Positions 1 to 64,000 of a stretch of DNA of 64,000 nucleotides are shown piece after piece. Position 1 is the stretch's first letter. Each line of letters begins with the position of its first letter. The stretch comes from Fimbriimonadia bacterium (GTDB lineage: Bacteria > Armatimonadota > Fimbriimonadia > Fimbriimonadales > JABRVX01). Both the position numbers and the translations under genes were made by a program. The stretch lies in contig JBGPGO010000001.1 in assembly GCA_041483895.1 (NCBI GenBank), positions 64,001 to 128,000 of the forward strand. Reading direction: 5' to 3'. The notes under the pieces are model-generated. The model was not told where the DNA came from, searched no databases, and saw only the letters and a list, made by a program, of their open reading frames with translations.

Positions 1-380
1 ATTTGGGCGTTTCCGCCGGCCCGATCCATCGGTTCACGGTAACGCTCGATTATCAGAGGATGCTGACGGGTTCGAATTACACTTCCGACCAGACCGGCTT
101 CAATTCCTACAATCAGAATCTCAACTCTTACTACCTTCGATTGGCCTACGATTTGGGGCCGCGTCAGCGAACATTTTTCGATGCTCGGTCCGGCAATACT
201 GTCGGCTACAGCGCCAGCGACGAAACGAGCTGGAGCGTCGGCTACGAATACGACATTATGAAATTCGTCTCGCTTGTTGGTGCGTATCGAGTGCGAAACC
301 TAAACAATCTCGACACGAATAATTCAGCGTACGGCTACAGTTCGCGATCATTCGACGTGGACCTCAGCTTCCACTTTTAG
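1..380 (+). CDS. Outer-membrane beta-barrel protein, C-terminal part (5' truncated by window)
   Basis: Alternating aromatic/hydrophobic beta-strand pattern (YYLRLAYDL, WSVGYEYDI, FDVDLSFHF) ending in a terminal Phe, as in BAM-type signals; frame is open at the window edge. Confidence 0.6.
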   Translation, partial: LGVSAGPIHRFTVTLDYQRMLTGSNYTSDQTGFNSYNQNLNSYYLRLAYDLGPRQRTFFDARSGNTVGYSASDETSWSVGYEYDIMKFVSLVGAYRVRNLNNLDTNNSAYGYSSRSFDVDLSFHF

Positions 381-870
381 GCAGCATCGCGGCCTTGCGA
401 TCGATCCCCTTTGTTGATGGCGGTGGTATCTTGGTATTCGTGGCCGATACCGCGACCGTCTTGCCCGTTGTAGGGGGCTGCGGCAGGAACTGCTTGCACG
501 CGGCGGCAAGGGTGTCCTCGAAGCTATCCCGCGAGAGCTGCATGCCGAGCTGCGCCGATTCCGCCACGAATTCGGTTCCACAGATCGAAGACCAGTGGCC
601 GTGAGCGATCAGCACGCGCCCCCAGCGGAGATCGATGGAATCGACCGGCTTGCCATCACAGGTCAGGCCGGAAAATCGGACGCAGGCAAATTTGCCATCT
701 TGCGTCAGCACCGCAATCTTGCCGGTCGATGCGTCGGGAGCGCCAAGCGTCAGAAATCGTTTCGTTTCCAGGTTGGCATTGGTGTGTTCTGGAGGCGCGG
801 AGCTGGTGGTCGCCGCCGCAAAGCTCCACACAGACACCGCCATAGCCGTAATCAGGTTTCGTATCGTCAT
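364..870 (-). CDS. Hypothetical secreted protein
   Basis: ATG at 870 preceded by GAGGTG; signal-peptide-like N-terminus MTIRNLITAMAVSVWSFAAA. Confidence 0.55.
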   Translation of the reverse strand: MTIRNLITAMAVSVWSFAAATTSSAPPEHTNANLETKRFLTLGAPDASTGKIAVLTQDGKFACVRFSGLTCDGKPVDSIDLRWGRVLIAHGHWSSICGTEFVAESAQLGMQLSRDSFEDTLAAACKQFLPQPPTTGKTVAVSATNTKIPPPSTKGIDRKAAMLPKSGS

Positions 871-992
871 CTCATCCACCTCTTGCGTGTAGCCTTCCAC
901 GTGGCGGATCGAACTGTGCCTGGTTGACAACTGGGGATTGAAATTAACGACATCAAAAGGTAGTTGAACCCAAGTACACTCTTTCCGTAAGC

Positions 993-2423
993 ATGAAACG
1001 AACTGTGATCGTGATTGCCCTCATCGTTGTCCTGGCAGGCATCGCGGGGTATGAATATTGGCTTCGGACGGCAAAACCTACCCCCGTCGATGTAGCGGTG
1101 GTCCGGCGGGGAACCATCTCGGTCTCCTTCACAGCTGATGCTATCGTGAAGGTCCCGTCCGTTGACGTTTCGACCAAGGTGATGGGACGGCTGACGCTTC
1201 TTTCGGCTCGGGAGGGCGCAACTGTGCGTCGAGGCCAGGTTCTCGCCCGAATCGACAGCGAAGAGATGCAGGCGGCGGTCGCCCAGTCCCGCGCGGCCGT
1301 GACAACCGCACTGGCTGCGGTTCGGCAGACCGAAGCGGCCCTTTCGGCCGCCAGAAAGCAGTTTGCGGCCAGCCGATCGCGCGCCGAAGCTGAGCTTGCC
1401 GGGGCGGAAGCGGACCTGCAGCGCGTCTTGAGAGGCCCACGTACGCAGGAAATCGCGCAAGCCAAGGAGCAGGTCACTGTGGCCCAAGCCCGTTGCGATG
1501 GCGCTACGCTGGAACTGGGACGAGCAAGGGAGCTGTACGCGGCGGATGCCATCCCGAAAGCCAGATTGGATGAGGCTGAAGAAGCATTCCGGCAGGCCCA
1601 GGCGCAGTTGAATGCCGCGATCAAGGCTCTCGAACTTCTCCAGGCCGGAGCGACCGAAGAGGAAAAGGCCGTGGCACGGGCCCGCGTCGATGCTGCCAAG
1701 GCCGGGATCGAATCCCTTGCCGCTCTGCGGGAGGAGATTACGGGACGCGAGGCGGGCGTAGTGGCCGCAAAATCGCAAGTTGCGCAGGCTCAGGCTGCGT
1801 TGGCGCAATCCGAATCAGCATTGTCCTCCAGCGTTATCGTATCGCCCGTTGACGGCACGATCAGCCGCGTGCCTGTCGAACGTGGAGAGATCGTGTCGCC
1901 GCAGACCACGCTCGTTACCATCGTGACAAACGAAAGGCAATGGGTGGAGGCAGACGTATCGGATGAGGACGCCGCAAAAGTTAGGATCAGGCAGGTCGTA
2001 TCGGTGACGAGCCCGGGAACGCCGGGAAGAAAATTTGCCGGCACGGTCTTCGAAATTTCCCCGCAGGGAGAGCTGAAAGAAGAGGCCACGCTGCGAACGC
2101 GGATCGTCCGCGTCAAAGTTCGACTTGCCGATGGGGTTGTCTTGAAACCCGGCCTGGCGGTCGATGTCGAGGGACGCAACGATATGGCGACAGACGCGGT
2201 CCTAATCCCCAGCGATGCGATGATCTTCAAAGACAAGCGCAACATGGTGTTTCTCGTCGTCGATGGCAAAGCTGTGGAGCGGGAGATACGGACCGGATAC
2301 TTCACTCACGATCGCACAGAGGTGTTGTCTGGATTGCGGGCTGGTGACAGGGTCATTGTGGCCGGCAAGGATCAGGTTTCGGACGGTCATCTGATAGTGG
2401 TACGGCGCGAGGTCACTTACTAG
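993..2423 (+). CDS. Efflux periplasmic adaptor (HlyD/MacA-type membrane fusion protein)
   Basis: N-terminal TM, lipoyl half-motifs (EGATVRRGQVLARID; IVSPVDGTIS), long coiled coil, C-terminal TEVLSGLRAGDRVIV. Confidence 0.9.
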   Translation: MKRTVIVIALIVVLAGIAGYEYWLRTAKPTPVDVAVVRRGTISVSFTADAIVKVPSVDVSTKVMGRLTLLSAREGATVRRGQVLARIDSEEMQAAVAQSRAAVTTALAAVRQTEAALSAARKQFAASRSRAEAELAGAEADLQRVLRGPRTQEIAQAKEQVTVAQARCDGATLELGRARELYAADAIPKARLDEAEEAFRQAQAQLNAAIKALELLQAGATEEEKAVARARVDAAKAGIESLAALREEITGREAGVVAAKSQVAQAQAALAQSESALSSSVIVSPVDGTISRVPVERGEIVSPQTTLVTIVTNERQWVEADVSDEDAAKVRIRQVVSVTSPGTPGRKFAGTVFEISPQGELKEEATLRTRIVRVKVRLADGVVLKPGLAVDVEGRNDMATDAVLIPSDAMIFKDKRNMVFLVVDGKAVEREIRTGYFTHDRTEVLSGLRAGDRVIVAGKDQVSDGHLIVVRREVTY

Positions 2424-2426
2424 CCG

Positions 2427-3134
2427 ATGGCTCAGCCGATCGTTCGTTTGGATCAAGTGACAAAGTCCTACCGGATGGGCGCTGTAGTTGTACACGCACT
2501 GCATGATGTGAATTTTGAGGTCGATGCCGGCGAATTCGTGGTGATTTTAGGACCGAGCGGATGCGGCAAGACCACACTGCTCAACCTGATCGGGGGAATG
2601 GACAGTCCCACGTCGGGCCATGTCGTCGTAGATGGCATCGACATTGCCTCCTATACCGACGCCGAGCTGACCAGATTTCGAAGGGAGAAGATCGGTTTCG
2701 TATTTCAGTTTTTCAACTTGGTTCCCACACTTTCGGCGCGAGAAAATGTCGAGCTGGCGGGGGAGCTTGTGCTTCACCCTCGGAGTTCCGAACAGGTTTT
2801 GGATGCGGTCGGCCTGGAGGATCGTGCCACCCACTTCCCTGGTGAGTTGAGCGGCGGGGAACAGCAGAGAGTCGCAATCGCCCGGGCAATGGTGAAGAAT
2901 CCCGCGATCCTCTTGTGCGATGAGCCCACTGGGGGACTAGACTCGGAGACAGGCCGACGCATACTGTCCGTCTTGCACGAGATTAGCAAGGCAGAAGGCC
3001 GAACAGTGCTGCTCGTTACCCACAACACCGTGCTCGCGCAAATGGCGGATCAGGTCGTCCAAATGCAAAACGGCCGCCTCAGCGCCAGCGAACACAACGC
3101 CGCGCCAATGGACCCGGACGAGCTTCGGTGGTGA
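2427..3134 (+). CDS. ABC transporter ATP-binding protein (LolD/MacB-type)
   Basis: Walker A GPSGCGKT, LSGGEQQRVAIARA signature, LLCDEPT, VTHN. Confidence 0.95.
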   Translation: MAQPIVRLDQVTKSYRMGAVVVHALHDVNFEVDAGEFVVILGPSGCGKTTLLNLIGGMDSPTSGHVVVDGIDIASYTDAELTRFRREKIGFVFQFFNLVPTLSARENVELAGELVLHPRSSEQVLDAVGLEDRATHFPGELSGGEQQRVAIARAMVKNPAILLCDEPTGGLDSETGRRILSVLHEISKAEGRTVLLVTHNTVLAQMADQVVQMQNGRLSASEHNAAPMDPDELRW

Positions 3135-3135
3135 T

Positions 3136-5547
3136 ATGTCCGCGCTGACACGAAAGCTGATCCGGGACATGGGGCGCACCGGTTGGCAATATCTTTCCGT
3201 CACATTGCTTGTCGTCATCGGCGTGGCCTGGTTCGGGACGGCATACATGTCCTACAAGAACCTGGAACTATCCTATCAGGGCTCTTATGATCGCTTGCAT
3301 TTCGAAGACATGGGTGTTTGGTTTCACGCGGGTCCGAAGCGGATCGCGGACCGGATGCGGGCGATCCCTGGAGTCTCAGCGGTAGAGGGTCGATTGGTCG
3401 AGGATGTCGCAATCGAGTTGCCGGGACCGAGGACGCGCAAAATGGTCGGCCACATGATCTCGATTCCCATGGTTCGGGATGTTACGGTAAATCAGCTCCA
3501 AATCGTATCCGGCCGCATGCCGAGACACCGCACGGCCCGAGAAGTCCTTCTTCAGCACGCCTTCGCCGACTACCACAAGTTAGAGCCCGGCGACACCCTT
3601 GAAGTCAATCGGATGGGCACGAAGATTCGCTTCGCGATTGCGGGGATTGTCAAGAGCCCGGAGTACATCTATGTGGTCCAAAGCAAGCAGCAGATCTTCC
3701 CGATGCCCGACACATTCGGCGTCATGTTTGTTTCGGAAGACGTGCTCGGGCCGCTCGTCGGCAAGTCCGGACTTATCAACGAGATCAGGCTGACGATCAG
3801 CGAAAAAGCGAAAACCGATCTGATCCGGCAAGAGGTCAAGCAGATCTTGCGGCCCTACCGGTCCGAAGAACCGGTCTTGCGGAAGGACCAGCCAAGTCAT
3901 CAACTTCTGCAACAGGATCTGCAGGGATTTCAAGTGTATGCGTTTGCGTTTCCGATCCTGTTTCTCAGCGTGGCCGGCGTGACTATCTACACATTGTTGC
4001 TTCGGCTCATTCACATGCAGCGCGGCAACATTGGGCTTCTGCGCGCTCTCGGGTATACAACTGGCCAGGTGGTTCGCCACTACCTGGGTCCCTCGCTGAT
4101 TGTTGGAATCGTCGGCGGTCTGCTCGGCGATTGGCTGGGATTGGCGCTTGCCGCTTGGATGACTCATTTCTATCTTTCCTATATCGCCGTGCCGTTCATG
4201 GTGGTTAGGCCCCATCCGTCGATCCTGATCGCAGGCTTTTTGGTCGGTCTCATCTCGTGTTTGGTCGCAGCTTGGTTGCCCGCGCGGGAAGCCGCTCGGA
4301 TGGGGCCTGCTGAAGCGCTTCGTCCGCCGGCGCCGGAATTCGGCCGGGCAATACCACTCGATCGTATCGTGCCGGGCTTTGGCCAAATGCGCCTGCTATG
4401 GCGAATCCCGTTTCGCAATCTGTTCCGGCATCCCCGGCGAACCGTTTCCACGCTGGTCGGGATCGCTATGTCGGTTGCGTTGGTTGTCCTTGCCCGCGGA
4501 TTGTTGGATTCGTTTGATGTCGCGCTCAACAGGATTTATCGCGAGGCGATGGAGTCCGACATGACCGTCAGCTTTTTTGAATATCAAAGCGCCGGAGTTG
4601 CCGCCAGGGTCCGCGCTTGGCCGGGCGTGTCTTGGACGGAACCGTTCTTGCATGTGCCCGTAGACTTCCGCAAAGGCGATAAGTCCTATTCAGCGTTGCT
4701 GACGGGAATGATGCGTGGCAGCCGCCTATACCGGTTGAAGGACGAAGACGGCATTCGTGTTCAGGTCCCGGAGGACGGCATCGTGGTCGGGCAGATCATA
4801 CGGCGACGGTTGGACCTTCACGTTGGCGATACCGTTCAGTTTTCCATCCCGAGCCGGAAAGCGGACGAAACGCCTCGCATGCATAGTGCCCGAATCGCCG
4901 GTTTCGTCTGGGAACCGATGGGCACAGTCGCCTACGCGCGCATCGAGCGGGTTCGGCAGTGGTTCCGCGAAGACCTCGAACTGCCTCCGTCTGCCATCAA
5001 CGATCTGCGCCTGCGCGCGGATCCAAGCTACCAAGACCTGCTGAAGAGTTGGTTGCTCGATCTGCCAAGGGCGGGCGCCGTGGAGGTCATGAGTGATGTT
5101 TGGAAGATGCTTCGCGACATGACGGCGCTGACCCGAAATTTCGTCAACATCATGTTGGCGTGCGCAGCCACCATCGCTTTTTGCATCGTTTTTACAATGG
5201 TGACCGTCAACGTGCTGGAGCGGCGCAATGAAATCGCCACGTTGAGGACGTTGGGCGTCAGCCGAGGAGAGATTACGGGAATGCTGGTGCTGGAGAACCT
5301 CATGAGCGCCACTATCGGCTGCATTGTTGGATTGCCGGTTGGCAGGGCGCTGATCGAAGGACTGATCCACGCGTCGACGACGCAGGAGCAAGCGGAGATG
5401 TTCTCGTTCCAGGTCGCCATCTATCCAACTACGTACATCTTTGCGGCTCTCACTATTTTGGCCGTGGCGATGGTGTCTCAAATCCCCGCATTGCAATCCA
5501 TACAACGAGTGAATTTGGCGCAGGCGACAAAGGAACGGGCTACCTAG
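3136..5547 (+). CDS. ABC transporter permease with two FtsX/MacB repeats
   Basis: Two FtsX-type segments (QRGNIGLLRALGY; ERRNEIATLRTLG), large periplasmic domains, in an operon with the ATPase and adaptor. Confidence 0.9.
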   Translation: MSALTRKLIRDMGRTGWQYLSVTLLVVIGVAWFGTAYMSYKNLELSYQGSYDRLHFEDMGVWFHAGPKRIADRMRAIPGVSAVEGRLVEDVAIELPGPRTRKMVGHMISIPMVRDVTVNQLQIVSGRMPRHRTAREVLLQHAFADYHKLEPGDTLEVNRMGTKIRFAIAGIVKSPEYIYVVQSKQQIFPMPDTFGVMFVSEDVLGPLVGKSGLINEIRLTISEKAKTDLIRQEVKQILRPYRSEEPVLRKDQPSHQLLQQDLQGFQVYAFAFPILFLSVAGVTIYTLLLRLIHMQRGNIGLLRALGYTTGQVVRHYLGPSLIVGIVGGLLGDWLGLALAAWMTHFYLSYIAVPFMVVRPHPSILIAGFLVGLISCLVAAWLPAREAARMGPAEALRPPAPEFGRAIPLDRIVPGFGQMRLLWRIPFRNLFRHPRRTVSTLVGIAMSVALVVLARGLLDSFDVALNRIYREAMESDMTVSFFEYQSAGVAARVRAWPGVSWTEPFLHVPVDFRKGDKSYSALLTGMMRGSRLYRLKDEDGIRVQVPEDGIVVGQIIRRRLDLHVGDTVQFSIPSRKADETPRMHSARIAGFVWEPMGTVAYARIERVRQWFREDLELPPSAINDLRLRADPSYQDLLKSWLLDLPRAGAVEVMSDVWKMLRDMTALTRNFVNIMLACAATIAFCIVFTMVTVNVLERRNEIATLRTLGVSRGEITGMLVLENLMSATIGCIVGLPVGRALIEGLIHASTTQEQAEMFSFQVAIYPTTYIFAALTILAVAMVSQIPALQSIQRVNLAQATKERAT

Positions 5548-6613
5548 CGCGGCGGCGGCGACGGCGGGCGAGGACGAACGCGATGACCTCAGCAACGGCC
5601 GCGTAGAGCTTCTCCGGCACCATGTCCCCAACCTCGCAAAGTTTGTAGAGGGATTTGGCTAAAGGAGGGTTTTGGACGATGGGGACGCGCCATATCTCCG
5701 CCTCCTGCCGAATCCGTTGCGCCATCAGGTCCTGGCCCTTGGCGACTACTTGCGGGGCCGACATCTTGTCGTTGTCATATTTAAGGGCGATTGCGAAGTG
5801 CGTTGGGTTCGTGACAATTGCGTCGGCAGTTTTGACGGCGGACATCATGCGCTGACGGGCGAGCTGGGCGCGCCTGCGTGCCAATGCCATGCGGATCTCC
5901 GGCCCCTGCTCCGATTCCTTCATCTCGCGCTTGACCTCTTCCTTGCTCATTTTAAGCTGCTTTTCCACCTGGTGCTTTTGAAAGATGTAGTCCATGATCG
6001 CGATCACAAACCACACGACACCCACGCGGACCATGATGCTGGTAATCAGACCTCCCACCACGGAGATCGCGGCAACTGTCTCCAGCGTCCCGATTCCCTG
6101 AATCACATCCGCACGGTCTCGAATCGTCACGAAGGCGATGTAGCCGATCAGAAAGGTCTTGAGCGACGCCTTGACCGCCTCTACCACCGCGCGGCTGCTA
6201 AGGAGCCGCTTCGATCCCTGCAACGGATCGATCCGGGATAGCTGCGGCTGCAATACCTCGATCGATGGAGCAAAGCCGACTTGCAGGAAGTTGATCACCA
6301 GTCCAATGACCACTCCCACGAATAGCAACGGGAGCATCGCCCAGCCAACCGGGATCAGCTCGCGGACCAGATGCGTCAGCAGGTCGTTGATAGAGAGCGT
6401 TCCTGTGCCGGCGGAGCCGAACGCGGTGCGCGTATAGGTCATCAGAGCGAGCACGAGCGGCAGGCCGATTGCGGGAAACAGGAGCACGAACGCCAAGAAG
6501 CTGACGGACGCGGAAAGGTCCGGCGTGCGCGCTACGGTGCCCTTCTTGCGTGCGTCCCTGCGCCTCTTTGGGGTCGCATCCTCGGTCCGTTCCCCGGCGG
6601 TCTCCTCCGGCAT
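5540..6613 (-). CDS. flhB: Flagellar export substrate-specificity switch FlhB
   Basis: ERTEDATPKRRRDARKKG N-terminus, NPTH autocleavage motif, APQVVAKG. Confidence 0.97.
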   Translation of the reverse strand: MPEETAGERTEDATPKRRRDARKKGTVARTPDLSASVSFLAFVLLFPAIGLPLVLALMTYTRTAFGSAGTGTLSINDLLTHLVRELIPVGWAMLPLLFVGVVIGLVINFLQVGFAPSIEVLQPQLSRIDPLQGSKRLLSSRAVVEAVKASLKTFLIGYIAFVTIRDRADVIQGIGTLETVAAISVVGGLITSIMVRVGVVWFVIAIMDYIFQKHQVEKQLKMSKEEVKREMKESEQGPEIRMALARRRAQLARQRMMSAVKTADAIVTNPTHFAIALKYDNDKMSAPQVVAKGQDLMAQRIRQEAEIWRVPIVQNPPLAKSLYKLCEVGDMVPEKLYAAVAEVIAFVLARRRRRRAR

Positions 6614-6616
6614 CTC

Positions 6617-7375
6617 TTACCCTCCCTTCACGAATGTCAGCACGGCGTTGCTGCTGATCTCCAGACTCATACGAACGCCCCACAACAGGACGGGCAGACC
6701 GATGATCACTCCCATCAAGCCGAAAACGATTTTCACCGGAAAGCCGACGACAAGGACGTGCATCTGGGGCACCGCGCGGGCGACCGCCGCCAATCCGGCG
6801 TCGGTGATGAATGCTACCGCTGCGGCGGGAGCGGCAATCTGCATTGCCAGTATCATCAGCTTGATCGTTACCTCAACCACCATCGTCTTCATTCCCGGAA
6901 GGGTCGCCATGCCGATCGCGGGCGATAGCTGGTAGCTCGCGACGAGGGCCTTGAATGCCACGTGATGACCATTGATCACAAGGAACAGGACCATGGCGAC
7001 ATAGCCCTTGAACTGCGCCATGATCGATACAGGAAAACCGGTCGGATTCAAGAGCCGCATGATGCCAAAACCGATTTGCGTGTCGATGAAATGTCCCGCA
7101 GTCTGCGTTGAGATCACCACCGCCTGCAAAAGCGAACCGATGACGATGCCGATCACAGCCTCCCGCGTCAGGGCCGCCACCAACCCGAACAGCGTCTCCG
7201 GCGGCACCCCAACCTTGGACTGTATCACGGGGGCAAGCGCAAGCGCCGTCGTCAGCGACATCCAGACTCGGACGCGCGACGGAATGCCGAAACCGCCCAT
7301 CACAGGAGACGCGAGAACCAGGGCCCCCGTTCGGACGGTCAGCAAGAGAAACGCATATCCGAAGGCCGCCGTCAT
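6617..7375 (-). CDS. fliR: Flagellar export gate protein FliR
   Basis: Multi-TM, AGHFIDTQIGF, ARAVPQMHVLVVGFPVKI; lies between fliQ and flhB. Confidence 0.93.
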   Translation of the reverse strand: MTAAFGYAFLLLTVRTGALVLASPVMGGFGIPSRVRVWMSLTTALALAPVIQSKVGVPPETLFGLVAALTREAVIGIVIGSLLQAVVISTQTAGHFIDTQIGFGIMRLLNPTGFPVSIMAQFKGYVAMVLFLVINGHHVAFKALVASYQLSPAIGMATLPGMKTMVVEVTIKLMILAMQIAAPAAAVAFITDAGLAAVARAVPQMHVLVVGFPVKIVFGLMGVIIGLPVLLWGVRMSLEISSNAVLTFVKGG

Positions 7376-7641
7376 TTAGTCAGCTGAGTTACCTGCGTAA
7401 ATGTGTCTTTGGTGAAAAAGACGGCTTTGGACAGCATCCAGTGGCCGAAAACGGCCAGCACGGCAACCGCGGCCAACATTTTCGGAACATAAGACAAGGT
7501 GACCTCTTGGACCTGAGTGACAGCTTGGAAAACGCTCACTGCGACGCCGATCACCAACCCCGCGATCAGAATTGGGAGACTGAGCATGAGCGCGGTGAGT
7601 AGGGCGTCGCGCCCGATCTGCAAAACATTCGCTTCCGTCAT
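7372..7641 (-). CDS. fliQ: Flagellar export gate protein FliQ
   Basis: VSVFQAVTQVQEVTLSYVPK; start moved to ATG 7641 (MTEANV), which has an upstream GGAGG and overlaps the fliP stop. Confidence 0.95.
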   Translation of the reverse strand: MTEANVLQIGRDALLTALMLSLPILIAGLVIGVAVSVFQAVTQVQEVTLSYVPKMLAAVAVLAVFGHWMLSKAVFFTKDTFTQVTQLTK

Positions 7642-8396
7642 CGAAAACCTCCAACCAGGGTTTGAATTAAGATCGCCCACCCATCGGCTAGTATAAATAC
7701 CAATATCTTCGCGGGCAGGGACACGACAGTAGGGGGCATCATCATCATGCCCATGCTCATCAGGGTGCTCGCCACCACCAAGTCAACAACCAGGAAGGGG
7801 ACGTAAATGTAAAACCCGATCATAAAGGCGGTTTTCATCTCGCTGATGATGAAGGCGGGGATAAGGGTGAGAATCGAAAGCTCGTCCTTCGTTTTTGGCG
7901 GCGGCTCATTTCTCAGACCGAGGAACAGCTTGAGGTCCGTCGTGTAGGTCTGGCGCAGCATGAAGTCCTTCATCGGCGCTTGCGCGCGTTTGAAGCCCTC
8001 CTCGAACGATATCTTTTTGGCGAAGTAGGGTTCCAGAGCTTCCTTGTGAATGCGGTCGAACGTCGGTGCCATGATGAACGTCGTGAGGAACAAGCTCAGG
8101 CCGACAAGAAGCTGATTGGGCGGAATGTTCTGCGTACCGAGCGCCGTGCGGAGGAAGCTGAGGACGATGATGATTCGGGAGAACGCCGTCGTCATGATCA
8201 GCAACGCGGGCGCGACGGAGAGAACGGTGAGCAGGACGAGGATTTGGAGGGAGGCCGAGATCTGGTCCGGATCCTTGGCTTTGTCGATTCCGATGGTGAT
8301 CTTTGGCAAGCTAACGTCCTGCGCGCCCGCCGCTGCTGTCAGCAACAGGAACGCGAGGATCATGATCCAGGTTATGGTCTTGCCGTTCAGACGCAA
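7638..8396 (-). CDS. fliP: Flagellar export gate protein FliP
   Basis: FSRIIIVLSFLRTALGTQNIPPNQ, LIPAFIISEMKTAF, MGMMMMPP, DGW; start uncertain (TTG 8396 chosen). Confidence 0.96.
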   Translation of the reverse strand: MRLNGKTITWIMILAFLLLTAAAGAQDVSLPKITIGIDKAKDPDQISASLQILVLLTVLSVAPALLIMTTAFSRIIIVLSFLRTALGTQNIPPNQLLVGLSLFLTTFIMAPTFDRIHKEALEPYFAKKISFEEGFKRAQAPMKDFMLRQTYTTDLKLFLGLRNEPPPKTKDELSILTLIPAFIISEMKTAFMIGFYIYVPFLVVDLVVASTLMSMGMMMMPPTVVSLPAKILVFILADGWAILIQTLVGGFR

Positions 8397-8401
8397 GAAA
8401 A

Positions 8402-8439
8402 CCCCCACCCTAACCTTCCCCCGCAAGCGGGGGAGGGGA
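8402..8439. repeat. Palindromic REP-like element (CCCCCACCCTAACCTTCCCCCGCAAGCGGGGGAGGGGA)
   Basis: Hairpin CTTCCCCCGC-AA-GCGGGGGAGG preceded by CCCCACCCTAAC; resembles the widespread CCCTCACCCTAACCCTCTCCC...GGGAGAGGG intergenic repeats; one copy in this window. Confidence 0.6.
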
Positions 8440-8466
8440 TTTGAGGACGTGTTTGATTCGTTAGTT

Positions 8467-8925
8467 TCATGCGATCAGATTGTCCAGCCGAGCCGCGGCG
8501 GCAGCGACCCGATGGCGCAGGTCGCCCGAATCCGGGGATGCGCTTTGTAGATGATCCGCAAACGCCGCGGTCGGCTCCTCCGTAAGTTCGGCGATAAGGG
8601 TCGCGCCGCTCGGGTTTGCGGAAACCAGGAAACGCCTGCCTTCCGCTTCAACGATCTGAAAGATTCCTGCGGTCTCGACGACGCGAAGCGATGCCGATGA
8701 GCCGGTGCGGATTCTTGGTTTCGATTTGAGCCACTTCGGCAAGAGCCACTTCACTGCCGATCCCACCAATATCGTCGCGCCCGCCATCTGCAGGAGATTG
8801 GTCCAGTCCGGATCGCTCTGGACCGGCTTGCCCACCGGGTCTGCCTTGGTGCCATCGAGCACGCTCCCCTGGGACCAACCGCAGACCGCCATCCCCATCG
8901 CGGCAAGGAGGATCCAAAGTCTCAA
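8467..8925 (-). CDS. fliO: Flagellar protein FliO/FliZ
   Basis: Signal/TM plus LRVVET...QIVEAEGRRFLVS...TLIAEL core; lies between fliN and fliP. Confidence 0.75.
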   Translation of the reverse strand: MRLWILLAAMGMAVCGWSQGSVLDGTKADPVGKPVQSDPDWTNLLQMAGATILVGSAVKWLLPKWLKSKPRIRTGSSASLRVVETAGIFQIVEAEGRRFLVSANPSGATLIAELTEEPTAAFADHLQSASPDSGDLRHRVAAAAARLDNLIA

Positions 8926-9845
8926 TCGCGCTCTCCCAGTTTCTTCAGGCGCTCGATCGGCGTTAGAATCTCCGTGACGCGAATCCCAAAGTTGTCTTCG
9001 ATCACGACGACTTCGCCACGGGCCACGACGCGGCCGTTCACCAAGACATCGACCGGCTCGCCGGCGGCCCGATCCAATTCGACAATGGAACCCGCGCCCA
9101 GATCGACAACCTCCTTGACCTGCATGCGCACGCGGCCCAGCTCGACGCTGATATCGAGGGGAATGTCCAGAAGTATTTCTAGGCTCGGGTCGATTCCGGG
9201 CGCCATCTCCGGCTGGAGCGCGGAGCTTCCGTCCGTCGGATAGTTGGTGGAACCGCCGGAAAAGGTCTCAAACAGAACATCATCTTCGTCCGAATCTTGG
9301 GCGCCAATGATATCGTTGAGATTGACCGCATCGAACAGCCAAATAATCGTTCCTTCCGCGTCTCCAAGCTTCCATTTCGCCTCCGCCCGGACAACCGCTT
9401 CGGCATTCCGGAGGTTTTCCGGATAGTTGTACATCGCGTGGCGAACGGTCGTTCCGCTCGCGATATACGGCTGGTGCCGCAGGTTGCTGATCCCAACGCA
9501 AAGGCCTTGCACAATCGATTCGAACTGACCCCGAAGCTGGCCCAGCAATTCATCGTCCAGTGATTCGACCTCCCGATCTAGCAGGCTGGAGGCCAAATCC
9601 AAGGCGGCATCGGCCGGAATCAAGACCGACTGCGTATGATCCGGCGCGCTGGCAAAGTGGAATTGGATGACAATCCCCTGAATCGCCAGCAGGCCGTACA
9701 TCTCCTCGGGATTTCCGAAGGTGATAACCGGTTCGCTGATGGCAAACGCCTGGCCGAACGCCTCGGTGACAGTTATCCCGACCGTCTGCCAGATGGTCTG
9801 CTGCTGCGCCTCTATCTTCTCGACTTGTGTTGCAATGCTTGGCAC
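8922..9845 (-). CDS. fliN: Flagellar motor switch FliN with N-terminal CheC-like domain (FliY-like)
   Basis: C-terminal SpoA domain LLDIPLDISVELGR...GSIVELDRAAGEPVDVLVNG...FGIRVTEI; ~210-aa N-terminal extension. Confidence 0.9.
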   Translation of the reverse strand: MPSIATQVEKIEAQQQTIWQTVGITVTEAFGQAFAISEPVITFGNPEEMYGLLAIQGIVIQFHFASAPDHTQSVLIPADAALDLASSLLDREVESLDDELLGQLRGQFESIVQGLCVGISNLRHQPYIASGTTVRHAMYNYPENLRNAEAVVRAEAKWKLGDAEGTIIWLFDAVNLNDIIGAQDSDEDDVLFETFSGGSTNYPTDGSSALQPEMAPGIDPSLEILLDIPLDISVELGRVRMQVKEVVDLGAGSIVELDRAAGEPVDVLVNGRVVARGEVVVIEDNFGIRVTEILTPIERLKKLGERD

Positions 9846-10880
9846 TTAATCCCTCACTCGATCATGGATGTTGAAAATCACTTTTCGTCCCGCGATGGCG
9901 GGCCGGCCATGGAACTTTGGGATCCGATCGACGGTCAGCAGCATTTCGCTGCCCGTCTCCTGGTCCAGTTTCAGAATATCGCCGTGCCGCAAGCTGAGAA
10001 AATCGCGCACGTGCAGCCGGGTTGTTCCCAGTTGGACGGCGCACGGCACAGGAACCCGTTGTACGTGCCATGAGAGCAGGCTCTTCATCGCGGGACTGGT
10101 TCGCTTCGGGCCTGAGCTGAACCACTTGGTCGCGCTCAGTTTTGCCGTTACCGGCTTAAGGACCTGGTACGGGATGCACAGGCTCATCGCCCCGCGCTGG
10201 GATCCGACTCGGACTTCGAAGAGGATGGTGATGACGATGTCGTTAGGCGGCGCGACCTGCACGAATTGCGAGCTGGTCTCTATCCCCTCAACTCCTGGAC
10301 TGATCATGATGATACTTTCCCATGCGGATTTCAGCGCGCCGAAGAATCGCTCCAACACCTGCGTCACCAATGGCCGTTCGATGTCGGTCAGAGTCGAGCG
10401 GTCGAACCCGCGACCCGTTCCTCCGAGAAGGCGGTCAAGAATAGTAAAGACCAAAGAAAACTCCAACTCGAAAACCGCCTGGCCATTGAGCGGCGCAAGG
10501 CTGATGATGGCGAAAACCGACTTGTTGATGGAAAGCAGGTATTCCTCGTAGGGCACCTGTTCCAGAGAAATCATCTCTACCTGCGCGGGACTCCGAAGAT
10601 AGGCGGATAGGCTGGAGGTGGCAAGCCGTCCGAAGGTCTCGTGGAGCATTTGCAGGGTACGCAGCTGGTCTTTGGCGAATTTGTCCGGCCGCCGGAAGTC
10701 ATAGACCTCGTACGCGATTGTGCGCTTGGAGTTCGGGGCCGCCGCAAAATCCCCCGGGGTTCCCTGCCCAGACGCGCCAACACCGGCGGGAGCTGAGTCC
10801 CCGACGGACTCCTCTCCACCGCTGGTCTGCAATTCGGCAAGCAGGGCCTCTATCTCGGCCTGAGATAGGATTTCCGACAA
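9846..10880 (-). CDS. fliM: Flagellar motor switch FliM
   Basis: LSQAEIEALL CheY-binding peptide, YDFRRPDKFAKDQLRTL; TTG start with upstream GGAGGAG. Confidence 0.97.
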   Translation of the reverse strand: MSEILSQAEIEALLAELQTSGGEESVGDSAPAGVGASGQGTPGDFAAAPNSKRTIAYEVYDFRRPDKFAKDQLRTLQMLHETFGRLATSSLSAYLRSPAQVEMISLEQVPYEEYLLSINKSVFAIISLAPLNGQAVFELEFSLVFTILDRLLGGTGRGFDRSTLTDIERPLVTQVLERFFGALKSAWESIIMISPGVEGIETSSQFVQVAPPNDIVITILFEVRVGSQRGAMSLCIPYQVLKPVTAKLSATKWFSSGPKRTSPAMKSLLSWHVQRVPVPCAVQLGTTRLHVRDFLSLRHGDILKLDQETGSEMLLTVDRIPKFHGRPAIAGRKVIFNIHDRVRD

Positions 10881-10925
10881 GTCGCTCCTCCGGAGGCAGC
10901 CGTCCGCCGCCGGCCGAGCCTGTCT

Positions 10926-11480
10926 CTACATCCAGGCAAAGGAGGTTATGTAAACCTCCAGCACCGGTCCCGTGGGGTGGTAGGAACCGGAACCATCTTC
11001 GGTCGACTTCAGAGTCTTGGCGTGCTCCTCGGATTGATTATCGGCACCCGGCTCATGTTCGCCGAGGATTGTGTTCAAGGCGTCCTTTATCTCGGACTTG
11101 ATCTTCTCTTTGCCGGCCAAATCCTTAACATCTTGGGTTGATTTGGAGGTAAGTGTCATTACTATCGCATCTTTAATCGCCGGCATCTTCTCTTCGGCTT
11201 CCTTGGCATATTTCGCGTCGGCAACGCCAAAGGCAAATTGGCATTTCAGGAAGCTCGTGGTATTTGCCAGGTTCACGATCATTTCGTCGATCGGAACGAT
11301 TGCCACGACCTTTGGCGGAGGCGGCTTGGCCTTGTGCCCCATCTTCGTCTTGGCAAAGAAACCCCCGCCCCCAAGGACAAGGACCAACGCCAGGATCAGC
11401 GGAAGCTTGCCTTTCCCTTTGCCCTTCTTCTTGGTCTTCTTCTCTTCGCCGCCCTCAGCGGGCTTTGGTTCGTCCGGCAT
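10926..11480 (-). CDS. fliL: Flagellar basal-body-associated protein FliL
   Basis: Single TM after a basic stretch, MIVNLA, IKDAI, GKEKIKSEI, VYITSF. Confidence 0.9.
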   Translation of the reverse strand: MPDEPKPAEGGEEKKTKKKGKGKGKLPLILALVLVLGGGGFFAKTKMGHKAKPPPPKVVAIVPIDEMIVNLANTTSFLKCQFAFGVADAKYAKEAEEKMPAIKDAIVMTLTSKSTQDVKDLAGKEKIKSEIKDALNTILGEHEPGADNQSEEHAKTLKSTEDGSGSYHPTGPVLEVYITSFAWM

Positions 11481-11560
11481 ACCCCATCCATTCCATAGCG
11501 GGCTGCGATTCTGCCCATTAAATTACAGAAGCACCGCTGCCCGGCAAACCTGCGGGATTC

Positions 11561-11590
11561 CGCCGGGGCCTTCGGATGAAGGCCCCGGCG
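11561..11590. terminator. Perfect 13-bp inverted repeat downstream of flgE (terminator or mRNA-stabilising hairpin)
   Basis: CGCCGGGGCCTTC-GGAT-GAAGGCCCCGGCG; no U-tract. Confidence 0.6.
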
Positions 11591-11602
11591 CTAATCAATC
11601 CC

Positions 11603-12889
11603 CTATCGCTTGATGTTCAGAAGGTCCTGGAGCATCTCGTCGACGGTGGTAACCACCTTCGTATTGGCCTGGAAGCCTCGCTGCGTCACGATGAGCTCCG
11701 TGAACTCGGTCCCAATGTCCACGTTCGACTCTTCCAAGAAGCCGGCGTTGACGGATCCCCTCCCTTTCGTTCCGGGAGTGCCATAGATCGGGATGCCGGA
11801 ATTGTCCGTTTCCCGAGCGAGATTGGAGCCAATCTTTTCGAGTCCGGCTGCGTTCGGAAAGATGGCAAGAGCGATCTGTCCCAACGAGCGCGTAAGTCCG
11901 TTGGTGAAGATGCCCGTTATTCCTCCTCCGGAATCGATGTTGAATCCACTTAGCGATCCGGGCGGAAATCCGTCCTGATCTTTCGGAGTGATCTGCGTGT
12001 CGGTCGCCAAGCTCGAAATCTTGGTGAAATCGAGCGCGACCGACATTACGTTGGCGCCGTTCGAAGGCGTAAGGGCCAGCGTTTGCGTAGCGGGAATAGC
12101 ACCGCCGGTGATCATGTTCCCGGTCGAGTCGAAATACAACCGAGTGTTGCCCGCGCTGGCAAAGTCCGAGAGAGCTGTCCCTCCCTCCGATGCGCTCCAA
12201 TCCAGCGATGCTACTGCTCCCGCCGGCGGTACGCCGAGGGGCGGTTTTTGGAGATTTGTAAACACCGCGTCGATCGTATGGGCGGCCCCCAGGGAATCGA
12301 AGATTTGGATCGATGAGGTCCACGTGTCCGCCGCTACGGACGACGCGGAGAAGTTCCCCGCGTAGGAGGCGTTTTGAGTTTCCCTCACGGCGCTCAACTG
12401 GCCAATCGGGACCTGAAGAGAGCTCGCCGTGGTTATTGGCGTCGTAGTGTCCACTATGCCGGATCCGTTGGCGGACCATCCCAGCAGCCGTTCGCCTGTG
12501 CCGCGTTGGACCAGATTGCCGTTCGCGTCGAAGTCGAAGGCGCCGTCTCGCGTGTAGGCGACACGTTCTCCGTTCGAGACGAGGAAGTATCCGCCGCCTT
12601 GGATCGCAAGATCCGTATTGCGGTTTGTGGAGCTGAGGCTGCCTTGGACTTCGTTATTGGCAGTGCCTGCTACAACTACGCCGAGGCCGAATTGCAATGG
12701 GTTGGAGCCGCCGATCGCCGCAGTCGGGCGCTTGGCGCCTTGTACGGTTTGCGACAGCATGTCCTGGAACGTAACCCGCGACGCCTTGTAGCCGACTGTA
12801 TTGACGTTGGCCAGGTTATTTCCAATGACGTTGATGCGCGTCTGTTGAGCCTTCACGCTGGCGACGCTTGCCAGCAGCGCTTGAAGCAT
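11603..12889 (-). CDS. flgE: Flagellar hook protein FlgE
   Basis: VIGNNLANVNTVGYK, YTRDGAF, LEESNVDIGTEFTELIVTQRGFQANTKVVTT. Confidence 0.97.
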   Translation of the reverse strand: MLQALLASVASVKAQQTRINVIGNNLANVNTVGYKASRVTFQDMLSQTVQGAKRPTAAIGGSNPLQFGLGVVVAGTANNEVQGSLSSTNRNTDLAIQGGGYFLVSNGERVAYTRDGAFDFDANGNLVQRGTGERLLGWSANGSGIVDTTTPITTASSLQVPIGQLSAVRETQNASYAGNFSASSVAADTWTSSIQIFDSLGAAHTIDAVFTNLQKPPLGVPPAGAVASLDWSASEGGTALSDFASAGNTRLYFDSTGNMITGGAIPATQTLALTPSNGANVMSVALDFTKISSLATDTQITPKDQDGFPPGSLSGFNIDSGGGITGIFTNGLTRSLGQIALAIFPNAAGLEKIGSNLARETDNSGIPIYGTPGTKGRGSVNAGFLEESNVDIGTEFTELIVTQRGFQANTKVVTTVDEMLQDLLNIKR

Positions 12890-12997
12890 TCGTTTTTCCT
12901 CCGCTTCAGCGCGTGCGATCGCTCCGCTATTCCCTGCGAGAAGACCTCCGAGCGACCGCTTGCGGCAGCCGCCCGGTCCAGTCAGAAACTCCGTGTT

Positions 12998-13381
12998 CTA
13001 AACAATCACCGCACTGTCAATGTTTGTGAATAGGTTCTGCTTGAGGTTATCTTTGTCGACCGCCGTGATGACCGTCCGATTCTTGACGCTCACGACGAGG
13101 GCGACATCATTGACTAGGATCAGCGATTCTTTTGCGCCTTTCGACGCCGCCATATCCACCGCATCGGTGACTCGTTTCCAGTCCTCGCTGTTCAGGTCGA
13201 TGTTTCGACCGCGCAGGCGGGTCTGGGCGTGGCCGGAGAGCTTGAGCTGCTCCTGACGCAGTGCCTCGGGAAAGCCGGGGGCGGTTGTCCGCGGCGCTTG
13301 GCCTGGCTTGGCCGGCGCGGCCGGCGATATGGGTCCAATGATCTTTTTTATCTCTGGCATTCCGTTGATCCTATCGGTCAA
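12998..13381 (-). CDS. Flagellar operon protein (TIGR02530 family)
   Basis: LKLSGHAQTRLRGRNI...KGAKESLIL...VVSVKNRTVITAVD...LFTNIDSAVIV; lies between flgD and flgE. Confidence 0.9.
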   Translation of the reverse strand: MTDRINGMPEIKKIIGPISPAAPAKPGQAPRTTAPGFPEALRQEQLKLSGHAQTRLRGRNIDLNSEDWKRVTDAVDMAASKGAKESLILVNDVALVVSVKNRTVITAVDKDNLKQNLFTNIDSAVIV

Positions 13382-13394
13382 GGTTGGGTCGGGG

Positions 13395-13417
13395 CGCAGG
13401 CTAAAGCCTTCGGCTAC
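13395..13417 (-). repeat. REP family B copy (GTAGCCGAAGGCTTTAGCCTGCG)
   Basis: GTAG-started imperfect palindrome; matches the inverted pair at 49962-50036. Confidence 0.65.
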
Positions 13418-13426
13418 CGAAGGTGA

Positions 13427-13813
13427 TTAGACCTTTGGCATGACGCCATAGTCCGTCTTAACGCCGCTCGCTGGAATTTGGTCCGTTCCAACGGTAAGCA
13501 GGACGGAATTGCCGTCAAACGTCAGCTTCGAAACGACGCCGTTGTGAAGGGCGCCATTGCCATCGAGGTAGTCCACGGTATGTCCAAGCATCCCTTGCGC
13601 CCGCGACATCTCTGTCGCCGCGCGCATCTCGTCGATGCCCTGAATGTTGCCCATCGTGGCGATCTGTTGGAACAGTTGGTTGTCGTCCATCGGCTGCAGC
13701 GGGTTTTGACCCGCAAGCTGCGTGACCAGCAGTTGCATGAAATCCTGCTGAGTCAGGCCCTTGTTCGTCGTGGTCTGCGCCACCGCGCCGGGAGTCACTG
13801 AATCAATCCGCAT
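13427..13813 (-). CDS. flgD: Flagellar hook capping protein FlgD
   Basis: QDFMQLLVTQLAGQNPLQPMD...QQIA. Confidence 0.92.
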   Translation of the reverse strand: MRIDSVTPGAVAQTTTNKGLTQQDFMQLLVTQLAGQNPLQPMDDNQLFQQIATMGNIQGIDEMRAATEMSRAQGMLGHTVDYLDGNGALHNGVVSKLTFDGNSVLLTVGTDQIPASGVKTDYGVMPKV

Positions 13814-13816
13814 CAG

Positions 13817-14224
13817 TTATGCCTCCATATCCACAGCTCTGGAATAAAGCGATACGAGTCTTGGCCAAATTGCCGTCTCCAGCGTCTCGTCGAGACGCTG
13901 GATCGTCGGCATCGAGGCCGGGATGGGTTGCTGTTGTTGCCGCTGCTGCTGATGCGCCTGAGGCTGCGCGTGGGAAGAAACATCGAACGAAGACAACTGC
14001 AGACCGCGTGTACTTAGTTGGTCTGACAGCTCCGCCCGATGCGTTTCCAGCGCGGATCGCACCCAGTCGTTTGCCGCCACCATTGTCGCCTCCACTCGAT
14101 GGCCTCGCGACCGGACGGTAAGATCGATTGAGCCAAGCTCCTGCGGTTCCAGACGAATGGTCACCGTGCGAACGGGAACCATGTCTTTTAGTTCCTCAAT
14201 CTTCTCAGCAATGCGGCTTATCAT
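13817..14224 (-). CDS. fliK: Hook-length control protein FliK, C-terminal T3S4 domain (separate reading frame)
   Basis: VTIRLEPQELGSIDLTV...VRSALE....L...L...GL, Q-rich tail, ends AVDMEA; directly upstream of flgD. Confidence 0.85.
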   Translation of the reverse strand: MISRIAEKIEELKDMVPVRTVTIRLEPQELGSIDLTVRSRGHRVEATMVAANDWVRSALETHRAELSDQLSTRGLQLSSFDVSSHAQPQAHQQQRQQQQPIPASMPTIQRLDETLETAIWPRLVSLYSRAVDMEA

Positions 14225-14228
14225 GGCT

Positions 14229-15728
14229 TCAGGCAGTCCGCTCGACCGGTCGAAAGGTGGCAGATCGACTCTGCGTCACCTCCTGCGGTGGAGCATAGGC
14301 GGCGTTGAAGAGCTGCGACGGAATCAGGTTCCGCTTCGGCGCGTCGGCCGGCTTCCCGTCGCCGCGATCTTCCGCGAACGCGTCGATGAGTCCGCCTGCG
14401 GTTGATTGCTGGATGTTGACGGCCGTCAATTCCGGCCGGCCAAGCAGATGGATTTGCTGCAGGCGAACCGGCACAGTGAGGTCCGATGCGGCGACTGCTT
14501 CCGCCTGCACGACTACCCTATTTGTGCCTGTCGACCCAGCATCCGGTCCCGCAGCAGCGAGGTCCCCTCCGGCATCTCCCGCCGAAAGCTTGGTCTTGCC
14601 GGCTAGTGCAAAGTAGTGACCCTGTTCGGTCCCGACACCGCCAGTGCTTTTGGCGCCGTCGTTGGTGCCTATCGACCCAGTGCCGTCAGCATCCGGTCCG
14701 GCGGCTGCGAGATCCCCTCCGGCATCTCCCGCCGAAAGCTTGGTCTTGCCGGCTAGTGCAAAGTAGTGGCCCTGCCTGACATCGACATCGCCGGTGCTTT
14801 TGGCGCCGCTGTTTGAATCCGTACCGGTACCATCCTTGCCACCGCCACCACCGGGCGGCGGGTCAATCTTGAGGTCTGAGCCGAGATTGCCATTGATCTT
14901 TTGCGTGCCGGCGCCACCCGTCTGTTCGCCGCCGGTGGTCTTCGTGGTGTCCCCAGTTTCCTTCGCTCCGATTTGATCGACGGTGCCGCTCTTACTGCCA
15001 ATGAGCATCTTCCAATGGCCTCGACCGATCTCGTCGTTGCCAATCTTCCCGGGTGGAGGTAGGACCTGAGTTCCGCTTACACCGTCACCAGGAGGCTTGC
15101 CGTCTGCTACGGTTGCATCTCCGGCGTTGGCGACTGCTCCCGAATTGCGGATGACGCTGTCGGGGTTGATTGTGTTCTGCCTCCCAGGTGGTGGCAAGAC
15201 GATGATGCCGGACGCAGCATCGCCATTGGTTTCCTTCGTTCCGCCGCCAACTTTGTCGGCAGCCCCGACACCTTTTTCTTGTCCGGCAGAGGAAGCATCT
15301 CCTGCGTCGCCAACGGTTCCTTTTCTCATGCCGATCAGCATAAACCAATGGCCTTGGCCCAGGTCAATGCCGTCGGGCACTGAGTTGGCGCCGGCGCCTG
15401 GCTCACTGGCCTTGTCGCCCTGGCCTGGCGGTTGCTGCGATGGCGGGACGCCCGGCGTATCGGGAGGCAATGGCGCCGGAGGAGGAGGGATGATGCCCGG
15501 CAGCATTCCAAATGGAATCTGACCCGGCTCAATCCCCTTGGTTTCGGTTTGGCCTCCCTGGGTCGGTTGACCCTCGGGTCCAGCCTGATTTTTGATTGTT
15601 CCGCCTACCGGAGGTCCGGTCGGCGGGGCTTTCGGGCTCCCTGGAGAGAGACCCTTGTCCGCTTTCGGTGGCGGCCCCAGCAATGCCATCAGCGGGGCCT
15701 GGCTTGCGCCTATAATGACGTTTGCCAA
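14229..15728 (-). CDS. Low-complexity G/P/A/T-rich protein, probable N-terminal ruler part of FliK
   Basis: TTG 15728 lies 7 nt after AGGAGGT; disordered composition with internal repeats; stop lies 4 nt before the FliK_C ATG, in a different frame. Confidence 0.7.
   Translation of the reverse strand: MANVIIGASQAPLMALLGPPPKADKGLSPGSPKAPPTGPPVGGTIKNQAGPEGQPTQGGQTETKGIEPGQIPFGMLPGIIPPPPAPLPPDTPGVPPSQQPPGQGDKASEPGAGANSVPDGIDLGQGHWFMLIGMRKGTVGDAGDASSAGQEKGVGAADKVGGGTKETNGDAASGIIVLPPPGRQNTINPDSVIRNSGAVANAGDATVADGKPPGDGVSGTQVLPPPGKIGNDEIGRGHWKMLIGSKSGTVDQIGAKETGDTTKTTGGEQTGGAGTQKINGNLGSDLKIDPPPGGGGGKDGTGTDSNSGAKSTGDVDVRQGHYFALAGKTKLSAGDAGGDLAAAGPDADGTGSIGTNDGAKSTGGVGTEQGHYFALAGKTKLSAGDAGGDLAAAGPDAGSTGTNRVVVQAEAVAASDLTVPVRLQQIHLLGRPELTAVNIQQSTAGGLIDAFAEDRGDGKPADAPKRNLIPSQLFNAAYAPPQEVTQSRSATFRPVERTA
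14538..14808. repeat. Tandem duplication with 150-bp period inside the fliK N-terminal ORF
   Basis: CCCCTCCGGCATCTCCCGCCGAAAGCTTGGTCTTGCCGGCTAGTGCAAAGTAGTG is identical at a 150-bp spacing; encodes QGHYFALAGKTKLSAGDAGGDLAAAGPDA twice. Confidence 0.95.
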
Positions 15729-15912
15729 CGTTGCCACCTCCTCTCGTATGGATGTGGTCAGTAGGATTCTCGGCTTTGTTGGCTGAGCGCAGAGCCGTCA
15801 GCGATACGGGGAACTTTCCGGATTTTGGGGCGTTAGTAGGATGGGAAGACGGTTCATGCAATCCAGTTGAGACGTATCGTACCGTACACTTCTATATCGC
15901 AGTAGCGTTCAC

Positions 15913-15943
15913 CGGCGGCGGGTTGTCTCCTTTCCCGCCGCCG
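15913..15943 (-). terminator. GC-rich hairpin downstream of parE
   Basis: 10-bp perfect stem CGGCGGCGGG/CCCGCCGCCG; no clear U-tract. Confidence 0.5.
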
Positions 15944-15969
15944 TACGATTATGTCGCGGTGCTCCCTCG

Positions 15970-16269
15970 TTATTCGCCAGGATTGAACAGAGTTGAAAGT
16001 TCTCGCGCCCCGTGAACGACTCGAGCAATGGATACCAGGTCGTCAGTCAGCCGGTACAGGATTAGGTAATTACCGACAGGAAAACTGAGTAGCCCAGGAA
16101 GGATATCAGGCCGCATCGTACCAACGCCTGGGTTTTCTGCCAGTCTCTTGCATTTATCGATGATCCGGTCTGTCCAACGAATTGCGTTCTCCATGCTATC
16201 TTTGCTGATATGGTCCTGAATGTCGAACAGGTCTTGACGGGCTATATCAGCGAATTCTAGCCTTGGCAT
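15970..16269 (-). CDS. parE: Type II toxin, RelE/ParE family
   Basis: ARQDLFDI..HI..DS..NA...LAENPGVG..RPDI..GLLSFPVGNYLILYR...IARVVHGAR. Confidence 0.92.
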   Translation of the reverse strand: MPRLEFADIARQDLFDIQDHISKDSMENAIRWTDRIIDKCKRLAENPGVGTMRPDILPGLLSFPVGNYLILYRLTDDLVSIARVVHGARELSTLFNPGE

Positions 16270-16532
16270 GCTTCACTCGACGTCTTGGCCAGCAGTCGCT
16301 CGGTCAGTTCCACAAAAACGTCGTCCGCAGGCGCGACCCTCCCGGCTTCAATGTCATCTAAGCCCTTCTGAGCTTCGCGCTTGAGGTCCTCGAACTTGAG
16401 CCGTTTCAACTCATCATGGTCATTCAGCAACCGAAGGGCCTCTCGCACTACTTCGCTGACGGAATTGTACATGCCACTGGCGACCTTGGCGGCGAGCATT
16501 TTTTCCAGTTCCGGGGTTAGGGATACGTTCAT
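16257..16532 (-). CDS. parD: Type II antitoxin, ParD/CC2985 ribbon-helix-helix family
   Basis: MNVSLTPELE...VASGMYNSVSEVVREALRLL; overlaps the toxin gene; SD GGAG. Confidence 0.93.
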   Translation of the reverse strand: MNVSLTPELEKMLAAKVASGMYNSVSEVVREALRLLNDHDELKRLKFEDLKREAQKGLDDIEAGRVAPADDVFVELTERLLAKTSSEACQG

Positions 16533-16550
16533 AGCTCACTCCTACATTGG

Positions 16551-16580
16551 ATTGTATAGCATATTATAGCATAAAATAGC
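16551..16580 (-). promoter_or_regulatory. parDE extended -10 promoter with three 10-bp-phased ATAGC(A) repeats (putative operator)
   Basis: Minus strand TGcTATAAT at 16571-16563; plus strand attgtATAGC-atattATAGC-ataaaATAGC. Confidence 0.65.
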
Positions 16581-16633
16581 AAAGATTGACATTGGATGAA
16601 TTCCAGGGCTCCTGCGGGTACCCTTTAGGTCCC

Positions 16634-18277
16634 TTGATTAGAGACACGCTAACCCAGCAAATACGCCAAGCCGTTCGCGACGCGGTGCAGGGCGTCGAAG
16701 CACCGGAGTTCGTCGTCGAGCGGCCGAAGAACCCGGAGCACGGCGATTACGCCTGCAACGTGGCCCTGCTACTCGCCAAAGCCGCGAAGAAGGCGCCCAT
16801 CGCCATTGCCCAGGAGCTCGCCTCCCGTCTCACCGGCGATCCGATCGAAAGCGCGGTGGCCGTTCCGCCGGGTTTCATCAACCTTCGCCTGCGACCGGCT
16901 TTCGTCGCGGGCCAGGTGGACGGGATTTTGCAGGCAGGCACCAAGTTTGGGGAAGCGCATGTCGGCGCCGGGCAAAAAGTGCAGGTGGAATTTGTCAGCG
17001 CAAACCCGAACGGTCCCTTGACCCTCGGTCATGGTCGCAACGGCGTTCTGGGGGATGTGCTGGCGCGGTGTTTGCAAAAAGCGGGATACCAGGTGGAGCG
17101 CGAATTTTACATCAACGACTCACTCACCTCGCTGCAGATGCAGCTTTTTGCCCTCAGTGTCAGGGCGAAGTACTTGCAGCTACTGGGCGTGGATGCGGCG
17201 TTTCCGGAAGACGGATACAAGGGCGAATACGTCGCGGATATCGCGCAGGCATTGCGCGAGAAGAATGGCGATCTATTGGCAGATGGCGATGAGGAAGAAG
17301 TCCGGGTGCGATTCCAACTTCTGGCGGAAGAAGAGATGCTGCGCGAGCAGGAACAAGAAATCAAAGACTATCGCCTCAGCTTCGATCGATTTGTCAGCGA
17401 GCGGTCGCTGCATGACGGCGCGGTCGAAGCGGCAATCGAGGCGATGAAAAAGGGCGGGCATACCTACGAAAAGGACGGCGCGCTGTGGCTGCGTGCGACC
17501 GACTTTGGCGATGACAAGGACAGGCCGCTCGTGCGAAGCAACGGCCAACCGACCTACATCGCCTCCGACGCCGCCTATCACAAGGACAAATACGATCGCG
17601 GATATGACAAGATGATTGTTGTGCTTGGCGCGGACCACCATGGGTATCAGGCCCGCATGCACGCCGTCGTTTCCGCGCTCGGCTATGACCCGGCGAAACT
17701 GGTCATTTTCATCTATCAACTGATCCGGCTGTTTCGCGGCGGGGAACAGGTGAAGATGTCGACGCGCGCCGGCGACATCATCACGCTGCGAGAAGTGATG
17801 GATGAGGTGGGCGTGGATGTTACGCGCTATTTCATGTTGATGCGCTCGCATGACAGCACGCTCGATTTTGATTTGGATTTGGCGAAGAAGCAGTCGGATG
17901 AAAACCCTGTTTACTACGTCCAATATGCGCACGCAAGGATTTGCAGCATCTTGCGGAAGGCGGCGGACGAAGGTCTGTCGCACGAAGGTTTCGATTCGTC
18001 CAAGCTAACTCACCTTATGGAGAAAGCGCTGATCTTGAAGCTGCTGGAGCTGCCCGAGGAAGTCGAACTTGTCGTGAGAAATTTGGCCCCGCATCGGCTG
18101 ACCGTGTACGCGCACGAGTTGGCTCGGCAGTATCATTTATTCTATGATTCCTGCCGCGTGATCGATGCGGACGATCCCGAGAGAACAAAGGCAAGACTCG
18201 CGCTTTGTCTCGCGACGCGCACCGCCCTGCGCAATACCTTCGACCTGATCGGCATCTCCGCACCGGAGCGGATGTGA
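16634..18277 (+). CDS. argS: Arginine--tRNA ligase
   Basis: HGDYACN, VEFVSANPNGPLTLGHGR, GADHHGY, KMSTRAG, NPVYYVQYAHARICSI, ISAPERM; start probably TTG 16634. Confidence 0.98.
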   Translation: MIRDTLTQQIRQAVRDAVQGVEAPEFVVERPKNPEHGDYACNVALLLAKAAKKAPIAIAQELASRLTGDPIESAVAVPPGFINLRLRPAFVAGQVDGILQAGTKFGEAHVGAGQKVQVEFVSANPNGPLTLGHGRNGVLGDVLARCLQKAGYQVEREFYINDSLTSLQMQLFALSVRAKYLQLLGVDAAFPEDGYKGEYVADIAQALREKNGDLLADGDEEEVRVRFQLLAEEEMLREQEQEIKDYRLSFDRFVSERSLHDGAVEAAIEAMKKGGHTYEKDGALWLRATDFGDDKDRPLVRSNGQPTYIASDAAYHKDKYDRGYDKMIVVLGADHHGYQARMHAVVSALGYDPAKLVIFIYQLIRLFRGGEQVKMSTRAGDIITLREVMDEVGVDVTRYFMLMRSHDSTLDFDLDLAKKQSDENPVYYVQYAHARICSILRKAADEGLSHEGFDSSKLTHLMEKALILKLLELPEEVELVVRNLAPHRLTVYAHELARQYHLFYDSCRVIDADDPERTKARLALCLATRTALRNTFDLIGISAPERM

Positions 18278-18600
18278 AGCCGTTCGTTCTCCATTTCCGC
18301 GACGCGCTGAGGACGGCCGAAGGCGAAATCGAGGTGCGGACTTTGCTGCTGAGAGAGGCCGCCGAGGTGAGCAAATCGGAACTGATCCGTCTAGAGCCAG
18401 GGGCGGTTACACGGGAGCAATCGCATTCCGATGAAGAAGAGGCGTACCTAATCCTGAATGGGCAGGGGTATGTGATTCTCGATGGCGAGGAGCATGCGGT
18501 TGAGGCCCCCTGCTTTGTCTGGATTCCCAGGAATTGCCGGCACTTTGTCCGCGCGGGCGATGGCCCACTGGAATATGTCTACTTTGCGGCTTTCATATGA
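18274..18600 (+). CDS. Cupin domain protein
   Basis: QSHSDEEEAYLILNGQG...VWIPRNCRH cupin motifs; GTG overlaps the argS stop. Confidence 0.8.
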   Translation: MKPFVLHFRDALRTAEGEIEVRTLLLREAAEVSKSELIRLEPGAVTREQSHSDEEEAYLILNGQGYVILDGEEHAVEAPCFVWIPRNCRHFVRAGDGPLEYVYFAAFI

Positions 18601-19256
18601 GAAACCTTTACCAATTTTAGATCAGCGTCCTGGATCAGTCCGATTCCCGGCGCATAGACCTTGTACTCCTTGCTCCTCGGTTCCAGCGGCGTTGTTTCTT
18701 CCGTTTTGACGCAGTTTTTGAATGTCCCCGCCTTGGTTACCAGCACATGGTCTTTCGCTATGATCTTCGCTCGATCCATCGCGATCTTCGGCGCCACTTC
18801 CTCATAGGAGGCACGGCCCACCTTGATCTTTCCAGGCATCATTAAACCGAATTTTGCCCCGTTCTTGCCGGAACGCCAGGCGCCGTCGTGGCTCACGACC
18901 TTGCCATTCTCGTACATATCGACGTCCTCGCCAAAGTAGTAGAGATCATGCGTCATCTTGTCGATGGCATAGAAGTTACGCGAGACTTCAACGACGTTGC
19001 CGCCTTCGCTCTCTCGCTCTTCCACCACCCGAGTCTCCACGCCATCTACCATTTCGGTGTCCGGGAGGACCGAAATCACGAGGCTATTATCGCCCCCGGC
19101 AAGCTCCAATCGGTGGCCGACCTCCAGGATAAAATAGGGATTCTTGCCCGTCGAAACGAGATTCTTTTTGTCAACCTGGAAATGGTCTGTCCAAGTTTGC
19201 TGGGCGACGGTCATGGAGCACAACATTGCCAAAATGACGGAGACTCGTGTGTTCAT
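18579..19256 (-). CDS. Conserved hypothetical secreted protein
   Basis: Signal peptide; NPYF.L..G, DLYYFGEDV, GAWRSG, KEYKVYAPGIGLI; -10 box 7 nt before ATG 19256. Confidence 0.75.
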   Translation of the reverse strand: MNTRVSVILAMLCSMTVAQQTWTDHFQVDKKNLVSTGKNPYFILEVGHRLELAGGDNSLVISVLPDTEMVDGVETRVVEERESEGGNVVEVSRNFYAIDKMTHDLYYFGEDVDMYENGKVVSHDGAWRSGKNGAKFGLMMPGKIKVGRASYEEVAPKIAMDRAKIIAKDHVLVTKAGTFKNCVKTEETTPLEPRSKEYKVYAPGIGLIQDADLKLVKVSHMKAAK

Positions 19257-19274
19257 AGGTACCATTCTATCAGA

Positions 19275-20177
19275 ATGGATGCCGAATTGCTTGCGATTAT
19301 GGGACCTACCGCATCGGGGAAGACCGCCGTCGCGATCGAACTGGCCAGGCGATTGGACGGCGAAATCCTATCCGCTGATTCCATGCAGATCTATCGCGGG
19401 ATGGACATCGGCACCGCTAAGCCCACTCCGGAGGAACAGAGGCAAGTCCGATTCCACGGCATCGATCTCGTTGATATCGGCCAGGACTTCACCGTCGTAG
19501 ACTTCCAGAAGTACGCGACGAAAACCGCCGCCGACATCCGTGAGAGGGACAAGTTCCCCATCCTTTGCGGCGGCACCGGCTTTTATATCCGCGCCTATCT
19601 GGAAGGCTTCACTATTCCCGCGGCGCCCCAGGACCGTGAAACCCGACGACGACTCCAACAGCTGCCCGGACCGGAGCTTCACAAACGTCTCCAAGAGGTC
19701 GACCCGATCGCCGCTGAGAGGATTGAGGCGAATGACGCCTTCCGCATCATCCGCGCCTTGGAGGTCTACGAAACCACGGGCCGCCCGATGAGCGAACAGC
19801 AGGAGCGCAACCCCATCCCTCTCCAAACAGTGAAAATCGTGCTGGAATGGGATCGTGAGGAGCTATTCCATCGGATTTCCCAGCGAACCGAACAAATGCT
19901 GGCCTTAGGTTGGTTGGAGGAGACGCGGAATCTACTGTCGAAAGGGTATAGTGAGGGTCATATCAGTTCGCGGGCCCTAGGGTACCGCCACTTGGTGGCG
20001 CATATCAATGGAGAAATTGCACTGGCTGAGGCCGCCGAACGGATAAAATTGGACACGCGCCGCTATGCAAAGCGGCAGATGACTTGGTTCCGAAAGGAAC
20101 CGAATGTTTGCCGGATAGACGCCAAAGAAGGTGTCCCGGCTACTGTAAATCGAATAATTGCGTTGTTGCATAGTTAG
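19275..20177 (+). CDS. miaA: tRNA dimethylallyltransferase
   Basis: [45 protein letters not shown]; real start ATG 19275. Confidence 0.97.
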
Positions 20178-20185
20178 GAGTCGAC

Positions 20186-20467
20186 ATGCCTAAGGCGATT
20201 AATCTTCAGGACATGTTCCTGAATCAGGTTCGAAAAGAAGGAATCGGCGTTACCGTGTATTTGATTGGCGGGGTTCAGTTGCGAGGGCTCGTCCGAGGGT
20301 TCGACGCATTCACCGTCCTACTGGACAGCCCCGGAAAGCCGACACAGTTGGTTTATAAGCATGCAGTCACCTCGATCGTTCCCGCTCGACCGATCAGCGG
20401 TTATCGACCGGCGCACGAGGTTGGCGAGCACGCGGATTTCCATGATGAACCGCCGATGGAGCAGTGA
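20186..20467 (+). CDS. hfq: RNA chaperone Hfq
   Basis: [34 protein letters not shown]; follows miaA. Confidence 0.97.
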
Positions 20468-21312
20468 CCCCAGGGTCGCTTAAATTCACCAAGATGCATG
20501 GGATCGGCAACGATTTCGTTGTCGTGGATGATCGCGCCGATCCCATTCCCGAATCCGAGCTTGCTTCCCTTGCCAGCGCGGTCAACAACCGCCGAACGGG
20601 GATAGGGGGGGATGGGCTCATCCTCATTCGCAACTCTTCCGACCACGATTATCAGATGCGGATGTTCAATCCCGATGGCTCCGAAGCGGAGATGTGCGGG
20701 AACGGCATCCGGTGTGTCGGAAAGTATGCGTATGAGCGGGGGATTGTGACATCTCGGTCGGTGACGGTGGAGACGAAGGCCGGCCCGATTGGCATCGAGT
20801 TGGTTGGCGAGCAGGTGCGGGTGGATATGGGTCCTTCGCGCTGGCTTCGGGGTGAGATTCCCGTTGCCGGCCCGCCTTCCGAAACGTTTTTGCGGCAGCC
20901 GGTTGGGGAGTTCGAAGTGACGGCGGTCTCGATGGGCAATCCCCATGCCGTGATCTTCGTTCCGGATGCAACGGCCGTGCCGCTGGCGGAGTGGGGGCCT
21001 CGGCTGGAAAACGATCCGATCTTCCCTGCTCGAATCAATGTTCACTTCGTCCAAGCAGTCTCGCGCGTCGAGATCATCCAACGGACGTGGGAGCGGGGGG
21101 CCGGGGCGACTCTGGCCTGTGGCACCGGGGCGTGTGCCTGCGCCGGGGTTGGGCATCGTCTCGACCTATTAGACGACACGGTGTTGGTCCACCTCCCCGG
21201 CGGCGACCTGACCATCGAGGTGACCCCGTCCACCATCTTCATGACCGGCCCAGCGGTGGAGGTATTTTCCGGGACGTTCCGCCTCGCACCAACGCCACAA
21301 CCGGTTACCTAG
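20464..21312 (+). CDS. dapF: Diaminopimelate epimerase
   Basis: [35 protein letters not shown]. Confidence 0.97.
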
Positions 21313-21322
21313 GGGTCGAATT

Positions 21323-21892
21323 GTGCTCTACCCGTTGTTACCTTGTATTCCAATGCTGCTGAAGGCGACGACACGTTCCGAGCTTGGACTAGAGGAGACT
21401 CAGATCGAACATATCGAACAATGCTGGAAAGGCAAACGAAGCGAGAGGCGCAGGCCGCGCGGCATGTGGCAAAAGATGCTCCTTTGTCTTACCGACGCAC
21501 AGAGAGAGCGGCTGTTCCAACTTGTACTACAACGATCAGGTGCGACCGCGATTTACCTTGAACCTTTAGCGCAGGAGCGGTTGGGAATTTCGCAATCTCA
21601 ATTGGAGGAGCTTGGAAGACTGCGCGACGATCGTGAGAAGGAAATGGATCGAATCGTGAGATCGAAGAAGCCGACTTCGAAGCCAATGGAGCCGTGGATG
21701 ATGCAAGTGGTCGAGAAGGGTAGAGGGCCGCTGATTGCCGCCATTCTCAGAATGATGGAATTTGGGGATGCCCCGAATCAGCGTTTGGAATCCGGTTCTT
21801 ATGAAGTGCTTACCGAAGAACAAAAGAGCAGATTCGAGGAACTGAAAGGCGTTCCGTTCGATTTCTCAGAATTCAATCGGCGGAGGGAGTGA
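21323..21892 (+). CDS. Hypothetical helical protein (Spy/CpxP-like repeats), paralogue 1
   Basis: ELGL...Q / LT..QRERL.QL.LQ..G / LTEEQK..FEELKG.PF.F; start uncertain. Confidence 0.6.
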   Translation: MLYPLLPCIPMLLKATTRSELGLEETQIEHIEQCWKGKRSERRRPRGMWQKMLLCLTDAQRERLFQLVLQRSGATAIYLEPLAQERLGISQSQLEELGRLRDDREKEMDRIVRSKKPTSKPMEPWMMQVVEKGRGPLIAAILRMMEFGDAPNQRLESGSYEVLTEEQKSRFEELKGVPFDFSEFNRRRE

Positions 21893-21898
21893 CCCGAG

Positions 21899-22498
21899 AT
21901 GTCGACAATATCGTTTTCTCCTCGCGCACCTGTGATTCACCTAATCCTAGATGACTCCGTCCGAGCGGAACTTGGTGTTTCGCCCGATCAGGTCACCCAC
22001 ATTGGCGGGGCGTTTCATCGCGCACGCGCGACCGAAGGGATGCATTATTGGGAGAGGGCCAAAGCGCTTTGGCAAGACGCGATTTCTTTTCTCAGCGACG
22101 TGCAGCGCAAACGTTTGCTCGAGCTTGTATTGCAATACGTGGGCGAAAGGGCAATCGTGTCGGAACCGGACGTCCAATCTACACTCGCGGTGACTCCCGA
22201 GCAACTCACCGGTATCCACTCTCGCGTTGAACAGTTCTTAATGGATCGTGAGCGGGCTTTGATGTATGGACGCGATGAGGAATCGAGCGACGCCCAAAAA
22301 TTCCGCATCCAACAGCATGGACAAGATCCAAGCGCCGCACTCACCGCTCCACTTTACACGATTCGCAAGTTGCAAACACAAGCGAATAGTGATATTAGAT
22401 CGTTGCTTTCCAAGAACCAGCTCGCTGAATGGGAGCGACAAAAAGGAAATCCATTCTCATTTCGCGATTTCCTCCACCTTAGCGCTAACGAATCGTAG
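21899..22498 (+). CDS. Hypothetical helical protein (Spy/CpxP-like repeats), paralogue 2
   Basis: ELGVSPDQ / LS..QRKRL.EL.LQ..G / LSKNQ..EWE..KG.PF.F, collinear with the upstream gene. Confidence 0.6.
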   Translation: MSTISFSPRAPVIHLILDDSVRAELGVSPDQVTHIGGAFHRARATEGMHYWERAKALWQDAISFLSDVQRKRLLELVLQYVGERAIVSEPDVQSTLAVTPEQLTGIHSRVEQFLMDRERALMYGRDEESSDAQKFRIQQHGQDPSAALTAPLYTIRKLQTQANSDIRSLLSKNQLAEWERQKGNPFSFRDFLHLSANES

Positions 22499-22526
22499 CC
22501 AAGTTTTTGGGTAGCTGCGGGTTCGC

Positions 22527-23648
22527 ATGGAGCCGCGTGACCGAATCACTATCATCATACGCCTGCTTTTGTATATTCTTGTGCTTTTTTCCCCTCGAAA
22601 GACCCGATCATCGCCGCCGATGGACGACAATGGATTTGAGGCGGGAATCTTCGATGTCGGCGCGGCGTTCGTATCCGGCCAGCCCACGGAAGACGCACTT
22701 CGGCGCTACGCAAAACAAGGCGTAACAACTGTCGTCTCCGTGCGCACACAGGAAGAGATGGACGACCGAAAAGCCGTTCCGTTCGACGAGCCCGCCCTTC
22801 TAAAAGAACTCAAGGTCAAATATGTCCACATCCCGATGGGGCCATGTTCGCCGGCGCTCGTAAAGCAGTTCGCCGAAGCGATGGACAACGCGCACGGAAA
22901 GCTGCTGCTCCACTGCACCGTTGCTTGGCGCGCCACCTACATGTGGATGGCCTACCTCATCTCCTACAGACACTATTCCGTAGACGACGCATGGAAGGCC
23001 GGGATGCAGATGAGCGTCACTGTGGACCGCTCCGCGATGATGCTGGATTCCGATGTCTCCTACACAGCAACGCCGCACAGAGACGGCGCGCGCAAACCAA
23101 AAGAGGGCGTGCTTTCCAAACCGGGCTCAAAGTTGAAAATTACATCACCAAGAGTGATGAACGCGCCAACAGGCCATTGGCCGGAATTCGTCATGTGGGA
23201 CCTCGGAGACATCTTCAACGCCGCGCAACCGGACGAAAAGCGCCTTAGGGAGCTGGCCGCGCAAGGCGTCAAGACAATTGTCAATCTTCGCGCGCCGCAG
23301 GAGATGGAGGCCCTGAAGAAGCGCGGATTCGATGAAGAGGCGGTCGCCAAAGAGCTGGGGATGAAGTATGTCAACGTGCCGATATCGGGTTGGCAGACGT
23401 TCACTCCCGCCAAGCTCACGGAAATTGCCGAAGCGTTCGAGCACGCAGAGGGCCGCATTCTCTACCACTGCCAATCGGCCAGTCGCACGACGCAAGCGCT
23501 CGTTCCCTATCTGGTCAAATACCAGGGAATGTCGCTGGACGAGGCGACGAAGGTAGGCGAGTCGATGCGGTGGACGAACATGCTGCCCGAGCTCCTCGGC
23601 GCGGACTTCAGCTGCACGCTAAAGGCCAAGGCGGCGCCCGGCCACTAA
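22527..23648 (+). CDS. Tandem DUF442 (Blh/PTP-like phosphatase/sulfurtransferase) domain protein
   Basis: Two repeats of SGQP/AAQP...QGV.T.V..R...E...Y..P with CX5R-like loops HCTVAWRA and HCQSASRT; start uncertain (22527 or 22620). Confidence 0.75.
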   Translation: MEPRDRITIIIRLLLYILVLFSPRKTRSSPPMDDNGFEAGIFDVGAAFVSGQPTEDALRRYAKQGVTTVVSVRTQEEMDDRKAVPFDEPALLKELKVKYVHIPMGPCSPALVKQFAEAMDNAHGKLLLHCTVAWRATYMWMAYLISYRHYSVDDAWKAGMQMSVTVDRSAMMLDSDVSYTATPHRDGARKPKEGVLSKPGSKLKITSPRVMNAPTGHWPEFVMWDLGDIFNAAQPDEKRLRELAAQGVKTIVNLRAPQEMEALKKRGFDEEAVAKELGMKYVNVPISGWQTFTPAKLTEIAEAFEHAEGRILYHCQSASRTTQALVPYLVKYQGMSLDEATKVGESMRWTNMLPELLGADFSCTLKAKAAPGH

Positions 23649-23715
23649 TTGGGACCCCCATGCGCGGACTTTCCATCCGAGAATATAATAGAAGTCGAAA
23701 CGATGGAAATCCGCC

Positions 23716-25794
23716 ATGTCAACCGACAAAGCCCAACTGCTCTTCAACCAGGCTCTGGAGCTTCACGACCGGGCCGACGAATCCGCCGACGACGCGGAGG
23801 CTTTGTTGCTGTTACGCGCCGCGTGCGCAAAGTTCACGCAGGTCGTTCGGGCGCGACGGACCTTTCGCAACGCACATCTTAAGTGGGGACTAGCCTTAGG
23901 TGCGATCGCCGCTCGGACCCAAGACAGTGCTCAAAAAATGCGATTTCTGTTGGAGGCGGAGCGGCAATTCAAGCAGGCTACAGACATAGATCCCAACGAT
24001 TCGGATGCTTGTGCAAATTTGGCCAATACACTTTGTGACCTGGCCGATCAAACGGGTCGGTCGGAGATTAGGGAGCAATTGTATGAGCGCGCATATGGCT
24101 GGTACGCCAGGTCGGTAGAAATAACTCCGGACGATTCCGAAACCTACTACAACTGGGCAACGTCGCTCATGGGCCACTCCAAAAGATCGACAGGTGATCC
24201 CGCTGTTGAGTTGTTACAGTCTGCTGCCGCAAAGTACCAAATTGCGCATCAACTCGACCGCATGGGGTCGAACATACTGTCGAATTGGGGCATGGTGATA
24301 TCGTACATTGGTGAGAAGATTGGCCCGGATCCGATCGCGATTTGGTATTTTGAAGACTCCTATCGCAAGTTCAGGCTCGCCCTCAAAATCGAACCTACTG
24401 ACCATCCCACATGGAACGCTTGGGGCAATGCGTTATACGAACATGCGTACCGGGTCGAGGACGATGGCGACGCCATTGGGTTGTTGAAGCGCGCTGTACA
24501 AAAGTACGAGAGGTCAGTCGCCGCCAAACCAACGTATGACAAAGCTCTTGTGAACTGCGGAAACTCCCTCAGTGAAATAACCAAGAGGAGTTCGAAACGC
24601 GGCTCATGGTACTGGTCACAGCGAGCCGAGGAGGTTTATCGAAGTGCGCTAGACATCAATCCGAAAAACGCCGATGCATGGTTCTTTCTCGGCCGACTGA
24701 TGATGAATCGTGCCCAAAAGTTATCGAAGGACCAGGCGGCGATTCCACTTTTGCAACAGGCTTGCGAGCGCTATGAGCAATCCTCTCGGATCGATCCGAT
24801 CCGTGCGGATCTGCACAACCGTTGGGGAGAGGCCTTGCTAGGCCAAGTCAAACGCAGCATGGACGACCCAAACACGCTTGAGCTTTTCGAACTAGCCAGT
24901 GAGAAGTTCCAAGCCGCGATCGACATCAAGCCGGACTATGAGGGAGTCCACCATAATTTGGGAAACGCGCTTGTCTATGGTTACCTGAAAGCCGAGCCAA
25001 TGGAGATAGCACTTCAGTGGTTGCGGCTATCATACCTGGCGTTCGAGAAATCGGTGGAACTGGATCCGGACAACCTTTCGTCATTCCAAGATTGGGGTCT
25101 GGCTCTGACGTACGAAGCAGAGGCGACAGATGACGATGGAGAGGCGATAGTTCTGTACGAGCGGGCGTGCGCGAACTATTGTGAAGCGATCAAGATTTGG
25201 CCGGAGCATGAATGGACGCTTTTCCTGTTGGCCGATGCACTCTTGGATCAGGCTAAGCGGACGACAGACCAAGAAAAGGTTAACAAGTTGCTGCTGCAAT
25301 CGACGGAGATGGCCGAGCGCTCATGGAAGATCGACCCGAACGACTCTGAGGTGCTGAATGTTTGGGGCTTGACTCTCCAAAAGCGCGGCATGGGGACGAA
25401 GGATCGGGTCGATGCGCTCCGATTGTTCCAAGATTCGGCTTCGAAGTTCGAACAGGCCGTCGCCATCAAGCCTGACTACGACTTTGCGCTCGACAACTGG
25501 GGCTATTCGTTGGGACGACTCGCGCTATTAACCGGCGATTTTGATGCGCTGTGGCTCCTCGCTTCCGAGGAATTTGATCGCGCCGACCAAATAACGAAAG
25601 GTTTTTCCTTCTACGATCGGGCTTGCTTGGCGGCGCTGCGGTGCCGACAGGATGAGTGCAGGATCTGGCTGAAGAAGGCCGAGAAATGCGGCACATTGGA
25701 ATCAAAACGGCACATGGAACGGGATCCCGACCTCGACCCGGTGCGAGACACTGCGTGGTTCAAAGAGTTCTTGGAGAGGTTAGCACCGTGTTAA
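23716..25794 (+). CDS. Long TPR-repeat protein with C-terminal 'TPR end-of-group' cap
   Basis: Many ~44-aa NWG..L...A..K(F/Y)..A..I.P repeats; C-terminal YDRACLAAL...DPDLDPVR..WF. Confidence 0.85.
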   Translation: MSTDKAQLLFNQALELHDRADESADDAEALLLLRAACAKFTQVVRARRTFRNAHLKWGLALGAIAARTQDSAQKMRFLLEAERQFKQATDIDPNDSDACANLANTLCDLADQTGRSEIREQLYERAYGWYARSVEITPDDSETYYNWATSLMGHSKRSTGDPAVELLQSAAAKYQIAHQLDRMGSNILSNWGMVISYIGEKIGPDPIAIWYFEDSYRKFRLALKIEPTDHPTWNAWGNALYEHAYRVEDDGDAIGLLKRAVQKYERSVAAKPTYDKALVNCGNSLSEITKRSSKRGSWYWSQRAEEVYRSALDINPKNADAWFFLGRLMMNRAQKLSKDQAAIPLLQQACERYEQSSRIDPIRADLHNRWGEALLGQVKRSMDDPNTLELFELASEKFQAAIDIKPDYEGVHHNLGNALVYGYLKAEPMEIALQWLRLSYLAFEKSVELDPDNLSSFQDWGLALTYEAEATDDDGEAIVLYERACANYCEAIKIWPEHEWTLFLLADALLDQAKRTTDQEKVNKLLLQSTEMAERSWKIDPNDSEVLNVWGLTLQKRGMGTKDRVDALRLFQDSASKFEQAVAIKPDYDFALDNWGYSLGRLALLTGDFDALWLLASEEFDRADQITKGFSFYDRACLAALRCRQDECRIWLKKAEKCGTLESKRHMERDPDLDPVRDTAWFKEFLERLAPC

Positions 25795-25802
25795 GCTTCA
25801 TT

Positions 25803-25910
25803 GTCATTCTGAGCCGGTCGAAGAATCTCTTTCTAGAGTCCCTTCCTACCGCTAACGATTGCGGTTGGTGAGAGGTTTTGAAAGGGATTCTTCGACCGGC
25901 TCAGAATGAC
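25803..25910. repeat. 108-bp REPIN/MITE-like hairpin (REP family C)
   Basis: 31-bp inverted arms GTCATTCTGAGCCGGTCGAAGAATC(T/C)CTTTC at 25803-25833 and 25880-25910 with one mismatch; imperfect inner pairing; lies between convergent genes. Confidence 0.9.
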
Positions 25911-26008
25911 GTGGCGCTTTGTCCTCAGTGGGCCGCTTCTTGCACGGTGGTCGCGCGCGGGTCTTGGTGGAGGCGATTCGAGCACGGAGTCGGGACGAGG
26001 ACCCGCGG

Positions 26009-27004
26009 CTACGTTTCCGGCAGTGGGGCGGAGGCGAAGGCGTCTAGGGTCAGATCGTCGCGCTGGCCGAGTTCCAGTCGCGCCAGGCCGGCCGCGCCGA
26101 TCATCGCCGCGTTGTCCGTGCAGTATTCCAGTGGCGCGATTACGACCTCACGACCGATTGTTGAGAGACGCGCGGTAATGTCACGCCGCAGGACGGAATT
26201 GGCCGCGACGCCGCCTACCACCGCAACGGTGTGGAAACCGAGGGCGTCTGCTGCCTGCGCCGTCCGTTCCACAAGAGCGTCCACAATCGCCTGCTGCATG
26301 GAAGCGGCTGTATCGGCGACATTCAACGAAGGGCCGGTCTTCTCGACATACCGAAGCACCGATGTTTTCAGGCCGGAAAAGCTGAAATCGTATCCGTCGC
26401 CGGGAAAAGAGCGCGGGAAGGCGATGGCCTTCGGATCGCCCTGTTTCGCCACGCGATCCACGTGCAGTCCGCCGGGATAGCCGAGGCCCAGCAGCCGCGC
26501 GCCTTTGTCAAACGCCTCACCCGCGGCATCGTCCAGCGTCTCCCCGATCACTTGGTACTGAAACCCATTAACTGTCACCAGCTCCGTGTGCCCGCCGGAG
26601 ACGATGAGGCACAGAAACGGCTCACCAATATCCGGTTTGGCCAACCGGGCGGAGAAGATATGACCTTCCAAATGGTGGACGCCAATCATCGGCAATCCGA
26701 GGGCGACATGCAGCGCTTTTGCCGCCGTAACTCCCACAACGAGCGCCCCGACGAGACCAGGCCGGTTGGTGACCGCAATCCCTTGAATATGATCATACGT
26801 CGTCGCAGCGTCTTGCAAGGCCTGGGAGATTACGGGAGTAATCCGCTCTACATGCTCCCGCGCCGCCGCCTCCGGAACCACGCCGCCCCACTGCGCGTGC
26901 AGGTCCACCTGGCTGGCGACAACATTGGAAAGAACTCGGCCGCGGCTCTCGACGACCGCAGCGGAGGTCTCATCGCAGCTTGTCTCAATCGCCAGAACGC
27001 GCAC
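26009..27004 (-). CDS. tsaD: tRNA N6-adenosine threonylcarbamoyltransferase
   Basis: LAIETSCDET, GGVVPE, HHLEGH, VSGGHT, DDAAGEAFDK, SFSGLKT, TDNAAMI. Confidence 0.98.
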   Translation of the reverse strand: MRVLAIETSCDETSAAVVESRGRVLSNVVASQVDLHAQWGGVVPEAAAREHVERITPVISQALQDAATTYDHIQGIAVTNRPGLVGALVVGVTAAKALHVALGLPMIGVHHLEGHIFSARLAKPDIGEPFLCLIVSGGHTELVTVNGFQYQVIGETLDDAAGEAFDKGARLLGLGYPGGLHVDRVAKQGDPKAIAFPRSFPGDGYDFSFSGLKTSVLRYVEKTGPSLNVADTAASMQQAIVDALVERTAQAADALGFHTVAVVGGVAANSVLRRDITARLSTIGREVVIAPLEYCTDNAAMIGAAGLARLELGQRDDLTLDAFASAPLPET

Positions 27005-27512
27005 GACGCCAGGACTCCTTGCGGCTCTCCGCCAATCGCGCGCGGTATTCCGGCTGGGCGAGCTCGTTGAGCCACATCACCAACGCGTTTTCTTTGTCGG
27101 GGTAGTAGTTTTTCCGAACGGCCACGGATCGGAAGCCGAATTTCTCGTACAGTTGGATGGCCGGCCCGTTATTCTCCCGCACTTCCAGCGTCGCCCGCAC
27201 CATGTCCTCCGAAGCGGCGGTCTCCAAAAGCTCCACGAGCAGAAGCTCGCCGTATCCCTTTCGCCGCTCATCTAGATGGACGGCGATGGTGGTGATATGG
27301 GCCTCGTCGATGACCAGCCATTCGCCGCCGTATCCGATCAGCTTTCCTTTTCGGCGCAGCACCAAATATCGCGCCATGTGGTTGGTAAGCTCCGCCCGAA
27401 ACGAATCCCGCGACCAGGGCGCGGCATAGCTCTGCCGCTCGAGGGCGTAGACATCATCAATGTCGCTCTCGGCCAATCGTTCTAACGTGAGGGGTTGCAA
27501 CACGGCGCTCAT
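26985..27512 (-). CDS. rimI: Ribosomal protein S18-alanine N-acetyltransferase
   Basis: DEAHITTIAV, RRKGYG, TLEVRENN..AIQLYEKFGF, RKNYY..ENALVM; start ATG 27512 with upstream AAGGA. Confidence 0.93.
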   Translation of the reverse strand: MSAVLQPLTLERLAESDIDDVYALERQSYAAPWSRDSFRAELTNHMARYLVLRRKGKLIGYGGEWLVIDEAHITTIAVHLDERRKGYGELLLVELLETAASEDMVRATLEVRENNGPAIQLYEKFGFRSVAVRKNYYPDKENALVMWLNELAQPEYRARLAESRKESWRRARSGD

Positions 27513-27578
27513 AGGGTCCTTTTGAGTGTGGCACGCCGCCGGAGGGCAAGTCAAAAAGTGCTAAACTCCCCGGCGTTT

Positions 27579-28889
27579 ATGCTGACCTTTGGAACCGCCG
27601 GGATTGATGACCAGGGCGTCCTTCGGATCGGCGGCTGCAGCGCCGCCGATCTGACCGACCGCTTTGGCACACCGCTGTACGTCTTGGATGAGGAGCAGTT
27701 TCGCGACAACTGCCGCCGGTATCTGGCCGCCAGCCGCCATTCCATCCCCGAAAGCGACGTGGCGTATGCATCCAAGGCGATGATTTGTACAAGTTTATGC
27801 CGAATTGTTGATCAAGAAGGCCTGTATTTGGACGTTGCTAGCCCCGGTGAACTGGCGACCGCATTGGCAGCCGAGTTTCCCGTGGAGCGGCTGATCTATC
27901 ACGGCAATAACAAGCGGCTGGATGAAATCCGCAGCTCTGTAGGCCACGGCGTCGGTCTTCATGTGGTGGACTGGCTCGACGAATTGGAGATGATGGAGCA
28001 GGTGGGATCGGAAGCCGGGCGTAAGATTTCTATTTTGTTGCGGTTGGCGCCCGGCGTGGATCCGGATACCCACGAGGCGATACGGACAGGCCAGTCGGAT
28101 ACCAAGTTTGGCCTCAGCATCACCGCGGGGGACGCCTCGGAGGCTGTTGGTCGTGCCCTTCAGCATCCCCACATTCACCTGCTTGGCTACCACGCCCACG
28201 TCGGATCGCAGCTTATGGACGGTCATGCGCACCTGCCGGCCGTCGCGGAAATGGTTGGATTCGCGGCGAATATGCTGGAAAAGCATAACTTTTCACCGGA
28301 AATCCTAAACTTTGGCGGCGGGCTTGGGGCGCGATATCTTCCTTGCGATCAACCTGAAAGCTACGAATCCTTCTGCCAGAAGCTGGGGACAGCATTGACC
28401 GCCGCGCTGCGGGAGACACAGCTGCCGACCCCAAAGGTCTTTCAAGAGCCCGGCCGCGCGCTCGTCGCGGAAACCGGCACGACCATCTACCGCATCGGCA
28501 CTGTGAAGAAGGTCGGTGAACGGACGTACGTCTCCGTCGACGGTGGCCTTTCGGACAACCCGAGGCCCCAGCTTTATGGCGCGCTTTACGATTGCTATCT
28601 CGCCAATCGCGCCAATGACCCGGCGACCACACTCTGCCGCATCGTCGGCTCGCATTGCGAGACCGACACACTAATTAAGGAATGCAGACTCCCACACCCG
28701 AAAACCGGCGATCTGCTCGCGGTGCCGACCACGGGCGCGTATAACTATTCTATGGCGAGCAACTACAACCGTTTCCCCAAACCGGCAGTCGTCCTGGTAC
28801 GCGACGGCGGCGCCGATTGCATTGTCCAGCGCGAAACCATCGCCGATATGAACCGTAACGATCTCATCCCGGAGCGGCTGGGCCGATGA
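27579..28889 (+). CDS. lysA: Diaminopimelate decarboxylase
   Basis: FGTPLYV, YASKA (PLP Lys), HAHVGSQ, GGGLG, EPGRAL, HCETD, TGAYNYSMASNYN. Confidence 0.96.
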   Translation: MLTFGTAGIDDQGVLRIGGCSAADLTDRFGTPLYVLDEEQFRDNCRRYLAASRHSIPESDVAYASKAMICTSLCRIVDQEGLYLDVASPGELATALAAEFPVERLIYHGNNKRLDEIRSSVGHGVGLHVVDWLDELEMMEQVGSEAGRKISILLRLAPGVDPDTHEAIRTGQSDTKFGLSITAGDASEAVGRALQHPHIHLLGYHAHVGSQLMDGHAHLPAVAEMVGFAANMLEKHNFSPEILNFGGGLGARYLPCDQPESYESFCQKLGTALTAALRETQLPTPKVFQEPGRALVAETGTTIYRIGTVKKVGERTYVSVDGGLSDNPRPQLYGALYDCYLANRANDPATTLCRIVGSHCETDTLIKECRLPHPKTGDLLAVPTTGAYNYSMASNYNRFPKPAVVLVRDGGADCIVQRETIADMNRNDLIPERLGR

Positions 28890-29533
28890 TATTCGACGAT
28901 CTTGGATTCAAGCTGATGATGCTTGCCATCGTTTTGGGCAGCATCACCCTGCATGAGTTCGCGCATGCAAAGAGCGCCGATGCCGCCGGCGACCCGACCC
29001 CTCGCCTCTACGGCCGCGTCACACTCAACCCAATCGCGCACTTCGATCCACTCGGATTTATATTTATCCTGATCACCACGTTCGCCGGAATCGGATTTGG
29101 GTGGGGCAAGCCTGTGCCGGTGGACCCGCGCCGCATGCACAATCCGCGCTGGGATCATATCCTCGTTGTCGCCTGGGGACCGTTCACCAACTGCCTCATC
29201 GCCCTCACCTGCGCACTCGCATTCCGGTTGATCGCCCACTCAGCTATCGTCTCGCCGGGCCTGTTTGACTTCTTTTTCATGGCCGTTTTGATCAACGTTG
29301 TGCTTGCGGCCTTTAATCTAATTCCGCTGTTTCCATTGGATGGGTCCTGGATCGTCGCCGGCCTGCTCCCGGAGCTGACCGGGTTCCGGTTCTTGCGATG
29401 GAACCGCCAATTTGGACCGATGCTCCTTATCTCGGCGATCCTGATCCTGCCTGCGCTGGGGTTCCATCCTCTGTCATACTTGACGGGTCCAATCGTCCAA
29501 ACGTCAATCCAGGTCCTTCTTGGCGTGGGGTAA
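28886..29533 (+). CDS. Site-2 protease family (M50) membrane zinc metalloprotease
   Basis: HEFAH, GD.TP..GRVTLNP, GWGKPV, FNLIPLFPLDG. Confidence 0.95.
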   Translation: MIFDDLGFKLMMLAIVLGSITLHEFAHAKSADAAGDPTPRLYGRVTLNPIAHFDPLGFIFILITTFAGIGFGWGKPVPVDPRRMHNPRWDHILVVAWGPFTNCLIALTCALAFRLIAHSAIVSPGLFDFFFMAVLINVVLAAFNLIPLFPLDGSWIVAGLLPELTGFRFLRWNRQFGPMLLISAILILPALGFHPLSYLTGPIVQTSIQVLLGVG

Positions 29534-29542
29534 ACACTTTCA

Positions 29543-30526
29543 ATGGAAAAAAACCGGCTACTCAGCGGCATGCAGCCGACCCAATCCCGTTTGCACCTCG
29601 GCAACTTAGAAGGGGCGCTTCGGAACTGGGTGCGCCTCCAAGACGACTACCACCTCTATTGCTGCGTAGTCGATTGGCATGCGCTGACCACGATGGCGGA
29701 GGACCCGAAAGAGATTGCCGACAACTGCCGGGGAATCGCGCTCGACTATCTTGCCGCCGGCATCGACCCATCGAAGAGCGTGGTCTTTATTCAGTCCCAT
29801 GTAAAGGAACATGCCGAACTGCACCTGCTGCTGAGTATGGCGACCCCCTTATCCTGGTTGGAGCGCGTCCCGACATATAAAGAGAAGCGCGAAAATCTGC
29901 AGATGGATTCGGTCTCGTACGGCCTGCTCGGATATCCGGTGCTGCAGGCCGCCGATATACTTCTCTATAAGCCGTACGGAGTTCCGGTCGGAAGGGACCA
30001 GGTGCCGCATTTGGAGTTGACGCGGGAGATTGCGCGAAGATTCAACCATCTCTATGGAGACATTTTTCCCGAGCCGCGGAATATCATCGGGGAGGTTCCG
30101 CTCATGATGGGACTCGATGGGCGCAAGATGAGCAAGTCGTACGGCAACGCGATCAACATCGCGGACACCGCCGATGAGACGGTTGATAAGATCAAGAGCG
30201 CCTTCACCGACCCACAAAAAATTCGAAAGGACGATCCCGGCCATCCGGAGGGATGCGCGGTCTTCAGTCTCCATACCGTCTACAACAAAGCCAATGTGTC
30301 GACCGTGGAAGCCGAATGCAAGAGCGGGGCGCGGGGCTGCGTGCAGTGCAAGAAAGAATGCACCGAAGCGGTGAATTGCGCGCTGGCAGATGTGCGGGAG
30401 CGCCGCGTTGCCATCCAAGACAATATGGACGCGCTGGAACAGATCTTGACCAACGGCGCGGAGCGCGCGAGAGCGGTGGCGGCGGGCACGATGGTAGAGG
30501 TCCGCCAGGCGATGGGGATTCGGTGA
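29543..30526 (+). CDS. trpS: Tryptophan--tRNA ligase
   Basis: SGMQPT..LHLGN, YPVLQAADIL, VPVGRDQ, KMSKS. Confidence 0.98.
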   Translation: MEKNRLLSGMQPTQSRLHLGNLEGALRNWVRLQDDYHLYCCVVDWHALTTMAEDPKEIADNCRGIALDYLAAGIDPSKSVVFIQSHVKEHAELHLLLSMATPLSWLERVPTYKEKRENLQMDSVSYGLLGYPVLQAADILLYKPYGVPVGRDQVPHLELTREIARRFNHLYGDIFPEPRNIIGEVPLMMGLDGRKMSKSYGNAINIADTADETVDKIKSAFTDPQKIRKDDPGHPEGCAVFSLHTVYNKANVSTVEAECKSGARGCVQCKKECTEAVNCALADVRERRVAIQDNMDALEQILTNGAERARAVAAGTMVEVRQAMGIR

Positions 30527-31257
30527 GAATCCGCGCCGTTTTCTTCGATCTGGACGACACCCTGTGCAACTACATGCAGGTGGCGGATCGGGCTCGCAAG
30601 TGGGTCTTCCACATGGCAGCGAAGGCGTACGAAGAACTATCGGCGGACGATCTGGAAGCGGCTTGGCACGCGGAATTCAACACCTTTCTTCCTGAAGTCC
30701 GGCCCGGCGGCGTGTGGCGGCAAAGGTATTTGATATCGGGAGAAACAACCCGAACGGAACTGATGCGCCGGGCCTTGGCGCGGCTTGGTGTCGATGACAC
30801 AAAACTCGCCGCGTACCTGTCCGACGGATACTATGTCGAGCGCCAGGAGCGATTGGAGCTGTATTCGGATGCGGAGGAGGTGCTCACCCGGCTTGGGAAA
30901 AAGATGCCGATTGGCATGATCACGAACGGCCCCGCCGACACACAGAGGGAAGAGGTCGATCGGTTGGGAATCGGCCGCCATTTCAAAAAGATTTTCATCG
31001 AGGGAGAATTCGGCGTGGGCAAGCCGGACCCTATCGTTTTCCGGGCCGCAGCGGACAGCGTCGGTCAGCCGCCGTCGGAGGTGGCTCTTGTCGGCAACAG
31101 CCTGAAGCATGACATCCACGGAGCGAAAAACGTCGGGATGATCACCTGTTGGCTGCCACAAGGCGAGGAGGCCGGGCACCCGCTGGAAGGCGAGGCGGAC
31201 CTGATCGCGGCCAACCTCACCGAAGTCGCCGATTGGATTGAGGGACGGATCGCCTAG
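30523..31257 (+). CDS. HAD-superfamily hydrolase
   Basis: FFDLDDTL, ITNG, GKPDP, VGNSLKHDI; GTG overlaps the trpS stop. Confidence 0.9.
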   Translation: MRIRAVFFDLDDTLCNYMQVADRARKWVFHMAAKAYEELSADDLEAAWHAEFNTFLPEVRPGGVWRQRYLISGETTRTELMRRALARLGVDDTKLAAYLSDGYYVERQERLELYSDAEEVLTRLGKKMPIGMITNGPADTQREEVDRLGIGRHFKKIFIEGEFGVGKPDPIVFRAAADSVGQPPSEVALVGNSLKHDIHGAKNVGMITCWLPQGEEAGHPLEGEADLIAANLTEVADWIEGRIA

Positions 31258-31284
31258 CTCATTGGCGCGGTATCATCGCACCCA

Positions 31285-31662
31285 ATGAGAAGAGCCTCAA
31301 TTTTCCTCGCGCTTGTGTTGGTCGGCTGCGGCGGGCCGGATCTTGTGGGCGCGTGGAAGGCCACCGATGAAAGCACCGCCGGTGGTCCGGGCGTCGTCTT
31401 GAACCTGCAAGAAGGCGGCCGATTTTCAACGAAATTTTCTTCTGGTGGGTCGACGCGTGAGGTTGCGGGAACGTGGAAAACTGTGGAGGCGGAGAAGGCC
31501 AAGCTGATTGAGTTCCAGGTCGAAACGGAAAAGCAGGACGGCAAGCCAAGCAACCGGCCACAAAAGCCCGTCACCGTCGAATATCTTTTCAAAGACGGGC
31601 AGCTTGTGTTGCCGAACGGCTTCGACGGCAGAAACAAACTGGTCTTTCGACGCGTCAAGTAG
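31285..31662 (+). CDS. Lipoprotein (lipocalin-like beta barrel)
   Basis: Lipobox LVGC followed by LVGAW. Confidence 0.75.
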   Translation: MRRASIFLALVLVGCGGPDLVGAWKATDESTAGGPGVVLNLQEGGRFSTKFSSGGSTREVAGTWKTVEAEKAKLIEFQVETEKQDGKPSNRPQKPVTVEYLFKDGQLVLPNGFDGRNKLVFRRVK

Positions 31663-31693
31663 GGATTTTGCAGGCGGCGGCGAACTCAAAAGC

Positions 31694-31839
31694 GTAACGC
31701 CGGCATCTTGCCGGTAAGGACCGAACAATGCCGCCTGGAAGGCGGCGTTACGCGGGTTGCGGAAGATGAATTGCCGCCTGGAAGGCAGCGCTCCCGAAGT
31801 GGCGCTCCCAGATTCGGGTCGCCTGGAAGGCAGCGTTAC
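31694..31839. repeat. REP family A cluster (4 copies)
   Basis: Consensus GTAACGCTGCCTTCCAGGCGGCA; copies at 31694(+), 31729(-), 31772(-), 31818(-). Confidence 0.85.
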
Positions 31840-31860
31840 AAGAGTTAAGGAGAAGTGCAG

Positions 31861-32970
31861 ATGCAGATTACATGTCCTCGGAAGGAGCTTCACGAGGCGG
31901 TTCAGTTCGTTTTACAGGGGGTTTCTAAGCGGACGACCTTGCCGATCCTGTCGAACATCTTGCTGGAAGGGGATGACCGGCTCAAAATCGTCGCTTCCGA
32001 TCTCGAGGTCTGGGTGGAGCGGACGATCCCGACGGCGGGGGCGGACGGCGGAAAAACCACGGTCCCCGGTCGCCTGTTCAGTGAAATCCTCGCCGGCCTG
32101 CCCGAAGGAAATGTGACGCTTACGACCGGCGACCGCCACGATATCAAGGTGGAGTGCGGGTCCTCTAAATACAACGTGCTCGGCCTCCCCGCTGACGAAT
32201 TTCCCGTCGTGCCCCATTTGGAGGAGGACCTCACCTTCACAATGCCGATTTCGCTCTTCAAGGAGATGGCTCGGCAGGTGGAGATCGCCGTTTCCCGGGA
32301 CGATGCGCGGCCGGCTCTGACAGGCATTCTCTTTTCCAGCGACGGACAAGACATCCGCATGGTCGCCACCGATACGCATCGATTGGCCCTGCGCAAGGCG
32401 CCGGCCGCAAACGTCTCCGGCATCGGTTCCTCCCTCAACGCGGTGATCCCCGAACGCGCCATCAGCATGATTACAAAGGCCCCGGCCTCGGATGACGATG
32501 AAGTGAAGGTGACGATTGAGAATGCACGGGTTGGGTTTGAGATCGGGCCCGTCCGGCTCGTTGCCTCCCTCATCACCGGCGCGTTCCCAGCCTACGAAAG
32601 GGTGCTGCCGACAGATCCCACGCGAAAATGGACCCTGCCGACGGAGGAGTTTGCGGCGGCGGTCCGCAGAGCGGATGTCGTTGCCAAGCAGAGCTCCCAT
32701 CGAGTAGTGCTGACTGGCAACGGCGACCGGCTGGAGGTTACGGCCCGCAGCGAGGGCTTCGGAGACGCGAACGAGACCATGGAGATGGTCTCCGAGGGCG
32801 GTGAAATGGCGATTGCGTTCAACGCCAAATATGTCCTCGATGCCTTGGGAGTAATCGACACCGACGGCGTTGTGCTGGAAATGACCGAGCCGCTCCGCGC
32901 GGCGCTTCTCCGGCCCGCCACGGAGAATCCAGAGTTCCAATACGTGGTCATGCCCATGGCTTTATCGTAA
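31861..32970 (+). CDS. dnaN: DNA polymerase III beta sliding clamp
   Basis: TTLPILSNILL, ASDLE, RPALTGI, VATDTHRLA, LITGAFPAYERV, IAFNAKYVLDAL, VVMPM. Confidence 0.97.
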   Translation: MQITCPRKELHEAVQFVLQGVSKRTTLPILSNILLEGDDRLKIVASDLEVWVERTIPTAGADGGKTTVPGRLFSEILAGLPEGNVTLTTGDRHDIKVECGSSKYNVLGLPADEFPVVPHLEEDLTFTMPISLFKEMARQVEIAVSRDDARPALTGILFSSDGQDIRMVATDTHRLALRKAPAANVSGIGSSLNAVIPERAISMITKAPASDDDEVKVTIENARVGFEIGPVRLVASLITGAFPAYERVLPTDPTRKWTLPTEEFAAAVRRADVVAKQSSHRVVLTGNGDRLEVTARSEGFGDANETMEMVSEGGEMAIAFNAKYVLDALGVIDTDGVVLEMTEPLRAALLRPATENPEFQYVVMPMALS

Positions 32971-32976
32971 TAGAGC

Positions 32977-33005
32977 TTGACACGGATCGGTATTTATGCT
33001 AAGGT
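32977..33005 (+). promoter_or_regulatory. Sigma70-type promoter of the amidase operon
   Basis: TTGACA-17 bp-TAAGGT with an extended TG. Confidence 0.75.
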
Positions 33006-33039
33006 AGCGTTTGCCTCTGTCAAGCCATGAGGGCTGATT

Positions 33040-34833
33040 GTGCGTAAAATTGTGGTACTCGCGGCTCTGCTCGCACTTTGCCCATGGATTTGGGCGCAAG
33101 AAGCGTGCACGGTCTCCTATCTGGGAAAAAGGCTCACGCTGGACCCGTCCGCTTCGCGGTTGGGAGATGAATGCTTTGTTCCTCTCAAACATCTCTCGCT
33201 CTTCGGCTGGAAGGCCAACGCCAAAGATACCCGGCTGACAATCCGAACGAATGACCGAAAGGCGGAGGTGTTCGTCCGGACGATCGACGGGGTGGACTGC
33301 TTCCCTCTCCGGGCCACCGCTCAACTGCTCGGGGCGACTTCCGCATGGACTGACCCCGCGAAGCTGGCCGTTCTGACCCGGATCGAATGGATCGGGGCTT
33401 CCGACGGTGAGCTGTCCATCAAGACCACCTACTCGGTCACCCCGAAAATGTTCACGCTCAAGGCCCCGGACCGACTGGTGATCGACCTGCCAGGCGTTGT
33501 GGCCAGCAAGGAAGCGCCGCCGGCGCTGAAAGGCGTGGGCCTGGGCGTCCGATACGCCCAATTCGATGCGGAGACGTTCCGGATCGTTTGCGACCTGGTT
33601 GGCCAGCCGGCCGCCAAGCTCCGCCAAATCAGCGAACACGAATTCAAGATCCAGTGGACCGGCGCACAGTTCCAGGCACGAGGAAGCACAGGATTTGAAG
33701 TGGCCGCGCGCCACGATGAAGCCAAGCCGAAGGTGGTCGCCGCCGCGGTGAAACCGAAGCCGCCGGTTGTGCAGGCCAAGGTAGAGCCGCAGCCCGAGCC
33801 GAAGATCGATGCCCCCAAGCCGGAACCGCAAGATGAGGTCACAACTCCGTCCAAGACTGCCGAGCATGAGACGGAGCAGGAGGACGCCGCGCAGGATACC
33901 GCCGACGAGACAAAGCCGGCGAAGCTCGGAAAACCAGTTCTGACGAGCGACAAGGACGCATTTGTCGTTACCATTCCCGCCGACAGGCTGCTAAAGGGCA
34001 AGACCAGCATCAAGCGGAAAGAGCATTCGCTCGTATTGGAGATACCGAACGCGACAGCGGACGAGCTGGAGCAATCGTTCGATGACGGCTTTGTGGAGAA
34101 GTTCAAATCGGCTTCCAAGCTGGTTGGACAGGTGGGACGGGTCGTGTTGGAATTCGCCATCAAGGGGCCGGTCGGCGTTGCCTTCTCGCCATCCGCGAAG
34201 CAGTTGGCCATCACGCTCACCCGCAAGCCGGCCAAGGCCGGCAAGATATCAGACCAGGTAATCGTGGTCGATCCGGGGCATGGCGGTACGGACAGCGGCG
34301 CGCATTTCGGCTCCGGGGTCACACGGCTGGACGAGAAGACAGTCAACCTTGCGACCGCCAAGAAGGTGGCGAAGCTGCTTTCCAATGCCGGCGCCGCTGT
34401 CATCCTGACGCGCAGCGACGACAGCTATCCTTCCCTGAAAGACCGGGTAGCCACCGCAAATCTATCCGAAGCCACGATGTTTGTCAGCATCCATCACAAT
34501 TCCAACAAGCTGGCCAACAGCCGATCGGGCACCTTCACCTATTACCATTCCGGCGGCGCGCAGAGCAAAAAGCTGGCGGAATGCATCGAAAAGGAGATTG
34601 CGGCCGTATCCGGATTACCAAATCATGGCGCGAAGGCGGACACAACGGTCCACAAAACCGGAATGCACGTTCTGCGAAACACAAAAATGCCCGCTGTGCT
34701 GGTGGAGGTTGGATACATCAATCACGCAACGGATCGAGAGAAGATAACGGATGAGGAGTTCCAGAACAAGGTGGCGGAGGCGGTCCTGAAGGGAGTGGAG
34801 GCCTACCTGAAGGACGCCGGAGAGTCGCAGTGA
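33040..34833 (+). CDS. N-acetylmuramoyl-L-alanine amidase (Amidase_3) with AMIN domain
   Basis: Signal peptide; PDRLVIDLPG (AMIN); VVDPGHGG, EK.VNL, FVSIHHN, PAVLVEVGYI. Confidence 0.93.
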   Translation: MRKIVVLAALLALCPWIWAQEACTVSYLGKRLTLDPSASRLGDECFVPLKHLSLFGWKANAKDTRLTIRTNDRKAEVFVRTIDGVDCFPLRATAQLLGATSAWTDPAKLAVLTRIEWIGASDGELSIKTTYSVTPKMFTLKAPDRLVIDLPGVVASKEAPPALKGVGLGVRYAQFDAETFRIVCDLVGQPAAKLRQISEHEFKIQWTGAQFQARGSTGFEVAARHDEAKPKVVAAAVKPKPPVVQAKVEPQPEPKIDAPKPEPQDEVTTPSKTAEHETEQEDAAQDTADETKPAKLGKPVLTSDKDAFVVTIPADRLLKGKTSIKRKEHSLVLEIPNATADELEQSFDDGFVEKFKSASKLVGQVGRVVLEFAIKGPVGVAFSPSAKQLAITLTRKPAKAGKISDQVIVVDPGHGGTDSGAHFGSGVTRLDEKTVNLATAKKVAKLLSNAGAAVILTRSDDSYPSLKDRVATANLSEATMFVSIHHNSNKLANSRSGTFTYYHSGGAQSKKLAECIEKEIAAVSGLPNHGAKADTTVHKTGMHVLRNTKMPAVLVEVGYINHATDREKITDEEFQNKVAEAVLKGVEAYLKDAGESQ

Positions 34834-35330
34834 AGCGGGTCTTCGCGGTTGTCGTGGTCTTGCTCCTTGTGGCCGGCGGCGTGGTCTATTTCCTATGGCC
34901 TCGGAGCTCCGGTTCGAACCAGGGCGCAGCCACACCTTCCGGGAGCATCAACCAAAGAGACACCGTGACCATCTACCACCCAACCTACAAGAACGACCAG
35001 ATTGGGTTTGAAAAGAATCCGATAAAGGTGGCCGATGGGAACCCGATTGCGACCGCCATCAACGGGATGCTGCGCGAACCGAAACTGTTCCCTGCCGGGG
35101 TGCAGCTCTTGGATTCCAAGGTGGAAGGCGACACGGTGACGCTCGACTTCAGCAAGGAGCTGCGCGCGGGCTATTCCACGGATGAGGAAGAGGCAGTCCT
35201 GAAATCGATCTCCACCTCCATGGGCCAGTTCAAAGAGCTGAACAAGGTCCGAATCTTTGTGGAGGGCAAGCCGATCGATACCCTTGGGAACATTGACCTA
35301 TCCGAACCGATGGAAGTGGAGCGGCAGTAG
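34830..35330 (+). CDS. GerMN domain protein
   Basis: TM anchor; TVTLDFS..L...E...L.SI..S..QF...V.I.VEG. Confidence 0.85.
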   Translation: MKRVFAVVVVLLLVAGGVVYFLWPRSSGSNQGAATPSGSINQRDTVTIYHPTYKNDQIGFEKNPIKVADGNPIATAINGMLREPKLFPAGVQLLDSKVEGDTVTLDFSKELRAGYSTDEEEAVLKSISTSMGQFKELNKVRIFVEGKPIDTLGNIDLSEPMEVERQ

Positions 35331-35374
35331 CTGGCAAGGGGGGAACGCGGGACAGGCCGCGAACTCTTGAACTG

Positions 35375-36247
35375 ATGCGCGTCTCGATCCTACTTCTTTC
35401 TTTCCTTCTTACTGCCCTTGGATTTGCACAGCAGCCACTGGTGCAGACCGGCGTCGATTTCCGGCCCATGCTCCGAATGGCTCGAGACGGCGAGGGCATT
35501 GTCCGTCTCTACGACGACAGCGGCCACATTTCGACGGTACATCTCACGCTGCTTACCGAAGTCGGGTTTCGGGTGTACATCGCCCAGCGCCTGCAACGGA
35601 TTGCCAACGACTCGGACAACGAGCTGCTCAACGAATACTACATCGAGGACACCAACTACTGGCGCGTCGGCAAACAGCTTCTGCCGTTCGGGCTGGCAAT
35701 GCTGGAGCGCGAATACGTTCGGGCTGGGCGCGTCAACACAACGCTTGCCCTCGGCGGATACCCAATCTCCGTGGCCTATTGCGACGGCGGCACCCTGCAT
35801 CCCAAGGGGTTTGTCGCACGAATAGGCCGGGAATATGGAGTCAGCGTGGCGGCAGGCGAGAACTTCGGCATCTCCGGCACCTCGCTGAACGATATCCGGC
35901 TGCCAGAGGAGGCGCCCCCCATTGGCGGCGGCTATCGGCTGCTGATCGGAGCGGACTACATGCGAAAATCGGGGGATTGGACCCTAGCTATGGAATGGCT
36001 GCGGGCGCGGGATGGACATCGTGTGGAAGATAAGGACAACGACTATTCCTTGGCAAAGCTCCAATACGACCTGCCGTTCGGCCGCAAGGCTAGCTTTGCG
36101 TGGGCGCGTTCCTTTGAGAATCGCGAGGACAACTATCGGCTGCGACTAGACGCGCCGATTGCCGGAAACGTAAACTTCATCCCCCAGGTCCGTTGGCAGG
36201 GCGGCCGGCTGCTGGAGAGCTCAATCGGCCTGCAGATTCGGTACTAG
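35375..36247 (+). CDS. Hypothetical outer-membrane beta-barrel protein
   Basis: Signal peptide, WRVGKQLLPFG porin-like motif, C-terminal IGLQIRY. Confidence 0.6.
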   Translation: MRVSILLLSFLLTALGFAQQPLVQTGVDFRPMLRMARDGEGIVRLYDDSGHISTVHLTLLTEVGFRVYIAQRLQRIANDSDNELLNEYYIEDTNYWRVGKQLLPFGLAMLEREYVRAGRVNTTLALGGYPISVAYCDGGTLHPKGFVARIGREYGVSVAAGENFGISGTSLNDIRLPEEAPPIGGGYRLLIGADYMRKSGDWTLAMEWLRARDGHRVEDKDNDYSLAKLQYDLPFGRKASFAWARSFENREDNYRLRLDAPIAGNVNFIPQVRWQGGRLLESSIGLQIRY

Positions 36248-37443
36248 TTGGTGCCAGGCGGCGGTGTGCCGTTGATCAGATAGGCCCGTGTCAGTTCCGC
36301 CCGGACCAGGTTTCCGGACCGGCTCAACACGATTTTGACTTTGGAGCTCGGCGGACCTTCCAGGATGTCCTTGATTTTCTGGGCGGACATCTGACGGATG
36401 TCGGTTCCGTCCACTTCTAGAATGATGTCGCCCTTCTTTATCCCAGCCTTGGCCGCCGGAGAGTCCTTCGTAACGATTGCCACATACCAGCGGTCCTTGG
36501 CTTCTTCGTAATACGCATTGATGCCGACATCCGCCTTCGGCAGCTCAATCTTGGCGGCAGGGATGCGCTCGAACCACAGCAGCCGGCGGCGATAATCGAC
36601 CGTGACGTTGAAGTTGCGAATGAACTGGATTCCGATGGTGCCACCGCTCTCGATCTCGCTGCTCGGCAGATCGTGCACGCTGAAAACCGCGTCGTCGACC
36701 GGGATGCCGCCGATGGAAAATTTGTGCGCCCACCAATCGAAGGAAGGCGTTGCGCCGCTCGCGATGCCGGATAAGTACATATAGTCCGGCGTGTCCTGCG
36801 TGAATTGGCCCATTGCCTTGAGGTGCTCCTTGTACGTGGCCATGAAGAAGGCGTTGCCGGTGTCGAAGGCCAGGGTCATCTGCTGATCGCCGAACGCTAC
36901 GTCCATATTAATCACATCCAGCCCCCGAGGGAGCATCTCAATGAGGAAGGTCTTCAGGTTATCCGGCTTCCGTTTGGAGATGTCCACCTGGGCGTCCGGA
37001 TAAAAGATCATCTTTTTGTTTTGAAAATTCAATTCGAACACATAGTTCGACAGCTGCGAAAGCCCAAGCATTGCATCGATGTGCCGACCGTAGATCTTGG
37101 TTAGGTCCCCAAGCGGCTGTTGGGGAATCTCCTGATCTTTCAGGTCAAACTTCATTTTGCCCAACGTAACCGCTTTGACCTTTACCGTCGGAACCTCGAA
37201 TGTCGTCACAAAGTCCTGCATCATCATGGTTCCCGCCTGAGGGCCCACGTTGAGCTGGTCATTGATCAGAATCGAACCGCTAAAGCCACTGTCGAAGAAG
37301 AAGCTCGCGGGCTTGCCGTTGATAGTCCCTCGGACTATGATCGCTTCGCCGTCGAAGTCCATAGGTACCTCGACGACCTCGGTCAACTTTGCGACAGTAC
37401 TCTGGGTCGCCGCAGCGAAAAGAAGCGCAAAAACTGGTGACAT
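36244..37443 (-). CDS. Secreted retropepsin-like aspartyl protease (two domains) with C-terminal PDZ
   Basis: FFDSG and AFDTG catalytic motifs, MLGL/TIGI, SPAAKAGIKKGDIILEVDG. Confidence 0.85.
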   Translation of the reverse strand: MSPVFALLFAAATQSTVAKLTEVVEVPMDFDGEAIIVRGTINGKPASFFFDSGFSGSILINDQLNVGPQAGTMMMQDFVTTFEVPTVKVKAVTLGKMKFDLKDQEIPQQPLGDLTKIYGRHIDAMLGLSQLSNYVFELNFQNKKMIFYPDAQVDISKRKPDNLKTFLIEMLPRGLDVINMDVAFGDQQMTLAFDTGNAFFMATYKEHLKAMGQFTQDTPDYMYLSGIASGATPSFDWWAHKFSIGGIPVDDAVFSVHDLPSSEIESGGTIGIQFIRNFNVTVDYRRRLLWFERIPAAKIELPKADVGINAYYEEAKDRWYVAIVTKDSPAAKAGIKKGDIILEVDGTDIRQMSAQKIKDILEGPPSSKVKIVLSRSGNLVRAELTRAYLINGTPPPGTN

Positions 37444-37445
37444 CT

Positions 37446-38201
37446 CTACCCCTTCATCCGCCCGATGAGGGCGCGCCGGTAGGCTTCATCGGGCCGCATG
37501 TGAATTCTCTCTATGTTTTCTTGGCTGAAAGGCCTCGCCCCACCGGCGGACTGGGCGACGTGCAGAATTTTTGCGGCCTTCTCCGCCATAAATGTACAAC
37601 TTAAGACTTCTTCCGGCCTCGGTCCTATCGCAATCAGACCGTGACTTTCCATTAATATACATCGTGGCGGCACTCCCTCATTCCGGATGAACTTCTCGAC
37701 GGCATCCCGGAGGGCACGGGCGAGGACAAGGCCCGGGTCCGTGTATGGCACAAAACAGGGCGTCGGACCGCAGCAAACGATGTGATCGGGAAAGAGGCGC
37801 AATGCAAGAAGATCGGACTTCTCGCTGCAGAGGAAGCCGTTGACGGTGATCGGATGGGTGTGGCCGACGAAGTTCACGTCCGGCAGTGTGAGCAGGTAGG
37901 CATGAAAGAATGCCTCCGTGGACGGCATGGCTCCCGTATCCCCTACGCGGCTTGCCTCCAGCGCCGCCTTTGCCACATCGTCGCCGGCTGCCGATGAGTT
38001 CATCGCATCCAGAAGCGGTTGAAAGCGGCACGTGATGAGGCTATCTTGGGTCATGTCGGGAAGGGAACGCCCACTGGCCTTCACCGCGAACGTGTCTTCA
38101 TCGATGCGGCAGGAGGTATTCCCTTCTCCCAAGATGACGAGGCCCTCTTCCGGTCGGCCTAGCCGCCGCGACATTTCAATCAAAGTGTCAATCTTGGTCA
38201 T
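37446..38201 (-). CDS. Class II aldolase/adducin family protein
   Basis: EGNTS, VKASG, PSTEAFFH, HTHP, MESHGLI; ATG 38201 overlaps the upstream stop. Confidence 0.88.
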   Translation of the reverse strand: MTKIDTLIEMSRRLGRPEEGLVILGEGNTSCRIDEDTFAVKASGRSLPDMTQDSLITCRFQPLLDAMNSSAAGDDVAKAALEASRVGDTGAMPSTEAFFHAYLLTLPDVNFVGHTHPITVNGFLCSEKSDLLALRLFPDHIVCCGPTPCFVPYTDPGLVLARALRDAVEKFIRNEGVPPRCILMESHGLIAIGPRPEEVLSCTFMAEKAAKILHVAQSAGGARPFSQENIERIHMRPDEAYRRALIGRMKG

Positions 38202-39184
38202 TTGCCCATCCCGCCGACTGCGGCAGCGGCGAGGATGCCGAGTGCGAACGGAGCGCAGCATATCGACAGAATCAGGATGCAGAAGGACACGATTCCCCAT
38301 GTATTCCACGCCTTTTGCACGGCTTGAAAATCCCCGATGTCTTGGAATCGGCGGGCTCGCCAGGCCATTCCGGACCCCGATATGCCGAGCCAAATGGAAA
38401 AAGCGATTCCAGCCAAAAATGCGTATTGCGAGACGGTTAGGAAGACCGTCCAAGCGGTCCCCAAATGCGCGGTGAGCTCCTGCTCCGATACATTCCCCTT
38501 GGCGCTCGTAAACTCCGGCACAAGCTTCGCGATCGAGATCGCCAACACGATGACGGGAAGGACATGAAGGGTGATCGCGACGGCGGCCTGCCAGTACAGC
38601 CGCATGCAGAGCGCCCAGATCGAGGTGAGGGCGAACGCCCCCCAATTCCATTTGCCTATGCCGTACGGAATCAGCGCGCCGCTCCCCTGGCCGGATGTGT
38701 TGGCTTCCACGCGGGGAGTCCAGGCCGGCTGCTGACCGATCAACGAAGGTACATCCTGGCGCGGCGGCGTCCAGGTCTGGGCGGTTGGCGCTGGGGACGT
38801 TTTCATCGGGTCCCACGCCGGCTGGTGGACAGTTTGCAGCTGCTGAAGAAGGTGCGCCAGGTTCGGAAGGATTGGGTCCAGGCGCTGGGCCTCTTGCGCT
38901 GCCGCGAGGGCCTCTTGTTTCCGGCCCATGGAGCTTAGCTGCGAGGCGAGGTTGAAATGGTGGCGAGCGTTCCCGGGCTCCAATCGCGCGGCCTCTTGGA
39001 ATTCCCCGACCGAATCGTCGCGCCTTTGTAGGCGACTGAGGATGACGGCACGGATTGCATGGCTTGCCGCCGATTGTGGTTCGATCTGGACGGCTGTCGT
39101 GGCGGTTGTCAGCGCCTCATTCAAAGAACCCTGATTGAGCTGCTCCTGCGCTCTCCGGCGGAGCTCCCGTGCGTCTGGGGTAAT
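38198..39184 (-). CDS. TPR-repeat membrane protein with WNWGAF (DUF2628-like) domain; probable ATT start
   Basis: N-terminal TPRs, Pro-rich linker, KWNWGAF...FQAVQKAW TM domain; frame open to ATT 39184 with GAGGTG 7 nt upstream. Confidence 0.75.
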   Translation of the reverse strand: MTPDARELRRRAQEQLNQGSLNEALTTATTAVQIEPQSAASHAIRAVILSRLQRRDDSVGEFQEAARLEPGNARHHFNLASQLSSMGRKQEALAAAQEAQRLDPILPNLAHLLQQLQTVHQPAWDPMKTSPAPTAQTWTPPRQDVPSLIGQQPAWTPRVEANTSGQGSGALIPYGIGKWNWGAFALTSIWALCMRLYWQAAVAITLHVLPVIVLAISIAKLVPEFTSAKGNVSEQELTAHLGTAWTVFLTVSQYAFLAGIAFSIWLGISGSGMAWRARRFQDIGDFQAVQKAWNTWGIVSFCILILSICCAPFALGILAAAAVGGMGK

Positions 39185-39229
39185 CCGAAGTCACCTCTCT
39201 CACAACTGTACCCGAACAAGGCTCCCTCA

Positions 39230-39298
39230 GTAACGCTGCCATCAAGGCGGCACGGTTTTGGGATCATTGGGAAGATGCCGCATGGAAGTCAGCGTTAC
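39230..39298. repeat. REP family A inverted doublet
   Basis: GTAACGCTGCCATCAAGGCGGCA (39230) and TGCCGCATGGAAGTCAGCGTTAC (39276). Confidence 0.8.
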
Positions 39299-39404
39299 GG
39301 GTTGCGGGTATTCTTGTCCGGCGAAGGGCGCGGTCTGCAAGAAGGCAGGAATCGAAACCTCGCCACAGAAATTCTTGCGTCAGCGTAGAGGGAAGGTGTA
39401 CGGA

Positions 39405-40565
39405 ATGAAGATTTTCGCAGTGCTATTGAAGATTGCCGCCGTCAGCATATTGGTTGCGGGCTGCACCAGTTCCGAGAAGTCCGGCGGGGCCGGGGATAAA
39501 GGGGACATCAAGGTCGGTCTCTACACCAGCATGACCGGCAGCGAGTCCGCCTGGGGCCAGGCATCGAAGGAGTCAGTCGATCTTGCGACGGAGGAGTTCA
39601 ACGAATCGGGTGGGCTCAACGGCCGAAAGGTCAAGATCATCCTTCAAGATACCGGAAGCCAGGCGGAACAGGCCAAGACCGTGGCTCAGCGCCTTACGGA
39701 TACTGATCAGGTGGTTGCGCTTCTTGGAGAGATCGCTTCGGGCCGGACCCAGCAGGGCGCGAGCGTTGCCCAAGCGAAGGGCATTCCCGACATCACCTCC
39801 GGTTCGACGCGTGACGATTTGGCGGCCATCGGAGATTCCTTCAATCGAGTCTGTTTCAATGACTCGATGCAGGGCAAGGTGCTCGGCCAGTTCGTCGTTG
39901 ACAAGGGTTGGAAGAAGGTCGCCCTAATGGTCGATCGAAAACAGCCCTACTCCACCGGCCTGGCCGCCCAAATCGAGAAGATCGTGACCGCCAACGGCGG
40001 TCAAATTGTTGCCACAGAGTTCTATCAAGGCGGCGATCCTGAGTTTTCCGCTCAACTCGTTAATATCAAGCAGAAGAATCCTGATGTTTTGATAATTCCG
40101 GGCTATTACACCGAGGCAGCCGCCATCTGCAAGCAGGCCCGTCAGAATGGCCTCAAGATGCAGCTTATGGGCGGGGATGGATGGAGCAATCCCGATCTCC
40201 GAAAGCAGGGCGGGCCGGATATTGTCGGGGCGATGTTTACGGATCACTTCACAAATAAAGACCCCGACCCGGTCGTTCAGGACTTCGTCAAGCGCTACCA
40301 ACAGAAATATAGCAAGAAGCCGGAAGCGATCGGCGCTCTGGCCTATGATTCTGCAAAGGTACTCTTCGATGCGATGAAGCGGGCGAAGTCGACGGATGGC
40401 GCCGCCCTAAAGAAGAGCGTACGAGAAACGAAAGACTTCCCTGGAGTGACCGGCAAGATCACCATAGACGATAAGGGCAATGCGAAGAAGCGTGTCTTGG
40501 TGGTGCGGGTGGAAGACGACGGATCGTTTTCGGTAGTGAAGGTTTACGAGCCAGACAAGCTGTAA
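39405..40565 (+). CDS. livK: Branched-chain amino acid ABC substrate-binding lipoprotein (LivK/LivJ-type)
   Basis: Lipobox VAGC; IKVG...TG, GGLNGRKV, MGGDGW, ALAYD, FPGVTGKITID. Confidence 0.88.
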   Translation: MKIFAVLLKIAAVSILVAGCTSSEKSGGAGDKGDIKVGLYTSMTGSESAWGQASKESVDLATEEFNESGGLNGRKVKIILQDTGSQAEQAKTVAQRLTDTDQVVALLGEIASGRTQQGASVAQAKGIPDITSGSTRDDLAAIGDSFNRVCFNDSMQGKVLGQFVVDKGWKKVALMVDRKQPYSTGLAAQIEKIVTANGGQIVATEFYQGGDPEFSAQLVNIKQKNPDVLIIPGYYTEAAAICKQARQNGLKMQLMGGDGWSNPDLRKQGGPDIVGAMFTDHFTNKDPDPVVQDFVKRYQQKYSKKPEAIGALAYDSAKVLFDAMKRAKSTDGAALKKSVRETKDFPGVTGKITIDDKGNAKKRVLVVRVEDDGSFSVVKVYEPDKL

Positions 40566-40605
40566 GATGCAGGATACGAGTTGCCAAGGACGGTCGCGAC
40601 GGTAG

Positions 40606-41517
40606 ATGTCATATTACATCCAGCAGCTCATTGTTGGCCTGCAGGTTGGCGCCATCTATGCGCTCCTTGCTCTGGGTTACACGATGGTGTACGGAGTGCT
40701 CCGACTGATAAATTTCGCCCACGGCGAAGTGTATATGGTCGGGGCATTCTTCACGCTTTTCATCTCCCGCTGGATTCACGCGCCGGAGGACCCGGCGCTG
40801 TGGAAGCTGTTCACAATGCTTTTCGGAGCGATGATGGTATGCGCGATTCTTGGGGCAACGATTGAGCAGGTCGCTTACCGGCCCCTTAGGAAATCCCCGC
40901 GAATCGCTTCGTTGATCACAGCCATTGGCGTGTCCTTATTGCTGCAGAATCTTGCGATTCTCGTCTTTCCCATCAATCCGCCTCCGGCCGTTGCGACAGA
41001 GGTAATTCCCTTCCAACGCAGCATACAGGTTGGCGATATTACTTTGGACATTGGCAAGATGGCGATATTTGCCGTAGCCATCGGGATGATGATCCTCCTC
41101 TGGTGGATCGTCATGAAGACCAAGATGGGACGAGGGATGCGCGCGGCGTCCCATGATTTCGATGCGGCGGCGCTGATGGGAGTCGATGTCAATAAGGTGG
41201 TTCGCTTCACGTTCATCGTCGGTTCCGCATTGGCAGGCGCGGCGGCGATGCTCAATTCCACTTTCTTGGGTACTCCGCTCCGCGTTGACTATGGACTGTT
41301 GCCAGGCGTCAAGGCCTTTACTGCCGCGGTTTTGGGCGGAATAGGAAATATTCCGGGCGCGGCGCTCGGAGGCATGCTGATGGGACTCGCCGAAACCTCC
41401 GTTTCCGCGGCCCACCTCTCCAGCTATCGAGACGCGGTCGCCTTTATCATCCTAGTTTTGGTTCTTTTGCTGCGGCCTAGCGGACTGCTCGGCAGCTCGA
41501 AAGTGGAGAAGGTCTGA
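40606..41517 (+). CDS. livH: Branched-chain amino acid ABC permease
   Basis: GAIYALLALGYTMVYGVLRLINFAHGE, KAFTAAVLGGIG. Confidence 0.95.
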   Translation: MSYYIQQLIVGLQVGAIYALLALGYTMVYGVLRLINFAHGEVYMVGAFFTLFISRWIHAPEDPALWKLFTMLFGAMMVCAILGATIEQVAYRPLRKSPRIASLITAIGVSLLLQNLAILVFPINPPPAVATEVIPFQRSIQVGDITLDIGKMAIFAVAIGMMILLWWIVMKTKMGRGMRAASHDFDAAALMGVDVNKVVRFTFIVGSALAGAAAMLNSTFLGTPLRVDYGLLPGVKAFTAAVLGGIGNIPGAALGGMLMGLAETSVSAAHLSSYRDAVAFIILVLVLLLRPSGLLGSSKVEKV

Positions 41518-42704
41518 TGGCGCGATTTTGGGCAACTCGATTGACTTCGATTGCCATCGTAATACTGCTGGCATTCGTCATCGGTCAGTATGTCGATGCG
41601 ACGATGGCATCGGGTCCGGCAAACATTGTTCGGCGCATCATCTATCTTTGCAGCCTCTATGGAATTCTTTCGGTCAGCCTAAATCTGATCAATGGCATCA
41701 CCGGGCAGTTTTCGATCGGACATGCGGCGTTCTATCAAATTGGAGCATATACAGCCGGTTTTTTGTCAAGAGGCGTCTTTACGCATTGGGGGCTGCAAGG
41801 ACCACTGCTGCTGTTGGCCTCGACGGTCACGGGGGCGCTGATGGCGGCGGTAGGAGGCTGGATTGTCGGCATGCCATCGTTGCGGCTGAAGGGCGACTAT
41901 CTTGCCATCGCGACGCTCGGCTTTGGAGAAATCGTACGAATTTTTGCCATCAATCAGGATTGGCTTGGCGGCGCGTATGGCATGTCGGGAATTCCGGCGG
42001 TCACGAAGCTTTCCTATCTCTTAATGCTCGTCGCACTCACAATCGCGATCTGCAGAAACCTGCTGCTCAGCGTGCATGGCAAGGCGTTCCTGTCTATTCG
42101 CGAAGACGAGATGGCGGCAGACGCAATGGGTGTCAACACCGCGCGCTACAAAATTTGGGCCTTTGTTATCGGAGCCGGGATGGCGGGCGCGGCGGGCGCC
42201 ATGTACGCCCATTTTGAGACCTACATCGGTCCGACCTCCTTCTTCATGGACGTATCGTTTATCGTGCTTGCCATGGTGGTCGTCGGCGGAACGGGAAGCA
42301 TTACGGGGTCGCTGGTTTCAGCGGTGCTATTGATCGTATTGCAAGAAAAACTGCGCGACCTTGGCAGCATTACGGCGGGTCCGCTCTATCTGGTAGCGCT
42401 ACTCTTATTCATTGGCGCTTATGTGGCCGCAGGACTTTGCCGGAGATTTCGTCCGAAGCCGCTGGGCGCTACCGGTATTTGGGGCGGCACGATATTATTT
42501 GCGTTGGTTGCCGGCAATCTTATCGGTCAGCGTTTGGAGGTGATTTCTACTTTCTCGCAGACGTTCGAGGCCTATCAGCTGCGGATGGTCATCTTCTCAA
42601 TCACTTTGATCGTAATAATGATCGTGCGACCGCAAGGAATGTTCGGTCACCATGAGTTCTCGTGGCAGCTATTCGCCAGAAAGAGGCGACCCGCGTTGCC
42701 ATGA
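41517..42704 (+). CDS. livM: Branched-chain amino acid ABC permease
   Basis: GQFSIGHAAF, LRLKGDYLAIATLGFGEIVR, SIREDEMAA. Confidence 0.93.
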   Translation: MARFWATRLTSIAIVILLAFVIGQYVDATMASGPANIVRRIIYLCSLYGILSVSLNLINGITGQFSIGHAAFYQIGAYTAGFLSRGVFTHWGLQGPLLLLASTVTGALMAAVGGWIVGMPSLRLKGDYLAIATLGFGEIVRIFAINQDWLGGAYGMSGIPAVTKLSYLLMLVALTIAICRNLLLSVHGKAFLSIREDEMAADAMGVNTARYKIWAFVIGAGMAGAAGAMYAHFETYIGPTSFFMDVSFIVLAMVVVGGTGSITGSLVSAVLLIVLQEKLRDLGSITAGPLYLVALLLFIGAYVAAGLCRRFRPKPLGATGIWGGTILFALVAGNLIGQRLEVISTFSQTFEAYQLRMVIFSITLIVIMIVRPQGMFGHHEFSWQLFARKRRPALP

Positions 42705-43468
42705 GCGACCTGCTGCAACTGACCGACACCACGATCCGGTTCGGCGGCCTGACGGCGGTGGACCGGCTGAACTTCACCATTCCGTCCGGCACTCTGTTCG
42801 GCCTGATCGGACCCAACGGCGCGGGAAAGACCACGGCGTTCAACATGATTACGGGGGTGTATCAGCCGACGTCGGGGGATATCGAATTCAAGGGACGATC
42901 CGTCTTGGGACGCAAGCCGTTTCAGATTGCCGGGCTCGGTATCGCCCGTACGTTCCAGAACATCCGGCTCTTCGGGGCCCTGTCCGCCCTCGAAAACGTC
43001 ATCGTCGGCGGGTTCCTCCGTCACAAAACAACGCTGGCTTCGGCCCTGCTATACTTGCCATCCGCGAAGCGGGAACTCGCGACATTCGTCAAAACGGCGA
43101 TGGACATTCTCGACACCATGAACCTTGCGGACCAGGCGCATACGCGCGCGCAGGACCTTCCCTATGGCAGGCAGCGCCGCCTGGAAATCGCCCGCGCCCT
43201 CGCAACCAACCCGGAACTGCTGCTGCTCGACGAACCCGCCGCCGGCATGAACCCGGCGGAAACCGAGGACCTGATGGCGCTCATCCGTAGGCTCCGGGAC
43301 GAATTCCATCAGACAATTTTGCTGATCGAGCACGATATGAGGGTTGTTATGGGGATTTGCGAATCGATTGTGGTATTAGACCATGGGGCCAAAATTGCCG
43401 AGGGACCGCCGGAACAGATCCGCAATGACCCGAGGGTGATAGAGGCATACCTCGGTGAATCCCATTGA
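42701..43468 (+). CDS. livG: Branched-chain amino acid ABC ATP-binding protein
   Basis: [49 protein letters not shown]. Confidence 0.95.
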
Positions 43469-45195
43469 TCTTTTTGCTGGCCTCGCTTTTCTTACAACAG
43501 TCTGATCTTCGCGTGCCGTTGGAATCACATGCCGCCCTCGCCATCGGCAAGGTCGAGGTTCCAACGGACATCAAGCGCTACCAAACCGTTGACTTCGCGG
43601 TTGAATTCAAAGCCACCTATTCCAACGCTTTTCATCAAGCCCAGGCCGATCTCGTCGGCACCTTCAGCGGACCGAAGGAAACAAAGATCCCCATTCACGG
43701 CTTTTTCTATCAGGGCTACTCGCGGAAGGTGGTCGGGGGCAAAGAGGCGCTGGAAAAAACCGGCGAACCGGGCTGGATCGTGCGTTTTTCCGCGCCCCAT
43801 GCCGGTAAATGGTCGGTCCGTTTTGTCGGCCTGGACCGCATGAACAAAGTCGAGAGCCAAAGTTACAAGTTCGAAGTTGCGGATTCCAAAGACAAGGGCT
43901 ATGTCGGCCCGGCGAAAGACCGCAACTATTTTCGCTATGACGATGGTACGCCATATTTCGGCGTCGGGCTGAATTTGGCGTGGGATGGGGACAAGGGACT
44001 GGATGATTACGAGGAATGGTTTTCGAAATTGGCGGCCAACGGCGGCAACCTTGCGCGCAGCTGGTCGTTTCCGGGCGGATTTGGGCTGGAATGGAGCGAC
44101 CGGGAAGACGGCACGTGGCGGCGCGGCGCGTATTCGGGTCTCGGAAAATACAGCCTGGACAACGCCTGGCTGCTGGATCAGGTGTTCCGATTGGCGGAGA
44201 AGTACGGAATCAAGATCATCCTATGCCTGGGTACCTACGGCGAATTGAAAACCGACAAAGGGATGTGGAACGAAGGCGTCTGGGCGTCCAACCCATATAA
44301 CGCCGCTCTGGGCGGACCCTGCGCCTCGCCAAACGAAATCTTCACCGACGCCAAGGCTCGCGCCTTCTATCGCCGCCGTCTGAACTATCTTGCGGCCCGA
44401 TATGCCGCAAGCCCGGCGCTGCTATCGTGGGAGCTCTGGAACGAAGTCGACGCGCCGGACTATTGGGTGCATGAAATGGCCCAAGAATTAGCCGTCGCCG
44501 ATCCCTACGGGCATTTCGTCACGACAAGCTACGGCACGGAAGCGATTTGGAGAGACGATTACGTCAACATGGCCACCGCGCACATCTACGGCGACGGCAA
44601 AACGGCGGACCTCGCCGAGCGGATCGCCAAGATGACGTCCGATCCCAAGAAGCCGAAGATGGTGACGGAGTGCGGGATTGATTTCGCGAAACCGGACGGC
44701 GAGCACGATCCAACGCGCATGGGGATCTCCCTCAAGACCGGGCTGTGGCAGGCGGCCGCAACCAGCTGCGCCGCCGGTGCAATGAACTGGTGGTGGGACA
44801 GCTACGTCGCCAAATACGATCTGTGGAAGCTGTACAAGCCGTTCGCCGATGCGGTTGCCCGAGTTGACTGGCTGAAATCCCCCATGAAGACCGCCGAGAT
44901 CACCGAGATGCAGGGAAACGTGGCCGCCTCCGGAGTGATCGGCGACCATGCCGGACTCTTTTGGCTTCGGCAACAGGGCTACAACTGGAAGGACTGGAAA
45001 GGGACGGAGCCTCCGACGCTGCCAATGGCCCTCGAAATCCATGAGGTCAAAGACGGAAAGTGGTCGGTGACCTGGTGGGATACGGCGAAGGGGAAGGAAA
45101 TCAGCCAGGAAGAGGTTTCCTCCAACCGCGGGACGCTGTTTCTCAAGGTCCCGTCGTTCTCCTCGGATATCGCCCTGCTTCTCTCCCGTAAATAG
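43465..45195 (+). CDS. Secreted glycoside hydrolase (DUF5060 N-terminal domain plus clan GH-A/GH5-like barrel)
   Basis: GFFYQ...W.VRF.AP..G.W; WELWNE (acid/base), MVTECG (nucleophile), WWWD. Confidence 0.8.
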
Positions 45196-45220
45196 CCGAA
45201 TTGCGAAAAAAGGCGCAATG

Positions 45221-45249
45221 TTGCAAGATGGCGGCGAACCTGAGATAAT
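45221..45249 (+). promoter_or_regulatory. Sigma70-type promoter
   Basis: TTGCAA-17 bp-GATAAT with an extended TG, upstream of the small ORF at 45262. Confidence 0.55.
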
Positions 45250-45261
45250 AGTGCTATTAGC

Positions 45262-45441
45262 ATGAAAGACGATAAGTCGAGGCTGGCGATCTATGCGGTG
45301 GGTGTCGTTGTGGCGCTCTTTGCGCTTTGGTATTCGCTGTCCCATTTTAGTGGAAGCACGGAGTCGCCTGGATATAAGGTGCCGACTCCGGACAACGTCA
45401 ACCAAAACCGTCCGCCCGGTCTCGCTGGAGGTTCATCATGA
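45262..45441 (+). CDS. Small single-TM protein (59 aa), absent from the ORF track
   Basis: MKDDKSRLAIYAVGVVVALFALWYSLSHFSGSTESPGYKVPTPDNVNQNRPPGLAGGSS; its TGA overlaps the next ATG (ATGA). Confidence 0.7.
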   Translation: MKDDKSRLAIYAVGVVVALFALWYSLSHFSGSTESPGYKVPTPDNVNQNRPPGLAGGSS

Positions 45442-46181
45442 AGCGAAGCGCGTTTACGCTGATCGAGCTGCTTGTTGTTATTGCGATCATTGCCATCCTC
45501 GCCGCCATTCTCTTCCCCGTGTTTGCTCGCGCCAGGCAGAGCGCATACCGCATCGCATGCGTGAGCAATATGAACCAGATCGGCAAGGCGATCATGATGT
45601 ATGTCCAGGACTACAACTACACCTACCCCTACGGCCGGTGGAAGGTAGACGAACCGATCCCGGACAGTACGAAGGTATGGCCGTACTGGGTCGATCGGTA
45701 TATCAAGGACAAAGAGGTCCACCTTTGTCCTGCGAAGAGCCGTCCCACAAAATACGGCGATACGTGGGGTACAAGAGGAATGCTCTCTATTGGTTACAAC
45801 ATCGGTTTTGCGGCTTGGTATTACTTACCGTCGACTCCCATTATCACAAAAGAAAAATCCCTCAAGCGACTAACGAATGTGGTTGTCCTCTGCGATAGCT
45901 ATCCGGGGCCAACTATCGAGAACTTCGTTGGATATGAGGTGGACAACCTTGCCGTGAATTTGCCAAAAGATGGCGGTGGTAACAGGGTCTTCGCGATGAG
46001 CGATCGGCACAATCAAAATGTCAATATTTATCACTGCGATGGGCACGTCAAGGGCTATCGAATAGAACGCGTAATGCCCAGAGCCGGCGCAAGGGCGCCG
46101 CAAGGCTGCGTCGGTGAGGCGTATCGCGACATGAACGATGCCGAGCTGAAGTGGCTCGTTTGGGATCATTGCTTCGACTAA
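45438..46181 (+). CDS. Prepilin-type N-methylation / DUF1559 protein with H-X9-DG motif
   Basis: AFTLIELLVVIAIIAILAAILFPVFARAR...C.SN..QIG.A..MY.QDY; HNQNVNIYHCDGH. Confidence 0.93.
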   Translation: MKRSAFTLIELLVVIAIIAILAAILFPVFARARQSAYRIACVSNMNQIGKAIMMYVQDYNYTYPYGRWKVDEPIPDSTKVWPYWVDRYIKDKEVHLCPAKSRPTKYGDTWGTRGMLSIGYNIGFAAWYYLPSTPIITKEKSLKRLTNVVVLCDSYPGPTIENFVGYEVDNLAVNLPKDGGGNRVFAMSDRHNQNVNIYHCDGHVKGYRIERVMPRAGARAPQGCVGEAYRDMNDAELKWLVWDHCFD

Positions 46182-46226
46182 TCCCGGTGTCGTTCAGAAT
46201 TCGTGAATCTTCGGATTGATCGGGGA

Positions 46227-49200
46227 CTAGGCCGCCGTAGACCGGATCAGGCCTTCCACGACTTCCAGATTGTACATCGCCTGCGTATAGCCAGGCCGCA
46301 GGTCCAACGCCTGGCACAGCGCCACTTTCGCGCCGTCGTAGACCCCAAGCTGATAGAGGGCATTTCCCAGCACGAACCAGCCGTCCGCGTTATCCGGATC
46401 CAATCGCAGGCCGGTCTGATAGGCCTCCGCCGCCTCGTCGTATGCGCCGATCTTGTACAGCGTGTCTCCCGCATTAAAGAGCGCATTGGCATTGCTTGGG
46501 TCGGTCTCGATGGCGCCCTGGAAATGATCGAGCGCCTTGTCCCACTCCTGAAGCGTGGCGCACGCCCGGCCCCAGTTAACGTACATGTCGGCCGTCAGAT
46601 TGCCATTCTCGGCCCGCGCGGCGTAGGCGGAATTGACCTCCGGCCAATCCTGCGCGCGCTCGGCGAAGTAGAGCCATCGGCTCCATAGCTGCTCGTCCTC
46701 CGTGTGCCGGCGACTGAGCTTGCCGGATACCTGCGCCGCCTTCAGCATATTTCCCTGGCGCAGATGAATCTCTGAAGCGAGCATAAGCGCGCTGTCGCCA
46801 AGCTGCCCGTCCGTGAAGGCGTGCTGCAGGCAGCGCAGCGAATCTTCCGATCGGTCCATTTTTGCGTAGGTCAGGCCGAGGAAGTATTGCGCGGGCACAT
46901 AGTGCGGCGCTTCGGCCACGCATGCCTCCAGCGCGCGCAGCGCCTCTGGGATATTGTCCATCTGGAAGTGGCATTGGCCCTCGATGAGCGTCAGCTTGTA
47001 GGTCGTGATCGTGAAGTCACCCGTCACATCGTCCGACCACTCCATCGACCGGGCTTTGGAGACGGCCTGGAGCGATTCGACGTAGCGCTTCAACCCGTAC
47101 AATGCGGCCGCGCGGCTGAATTCGATGGCGGGCCCGCGCACATCCCTCGCGTCGGCCTGCTCAACAACCTTGATCGCCTCTTCCGGCCGGCGGAGCTGAA
47201 CCAGGCCCGATGACCAGAGGTGATAGGCCGTGGCGCAAAAGTCCTGCTTCGGGTTGATGTTTTCCGCGCACTGGCTGAAGGCCTCGACCGCCTCTTCCAT
47301 CCGCCCCGCGACGTAGAGCGTATTGCCGAGGTTGAACTGGTGGAAGCTGTTATCCGGATCGTCCTCAAGCTCCTTGTGGATAAGCTCCAGGGTGCGATTG
47401 AGCTTGCCGCGATCCGCCATCATCTGCTGGCCGTAGCCGAAATGGAGAATGCGCGCGCCGCCCAAATTGGCGCACAGCAGACCGGCATCGCCAATCGACG
47501 CCAGGACCTGCTCGTGGATCTTGCCGGTGAATTCGACCGTGGGCAGCCGGCGGAATAGGCGGCAGGGCCGATGGGTGAACACATCTTTGCTCACGCCGTC
47601 GCTGATGAAGTTGATGATCTGCATCAGATAGCCGCCGAATTGGGGCCGAATCATGCCCTCCAAAATGACCCGTCCCGCGTTTTCCTCCAACGCCTCGTCC
47701 GCGTCGAGCCAAAGGATCCAGTCACCTGTGCAGTACTTCAGCGCCTCATTGCGGGCTTCGGAGAAGTCGTTGGTCCAGGCAAAGTGGAACACGTCCGCCC
47801 CATGCTCCTTCGCAATCTCCACCGTACAGTCTTTGCTGCCGGTGTCCACGACCACAATCTCGTCTACCACGCCCTTAACGCTGTCCAAGCACTTGGCGAG
47901 GTGCTTCTCCTCGTCTTTGACGATCATGCACAGCGTCAGCTTGGTCCCCAGCGGTTCGGCGCATACCGGGTCCCAGCCGCCGGCCACCAAATGCTCTTTC
48001 ATCCGTTCAGCGCGCTTTTCGGCTTCCTGGCGCTGCTTTTTCGGGAACTTCTTCGGAGAGCGGGCGATGGCGGTGTAGTGGCCGTACAATGCGATAGCGG
48101 CGGCGCGGAGCCGGAAGTCGTCTTCCCCCGTCTCTATGGCCCGGAGAGCCCACTCGTAGCCGGTGGATTCCTCCTGCTTGTGCGCGAAGGTCCATGCGCC
48201 TTGGGCAAGAATGGGCAGCGATTTGGGATGTTTCGCTTCCGCCTCTTTGATGATTTCAACGCCGCGGTCCCAGTTGCCGTCGTTGATGTAGGCGCGGGCC
48301 CGGGTGGCGAGGATTGAGGGGTCTTCTGGGGCGGTTTCCATCGCCCGCTCGACCAGTTCTTTATCCCGGCCGAACCGATTGCGAAGCTCCAGGTCGAGCG
48401 ACAGCGCCGAAACCAGCCCGCCAAAGCTCCAGCTCGCCGCCTCTTTTTCTGGCAGGTTGAGCAGCCGCGCCTCGACAATCGGGAAGGCATGATCCCAGGT
48501 GTGTCCGGCAAGCACATGTTGCCGAGCCTTCTGACCAACCTTCGCCGCCTCCGTGCGATGCTGGAAGACGTATCGCATTTGGGATCGGAGCTGCTCCAGG
48601 CTCGGCTCTGCCCAATACGGCGCTTTCACCAGGTCCAAAGATTTGAGTGATTCCGCAGGTGTGAGGGTCCTTTCCGCGTCAATCAGATACGCGACGTCGC
48701 CATTGACAAAATCGAGCGCGGAGCCGTAGTTAGTCACGATGACCGGCAGACCGCAGGACATTGCCTCTACGATTGGCAGCCCGTATCCTTCCCCGCGGAA
48801 GGGATGTACGAGCGCGTCGCAGGATCGGTACAGGGCCGGCATTTGGTCCGGAGCCAGGTTGTCGGTCATGTAGACAACTTCCGGCGCGGACCGGCTCTCG
48901 GCGGCATCGCGATAGCATTGCCCAATTCCCTGGCCTTGATAGAATGTCTGGCTTCCGAAGTCCTTGACGACCAGGCAGACATCCTCATCGCGGCTGAACT
49001 CTTCCAGGTAGGCTTGGAGCAGCAGGTCCGCGCCTTTGCGAAGAATGGTCCCGCCGACGAACAGGAACTTGAAGCCCTTCTGAGTCGTTAGCTCGAGCGC
49101 ATCCCCGACCGGCGTCATGAGGGAGGCGTCGACCCCGTGCGGCACCACATGGACTTTGTCCGGATTGCAGCCGCTGTCGATGAAGCAGTCTCGGACATAC

Positions 49201-49565
49201 CGGCTCGGCACCCATTGCTCGGTCAAGACGTGGTTGACATTCTCAACCCAGTCTTTCGGAATGGCGCCATATTCCCAGGGTTGGATTGCGATCAGATGGC
49301 CGGCGGGCGGCAGGCGAAAATCGGGTGGGTACTGAAACCGGACGGAACATTCGAGCGGGAAGGGAGTGCGATAGGTGCGGCTTCGGAGCTCCGGCTCTTC
49401 TACTATGTCCTTGCCGTGATGAAAGACGCTGACATCCCAGTCGGGATTGCGGCGAAGCAATCCGAGGACGTAGGCACGGTTGCAATGGGCGAGTGAGTGG
49501 GTGTCAAAGAAGCTGCCTTCCCAGATGGTATTTGGGAGTCTATCCCTGCGCCGCGGTCTTCCCAT
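46227..49565 (-). CDS. Multidomain glycosyltransferase: GT4 + TPR + GT2 + TPR repeats
   Basis: FLFVGG..RKG, EGYGLPIVEAMSCG (GT-B); LCMIVKDEE, VDTGS.D, WLDADE, IHEQ (GT-A); C-terminal TPRs; ATG 49565 after GGAGGT. Confidence 0.92.
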   Translation of the reverse strand: MGRPRRRDRLPNTIWEGSFFDTHSLAHCNRAYVLGLLRRNPDWDVSVFHHGKDIVEEPELRSRTYRTPFPLECSVRFQYPPDFRLPPAGHLIAIQPWEYGAIPKDWVENVNHVLTEQWVPSRYVRDCFIDSGCNPDKVHVVPHGVDASLMTPVGDALELTTQKGFKFLFVGGTILRKGADLLLQAYLEEFSRDEDVCLVVKDFGSQTFYQGQGIGQCYRDAAESRSAPEVVYMTDNLAPDQMPALYRSCDALVHPFRGEGYGLPIVEAMSCGLPVIVTNYGSALDFVNGDVAYLIDAERTLTPAESLKSLDLVKAPYWAEPSLEQLRSQMRYVFQHRTEAAKVGQKARQHVLAGHTWDHAFPIVEARLLNLPEKEAASWSFGGLVSALSLDLELRNRFGRDKELVERAMETAPEDPSILATRARAYINDGNWDRGVEIIKEAEAKHPKSLPILAQGAWTFAHKQEESTGYEWALRAIETGEDDFRLRAAAIALYGHYTAIARSPKKFPKKQRQEAEKRAERMKEHLVAGGWDPVCAEPLGTKLTLCMIVKDEEKHLAKCLDSVKGVVDEIVVVDTGSKDCTVEIAKEHGADVFHFAWTNDFSEARNEALKYCTGDWILWLDADEALEENAGRVILEGMIRPQFGGYLMQIINFISDGVSKDVFTHRPCRLFRRLPTVEFTGKIHEQVLASIGDAGLLCANLGGARILHFGYGQQMMADRGKLNRTLELIHKELEDDPDNSFHQFNLGNTLYVAGRMEEAVEAFSQCAENINPKQDFCATAYHLWSSGLVQLRRPEEAIKVVEQADARDVRGPAIEFSRAAALYGLKRYVESLQAVSKARSMEWSDDVTGDFTITTYKLTLIEGQCHFQMDNIPEALRALEACVAEAPHYVPAQYFLGLTYAKMDRSEDSLRCLQHAFTDGQLGDSALMLASEIHLRQGNMLKAAQVSGKLSRRHTEDEQLWSRWLYFAERAQDWPEVNSAYAARAENGNLTADMYVNWGRACATLQEWDKALDHFQGAIETDPSNANALFNAGDTLYKIGAYDEAAEAYQTGLRLDPDNADGWFVLGNALYQLGVYDGAKVALCQALDLRPGYTQAMYNLEVVEGLIRSTAA

Positions 49566-49626
49566 GCCGACCTCCAAAAATGATCATGGCCAGGGATCGC
49601 CCTCCGGCCCCCAACTGACTTCCCCA

Positions 49627-49899
49627 CTAGCTGTAGGACTTGTCCGACTCCATCCGCAACAGGACCCGCCGGGCGCCGGCGATGCTGAACATTTCGTCTT
49701 TCAGCAGCCTCTTTATGTGGAACACATTTTGAATGTCCTCAGGTCGGTACCGGCGCTGGCCCCCGGTGGTGCGCACTGGGATCAGGAACTGCTCGAACTC
49801 TTTTTCCCAGTACCGCAACGTATGCACTTCAACCCCGGTAATACGGCTCGCCACACTAATCGGCACCGCCTGTTCGGCGCGCGGTTGCCTTAACTTCAT
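49627..49899 (-). CDS. MerR-family HTH protein
   Basis: ISVASRITGVEVHTLRYWEKEF...RT.GGQRRYR.EDI...IK.LL....SI.GAR. Confidence 0.92.
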   Translation of the reverse strand: MKLRQPRAEQAVPISVASRITGVEVHTLRYWEKEFEQFLIPVRTTGGQRRYRPEDIQNVFHIKRLLKDEMFSIAGARRVLLRMESDKSYS

Positions 49900-49961
49900 G
49901 CAAAAATCCTCCGACGGAAAGGGCTTAATCCCCGATCAAGTCAGGAATCTTTCCCTGTCTC

Positions 49962-50036
49962 GTAAGCCGCAGGCCTTCGCCTGCGAAACCGCCGCTTGAC
50001 CTCCTGGCCGGAGCGCAAGCTGAAGCCTGCGGCTAC
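49962..50036. repeat. REP family B inverted doublet
   Basis: GTAAGCCGCAGGCCTTCGCCTGCG and CGCAAGCTGAAGCCTGCGGCTAC. Confidence 0.7.
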
Positions 50037-50056
50037 CGGTGTTCAACTTAGCTCGA

Positions 50057-52849
50057 TTATTGGCCGGCGGGAGGTCTGTCCGCAGGGGGATGAGACGGGT
50101 TTTGAAGCAGACGGCCGAGCAGTTCCAACGCCTTGTCCTCTCGCTCTTGAGCCTCACCGTAGGCCGCCCAGTCGCCGCGAGAAAGGGCATCTTTGGCTGC
50201 CCGCCGGGCGCTCTGCAACTCGTCGAATGCCTTTTGGGCGGTCCCCTGTGTGGGTTGGGCGCCGGTGGGTGCGGTAGGCGCCGCAGGAGCAGCCTCTTGT
50301 CCAAACAGCCGTTGGAGCGCCTGGGCATAGGTGTCGCCGAATACGACTCGGCGCTGCGTCGCCAATGCCACCTTGCGAAGCTCCGGAAGCGGCCGGTCCC
50401 CGGTGGACTGTATGAAGAGTGGCTCCACATACAGAATGCTCTTTCCGAGAGGCATCACGAGGAGGTTGCCGCGCTTGACTTCCGAACCACGCTGGCCGAC
50501 GAGGGTGGTCCACTTGGATATCTCCTCATTTTGGAAAAATCGGTTGGCGGCCAGGCGGGGGCCGTTTAGGCTCTTATCGCGCGGGAACTGGTACAAGACC
50601 AGTTGTCCGTACCGATCCGGGTCGCAATGCGCGCCGAGCCAGGCGGTCAGGTTCGGCCGTTCGCGCGGTGTGAACGGCAGCATCATCAGGAACCCCTCAA
50701 GGTCTTCGTCAGGAAGCCTCATCTGAACGTAATAGGGCTCCATCGGCTTGTCTTCGCCCGTTTCCGTCGCGGTCTTCGGCAGGGCCCATTGGTCCTGCTT
50801 CTGGTACCAGGTAGTCGGGTCGGTGACATGGTAGAGCCGAAGCTGTTCTGACTGAGCCCTAAACATGGTCTCCGGATAGCGTATGTGGGCTTTCTGCGAG
50901 TCCGGCATCTGGCTCGCATCTTGGAGCAGTCCGGGATAGATTCGGCGATAGGTCTGGACGATCGGGTCTTGCGCGTCGAACACATAGCCGTGCACTTCGC
51001 CCGTCGCGGCATCGATGGTGACTTTGACCGAATTCCGTATGTAATTGAAGCTGCCGGTAAAGGCGCTATATGGAAACCGATCGGTCATCGTGTATCCATC
51101 CAGGAACCATAGAATCCGTCCGTCCACAATGACCGGATAGGGGTCAAAATCGAAACGAAGGAACGGGAAGACGGAGCTTGCCCGGTCCAAAATGTTGCGA
51201 TGAATCAACAGCTTGGTGTCCGGCTTGAATGCCTCCGTTGTCATGATATTGAATTCGCCGTAAGCTAGGGCGAACAGCAGCCGCCGGGAGAAGCTGCCGA
51301 TGTTCAGTCCGGCAGCGCCTTGGAATGGTGGGAGGGCCAGATCGTCACCGGAGTTGGAGCTCGCGATCTCTTTGATTCGGCTCCGGACGAATACCGGGTC
51401 ATCATTGTGCTCGCTGAAATATAGGCGGGGATCGGTGATGGGAAACAGCGTGCTTTTGGCGGGCGAGAGGTCGGCGAGCAGGAAGTTTGGCCTCCCTTCG
51501 GCGTCTGAGGTATGTACCTCGCTGACCACAATGCCAAAGCCGTGCGTGTATTGGAACCGCAGATTCTGCCAAGTTCGGGCGGAAGGGTCCAGCCCCCTAA
51601 TGTCCAGCTCCCTGGCGCCCAGGTTGACCATCCGCTGCTTGCCATTGATCATGTATCTATCGACATCAACATCCGCGAAATCGTAGAATTGCGTGATGAC
51701 CTGGACACCGTTGTAGTTTGACTTGACGACGTTTGGGTCCCATAGCCGCATGTTGTCCAGAGTGGTCTGCGATACCGCAAAATCTTCCTTTGTCGGCTCC
51801 TCGCGAACCTCATACTTCCGAACCGCAATCTTGTCGAGCATGTAAGCTTGTCGCGTGAACTTAATGGCCCGCTCGATGTACGGGGTCTCTTTTTCGAGCT
51901 GATTTGGCCGAACCACCGTGCCCTGCAAGATGCTCCCGTAGACGGCAGAGCCAAGGACCCACACTACAGCAAGGCCAGCGAGTCCTCCGATTTGGGTGCG
52001 GAATCCACGGAGTCGATTGCACATCAGGACGCATATCGCGCCCAGGAACCAGAAACCGAATGACAGCAGCGTCAGAACGGGCAGATTGGCATTGGCGTCC
52101 GTATATCCCATTCCGGAGAAAAGCGGTCCGTCTTGATACAGAAGGCCAAAACGCCCCAGCCACACATTCCAGCCGATAGCCAGGAACAGTAGGCCGATGA
52201 GTACATTTAGGTGCGTGGCCGCTCGCGGGATGCTCAAATTCAAGCGGCCGGCCCCGGCGATCCCTTGCCCGCCCAGGTAGATGGCGGCGACGGCGATGCC
52301 CGGCACCAGCACACCCATAATCGCGATGGCGGCGATTTCTTGCAGGAAGGGAAGCTTGAATACATAAAAGCCGACATCCCTGCCGAAAACAGGGTCAACC
52401 AGGTTGAACGGCTGGGCGTGCGTCCAGAGCAAGAACTCTTCCCATGAGCCGCGAAGGCCGAACCCGAACAGGATCCCCACAACCGGGCCGGCGATCCATG
52501 CGATTTTGCCCGCGGCGCGTCTGCCGAACTGGAGCATCTTCTCGGCCACTTGAGCGAGAGGGCTGTCCTGAGTCGGTCCCATCACCGCGGTTGCCTGCAG
52601 GGCAATTCGGAGATTTACGAACGTGAATATCCCGAAAATGAGGAAGCCGACGAAAAAGAGGATGAGTCGAGTATCGAACCGAACCGCGAATACTTGGGGA
52701 GCGTGGGCATCCTCTAGGTACCAGAGCCATTCCGAAAATGCGCCCGCGAACTGCGAGCCGAACAGGAGCAGGAAGATAAGGACGGCGATGATGCCGAACC
52801 CTGTTTTCTGCCGTCGAGTCAGTTTAGCCTCAGGCTGGCGATGAATCAT
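50057..52849 (-). CDS. UPF0182 family membrane protein
   Basis: DPVFGRDVGFYVFKLP, GYTD, RLWD, DVDRY, YTHGFG, NYIRNSVK, GNLLV.P...LYVEP; start ATG 52849 after GGAGGT. Confidence 0.95.
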   Translation of the reverse strand: MIHRQPEAKLTRRQKTGFGIIAVLIFLLLFGSQFAGAFSEWLWYLEDAHAPQVFAVRFDTRLILFFVGFLIFGIFTFVNLRIALQATAVMGPTQDSPLAQVAEKMLQFGRRAAGKIAWIAGPVVGILFGFGLRGSWEEFLLWTHAQPFNLVDPVFGRDVGFYVFKLPFLQEIAAIAIMGVLVPGIAVAAIYLGGQGIAGAGRLNLSIPRAATHLNVLIGLLFLAIGWNVWLGRFGLLYQDGPLFSGMGYTDANANLPVLTLLSFGFWFLGAICVLMCNRLRGFRTQIGGLAGLAVVWVLGSAVYGSILQGTVVRPNQLEKETPYIERAIKFTRQAYMLDKIAVRKYEVREEPTKEDFAVSQTTLDNMRLWDPNVVKSNYNGVQVITQFYDFADVDVDRYMINGKQRMVNLGARELDIRGLDPSARTWQNLRFQYTHGFGIVVSEVHTSDAEGRPNFLLADLSPAKSTLFPITDPRLYFSEHNDDPVFVRSRIKEIASSNSGDDLALPPFQGAAGLNIGSFSRRLLFALAYGEFNIMTTEAFKPDTKLLIHRNILDRASSVFPFLRFDFDPYPVIVDGRILWFLDGYTMTDRFPYSAFTGSFNYIRNSVKVTIDAATGEVHGYVFDAQDPIVQTYRRIYPGLLQDASQMPDSQKAHIRYPETMFRAQSEQLRLYHVTDPTTWYQKQDQWALPKTATETGEDKPMEPYYVQMRLPDEDLEGFLMMLPFTPRERPNLTAWLGAHCDPDRYGQLVLYQFPRDKSLNGPRLAANRFFQNEEISKWTTLVGQRGSEVKRGNLLVMPLGKSILYVEPLFIQSTGDRPLPELRKVALATQRRVVFGDTYAQALQRLFGQEAAPAAPTAPTGAQPTQGTAQKAFDELQSARRAAKDALSRGDWAAYGEAQEREDKALELLGRLLQNPSHPPADRPPAGQ

Positions 52850-53000
52850 TCTTCCTTCCACCTCCCCGGTTCGCAATGAGATACGCCGGTAAATTCGATC
52901 GGGTTGAGTCCGCCAGGCAATTGTACACGGTATTGAGAATAGGGCAGGTATGTTGGGTATCATATCTTTTCGAATGCCACTCGGCATTGCCGAGGGCATC

Positions 53001-53087
53001 CTTCCTGTCCCAGTGTGCGGGCGGCTCCGATGGAACGGAGCCCTCCAAGTTGCGCCGGGACCGAGCCAATATCGTCCATAGGGAGGA
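53001..53087 (+). promoter_or_regulatory. Structured rpsF leader, candidate S6:S18 autoregulatory RNA
   Basis: CTTCCT can pair with AGGGAG (the SD); GTCCC/GGGAC stem followed by CCG; apical GGCTCCG/CGGAGCC hairpin. Confidence 0.55.
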
Positions 53088-53092
53088 CCAAT

Positions 53093-53413
53093 TTGGACAA
53101 TAGAACGTATGAAGCGCTGTATATTCTTGAGCCGTCGATCCAAAACGACGCGATAGAAACCTTGATCCAGAAGTTCAGCAAGGTCGTCACCGACGCAGGC
53201 GGCGAGGTGGAACGGGCCGAAGTCTGGGAGCGCCGCCGCCTCGCCTACGAGATTTCCGGCAAAAAAGAAGGCATCTACTGCCTCATGTATTTCGCCGCGC
53301 CCGTGACCCTGCCCAAGGAACTGACCCGTCAGTTCAGCATAACGGAGCCGGTCCTCCGTTCCCGCATTTATCTTCGAGAGAAGGAGAAAGCCGCGACATG
53401 CTCAACCGAGTAA
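53093..53413 (+). CDS. rpsF: 30S ribosomal protein S6
   Basis: RTYEALYILEP, WERRRLAYEI..K.EG.Y, VLRS; TTG start after GGGAGG. Confidence 0.96.
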   Translation: MDNRTYEALYILEPSIQNDAIETLIQKFSKVVTDAGGEVERAEVWERRRLAYEISGKKEGIYCLMYFAAPVTLPKELTRQFSITEPVLRSRIYLREKEKAATCSTE

Positions 53414-53796
53414 TCATGATTGGGCGCCTGACAAAGGACCCGGAACTCCGCACCACCAACACCGGCAAGTCGGTCGCATCGTTCCGCATCGCCGTGGATC
53501 GATTCGGCGGCGGCGAGGATAAGCAAACCGATTTCTTTAACGTGAGCTGCTGGGAGCGTCAGGCGGAATACGTTTCCAACTACTTGCAAAAAGGACGACT
53601 TGTGGCAGTGGACGGCCGGATACAGAACCGGCAATACACCGCCCAAGACGGCACCGAGAAGTATTTCACTGAGATCGTCGCCCAATCGGTCCATGGGCTG
53701 GATCGGCCCAAGGACCCGGATGCCCAACCGACAGGTCCGGCGGATGCCGCCGAATATGGCGACTACTCTGACGACGACCCGTTCGCCGCGGAATAG
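53398..53796 (+). CDS. ssb: Single-stranded DNA-binding protein
   Basis: MLNRVIMIGRLTKDPELR, YLQKGRLVAVDGRI, acidic DDDPF tail. Confidence 0.97.
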   Translation: MLNRVIMIGRLTKDPELRTTNTGKSVASFRIAVDRFGGGEDKQTDFFNVSCWERQAEYVSNYLQKGRLVAVDGRIQNRQYTAQDGTEKYFTEIVAQSVHGLDRPKDPDAQPTGPADAAEYGDYSDDDPFAAE

Positions 53797-53805
53797 GAGA
53801 AACGT

Positions 53806-54342
53806 ATGAAAGATGAACAGAGCACGGTAAAAGAGACCGCCGCGGCGACGCCGAAAGAAAAGCCGGCTGAGGCAGCAGCGCAGCCCGCGGCTCCGGCCGC
53901 CGCTCCAGCAGCCGCTCCAGCAGCCGCTCCAGCAGCCGCTCCAGCAGCCGCCCCAGCAGCCGCATCGGCAGGCGCACCGGCGGCAGCCCCAACGCAAGCG
54001 CCGCGCCGCCCAGCCCCCCGGCAAGACCGGCCTCGCGATGGCGGAGGCGATCGGGGAGACCGAGGAGATCGGGGGGATCGCGGAGATCGCGGAGATCGAG
54101 GCGACTATGGGTCCAAGGAGCGCCCCCGGAAGTTCCGACGGCGGCGGAAGTTATGCGCCTTTTGCGTGGATAAGACGCCGGTCAACTACAAAGACGTTCC
54201 AAAATTGCGGAAATTTCTGACTGAGCGCGGCAAAATCGTCCCGCGCCGACAGTCCGGCACCTGCGCCAAGCACCAGCGGTCCTTGGCCATCCAGATCAAG
54301 CGGTCCAGAGAATGCGCCCTCTTGCCGTACGTCGCCGGATAA
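53806..54342 (+). CDS. rpsR: 30S ribosomal protein S18 (Zn-binding form) with long N-terminal extension
   Basis: RRRKLCAFC...NYKD...[22 protein letters not shown]...IKRSR..ALLPY; SD AGGAG before ATG 53806. Confidence 0.95.
53899..53958. repeat. 12-bp tandem repeat (GCCGCTCCAGCA x4 plus 1 variant) within rpsR
   Basis: Read directly from the sequence; encodes (AAPA)n. Confidence 0.95.
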
Positions 54343-54351
54343 CGGTTCAAA

Positions 54352-54380
54352 GAACAGGCGTCGGCATTCGGCGCCTGTTC
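54352..54380 (+). terminator. Hairpin downstream of rpsR
   Basis: GAACAGGCG(TCG)...(CGG)CGCCTGTTC; weak U-tract. Confidence 0.55.
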
Positions 54381-54410
54381 ATCAGATTTCTGGATGTTAG
54401 GAGATATCGC

Positions 54411-55472
54411 ATGCAATTCGCTGAAATCCTGGACGACCCCCGAAAGCTTTCCGCCTTGGATCCCAAAGACGTGTTGGGTTTGACAGTCGACTTTCCAAAC
54501 CAGTGCGCGAAAGCGATCGATATCTTCGAGCGATCCAACTTCCAGCCGCCGACAACGGAGATTCACAACGTTGTGGTCTGCGGCATGGGCGGTTCGGCGG
54601 CGGGCGGTGACCTGTTCAGATGTATCGCGGAGCAGACGGGAGGCGTCCCAGTCGAGGTTATTCGCGACTACACGCTCCCAAAATATGTCGGAAAACATAC
54701 CTGGTGCATATTCGTGAGCTATTCCGGCAATACGGAGGAGACCTTGAGTTCCTACCGCGCCTCGAGCGAGCGCGGCGGCCCCCGGCTCTGCATCACGAGC
54801 GGCGGGGAATTAGCCGAGCTTGCGGCCAAGGGTGAAGTCCAGGTGATTCGCGTTCCCGGCGGGCAGCCGCCTCGCACGGCGCTCGGATTCATGTTCGTTC
54901 CGCTTGTGCTGGCCGGCGCGAAGGCCGGGATCATCGAGGCCATTGACTTCTCGCATCTCCACGACGATCTTCAGGCCATGCGAGAGCAGTTCGGGCCGGA
55001 CAAGCCCTACGCGGAAAACGGCGCGAAGTGGTTGGCCGGTGAGCTGTTCCAGCGGCTCCCATTCATCTACGGATTGGGCACATACCAAGGGGCCGTGGCT
55101 TATCGTTGGAAGTGCCAAATCAATGAGAACTCGAAGGTGCATGCGCACGCGAACGCATTGCCGGAGATGAACCACAACGAGATCATGGGTTGGACGAAGG
55201 CGCATGAGGTCACGCGGGCCTATTCCGTGGTCTGTCTGTTCGACGGCACGGAATCGCAGCGAATGTTCAAACGGTGGGACGTGACTCTGAAACTGATCGA
55301 TCCGATCCCAGTGCACGGTCTTCGGGTTGAGGGCCGCGATCTGCTGACGAAGATTCTTTCGATGTGTTATATGGGGGATTTTGTGAGCGTCTATCTCGCC
55401 CGGCTCAACGAGGTCGATCCGGAGAACATCGACAACATCAACACGCTGAAGGCGGCGCTGGCGGAAACTTAG
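54411..55472 (+). CDS. Bifunctional phosphoglucose/phosphomannose isomerase
   Basis: GMGGSA..GD, SYSGNTEET, QPPR.A, RWKCQINENSK, LPEMNHNEI. Confidence 0.93.
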   Translation: MQFAEILDDPRKLSALDPKDVLGLTVDFPNQCAKAIDIFERSNFQPPTTEIHNVVVCGMGGSAAGGDLFRCIAEQTGGVPVEVIRDYTLPKYVGKHTWCIFVSYSGNTEETLSSYRASSERGGPRLCITSGGELAELAAKGEVQVIRVPGGQPPRTALGFMFVPLVLAGAKAGIIEAIDFSHLHDDLQAMREQFGPDKPYAENGAKWLAGELFQRLPFIYGLGTYQGAVAYRWKCQINENSKVHAHANALPEMNHNEIMGWTKAHEVTRAYSVVCLFDGTESQRMFKRWDVTLKLIDPIPVHGLRVEGRDLLTKILSMCYMGDFVSVYLARLNEVDPENIDNINTLKAALAET

Positions 55473-56743
55473 CGTAGTTCCCGCAAAGAGCGCGCAAACA
55501 CGATGGCAAGCAGCCCGATGCCGAGTCCTATCGCCCCACCGATAACGAACGCCTGAGGCACACCCCCCCTGCTGCCTAGCCAGCCAAAGAGAAGATTTCC
55601 GATGGGGCTGCATCCGGATATCGCCCAAAAATGCACGGATATCAGCCGGCCGCGCATCCCTTCCGGGGAGTTGGCCTGAAGCAACGCGTTTCCGCTGTTG
55701 AGCATTCCGGTTCCGCAAAAGCCGAGGAGAACGAGGCACGCCGCGGTGGCGTAAACCCACGTTTGCGGATGCGCGGACGCCGCTGCCTTGATTCCGATGT
55801 ACCCAAGCGCGACCATTCCGACCGAAAAGCCAGTCAGACCGAAGGCGGGAATCCGTCCCCTGCCCGACCAGCGCGAGATGAGGGCAAGGGTGCCAAGACT
55901 GGCGACCGCGCCAATTCCGGTTGCGGTGTATAGGAGCGCGAACGCGGCTTTGCTCAACTCGAGAACCGCGAATGCGAGGGCCGGCAACTGGACCAAATAG
56001 AACATTCCAAAAATGCTGATTGCGATTTCCAGCAACAGGACCGTCCGCAGGGACCGGGTCGACCACGCCACCTGCAAACCGACTTTGGTCCGCCGCAGGA
56101 GTGAGCCATCATCCGGGACATTGAGGTTGCGAACAGTCTGAATCGCGAAGAGCGAAAATAGCATGGTGGAGTAGCTGATTCCGTTGATCACGAAACAGGT
56201 GCCCGCGCCATATTTGGTCAAAAGAATGCTTCCAATCGTTGGGCCGACGAGGCGGGCAATGTTGAACGACGCGCCTGTTAATGGGACCGCATTCGCGAGA
56301 TCATCTTCATCGACAATCTCCCCGATCATGCTCTGCCGCGCCGGCACGTCGATGGCCCAAATAATCCCATTGATGAAACTGAGCACAAGTATATGCCAGA
56401 CCTGTATGACATTGAGATTTGTCAGCAGGCCGAGGATCAACGCCGTGATCGCCAGGGCCGACTGCGTGGCGATAACGGTCTTCTTCTTGGACAATTTGTC
56501 GGCCAGGGAGCCGGCGAATGGCGCGATCAATAGGATGGGAATCTGTCCGGAGAAGCTGACCAAGCCCAGCATCAATGGGCTTTGGGTGAGGTGAAAGACG
56601 AGCCATCCCTGGGCAACATTCTGCATCCAATTTCCGACAAACGACAGAAACGCGCCCGTCCAATATATGCGAAAGTTGCGATGGCGAAGGGCGCTAAACT
56701 GCTCGGCGAGGCGCAGGCGGGAGCGCTCTGATGCGATTAGCAC
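55469..56743 (-). CDS. MFS transporter (MFS_3/EntS-like)
   Basis: ALRHRNFR.YW.G...S.VG.WMQ.VAQGWLV, DVPARQS, FNIARLVGP. Confidence 0.92.
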   Translation of the reverse strand: MLIASERSRLRLAEQFSALRHRNFRIYWTGAFLSFVGNWMQNVAQGWLVFHLTQSPLMLGLVSFSGQIPILLIAPFAGSLADKLSKKKTVIATQSALAITALILGLLTNLNVIQVWHILVLSFINGIIWAIDVPARQSMIGEIVDEDDLANAVPLTGASFNIARLVGPTIGSILLTKYGAGTCFVINGISYSTMLFSLFAIQTVRNLNVPDDGSLLRRTKVGLQVAWSTRSLRTVLLLEIAISIFGMFYLVQLPALAFAVLELSKAAFALLYTATGIGAVASLGTLALISRWSGRGRIPAFGLTGFSVGMVALGYIGIKAAASAHPQTWVYATAACLVLLGFCGTGMLNSGNALLQANSPEGMRGRLISVHFWAISGCSPIGNLLFGWLGSRGGVPQAFVIGGAIGLGIGLLAIVFARSLRELR

Positions 56744-56760
56744 TGTCTAAGTATGACACG

Positions 56761-58104
56761 TTAGGAGAGGCCGAGAGCGGTGAGGGCGCCGCGTGGCGTG
56801 GACTTTACGATCTCCACCCGTTTGCAGGAGCGCTCTGAAAGTTCGGCAGCGGGGATGTCATCCAGGAGGAGACCTTCGGCGTTGACGCAGATGTCCGGGA
56901 TGAGGACGCGATTGCGGATGTCGGACATTGCCATCCGCACCAGAAGGTCCTGGCCCGTCATCAATCCCGCTATCGTTATCAACGGTCCGAAGAATTCGTT
57001 CTCGATAACCGCCACATTGATGTCCACGCGGTCCAGCCGATTGAGACGATCGACGAACTGTTGGATGGGATGCTCGGCAATCTTCCCGGTCATCAGCGTG
57101 GCGGCCAGCGGCGATGCCGGTGCGCTCAGATTTTGGCAAGCCTCGTCGGCATCGTCCATAAACGTCCGGACGGTGCCGATTCCGTCCTCGAACTGGGGAA
57201 AATCCTCGTACCATGCCCGCTCGGGATAGTCGCGCTCGGCGAGATAGAACCACTCATCGGTCGGGAAGAGGAAGGAGGTGCCTAGCAGCGCCTGCAGTTC
57301 CCGCCGCCATTCATCGCACTGGTCCAACACTTGATTGGCGTATGGTCTATCCACGGGCACAAGATCGGGCAGGTGGCTTCGAAATTTGGTGAGGCCGACG
57401 GGGACCAACGCGATGGATAGCACCCCGGCCTCCAGTCTCGTGAGCGTCGGATGAAGCTGCGCCAATTCACGGATGGTCTGTTCCAGCACTGCGCCATCGT
57501 TGTAACCGGGGCAGAGCACGACCTGGGCGTGGATCGAGATGCTGTTGCGGGCCAACTCCGCCAGCATCGGCACGATGGGCATCTCGGCTTGCTTCCCCAA
57601 CATCTTTTGGCGCTCCATCGGGTCGGTGGCATGGACGGAGACGTACATCGGGGAGAGGGCCTGTTCGCAGATGCGCTCGAATTCGCCCTCTTTGAGATTG
57701 GTGAGGGTGACGTAGTTGCCGTGGAGGAATGAGAGGCGGTAGTCATCGTCCATCAGGTAGAGCGAGCGCCGCATCTTCTTGGGCATCTGGTGGATGAAAC
57801 AGAAGACGCACTTGTTGTTGCAGGTGTGTATTTTGTCTGCCAGCTCGAACTGGAAGGTGAGGCCGATCTCTTCTCCGTATTCCCTCTCGACTCGCAGATC
57901 GATGGTTTGATCGTCTCGCCGGATTGTGAGATAGAAGATTTGCTCGGCGGTTTCGTAGCGAAAATCGATGATGTCTTGGATCCGTTGGCCGTTGGCGGCG
58001 ATTGCCACATCGCCGATCCGGACGCCGGCGCGATCCGCCGCTCCGCCCGCGGCCACTTCCGCGACGGACAGACCACCGCCCTGGATAACTGCCAATTCCG
58101 ACAT
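56761..58104 (-). CDS. PDZ + radical SAM + DUF512 protein
   Basis: N-terminal PDZ-like, CNNKCVFC (CX3CX2C), DDDYRLSFLHGNY, VPVGLTKFR, QFEDGIG. Confidence 0.93.
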   Translation of the reverse strand: MSELAVIQGGGLSVAEVAAGGAADRAGVRIGDVAIAANGQRIQDIIDFRYETAEQIFYLTIRRDDQTIDLRVEREYGEEIGLTFQFELADKIHTCNNKCVFCFIHQMPKKMRRSLYLMDDDYRLSFLHGNYVTLTNLKEGEFERICEQALSPMYVSVHATDPMERQKMLGKQAEMPIVPMLAELARNSISIHAQVVLCPGYNDGAVLEQTIRELAQLHPTLTRLEAGVLSIALVPVGLTKFRSHLPDLVPVDRPYANQVLDQCDEWRRELQALLGTSFLFPTDEWFYLAERDYPERAWYEDFPQFEDGIGTVRTFMDDADEACQNLSAPASPLAATLMTGKIAEHPIQQFVDRLNRLDRVDINVAVIENEFFGPLITIAGLMTGQDLLVRMAMSDIRNRVLIPDICVNAEGLLLDDIPAAELSERSCKRVEIVKSTPRGALTALGLS

Positions 58105-58130
58105 AGACGGCAGTATACCGGTCCGCCCCC

Positions 58131-58271
58131 GCAACGCTGCCTTCCAGCCGGCAGCAAAGTCTCAATGCCGGCGCGTAACGCTGCCCTCCAGGCGGCATTG
58201 TGCCGGCAGGATGCCAGCGTTACGCTCCGGGCGGTTGTAAGGCTCCAATGCCGGCTGGAAGCCAGCGTTAC
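58131..58271. repeat. REP family A cluster (4 copies)
   Basis: Copies at 58131(+), 58175(+), 58201(-), 58249(-) of the GTAACGCTGCCTTCCAGGCGGCA consensus. Confidence 0.85.
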
Positions 58272-58284
58272 GTATAATGGTTGT

Positions 58285-59682
58285 GTGGAAGTGCAAGAGG
58301 AAATTCGGGCGTTTTGGCTGCGGCATGAGGTCGGTGCCGTGCGGGTTGTCGTCGGGTTTTCCGGCGGCGCGGATTCGACGGCGCTGCTCCACGGATTGGC
58401 ATCGGTTGCGCCCGATCTCGGCGTTGAGGTGATCGCTGCCCACCTGCATCACGGAATGCGAGGCGAAGAGGCGGACCAAGACGTAGAACATTGCCGTGCG
58501 GTGGCCGAAGGTCTGGGCCTCGAATTTGTGACCGAGAGAGAAGACGTCCCGAAGTTGGCGGAGGAATGGAAGATTGGTATAGAAGAAGCAGGCCGGAATG
58601 CCAGATACCGATTCTTCGAAACTGTCGTTGCGAGTCAAGCGGCAGAATTCATCGCGACCGGGCATACAGCGGACGATCACGTTGAAACTATTCTTATGCA
58701 CGTCGCACGCGGCTCTGGAATCGGCGGCTTGTGTGGGATAAGGGCATACGGTCGGTTTTCAATCAGAATCCGGCCAATTCTAACTGTACGACGCTCGGAG
58801 ACAATTGAATACTGCGATTCCAACAGCCTGCAATTTTTGTCCGATCCCACCAACAACGAAATGCGATTCGTCCGCAATCGATTGCGGCATGTTCTTCGGA
58901 CAAACTTGGTGGACGTATTCGGCGAGGAACTGTACAATTCGATAGCACGCTTGGCCGAAATCGCCCGTGCAGAAGATCTTTACATTCTGGGCGATACACT
59001 GGATGCGGCTAATGAGTTGGAATCGCCAATGCACCCGATCGAAGCGGCGCTAAATCTGCCGAATCACGAGTACCGAATCCGCTTCGCTGATCTCAACGAG
59101 CTCTCGCTCGCGATACGCCGGCGTCTCATCCGGCATCTCATTCGCCGCTTTCACCCCGAACCAAATATCAGCTTTGAGTTGGTTGAGAGCATCTTGTCTG
59201 GGCGCAACACATCGTTTTCCGTGGAAGGAACATTAGTAAGGGTGGTTCTGACCGACGAAGAGGTAATTTTCGAAAGTGAACCGTTTTCGGAAGAGGTCTG
59301 GCAAACACCGTTAACCGCCAACACGTCCCTACGGATCACCTCTATGCCCGTAGAGATCCTCCATTGGACCGGCGAGCCACCGACCGACGTGACCCTGTTC
59401 CGTGGAACCAAGGCCGTATTCGACCGAGAATCAGTCCAAGGCGACCTGATCGTGACCAAACCGGCTTCCGGCGAGTACATTCCCCTCGGATTTACGGGCC
59501 ATCGATCGGTGCGCGACATTTTGAGTTCGGAAGGCATCCCTAGGATGCTGCGGGGCCAGCTTCCGATGGTGTCCGACGACCTGGGACCCATCTGGGTGCT
59601 CGGCGGACGAATCGCGGACCGGGTGAAAGTGACGGATCAGACGCGAGAATGCGGCTATCTTGAAGTCAAACCGGCGGTATAA
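58285..59682 (+). CDS. tilS: tRNA(Ile)-lysidine synthetase
   Basis: FSGGADS PP-loop, HHGMR, GHTADDHVET, IRPIL, DPTN, RNRLRH; GTG start 6 nt after TATAAT. Confidence 0.95.
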   Translation: MEVQEEIRAFWLRHEVGAVRVVVGFSGGADSTALLHGLASVAPDLGVEVIAAHLHHGMRGEEADQDVEHCRAVAEGLGLEFVTEREDVPKLAEEWKIGIEEAGRNARYRFFETVVASQAAEFIATGHTADDHVETILMHVARGSGIGGLCGIRAYGRFSIRIRPILTVRRSETIEYCDSNSLQFLSDPTNNEMRFVRNRLRHVLRTNLVDVFGEELYNSIARLAEIARAEDLYILGDTLDAANELESPMHPIEAALNLPNHEYRIRFADLNELSLAIRRRLIRHLIRRFHPEPNISFELVESILSGRNTSFSVEGTLVRVVLTDEEVIFESEPFSEEVWQTPLTANTSLRITSMPVEILHWTGEPPTDVTLFRGTKAVFDRESVQGDLIVTKPASGEYIPLGFTGHRSVRDILSSEGIPRMLRGQLPMVSDDLGPIWVLGGRIADRVKVTDQTRECGYLEVKPAV

Positions 59683-59753
59683 TCCGTAGCTCGGCGTAAC
59701 ATTGCGCCAGGCGAACGCGTAGGTCAATAAGAGGCGCGATCTGGATCGCCGCC

Positions 59754-61703
59754 ATGCCGGAGGGTTTATTGAGTCGGAACGCAAGAACATTTCTGCTATT
59801 GAGCCTAATTGCCATCATCATGTTGTTCTTTTTTGTCCTGAACAACGGTGGAATTACCGGCCTCGGCTCGCCGATCAAGGATATCAGCCAGGCGCAGCTC
59901 ATTGATGACCTGACGAATAAGCGGTTCTCAAAAGCGGATATTGACGGTCCTGACTTCAGCGGAACCTATGCCGACGGAACCCGGGTCAAGGCCCGCCTGC
60001 GGCTTCCCCCGTCCGACGATCTCAACAAGGCTCTAGATGCGAGTTCTGTAGTCAAAGTATCCGGTTCCCAGATCAACGACCTGATGGCCCCGATCCTGAT
60101 GGGCCTCCTGATTCCCGTGGCCCTCGTTCTTGGATTCTATTTCTTCATCTACCGGCCCGCCCAGCAGACCGGCAACCAGGCCATTGCCTTTGGGCGCAGC
60201 CGGGCGAAGCGCCTGAGCGAATCGGTTCCCAAGACCACATTTGAAGATGTCGCCGGAGTTCAAGAGGCGAAGGAAGAACTGTACGAGATCGTTGACTTTC
60301 TTCGCAATAAGAACAAATATGTGGCGGTCGGCGCGAAGATCCCAAAGGGCGTCCTGCTGCTCGGCCCTCCCGGATGCGGCAAGACCCTTCTCGCCCGCGC
60401 TGTTGCCGGCGAAGCGGGAGTTCCCTTCTTTCACATTTCCGGTTCGGATTTTGTCGAGATGTTTGTTGGGGTTGGCGCGGCGCGCGTCCGGGACCTTTTC
60501 GAGACCGCAAAAGCCCACCGGCCGAGCTTAATTTTTGTGGACGAGATCGATGCGGTTGGCCGCCAGCGTGGGGCTGGATTGGGCGGCGGGCATGACGAGC
60601 GCGAGCAGACTTTGAATCAGCTTCTTGTCGAGATGGACGGATTCGACCCGAATTTGGGTGTGATTCTCATCGCCGCCACCAACAGGCCGGACGTGCTGGA
60701 TCCCGCTTTGCTCCGTCCGGGCCGTTTCGATCGCCAAATCGTGGTTGACGCCCCGGACGCGGATGGACGAGAAGCGATTCTCAAGGTCCATTCGAAGGGC
60801 AAGCCGCTCGGTCCCGACGTAGACCTGGAAGTGCTCGCCAAGCGCACTCCTGGCATGACGGGCGCTGACCTCGCGAATGTGTTGAACGAGGCCGCGCTCC
60901 TTACCGCCCGCAACGACAAAACTGCCGTCGGGCGTCTGGAGGTCGAATCCGCCCTGGATCGTGTTATCGCTGGTCCGGAGCGTCGAAGCCGCATCTTGAA
61001 CGAGCATGAGCGCGAGGTGGTCGCATACCACGAGGCCGGGCATGCCATCGTCGGCGAACTGCTTGAGCATTGCGACCCGGTTCACAAGCTCACCATCCTG
61101 CCTCGCGGAATGAGTCTTGGAACGACATGGCAATTGCCGCAGGAGCGGCGTCTCCAATCCAAGAGCGAACTGTTGGACGATATCACCATGCTGCTTGGCG
61201 GGCGCGTCGCCGAAGAGAAGGTTTTCAACGAAGTCACGACGGGCGCGCAAAACGACCTGCAGCGGGTGACCGACATGGCGCGCGCGATGGTGTGCGAGTT
61301 CGGAATGAGCCAGCACTTGGGAACGCTCACCTTTGGGAAGAGGCACGGCAATCCGTTCCTCGGCCGGGACATTATGGAGGACAGGAACTACAGCGAGGAG
61401 GTAGCGCAGGCCATCGACAGAGAGGTTCGGGACATCGTCGAGCAAAGTCACAGCCGTGCGACCGAACTGTTGACCGCGCGTCGAGAATCGTTGGACAATG
61501 TTGTTCAGGCTTTGCTGGCGGAGGAAACGTTGGATCGAGAACGATTGCTGGCGATCCTGCATGGCACGGCATCGCCTGTCGATAACAAGCTGGCAGATCG
61601 ACTCACTACCGCTGAGCCACCAATTTCGACCGAGACGCCGGGCGATGTAACTGTCCGCCGTCGCCCCAAAGGATCTCCTGGACTAGAACCCGGCCCGGCC
61701 TAA
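59754..61703 (+). CDS. ftsH: ATP-dependent zinc metalloprotease FtsH
   Basis: Two TMs, [33 protein letters not shown]. Confidence 0.98.
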
Positions 61704-63073
61704 CGCCCTCCAATTCCCGTCAATGTCACGCCCTCGATGAAATATCGTTGCGCGAAGAAGAACAGAAGCACAACCGGCAGCATCACCATCGTGCTAGCCG
61801 CCATCAATGCGCCCGGGTCGGTTCCATGCGCGGATTGGTATAGTTGCAGTGCGTAGGAGACAGGCATCTTCTCCGGCGAGTTGATGTAGATGAGCGGTCC
61901 CATGAAGTTGTTCCAGGTGCCGGTGAACGTCCAAATCGCGACGGCGGCGAGAGCGGGTTTGACCTGCGGCAGCATGATTTCCCAAAACGTTCGAAAATGA
62001 CTGCAGCCGTCGATGCGCGCCGCCTCTTCCAGCTCCGATGGAACCGTTAGGAAAAACTGCCGCAACAAAAATATGTTGAACGCCGAGCCGAAAAAAGCGG
62101 GCACCCACAAAGGATACAACGTATCGATCCAGCCAAGTTGGCGGAAGATGAGGAAGACCGGCATCATCGTAACCGCGCCCGGCAACATCAGAGTGGCGAG
62201 CAGGAGCAAGAACAGCGGGTCGCGACCGGGGAATCGCAGTCGCGCAAATCCATATCCCACAACCGAGCTGGCGATCAACGTCCCGACCAGGTTGAGCACG
62301 ACCAATAGCAGCGTGTTGAACAGATAGACGGCGCCATACGATGTTTCGGCCGGCAGGTCCGCGAGCGCGCGCTGATAGTTCTCCCATCGCAGGCCGGTGG
62401 TGCGCACATTTTGGGTTGTCCCAGCGGAGGCCGTGTACACAGTGCCCTTCAGTTCCCTTGGTTCCAAAATGCGCACGGTCCGCTTGCCGCTTGGAAACTC
62501 CTTGAGGACAGCGCCTCTGTAGTCTGTTTCCGCAAACTTTCCTATTACTAATGCGCACTTTGGGTTTTCTGGTTGGGCGATGAATTCTTGCACCTGTGGG
62601 ATCCACACTGGCGGGACACGCGCCATGTCTTGGTCCTCTTTGAACGAAGTGACGAGCAGCCACGCAAACGGAATCCCGAAGATCACGACGCCGGTGAGAA
62701 GGAGCACATGCAGCAACGATTCTGTCGCGCCTTTGCGCGCGCGGATTACGCCGCGAAACGCGCGCCTAACAATGAATGCAAACAGGATCGATTGCGCCAG
62801 CAATATCGCCGCGCCGGCGAGAAAATGGCGCATGGCATCCGGAGTGCGCGTCTGCAGATAGTATCCGAACGACGCCTCCCGGACGATTGGCGCATCGAGC
62901 AAATCTTTAACAGTGAGGCAGAACAGCCCGACCGCGACGATGCCCGCTGTGAGAAAAACGAAGCTCCAACGCCCGACAACTTTTCGCGCCGCCCAACCCG
63001 ACCAAAACGTGATCCACAGCGCGACAAGGGCGAGCGCAGCCCCGGCAACCACCAAGGCGCTGTGGAGAATCAA
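61700..63073 (-). CDS. Carbohydrate ABC permease (MalG-type) with extra N-terminal TMs
   Basis: GYGFARLRFPGR, ELEEAARIDG (EAA loop), TWNNFMGPL, FFFAQRYFIEG; start probably TTG 63073. Confidence 0.9.
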   Translation of the reverse strand: MILHSALVVAGAALALVALWITFWSGWAARKVVGRWSFVFLTAGIVAVGLFCLTVKDLLDAPIVREASFGYYLQTRTPDAMRHFLAGAAILLAQSILFAFIVRRAFRGVIRARKGATESLLHVLLLTGVVIFGIPFAWLLVTSFKEDQDMARVPPVWIPQVQEFIAQPENPKCALVIGKFAETDYRGAVLKEFPSGKRTVRILEPRELKGTVYTASAGTTQNVRTTGLRWENYQRALADLPAETSYGAVYLFNTLLLVVLNLVGTLIASSVVGYGFARLRFPGRDPLFLLLLATLMLPGAVTMMPVFLIFRQLGWIDTLYPLWVPAFFGSAFNIFLLRQFFLTVPSELEEAARIDGCSHFRTFWEIMLPQVKPALAAVAIWTFTGTWNNFMGPLIYINSPEKMPVSYALQLYQSAHGTDPGALMAASTMVMLPVVLLFFFAQRYFIEGVTLTGIGGR

Positions 63074-64000
63074 TCCTTCGCTCTCCCGCCCTCGTAATGA
63101 ACCCATCGGGGGGCCAAACGAAGCTGCAGCAGGGTGAGGGAGAGGACCACGGCAAAAAGAGTCCAGGCGATTGCGGACGCAAATCCCATCCGAAAATATT
63201 TGAATGCGTTGTCGAACAGATAATAGACCGGCACGAGCAGGCTGTCGACCGGACCGATTCCCTGTTGGTCCGTCGGACGCATGACATATATCCTGTCAAA
63301 TTCCTGCAGGGCACCGATAGTTCCCATCACGAGGTTGAAGAAGACATAGGGCGATATTTGCGGGAGAGTGATCTGTCTGAATGCCTGCCATGCGCCGGCG
63401 CCATCGATTTTCGCCGCTTCATAGAGCTGACGCGGCACGCCCTGCAACCCCGCGAGCCACAGAATCATCCCGCTGCCGGCGCCCCACAAACCCATGACGA
63501 TGAGCGCGGGTTTGGACCACGTTTCCGAATTGAGCCAGCCCGGCAGATGGCCCGGCCAGATGGTGCGGAGCGCGGCGTTCAGCAGCCCCTTGTCGGGATC
63601 GCCGGTCAGCACCCAGGCCCACAAAACGGCGGCGGCGATGGTCGGGGCGATGCTGGGGATGTAAAACGCGGTCCGATACATCCGCATGCCGCGGACTCCT
63701 GTGTTCAGCAGGAGCGCAATCGCCAATCCCGTGATCAGGTTGAGCGGCACGCCGATTCCCGCCAGATAGGCCACATTCCACGCGGCCTTTCCAAAATGAT
63801 CCTTGTCCGTCGTCGCCAACTCCACATAGTTTCCGAGTCCGACCCACTTCGCCGGATGCAGCACATCGTAGTCGCAGAAGCTGAGGAACAGCGACACCAA
63901 AATCGGCCCCGCCGTGAAAATGAGAAAGCCGAGGAGCCAGGGGGAAATGAACAGGAATCCGGAGACCGCCTCGCCCTTTCGCAAGCGGCCAAGACGGACG
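63070..64000 (-). CDS. Carbohydrate ABC permease (MalF-type), frame open to the window edge
   Basis: GFLFISPW, WVGLGNY, LAGLQGVP..LYEAAKIDG, ITLP.ISP, MGFASA. Confidence 0.92.
   Translation of the reverse strand, partial: VRLGRLRKGEAVSGFLFISPWLLGFLIFTAGPILVSLFLSFCDYDVLHPAKWVGLGNYVELATTDKDHFGKAAWNVAYLAGIGVPLNLITGLAIALLLNTGVRGMRMYRTAFYIPSIAPTIAAAVLWAWVLTGDPDKGLLNAALRTIWPGHLPGWLNSETWSKPALIVMGLWGAGSGMILWLAGLQGVPRQLYEAAKIDGAGAWQAFRQITLPQISPYVFFNLVMGTIGALQEFDRIYVMRPTDQQGIGPVDSLLVPVYYLFDNAFKYFRMGFASAIAWTLFAVVLSLTLLQLRLAPRWVHYEGGRAKD

What the first reader, a model, noticed from the sequence alone, without database searches (positions are those of the whole stretch)
13817..15728. fliK is split in two frames with a candidate programmed +1 slip site (ACC-TTT-CGA): a possible translationally switched hook ruler
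Seen: the ~500-codon disordered ORF stops at 14229. The FliK C-terminal domain is in the +1 frame, which is open upstream of its ATG back to 14275 (RRVDLPPFDRSSGLPEAMISRIAEK...). In the overlap the 0-frame reads ACC TTT CGA (minus strand 14258-14250). A Phe-tRNA slipping from UUU to UUC keeps cognate pairing and enters the FliK_C frame, giving a ~636-aa full-length FliK. The site overlaps a perfect 12-bp palindrome TCGACCGGTCGA (14242-14253), and the ATG at 14224 has no clear SD. Established: FliK normally needs its secreted N-terminal ruler and T3S4 domain in one chain, and UUU-CGN is a known +1 shift context in some eukaryotic viruses. Inference: this may be programmed recoding that limits ruler level, a true two-component FliK, or a 1-nt sequencing error or mutation. 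All other flagellar genes here look intact.
Basis: partly seen in the sequence, partly recalled or inferred. Interest (0 to 1): 0.75.

Follow-up and report, generated by a model that had tools for sequence, protein, structure and literature searches.

The report
Hook ruler gene needing a frameshift
In one small family of uncultured bacteria, the gene for the protein that measures the flagellar hook is split across two reading frames, and the whole protein is probably made only when the ribosome slips forward one base at a conserved site, which has been inferred from sequence but not measured.

Summary
The split is real and inherited. Contigs of 4 of 4 runs laid cross it without an indel. Both other genomes of the family and two metagenome contigs have the same +1 break, while 117 of 119 other class matches have long continuous frames and 2 sit at contig starts. 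All five loci carry CC-TTT-C seven codons before the stop: the only cognate +1 re-pairing site they share, in DNA about 27% identical between the two lineages. The window's ATG, CGA codon and palindrome are not conserved. Best reading (0.6): programmed +1 slip at UUU-C, like FseA, giving a minor 603-636-aa FliK. New here: the unshifted product also ends in FliK's terminal five-residue motif (5 of 5; 90 of 125 fused FliKs; 15 of 1831 background), so it looks like a selected switch-less ruler. Main rival (0.2): a separate switch protein started at a conserved CTG. DNA covers only two independent lineages; no expression data. No fliK frameshift found in papers searched or in earlier scan notes.

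The parts
14229..15728 (-). fliK ORF1: 499-aa low-complexity ruler region (0 frame), TTG start with strong SD, TGA stop
   Evidence: homologous ORF1 of 465-469 aa from the presumed start in three full-length relatives, 22-29% local identity to the window; no Pfam hit
13817..14275 (-). fliK ORF2, +1 frame open from 14275: T3S4 switch domain plus C-terminal tail; only FliK_C copy found in the genome
   Evidence: PF02120 E 1e-17; matches 2RRL by sequence and fold, and PscP SS domain by fold; one match in G000
14252..14257 (-). Conserved CC-TTT-C, candidate +1 shift site (Phe codon 14255-14253, seven codons before the stop)
   Evidence: identical and in register in 5 of 5 loci; only cognate +1 site in the window overlap and only one shared by all; 0 of 25 fused orthologues have it in the 75 nt upstream
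14253..14284 (-). SD-like GGAGGTG (14283-14277) and a predicted hairpin just 5' of or including the shift site; possible stimulator, or a gate on initiation
   Evidence: GAGGTG present in 5 of 5 loci; stem kept by G-U changes in the 4 clade loci; folding z-scores only -0.03 to -1.62, so not shown
14261..14263 (-). CTG in the +1 frame: rival non-AUG start for ORF2
   Evidence: present in 5 of 5 loci; 7-8 nt from the SD in the 4 clade loci, 13-14 nt in the window; no genome-wide SD peak before CTG
14232..14246 (-). Last five codons of ORF1: hydrophobic-acidic-x-x-hydrophobic motif before the stop, as at FliK C-termini
   Evidence: 5 of 5 ORF1 ends; 90 of 125 fused FliK representatives; 15 of 1831 long ORFs of G000
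14189..14236 (-). Helix alpha1 of the switch domain; begins four residues before the Met at 14224 and straddles the 0-frame stop
   Evidence: AlphaFold model, helix at residues 14-29; Glu-Ala kept with synonymous changes in 5 of 5
14222..14224 (-). ATG taken as ORF2 start by gene callers; probably an internal helix residue
   Evidence: GTC or TTC at this codon in the other 4 loci; Ile in the fused relative P0019
11603..13813 (-). Downstream flgD, PF12611 gene and flgE, intact, same order in G001 and G002

Best explanation
fliK is expressed by programmed +1 ribosomal frameshifting. Most ribosomes read ORF1 to its TGA and release a 499-aa ruler without the switch fold. A minority, with tRNA-Phe on UUU in CC-UUU-C, re-pair on the overlapping UUC, pass the stop out of frame and make a 636-aa ruler-plus-switch FliK, the only form that can both measure the hook and act on FlhB. 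The purpose is most likely to keep switch-competent FliK scarce while fliK, flgD and flgE share one strongly translated operon. The unshifted product ends in the FliK terminal pentapeptide, most simply a Lon-type removal tag, possibly also an FlhB-contacting decoy. SHOWN: the split, its inheritance, the conserved site, the missing conserved ATG, the terminal motif. INFERRED: that ribosomes shift, the rate, any role of the 5' hairpin, the role of the short product, co-transcription.
For: Same +1 phase and same site in 5 of 5 loci. TTT-to-TTC at codon -9 is the only cognate +1 site shared, and no -2 site is shared. Identity outside the block is 0.24-0.30, so 4 predicted bases matching has p about 0.003-0.008 (one comparison of two lineages). 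TTT is the minority Phe codon: 35% in G000, 6 of 55 and 12 of 57 in crude long-frame sets of G001 and G002. In the clade 8 of 8 codons with an invariant residue from -18 to -9 are also invariant as DNA (p about 0.004 against the ORF2 baseline); third-position changes resume right after the site. The +1 frame is under selection from the codon overlapping the stop, upstream of any conserved standard start. Fused lengths would be 603-636 aa, inside the range of continuous relatives. A fused relative, P0019, groups with these loci (95/95). No second fliK; flhB, flagellins and Lon are present in 3 of 3 genomes. UUU_Y is +1-prone in bacteria (PMC5009743, passage) and FseA uses UUUC at 4-13% (PMC4755241, passages).
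Against: No protein or RNA evidence. DNA for only two independent lineages (the window, and one clade of 4 related loci). A CTG with a well spaced SD is kept in the 4 clade loci and would explain the same invariant block. The SD-like motif is 18-21 nt from the site, not the 3 nt known to stimulate +1 shifts (PMC5009743). The hairpin is not significant by shuffling, and the published hairpin effect was on a CUUUGA site without RF2 (PMC6321510, section 2.1). Between site and stop the 0 frame looks more constrained than the +1 frame. Phe could be kept for protein reasons. In the YopN-TyeA case, mutating the proposed UUU site did not abolish the hybrid (PMC3789692, passages), so a site called from sequence can be wrong.
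Confidence: 0.6

Rival explanations
1. True two-component FliK. ORF2 is translated separately from the conserved CTG behind the GAGGTG SD; the hairpin hides both until ribosomes on ORF1 open it. The product is a cytoplasmic switch protein like HpaC, acting alone or bound to the ORF1 ruler.
For: CTG in the +1 frame in 5 of 5 loci, SD at 7-8 nt in the 4 clade loci, within the 5-8 nt peak of this genome. ORF1 has its own FliK-like end. HpaC is a non-secreted T3S4 protein, and switching can be uncoupled from length control (PMC2427183, passages). Coupling and frameshifting can be interchangeable in one family (PMC3711429, passage).
Against: In the window the spacing is 13-14 nt, at background level, and G000 shows no SD peak before CTG. 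The CTG is not at the same distance from the stop in the two lineages (-11 and -12) whereas CC-TTT-C is. A free switch domain cannot measure length by the tethered-ruler model (PMC13344023, model section), and excess FliK-C impairs motility in Caulobacter (PMC8545394, passages). It does not explain the minority TTT codon.
Confidence: 0.2
2. The frame change happens at the stop itself: a prfB-like slip, or a short hop in which the peptidyl-tRNA lands on a matching codon just past the TGA.
For: The codon before the stop recurs in the +1 frame within 3 codons after it in 4 of 5 loci (GCC in the window, TTC in 3 clade loci). It would explain why the 0-frame tail is conserved up to the stop.
Against: Noticed after the fact; G001 lacks the match; no cognate re-pairing at the stop codon in any locus; no SD 3 nt upstream; a hop would skip Glu-Ala, which evolve as +1-frame codons; the 0-frame tail is explained by the terminal motif. 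The review knows no natural in-frame stop hop and calls hopping much less frequent (PMC5009743, passages).
Confidence: 0.07
3. RNA polymerase, not the ribosome, slips: one base is dropped in the pyrimidine run behind the 5' hairpin, giving a fraction of in-frame mRNA.
For: Hairpin followed by a C/T run in the clade; transcriptional slippage is used in the Shigella type III system (PMC5009743, passage).
Against: No run longer than 3-4 identical bases; the window's run is shorter still; a one-base deletion is needed.
Confidence: 0.05
4. Ordinary translational coupling with a different standard start in each lineage (ATG 14224 in the window; a later GTG in the clade).
For: ATG 4 nt after the stop in the window; an ATG or GTG at codon 16-17 in 5 of 5 with moderate SD scores in 4 of 5; gene callers use these; P0015 is called from a Val at this helix.
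Against: Start within 10 nt of the stop in only 1 of 5 loci; a start at codon 16-17 would delete helix alpha1, which is conserved with synonymous changes.
Confidence: 0.05
5. Artefact or decayed gene: a one-base assembly error, as happened for fliK in the Caulobacter NA1000 reference, or a pseudogene.
For: A split fliK annotation in Caulobacter proved to be a missing G (PMC8545394, section on CCNA_00944/MotD). All sources here are metagenome assemblies.
Against: Four runs of four studies give contigs across the junction without an indel (one may be the source sample); same break in 4 other loci with ORF2 44-48% identical; both ORFs stay open and ORF2 evolves synonymously.
Confidence: 0.03

Closest known systems
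FseA (msi172-msi171) of ICEMlSym R7A, Mesorhizobium
   Same: Two ORFs, second in +1; UUUC site near the 3' end of ORF1; G-rich stretch upstream; single-ORF and two-ORF variants among homologues; frameshift thought to limit a switch protein (PMC4755241, passages)
   Different: FseA is on a mobile element and is a transcription activator, and its shift was measured (4-13%). Here it is a core chromosomal flagellar gene, unmeasured, and the unshifted product carries its own terminal motif.
YopN-TyeA hybrid of Yersinia type III secretion
   Same: +1 shift proposed at a UUU-pyrimidine site in a type III secretion control gene, joining two overlapping ORFs (PMC5009743, PMC3789692, passages)
   Different: There both genes make separate proteins and the hybrid is minor; the site is disputed. 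Here ORF2 has no conserved standard start and the fused form would be the ancestral, working protein.
FliK of Salmonella and Caulobacter (PF02120, T3S4 family)
   Same: Disordered ruler, T3S4 fold, terminal five-residue motif, position before flgD-flgE
   Different: Encoded by one ORF in those and in all other class members examined that are not cut by a contig end. The split once annotated in Caulobacter NA1000 was a sequence error (PMC8545394).
HpaC of Xanthomonas
   Same: A short T3S4 protein without a long ruler, as ORF2 alone would be (PMC2427183, passages)
   Different: Injectisome protein with its own gene, no overlapping ruler ORF in another frame, no length control.
Influenza PA-X type UCC_UUU_CGU cassette
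   Same: CC-UUU-C core
   Different: CGN is present in 1 of 5 loci; eukaryotic ribosomes.

Membership tests
FliK / T3S4 hook-length control protein | C-terminal T3S4 (Flg_hook) domain | tested here: met
   PF02120 E 1e-17; 2RRL and 5CUK are the two fold matches under E 0.001
FliK / T3S4 hook-length control protein | Long low-complexity N-terminal ruler, upstream of flgD-flgE | tested here: met
   499 aa, 60% G/P/A/S/T/D, directly before ORF2-flgD; identity as ruler rests on position and composition, no Pfam hit
FliK / T3S4 hook-length control protein | Terminal five-residue motif | tested here: met
   present on ORF2 and also on ORF1
FliK / T3S4 hook-length control protein | Ruler and switch in one open reading frame | tested here: not met
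   split in 5 of 5 family loci with DNA; met only if recoded
FliK / T3S4 hook-length control protein | Secretion through the flagellar export gate; polyhooks when deleted | not testable with these tools
   no culture or protein data
Bacterial +1 programmed frameshift at UUU-Y (FseA type) | Conserved in-frame UUU-Y in the overlap near the end of ORF1 | tested here: met
   5 of 5, same offset
Bacterial +1 programmed frameshift at UUU-Y (FseA type) | ORF2 in +1 without a conserved standard start; fused homologues exist | tested here: met
   P0019 and the continuous class members; a CTG remains possible
Bacterial +1 programmed frameshift at UUU-Y (FseA type) | Stimulatory element 5' of the site | tested here: inconclusive
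   GAGGTG and hairpin in 5 of 5, but spacing 18-21 nt and z above -1.7
Bacterial +1 programmed frameshift at UUU-Y (FseA type) | Measured trans-frame product | not testable with these tools
   needs reporter or mass spectrometry
prfB-type +1 frameshift | Re-pairable codon next to the stop with an SD 3 nt upstream | tested here: not met
   codon before TGA is GCC or TTC, not cognate in +1
PA-X type viral cassette | UUU followed by CGN | tested here: not met
   1 of 5 loci
Translationally coupled gene pair (criterion of PMC3711429) | Conserved ATG/GTG within 10 nt of the ORF1 stop | tested here: not met
   1 of 5 loci

The most novel reading that the evidence does not exclude
One gene makes two rulers of nearly equal length: an abundant blank ruler that ends in the FlhB-contacting pentapeptide but lacks the fold that pauses secretion, and a rare frameshifted ruler that can flip the export switch. 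The ribosomal slip rate then sets the chance that any ruler sent through the hook triggers switching, so translation accuracy directly tunes hook length and the timing of filament assembly.
Probability: 0.3. Interest if true: 0.88.

Novelty: new variant of a known kind. Interest (0 to 1): 0.76.

Why it matters
Programmed frameshifts in bacteria are mostly known from mobile elements; a conserved one in a core flagellar gene would add a rare chromosomal case. I found no report for fliK in the searches made (main text and 2 of 3 supplements of PMC3711429; subscription papers are largely outside this library). For flagellar biology it is a natural experiment on an open question: whether ruler and switch must be one chain, and how the frequency of switch-competent rulers sets hook length. 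A recent model holds that FliK without its fold is secreted but does not switch, and that the last five residues act on FlhB (PMC13344023); this family appears to encode exactly such a fold-less form as its main product. Either leading explanation, frameshift or two-piece FliK, departs from the textbook gene. The cassette is about 60 bases and testable in an E. coli reporter.

Tried and rejected
Palindrome as a signal: common by chance and not conserved. CGA as a slow codon: not rare, own tRNA, not conserved. 3' stimulatory structure: no consistent stable fold downstream. 5' hairpin significance: not above shuffles, only among the top 5-26% of 25-nt windows of the same genes. A -2 slip: 3 clade loci have a site at codon -14, the window none. 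Sequencing-run search: no RNA holder listed. Complex prediction of ORF1 tail with ORF2 core: no answer, controls not folded. Search for long family-type proteins with the word index found none but the profile search found P0019, so that blank was uninformative. Search with the ORF1 tail found only the window's own cluster. No 16S 3' end was found in the assembly; the anti-SD motif used is recalled. Short FliK_C frames elsewhere in the phylum (G181, G136, G214, G415) and class (G557, G439) were set aside as contig-edge cuts from their coordinates; 38 of 188 matches were not listed and not examined. The first tree was unresolved with long branches; the second left out 9 fused rows and 3 outgroups. 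PMC3223724 held nothing relevant. The promoter scan gave nothing usable before fliK. The one earlier scan note returned (FliK with a peptidase) concerns a different feature and was not used.

Full report
Observation. On the minus strand a 499-codon low-complexity ORF (15728 to 14229) is followed by a FliK C-terminal domain in the +1 frame (ATG 14224 to 13817; PF02120 E 1e-17), then flgD, a PF12611 gene and flgE. The +1 frame is open from 14275, giving a 15-codon overlap that holds ACC TTT CGA at 14258-14250. Relatives in the same family are labelled Fimbriimonadales or Fimbriimonadia by their sources.

Not an error. Contigs of 4 of 4 runs laid, from four studies, cross the junction with no base left out or put in; three match exactly and one is a related strain whose listed differences lie at 14429-14480. 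These are contigs, not raw reads, and one run may be the source of the window. A second variant contig in run X1 differs at five places in ORF2, giving three synonymous codons and one Ile-to-Val. This check matters because a split fliK annotated in Caulobacter NA1000 turned out to be a missing G in the reference (PMC8545394, section read).

Inherited and family-specific. Both other genomes of the family (G001, G002) have a short FliK_C frame, 176 and 163 codons, while the 51 other matches among 61 genomes had 298-847. Across the class, 122 of 228 genomes matched; of the 119 outside the family 117 have frames of 338 codons or more and 2 lie at contig starts. In the phylum sample (187 of 401 genomes matched, 150 matches listed) the four other frames under 300 codons are cut by contig ends. 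Two metagenome contigs, L033 and L034, add two more split loci; L035 is G002 again. L033 holds only the last 70 or so codons of ORF1. So there are five loci but two independent lineages: the window and a clade of four. A third lineage, P0015/P0006, is called as a short protein starting at the same helix, without DNA. One close relative, P0019, is a continuous 413-aa FliK; it groups with the split loci (95/95) and a split-only clade is neither found nor rejected (p-AU 0.08), so re-fusion or an early branch are both possible. Each of the three genomes has one FliK_C over the Pfam cut-off, an intact flhB, flagellins and Lon.

The site. In all five loci the stop is TGA, the phase is +1, and CC-TTT-C lies seven codons before the stop. 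It is the longest block identical in all five at the 3' end of ORF1, where stop-anchored identity between the lineages is otherwise 0.24-0.30; four predicted bases matching by chance has p of about 0.003-0.008. TTT-to-TTC at codon -9 is the only cognate +1 re-pairing in the window's overlap and the only one shared; the clade adds flanking CCC codons that can also re-pair. TTT is the minority Phe codon. None of 25 fused orthologues has the hexamer in the 75 bases before the domain. In the clade, the 8 codons with an invariant residue from -18 to -9 are all invariant as DNA (p about 0.004 against ORF2). What is not conserved: the CGA, the palindrome and the ATG (GTC or TTC in the other four).

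The +1 frame is entered before the stop. Glu-Ala overlapping the TGA are kept in 5 of 5 with third-position changes in the +1 frame. In the AlphaFold model helix alpha1 spans residues 14-29 and starts four residues before the window's Met; the fold matches Salmonella FliK-C and PscP. The next standard starts in the clade lie at codon 10 (3 of 4) or 17 (4 of 4) and would cut or delete this helix. Entry must therefore be by recoding or by a non-standard start upstream.

The rival start. All five loci have a CTG in the +1 frame behind an SD-like GAGGTG. The spacing is 7-8 bases in the clade, inside this genome's 5-8 peak, but 13-14 in the window, and G000 shows no SD peak before CTG codons. A hairpin covers both elements in all five, kept by G-U changes in the clade, yet it is no more stable than shuffles. 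It could gate initiation, or push the ribosome forward: an upstream hairpin stimulated +1 shifting on 70S ribosomes, though on a CUUUGA site and only without RF2 (PMC6321510, abstract and section 2.1). The SD is 18-21 bases from the TTT, not the 3 bases known for +1 stimulation (PMC5009743). I cannot separate these readings by sequence; I put the frameshift at 0.6 and the CTG start at 0.2, and both may operate (PMC3711429, passage).

The unshifted product looks selected. ORF1 ends in hydrophobic-acidic-x-x-hydrophobic-stop in 5 of 5 loci, the pattern that ends ORF2, 90 of 125 fused FliK representatives of 350 aa or more, and only 15 of 1831 long ORFs of G000. I noticed this after seeing the sequences; in the window the match is looser (Glu for Asp). 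In Caulobacter these five residues are both the Lon tag and needed for FliK-C activity (PMC8545394, passages). In Salmonella they are proposed to act on FlhB after a pause made by the T3S4 fold, and variants without the fold are secreted but do not switch (PMC13344023, model section). This explains why the 0 frame stays constrained between site and stop without placing the shift at the stop.

Mechanism. Shown: split, inheritance, site, lack of a conserved standard start, terminal motif. Inferred: ribosomes start at the strong SD of ORF1; most stop at TGA and release a fold-less ruler that is secreted without switching or removed by Lon; a few percent (by analogy with FseA, 4-13%, PMC4755241) slip at UUU-C, which is known to be +1-prone in bacteria (PMC5009743), and make full FliK of 603-636 aa. 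FliK is secreted only a few times per hook (PMC6972891, introduction) and excess is harmful (PMC8545394), so a frameshift is a plausible way to keep it scarce at the head of an operon that must supply much FlgE. That the genes share a transcript is assumed from their spacing.

Comparison and novelty. It works like FseA and like the proposed YopN-TyeA shift (PMC3789692, passages, where mutating the proposed site did not remove the hybrid). It is a FliK by domain, fold, tail and context but fails the single-ORF feature. It is not of the prfB or PA-X type. Papers seen: passages of PMC5009743 (first 300,000 characters held), PMC4755241, PMC3789692, PMC2427183, PMC3223724; passages plus one section of PMC8545394 and PMC13344023; abstract plus one section of PMC6321510 and PMC6972891; passages and 2 of 3 supplements of PMC3711429, which has no fliK hit but lists three unnamed +1 'Flagella' clusters classed as translational coupling, and the unread supplement may bear on this. 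Searches for a fliK frameshift or split listed nothing on it. Earlier scan notes hold no such finding.

Verdict. A real, family-conserved split of the hook ruler gene with a conserved UUU-C site; a new variant of a known kind; probably programmed +1 frameshifting, unmeasured. Interest 0.76.

Noticed in passing
window 14537-14813: Two 127-nt direct repeats, 87% identical, 150 bases apart, in frame within the ruler. One contig of run X4 skips exactly 150 bases here: a ruler-length variant of 50 residues, or a collapsed assembly.
   Followed up: partly
window 14980-15359: A short aromatic peptide motif recurs four times in ORF1, and other short motifs recur in the clade's ORF1; possible binding repeats in an otherwise disordered ruler.
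   Followed up: no
window 15970-16532: A parD-parE type II toxin-antitoxin pair lies directly upstream of fliK on the same strand.
   Followed up: no
L033 1-1090: DNA upstream of the last 70 or so codons of ORF1 is not homologous to fliK: a chimeric contig or an insertion.
   Followed up: partly
protein P0018 (no locus): A 1638-aa protein named FliK, partial, from Allochromatium warmingii with 11 matches to the FliK_C profile: tandem switch domains or an assembly artefact.
   Followed up: no
L021, L022, L024, L026-L029 (family f4): FliK of this family ends in a Trp-rich tail instead of the usual acidic terminal motif and is shorter, about 360-430 codons.
   Followed up: no
G000 genome-wide: tRNA-Arg genes with TCG and GCG anticodons and none with ACG among 49 called; a tRNA-Sec is present; TAG is the commonest stop in a crude long-ORF set.
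   Followed up: no
family f5, genus g15: No FliK_C match in 0 of 6 genomes of this genus with the queries used; possibly non-flagellated.
   Followed up: no
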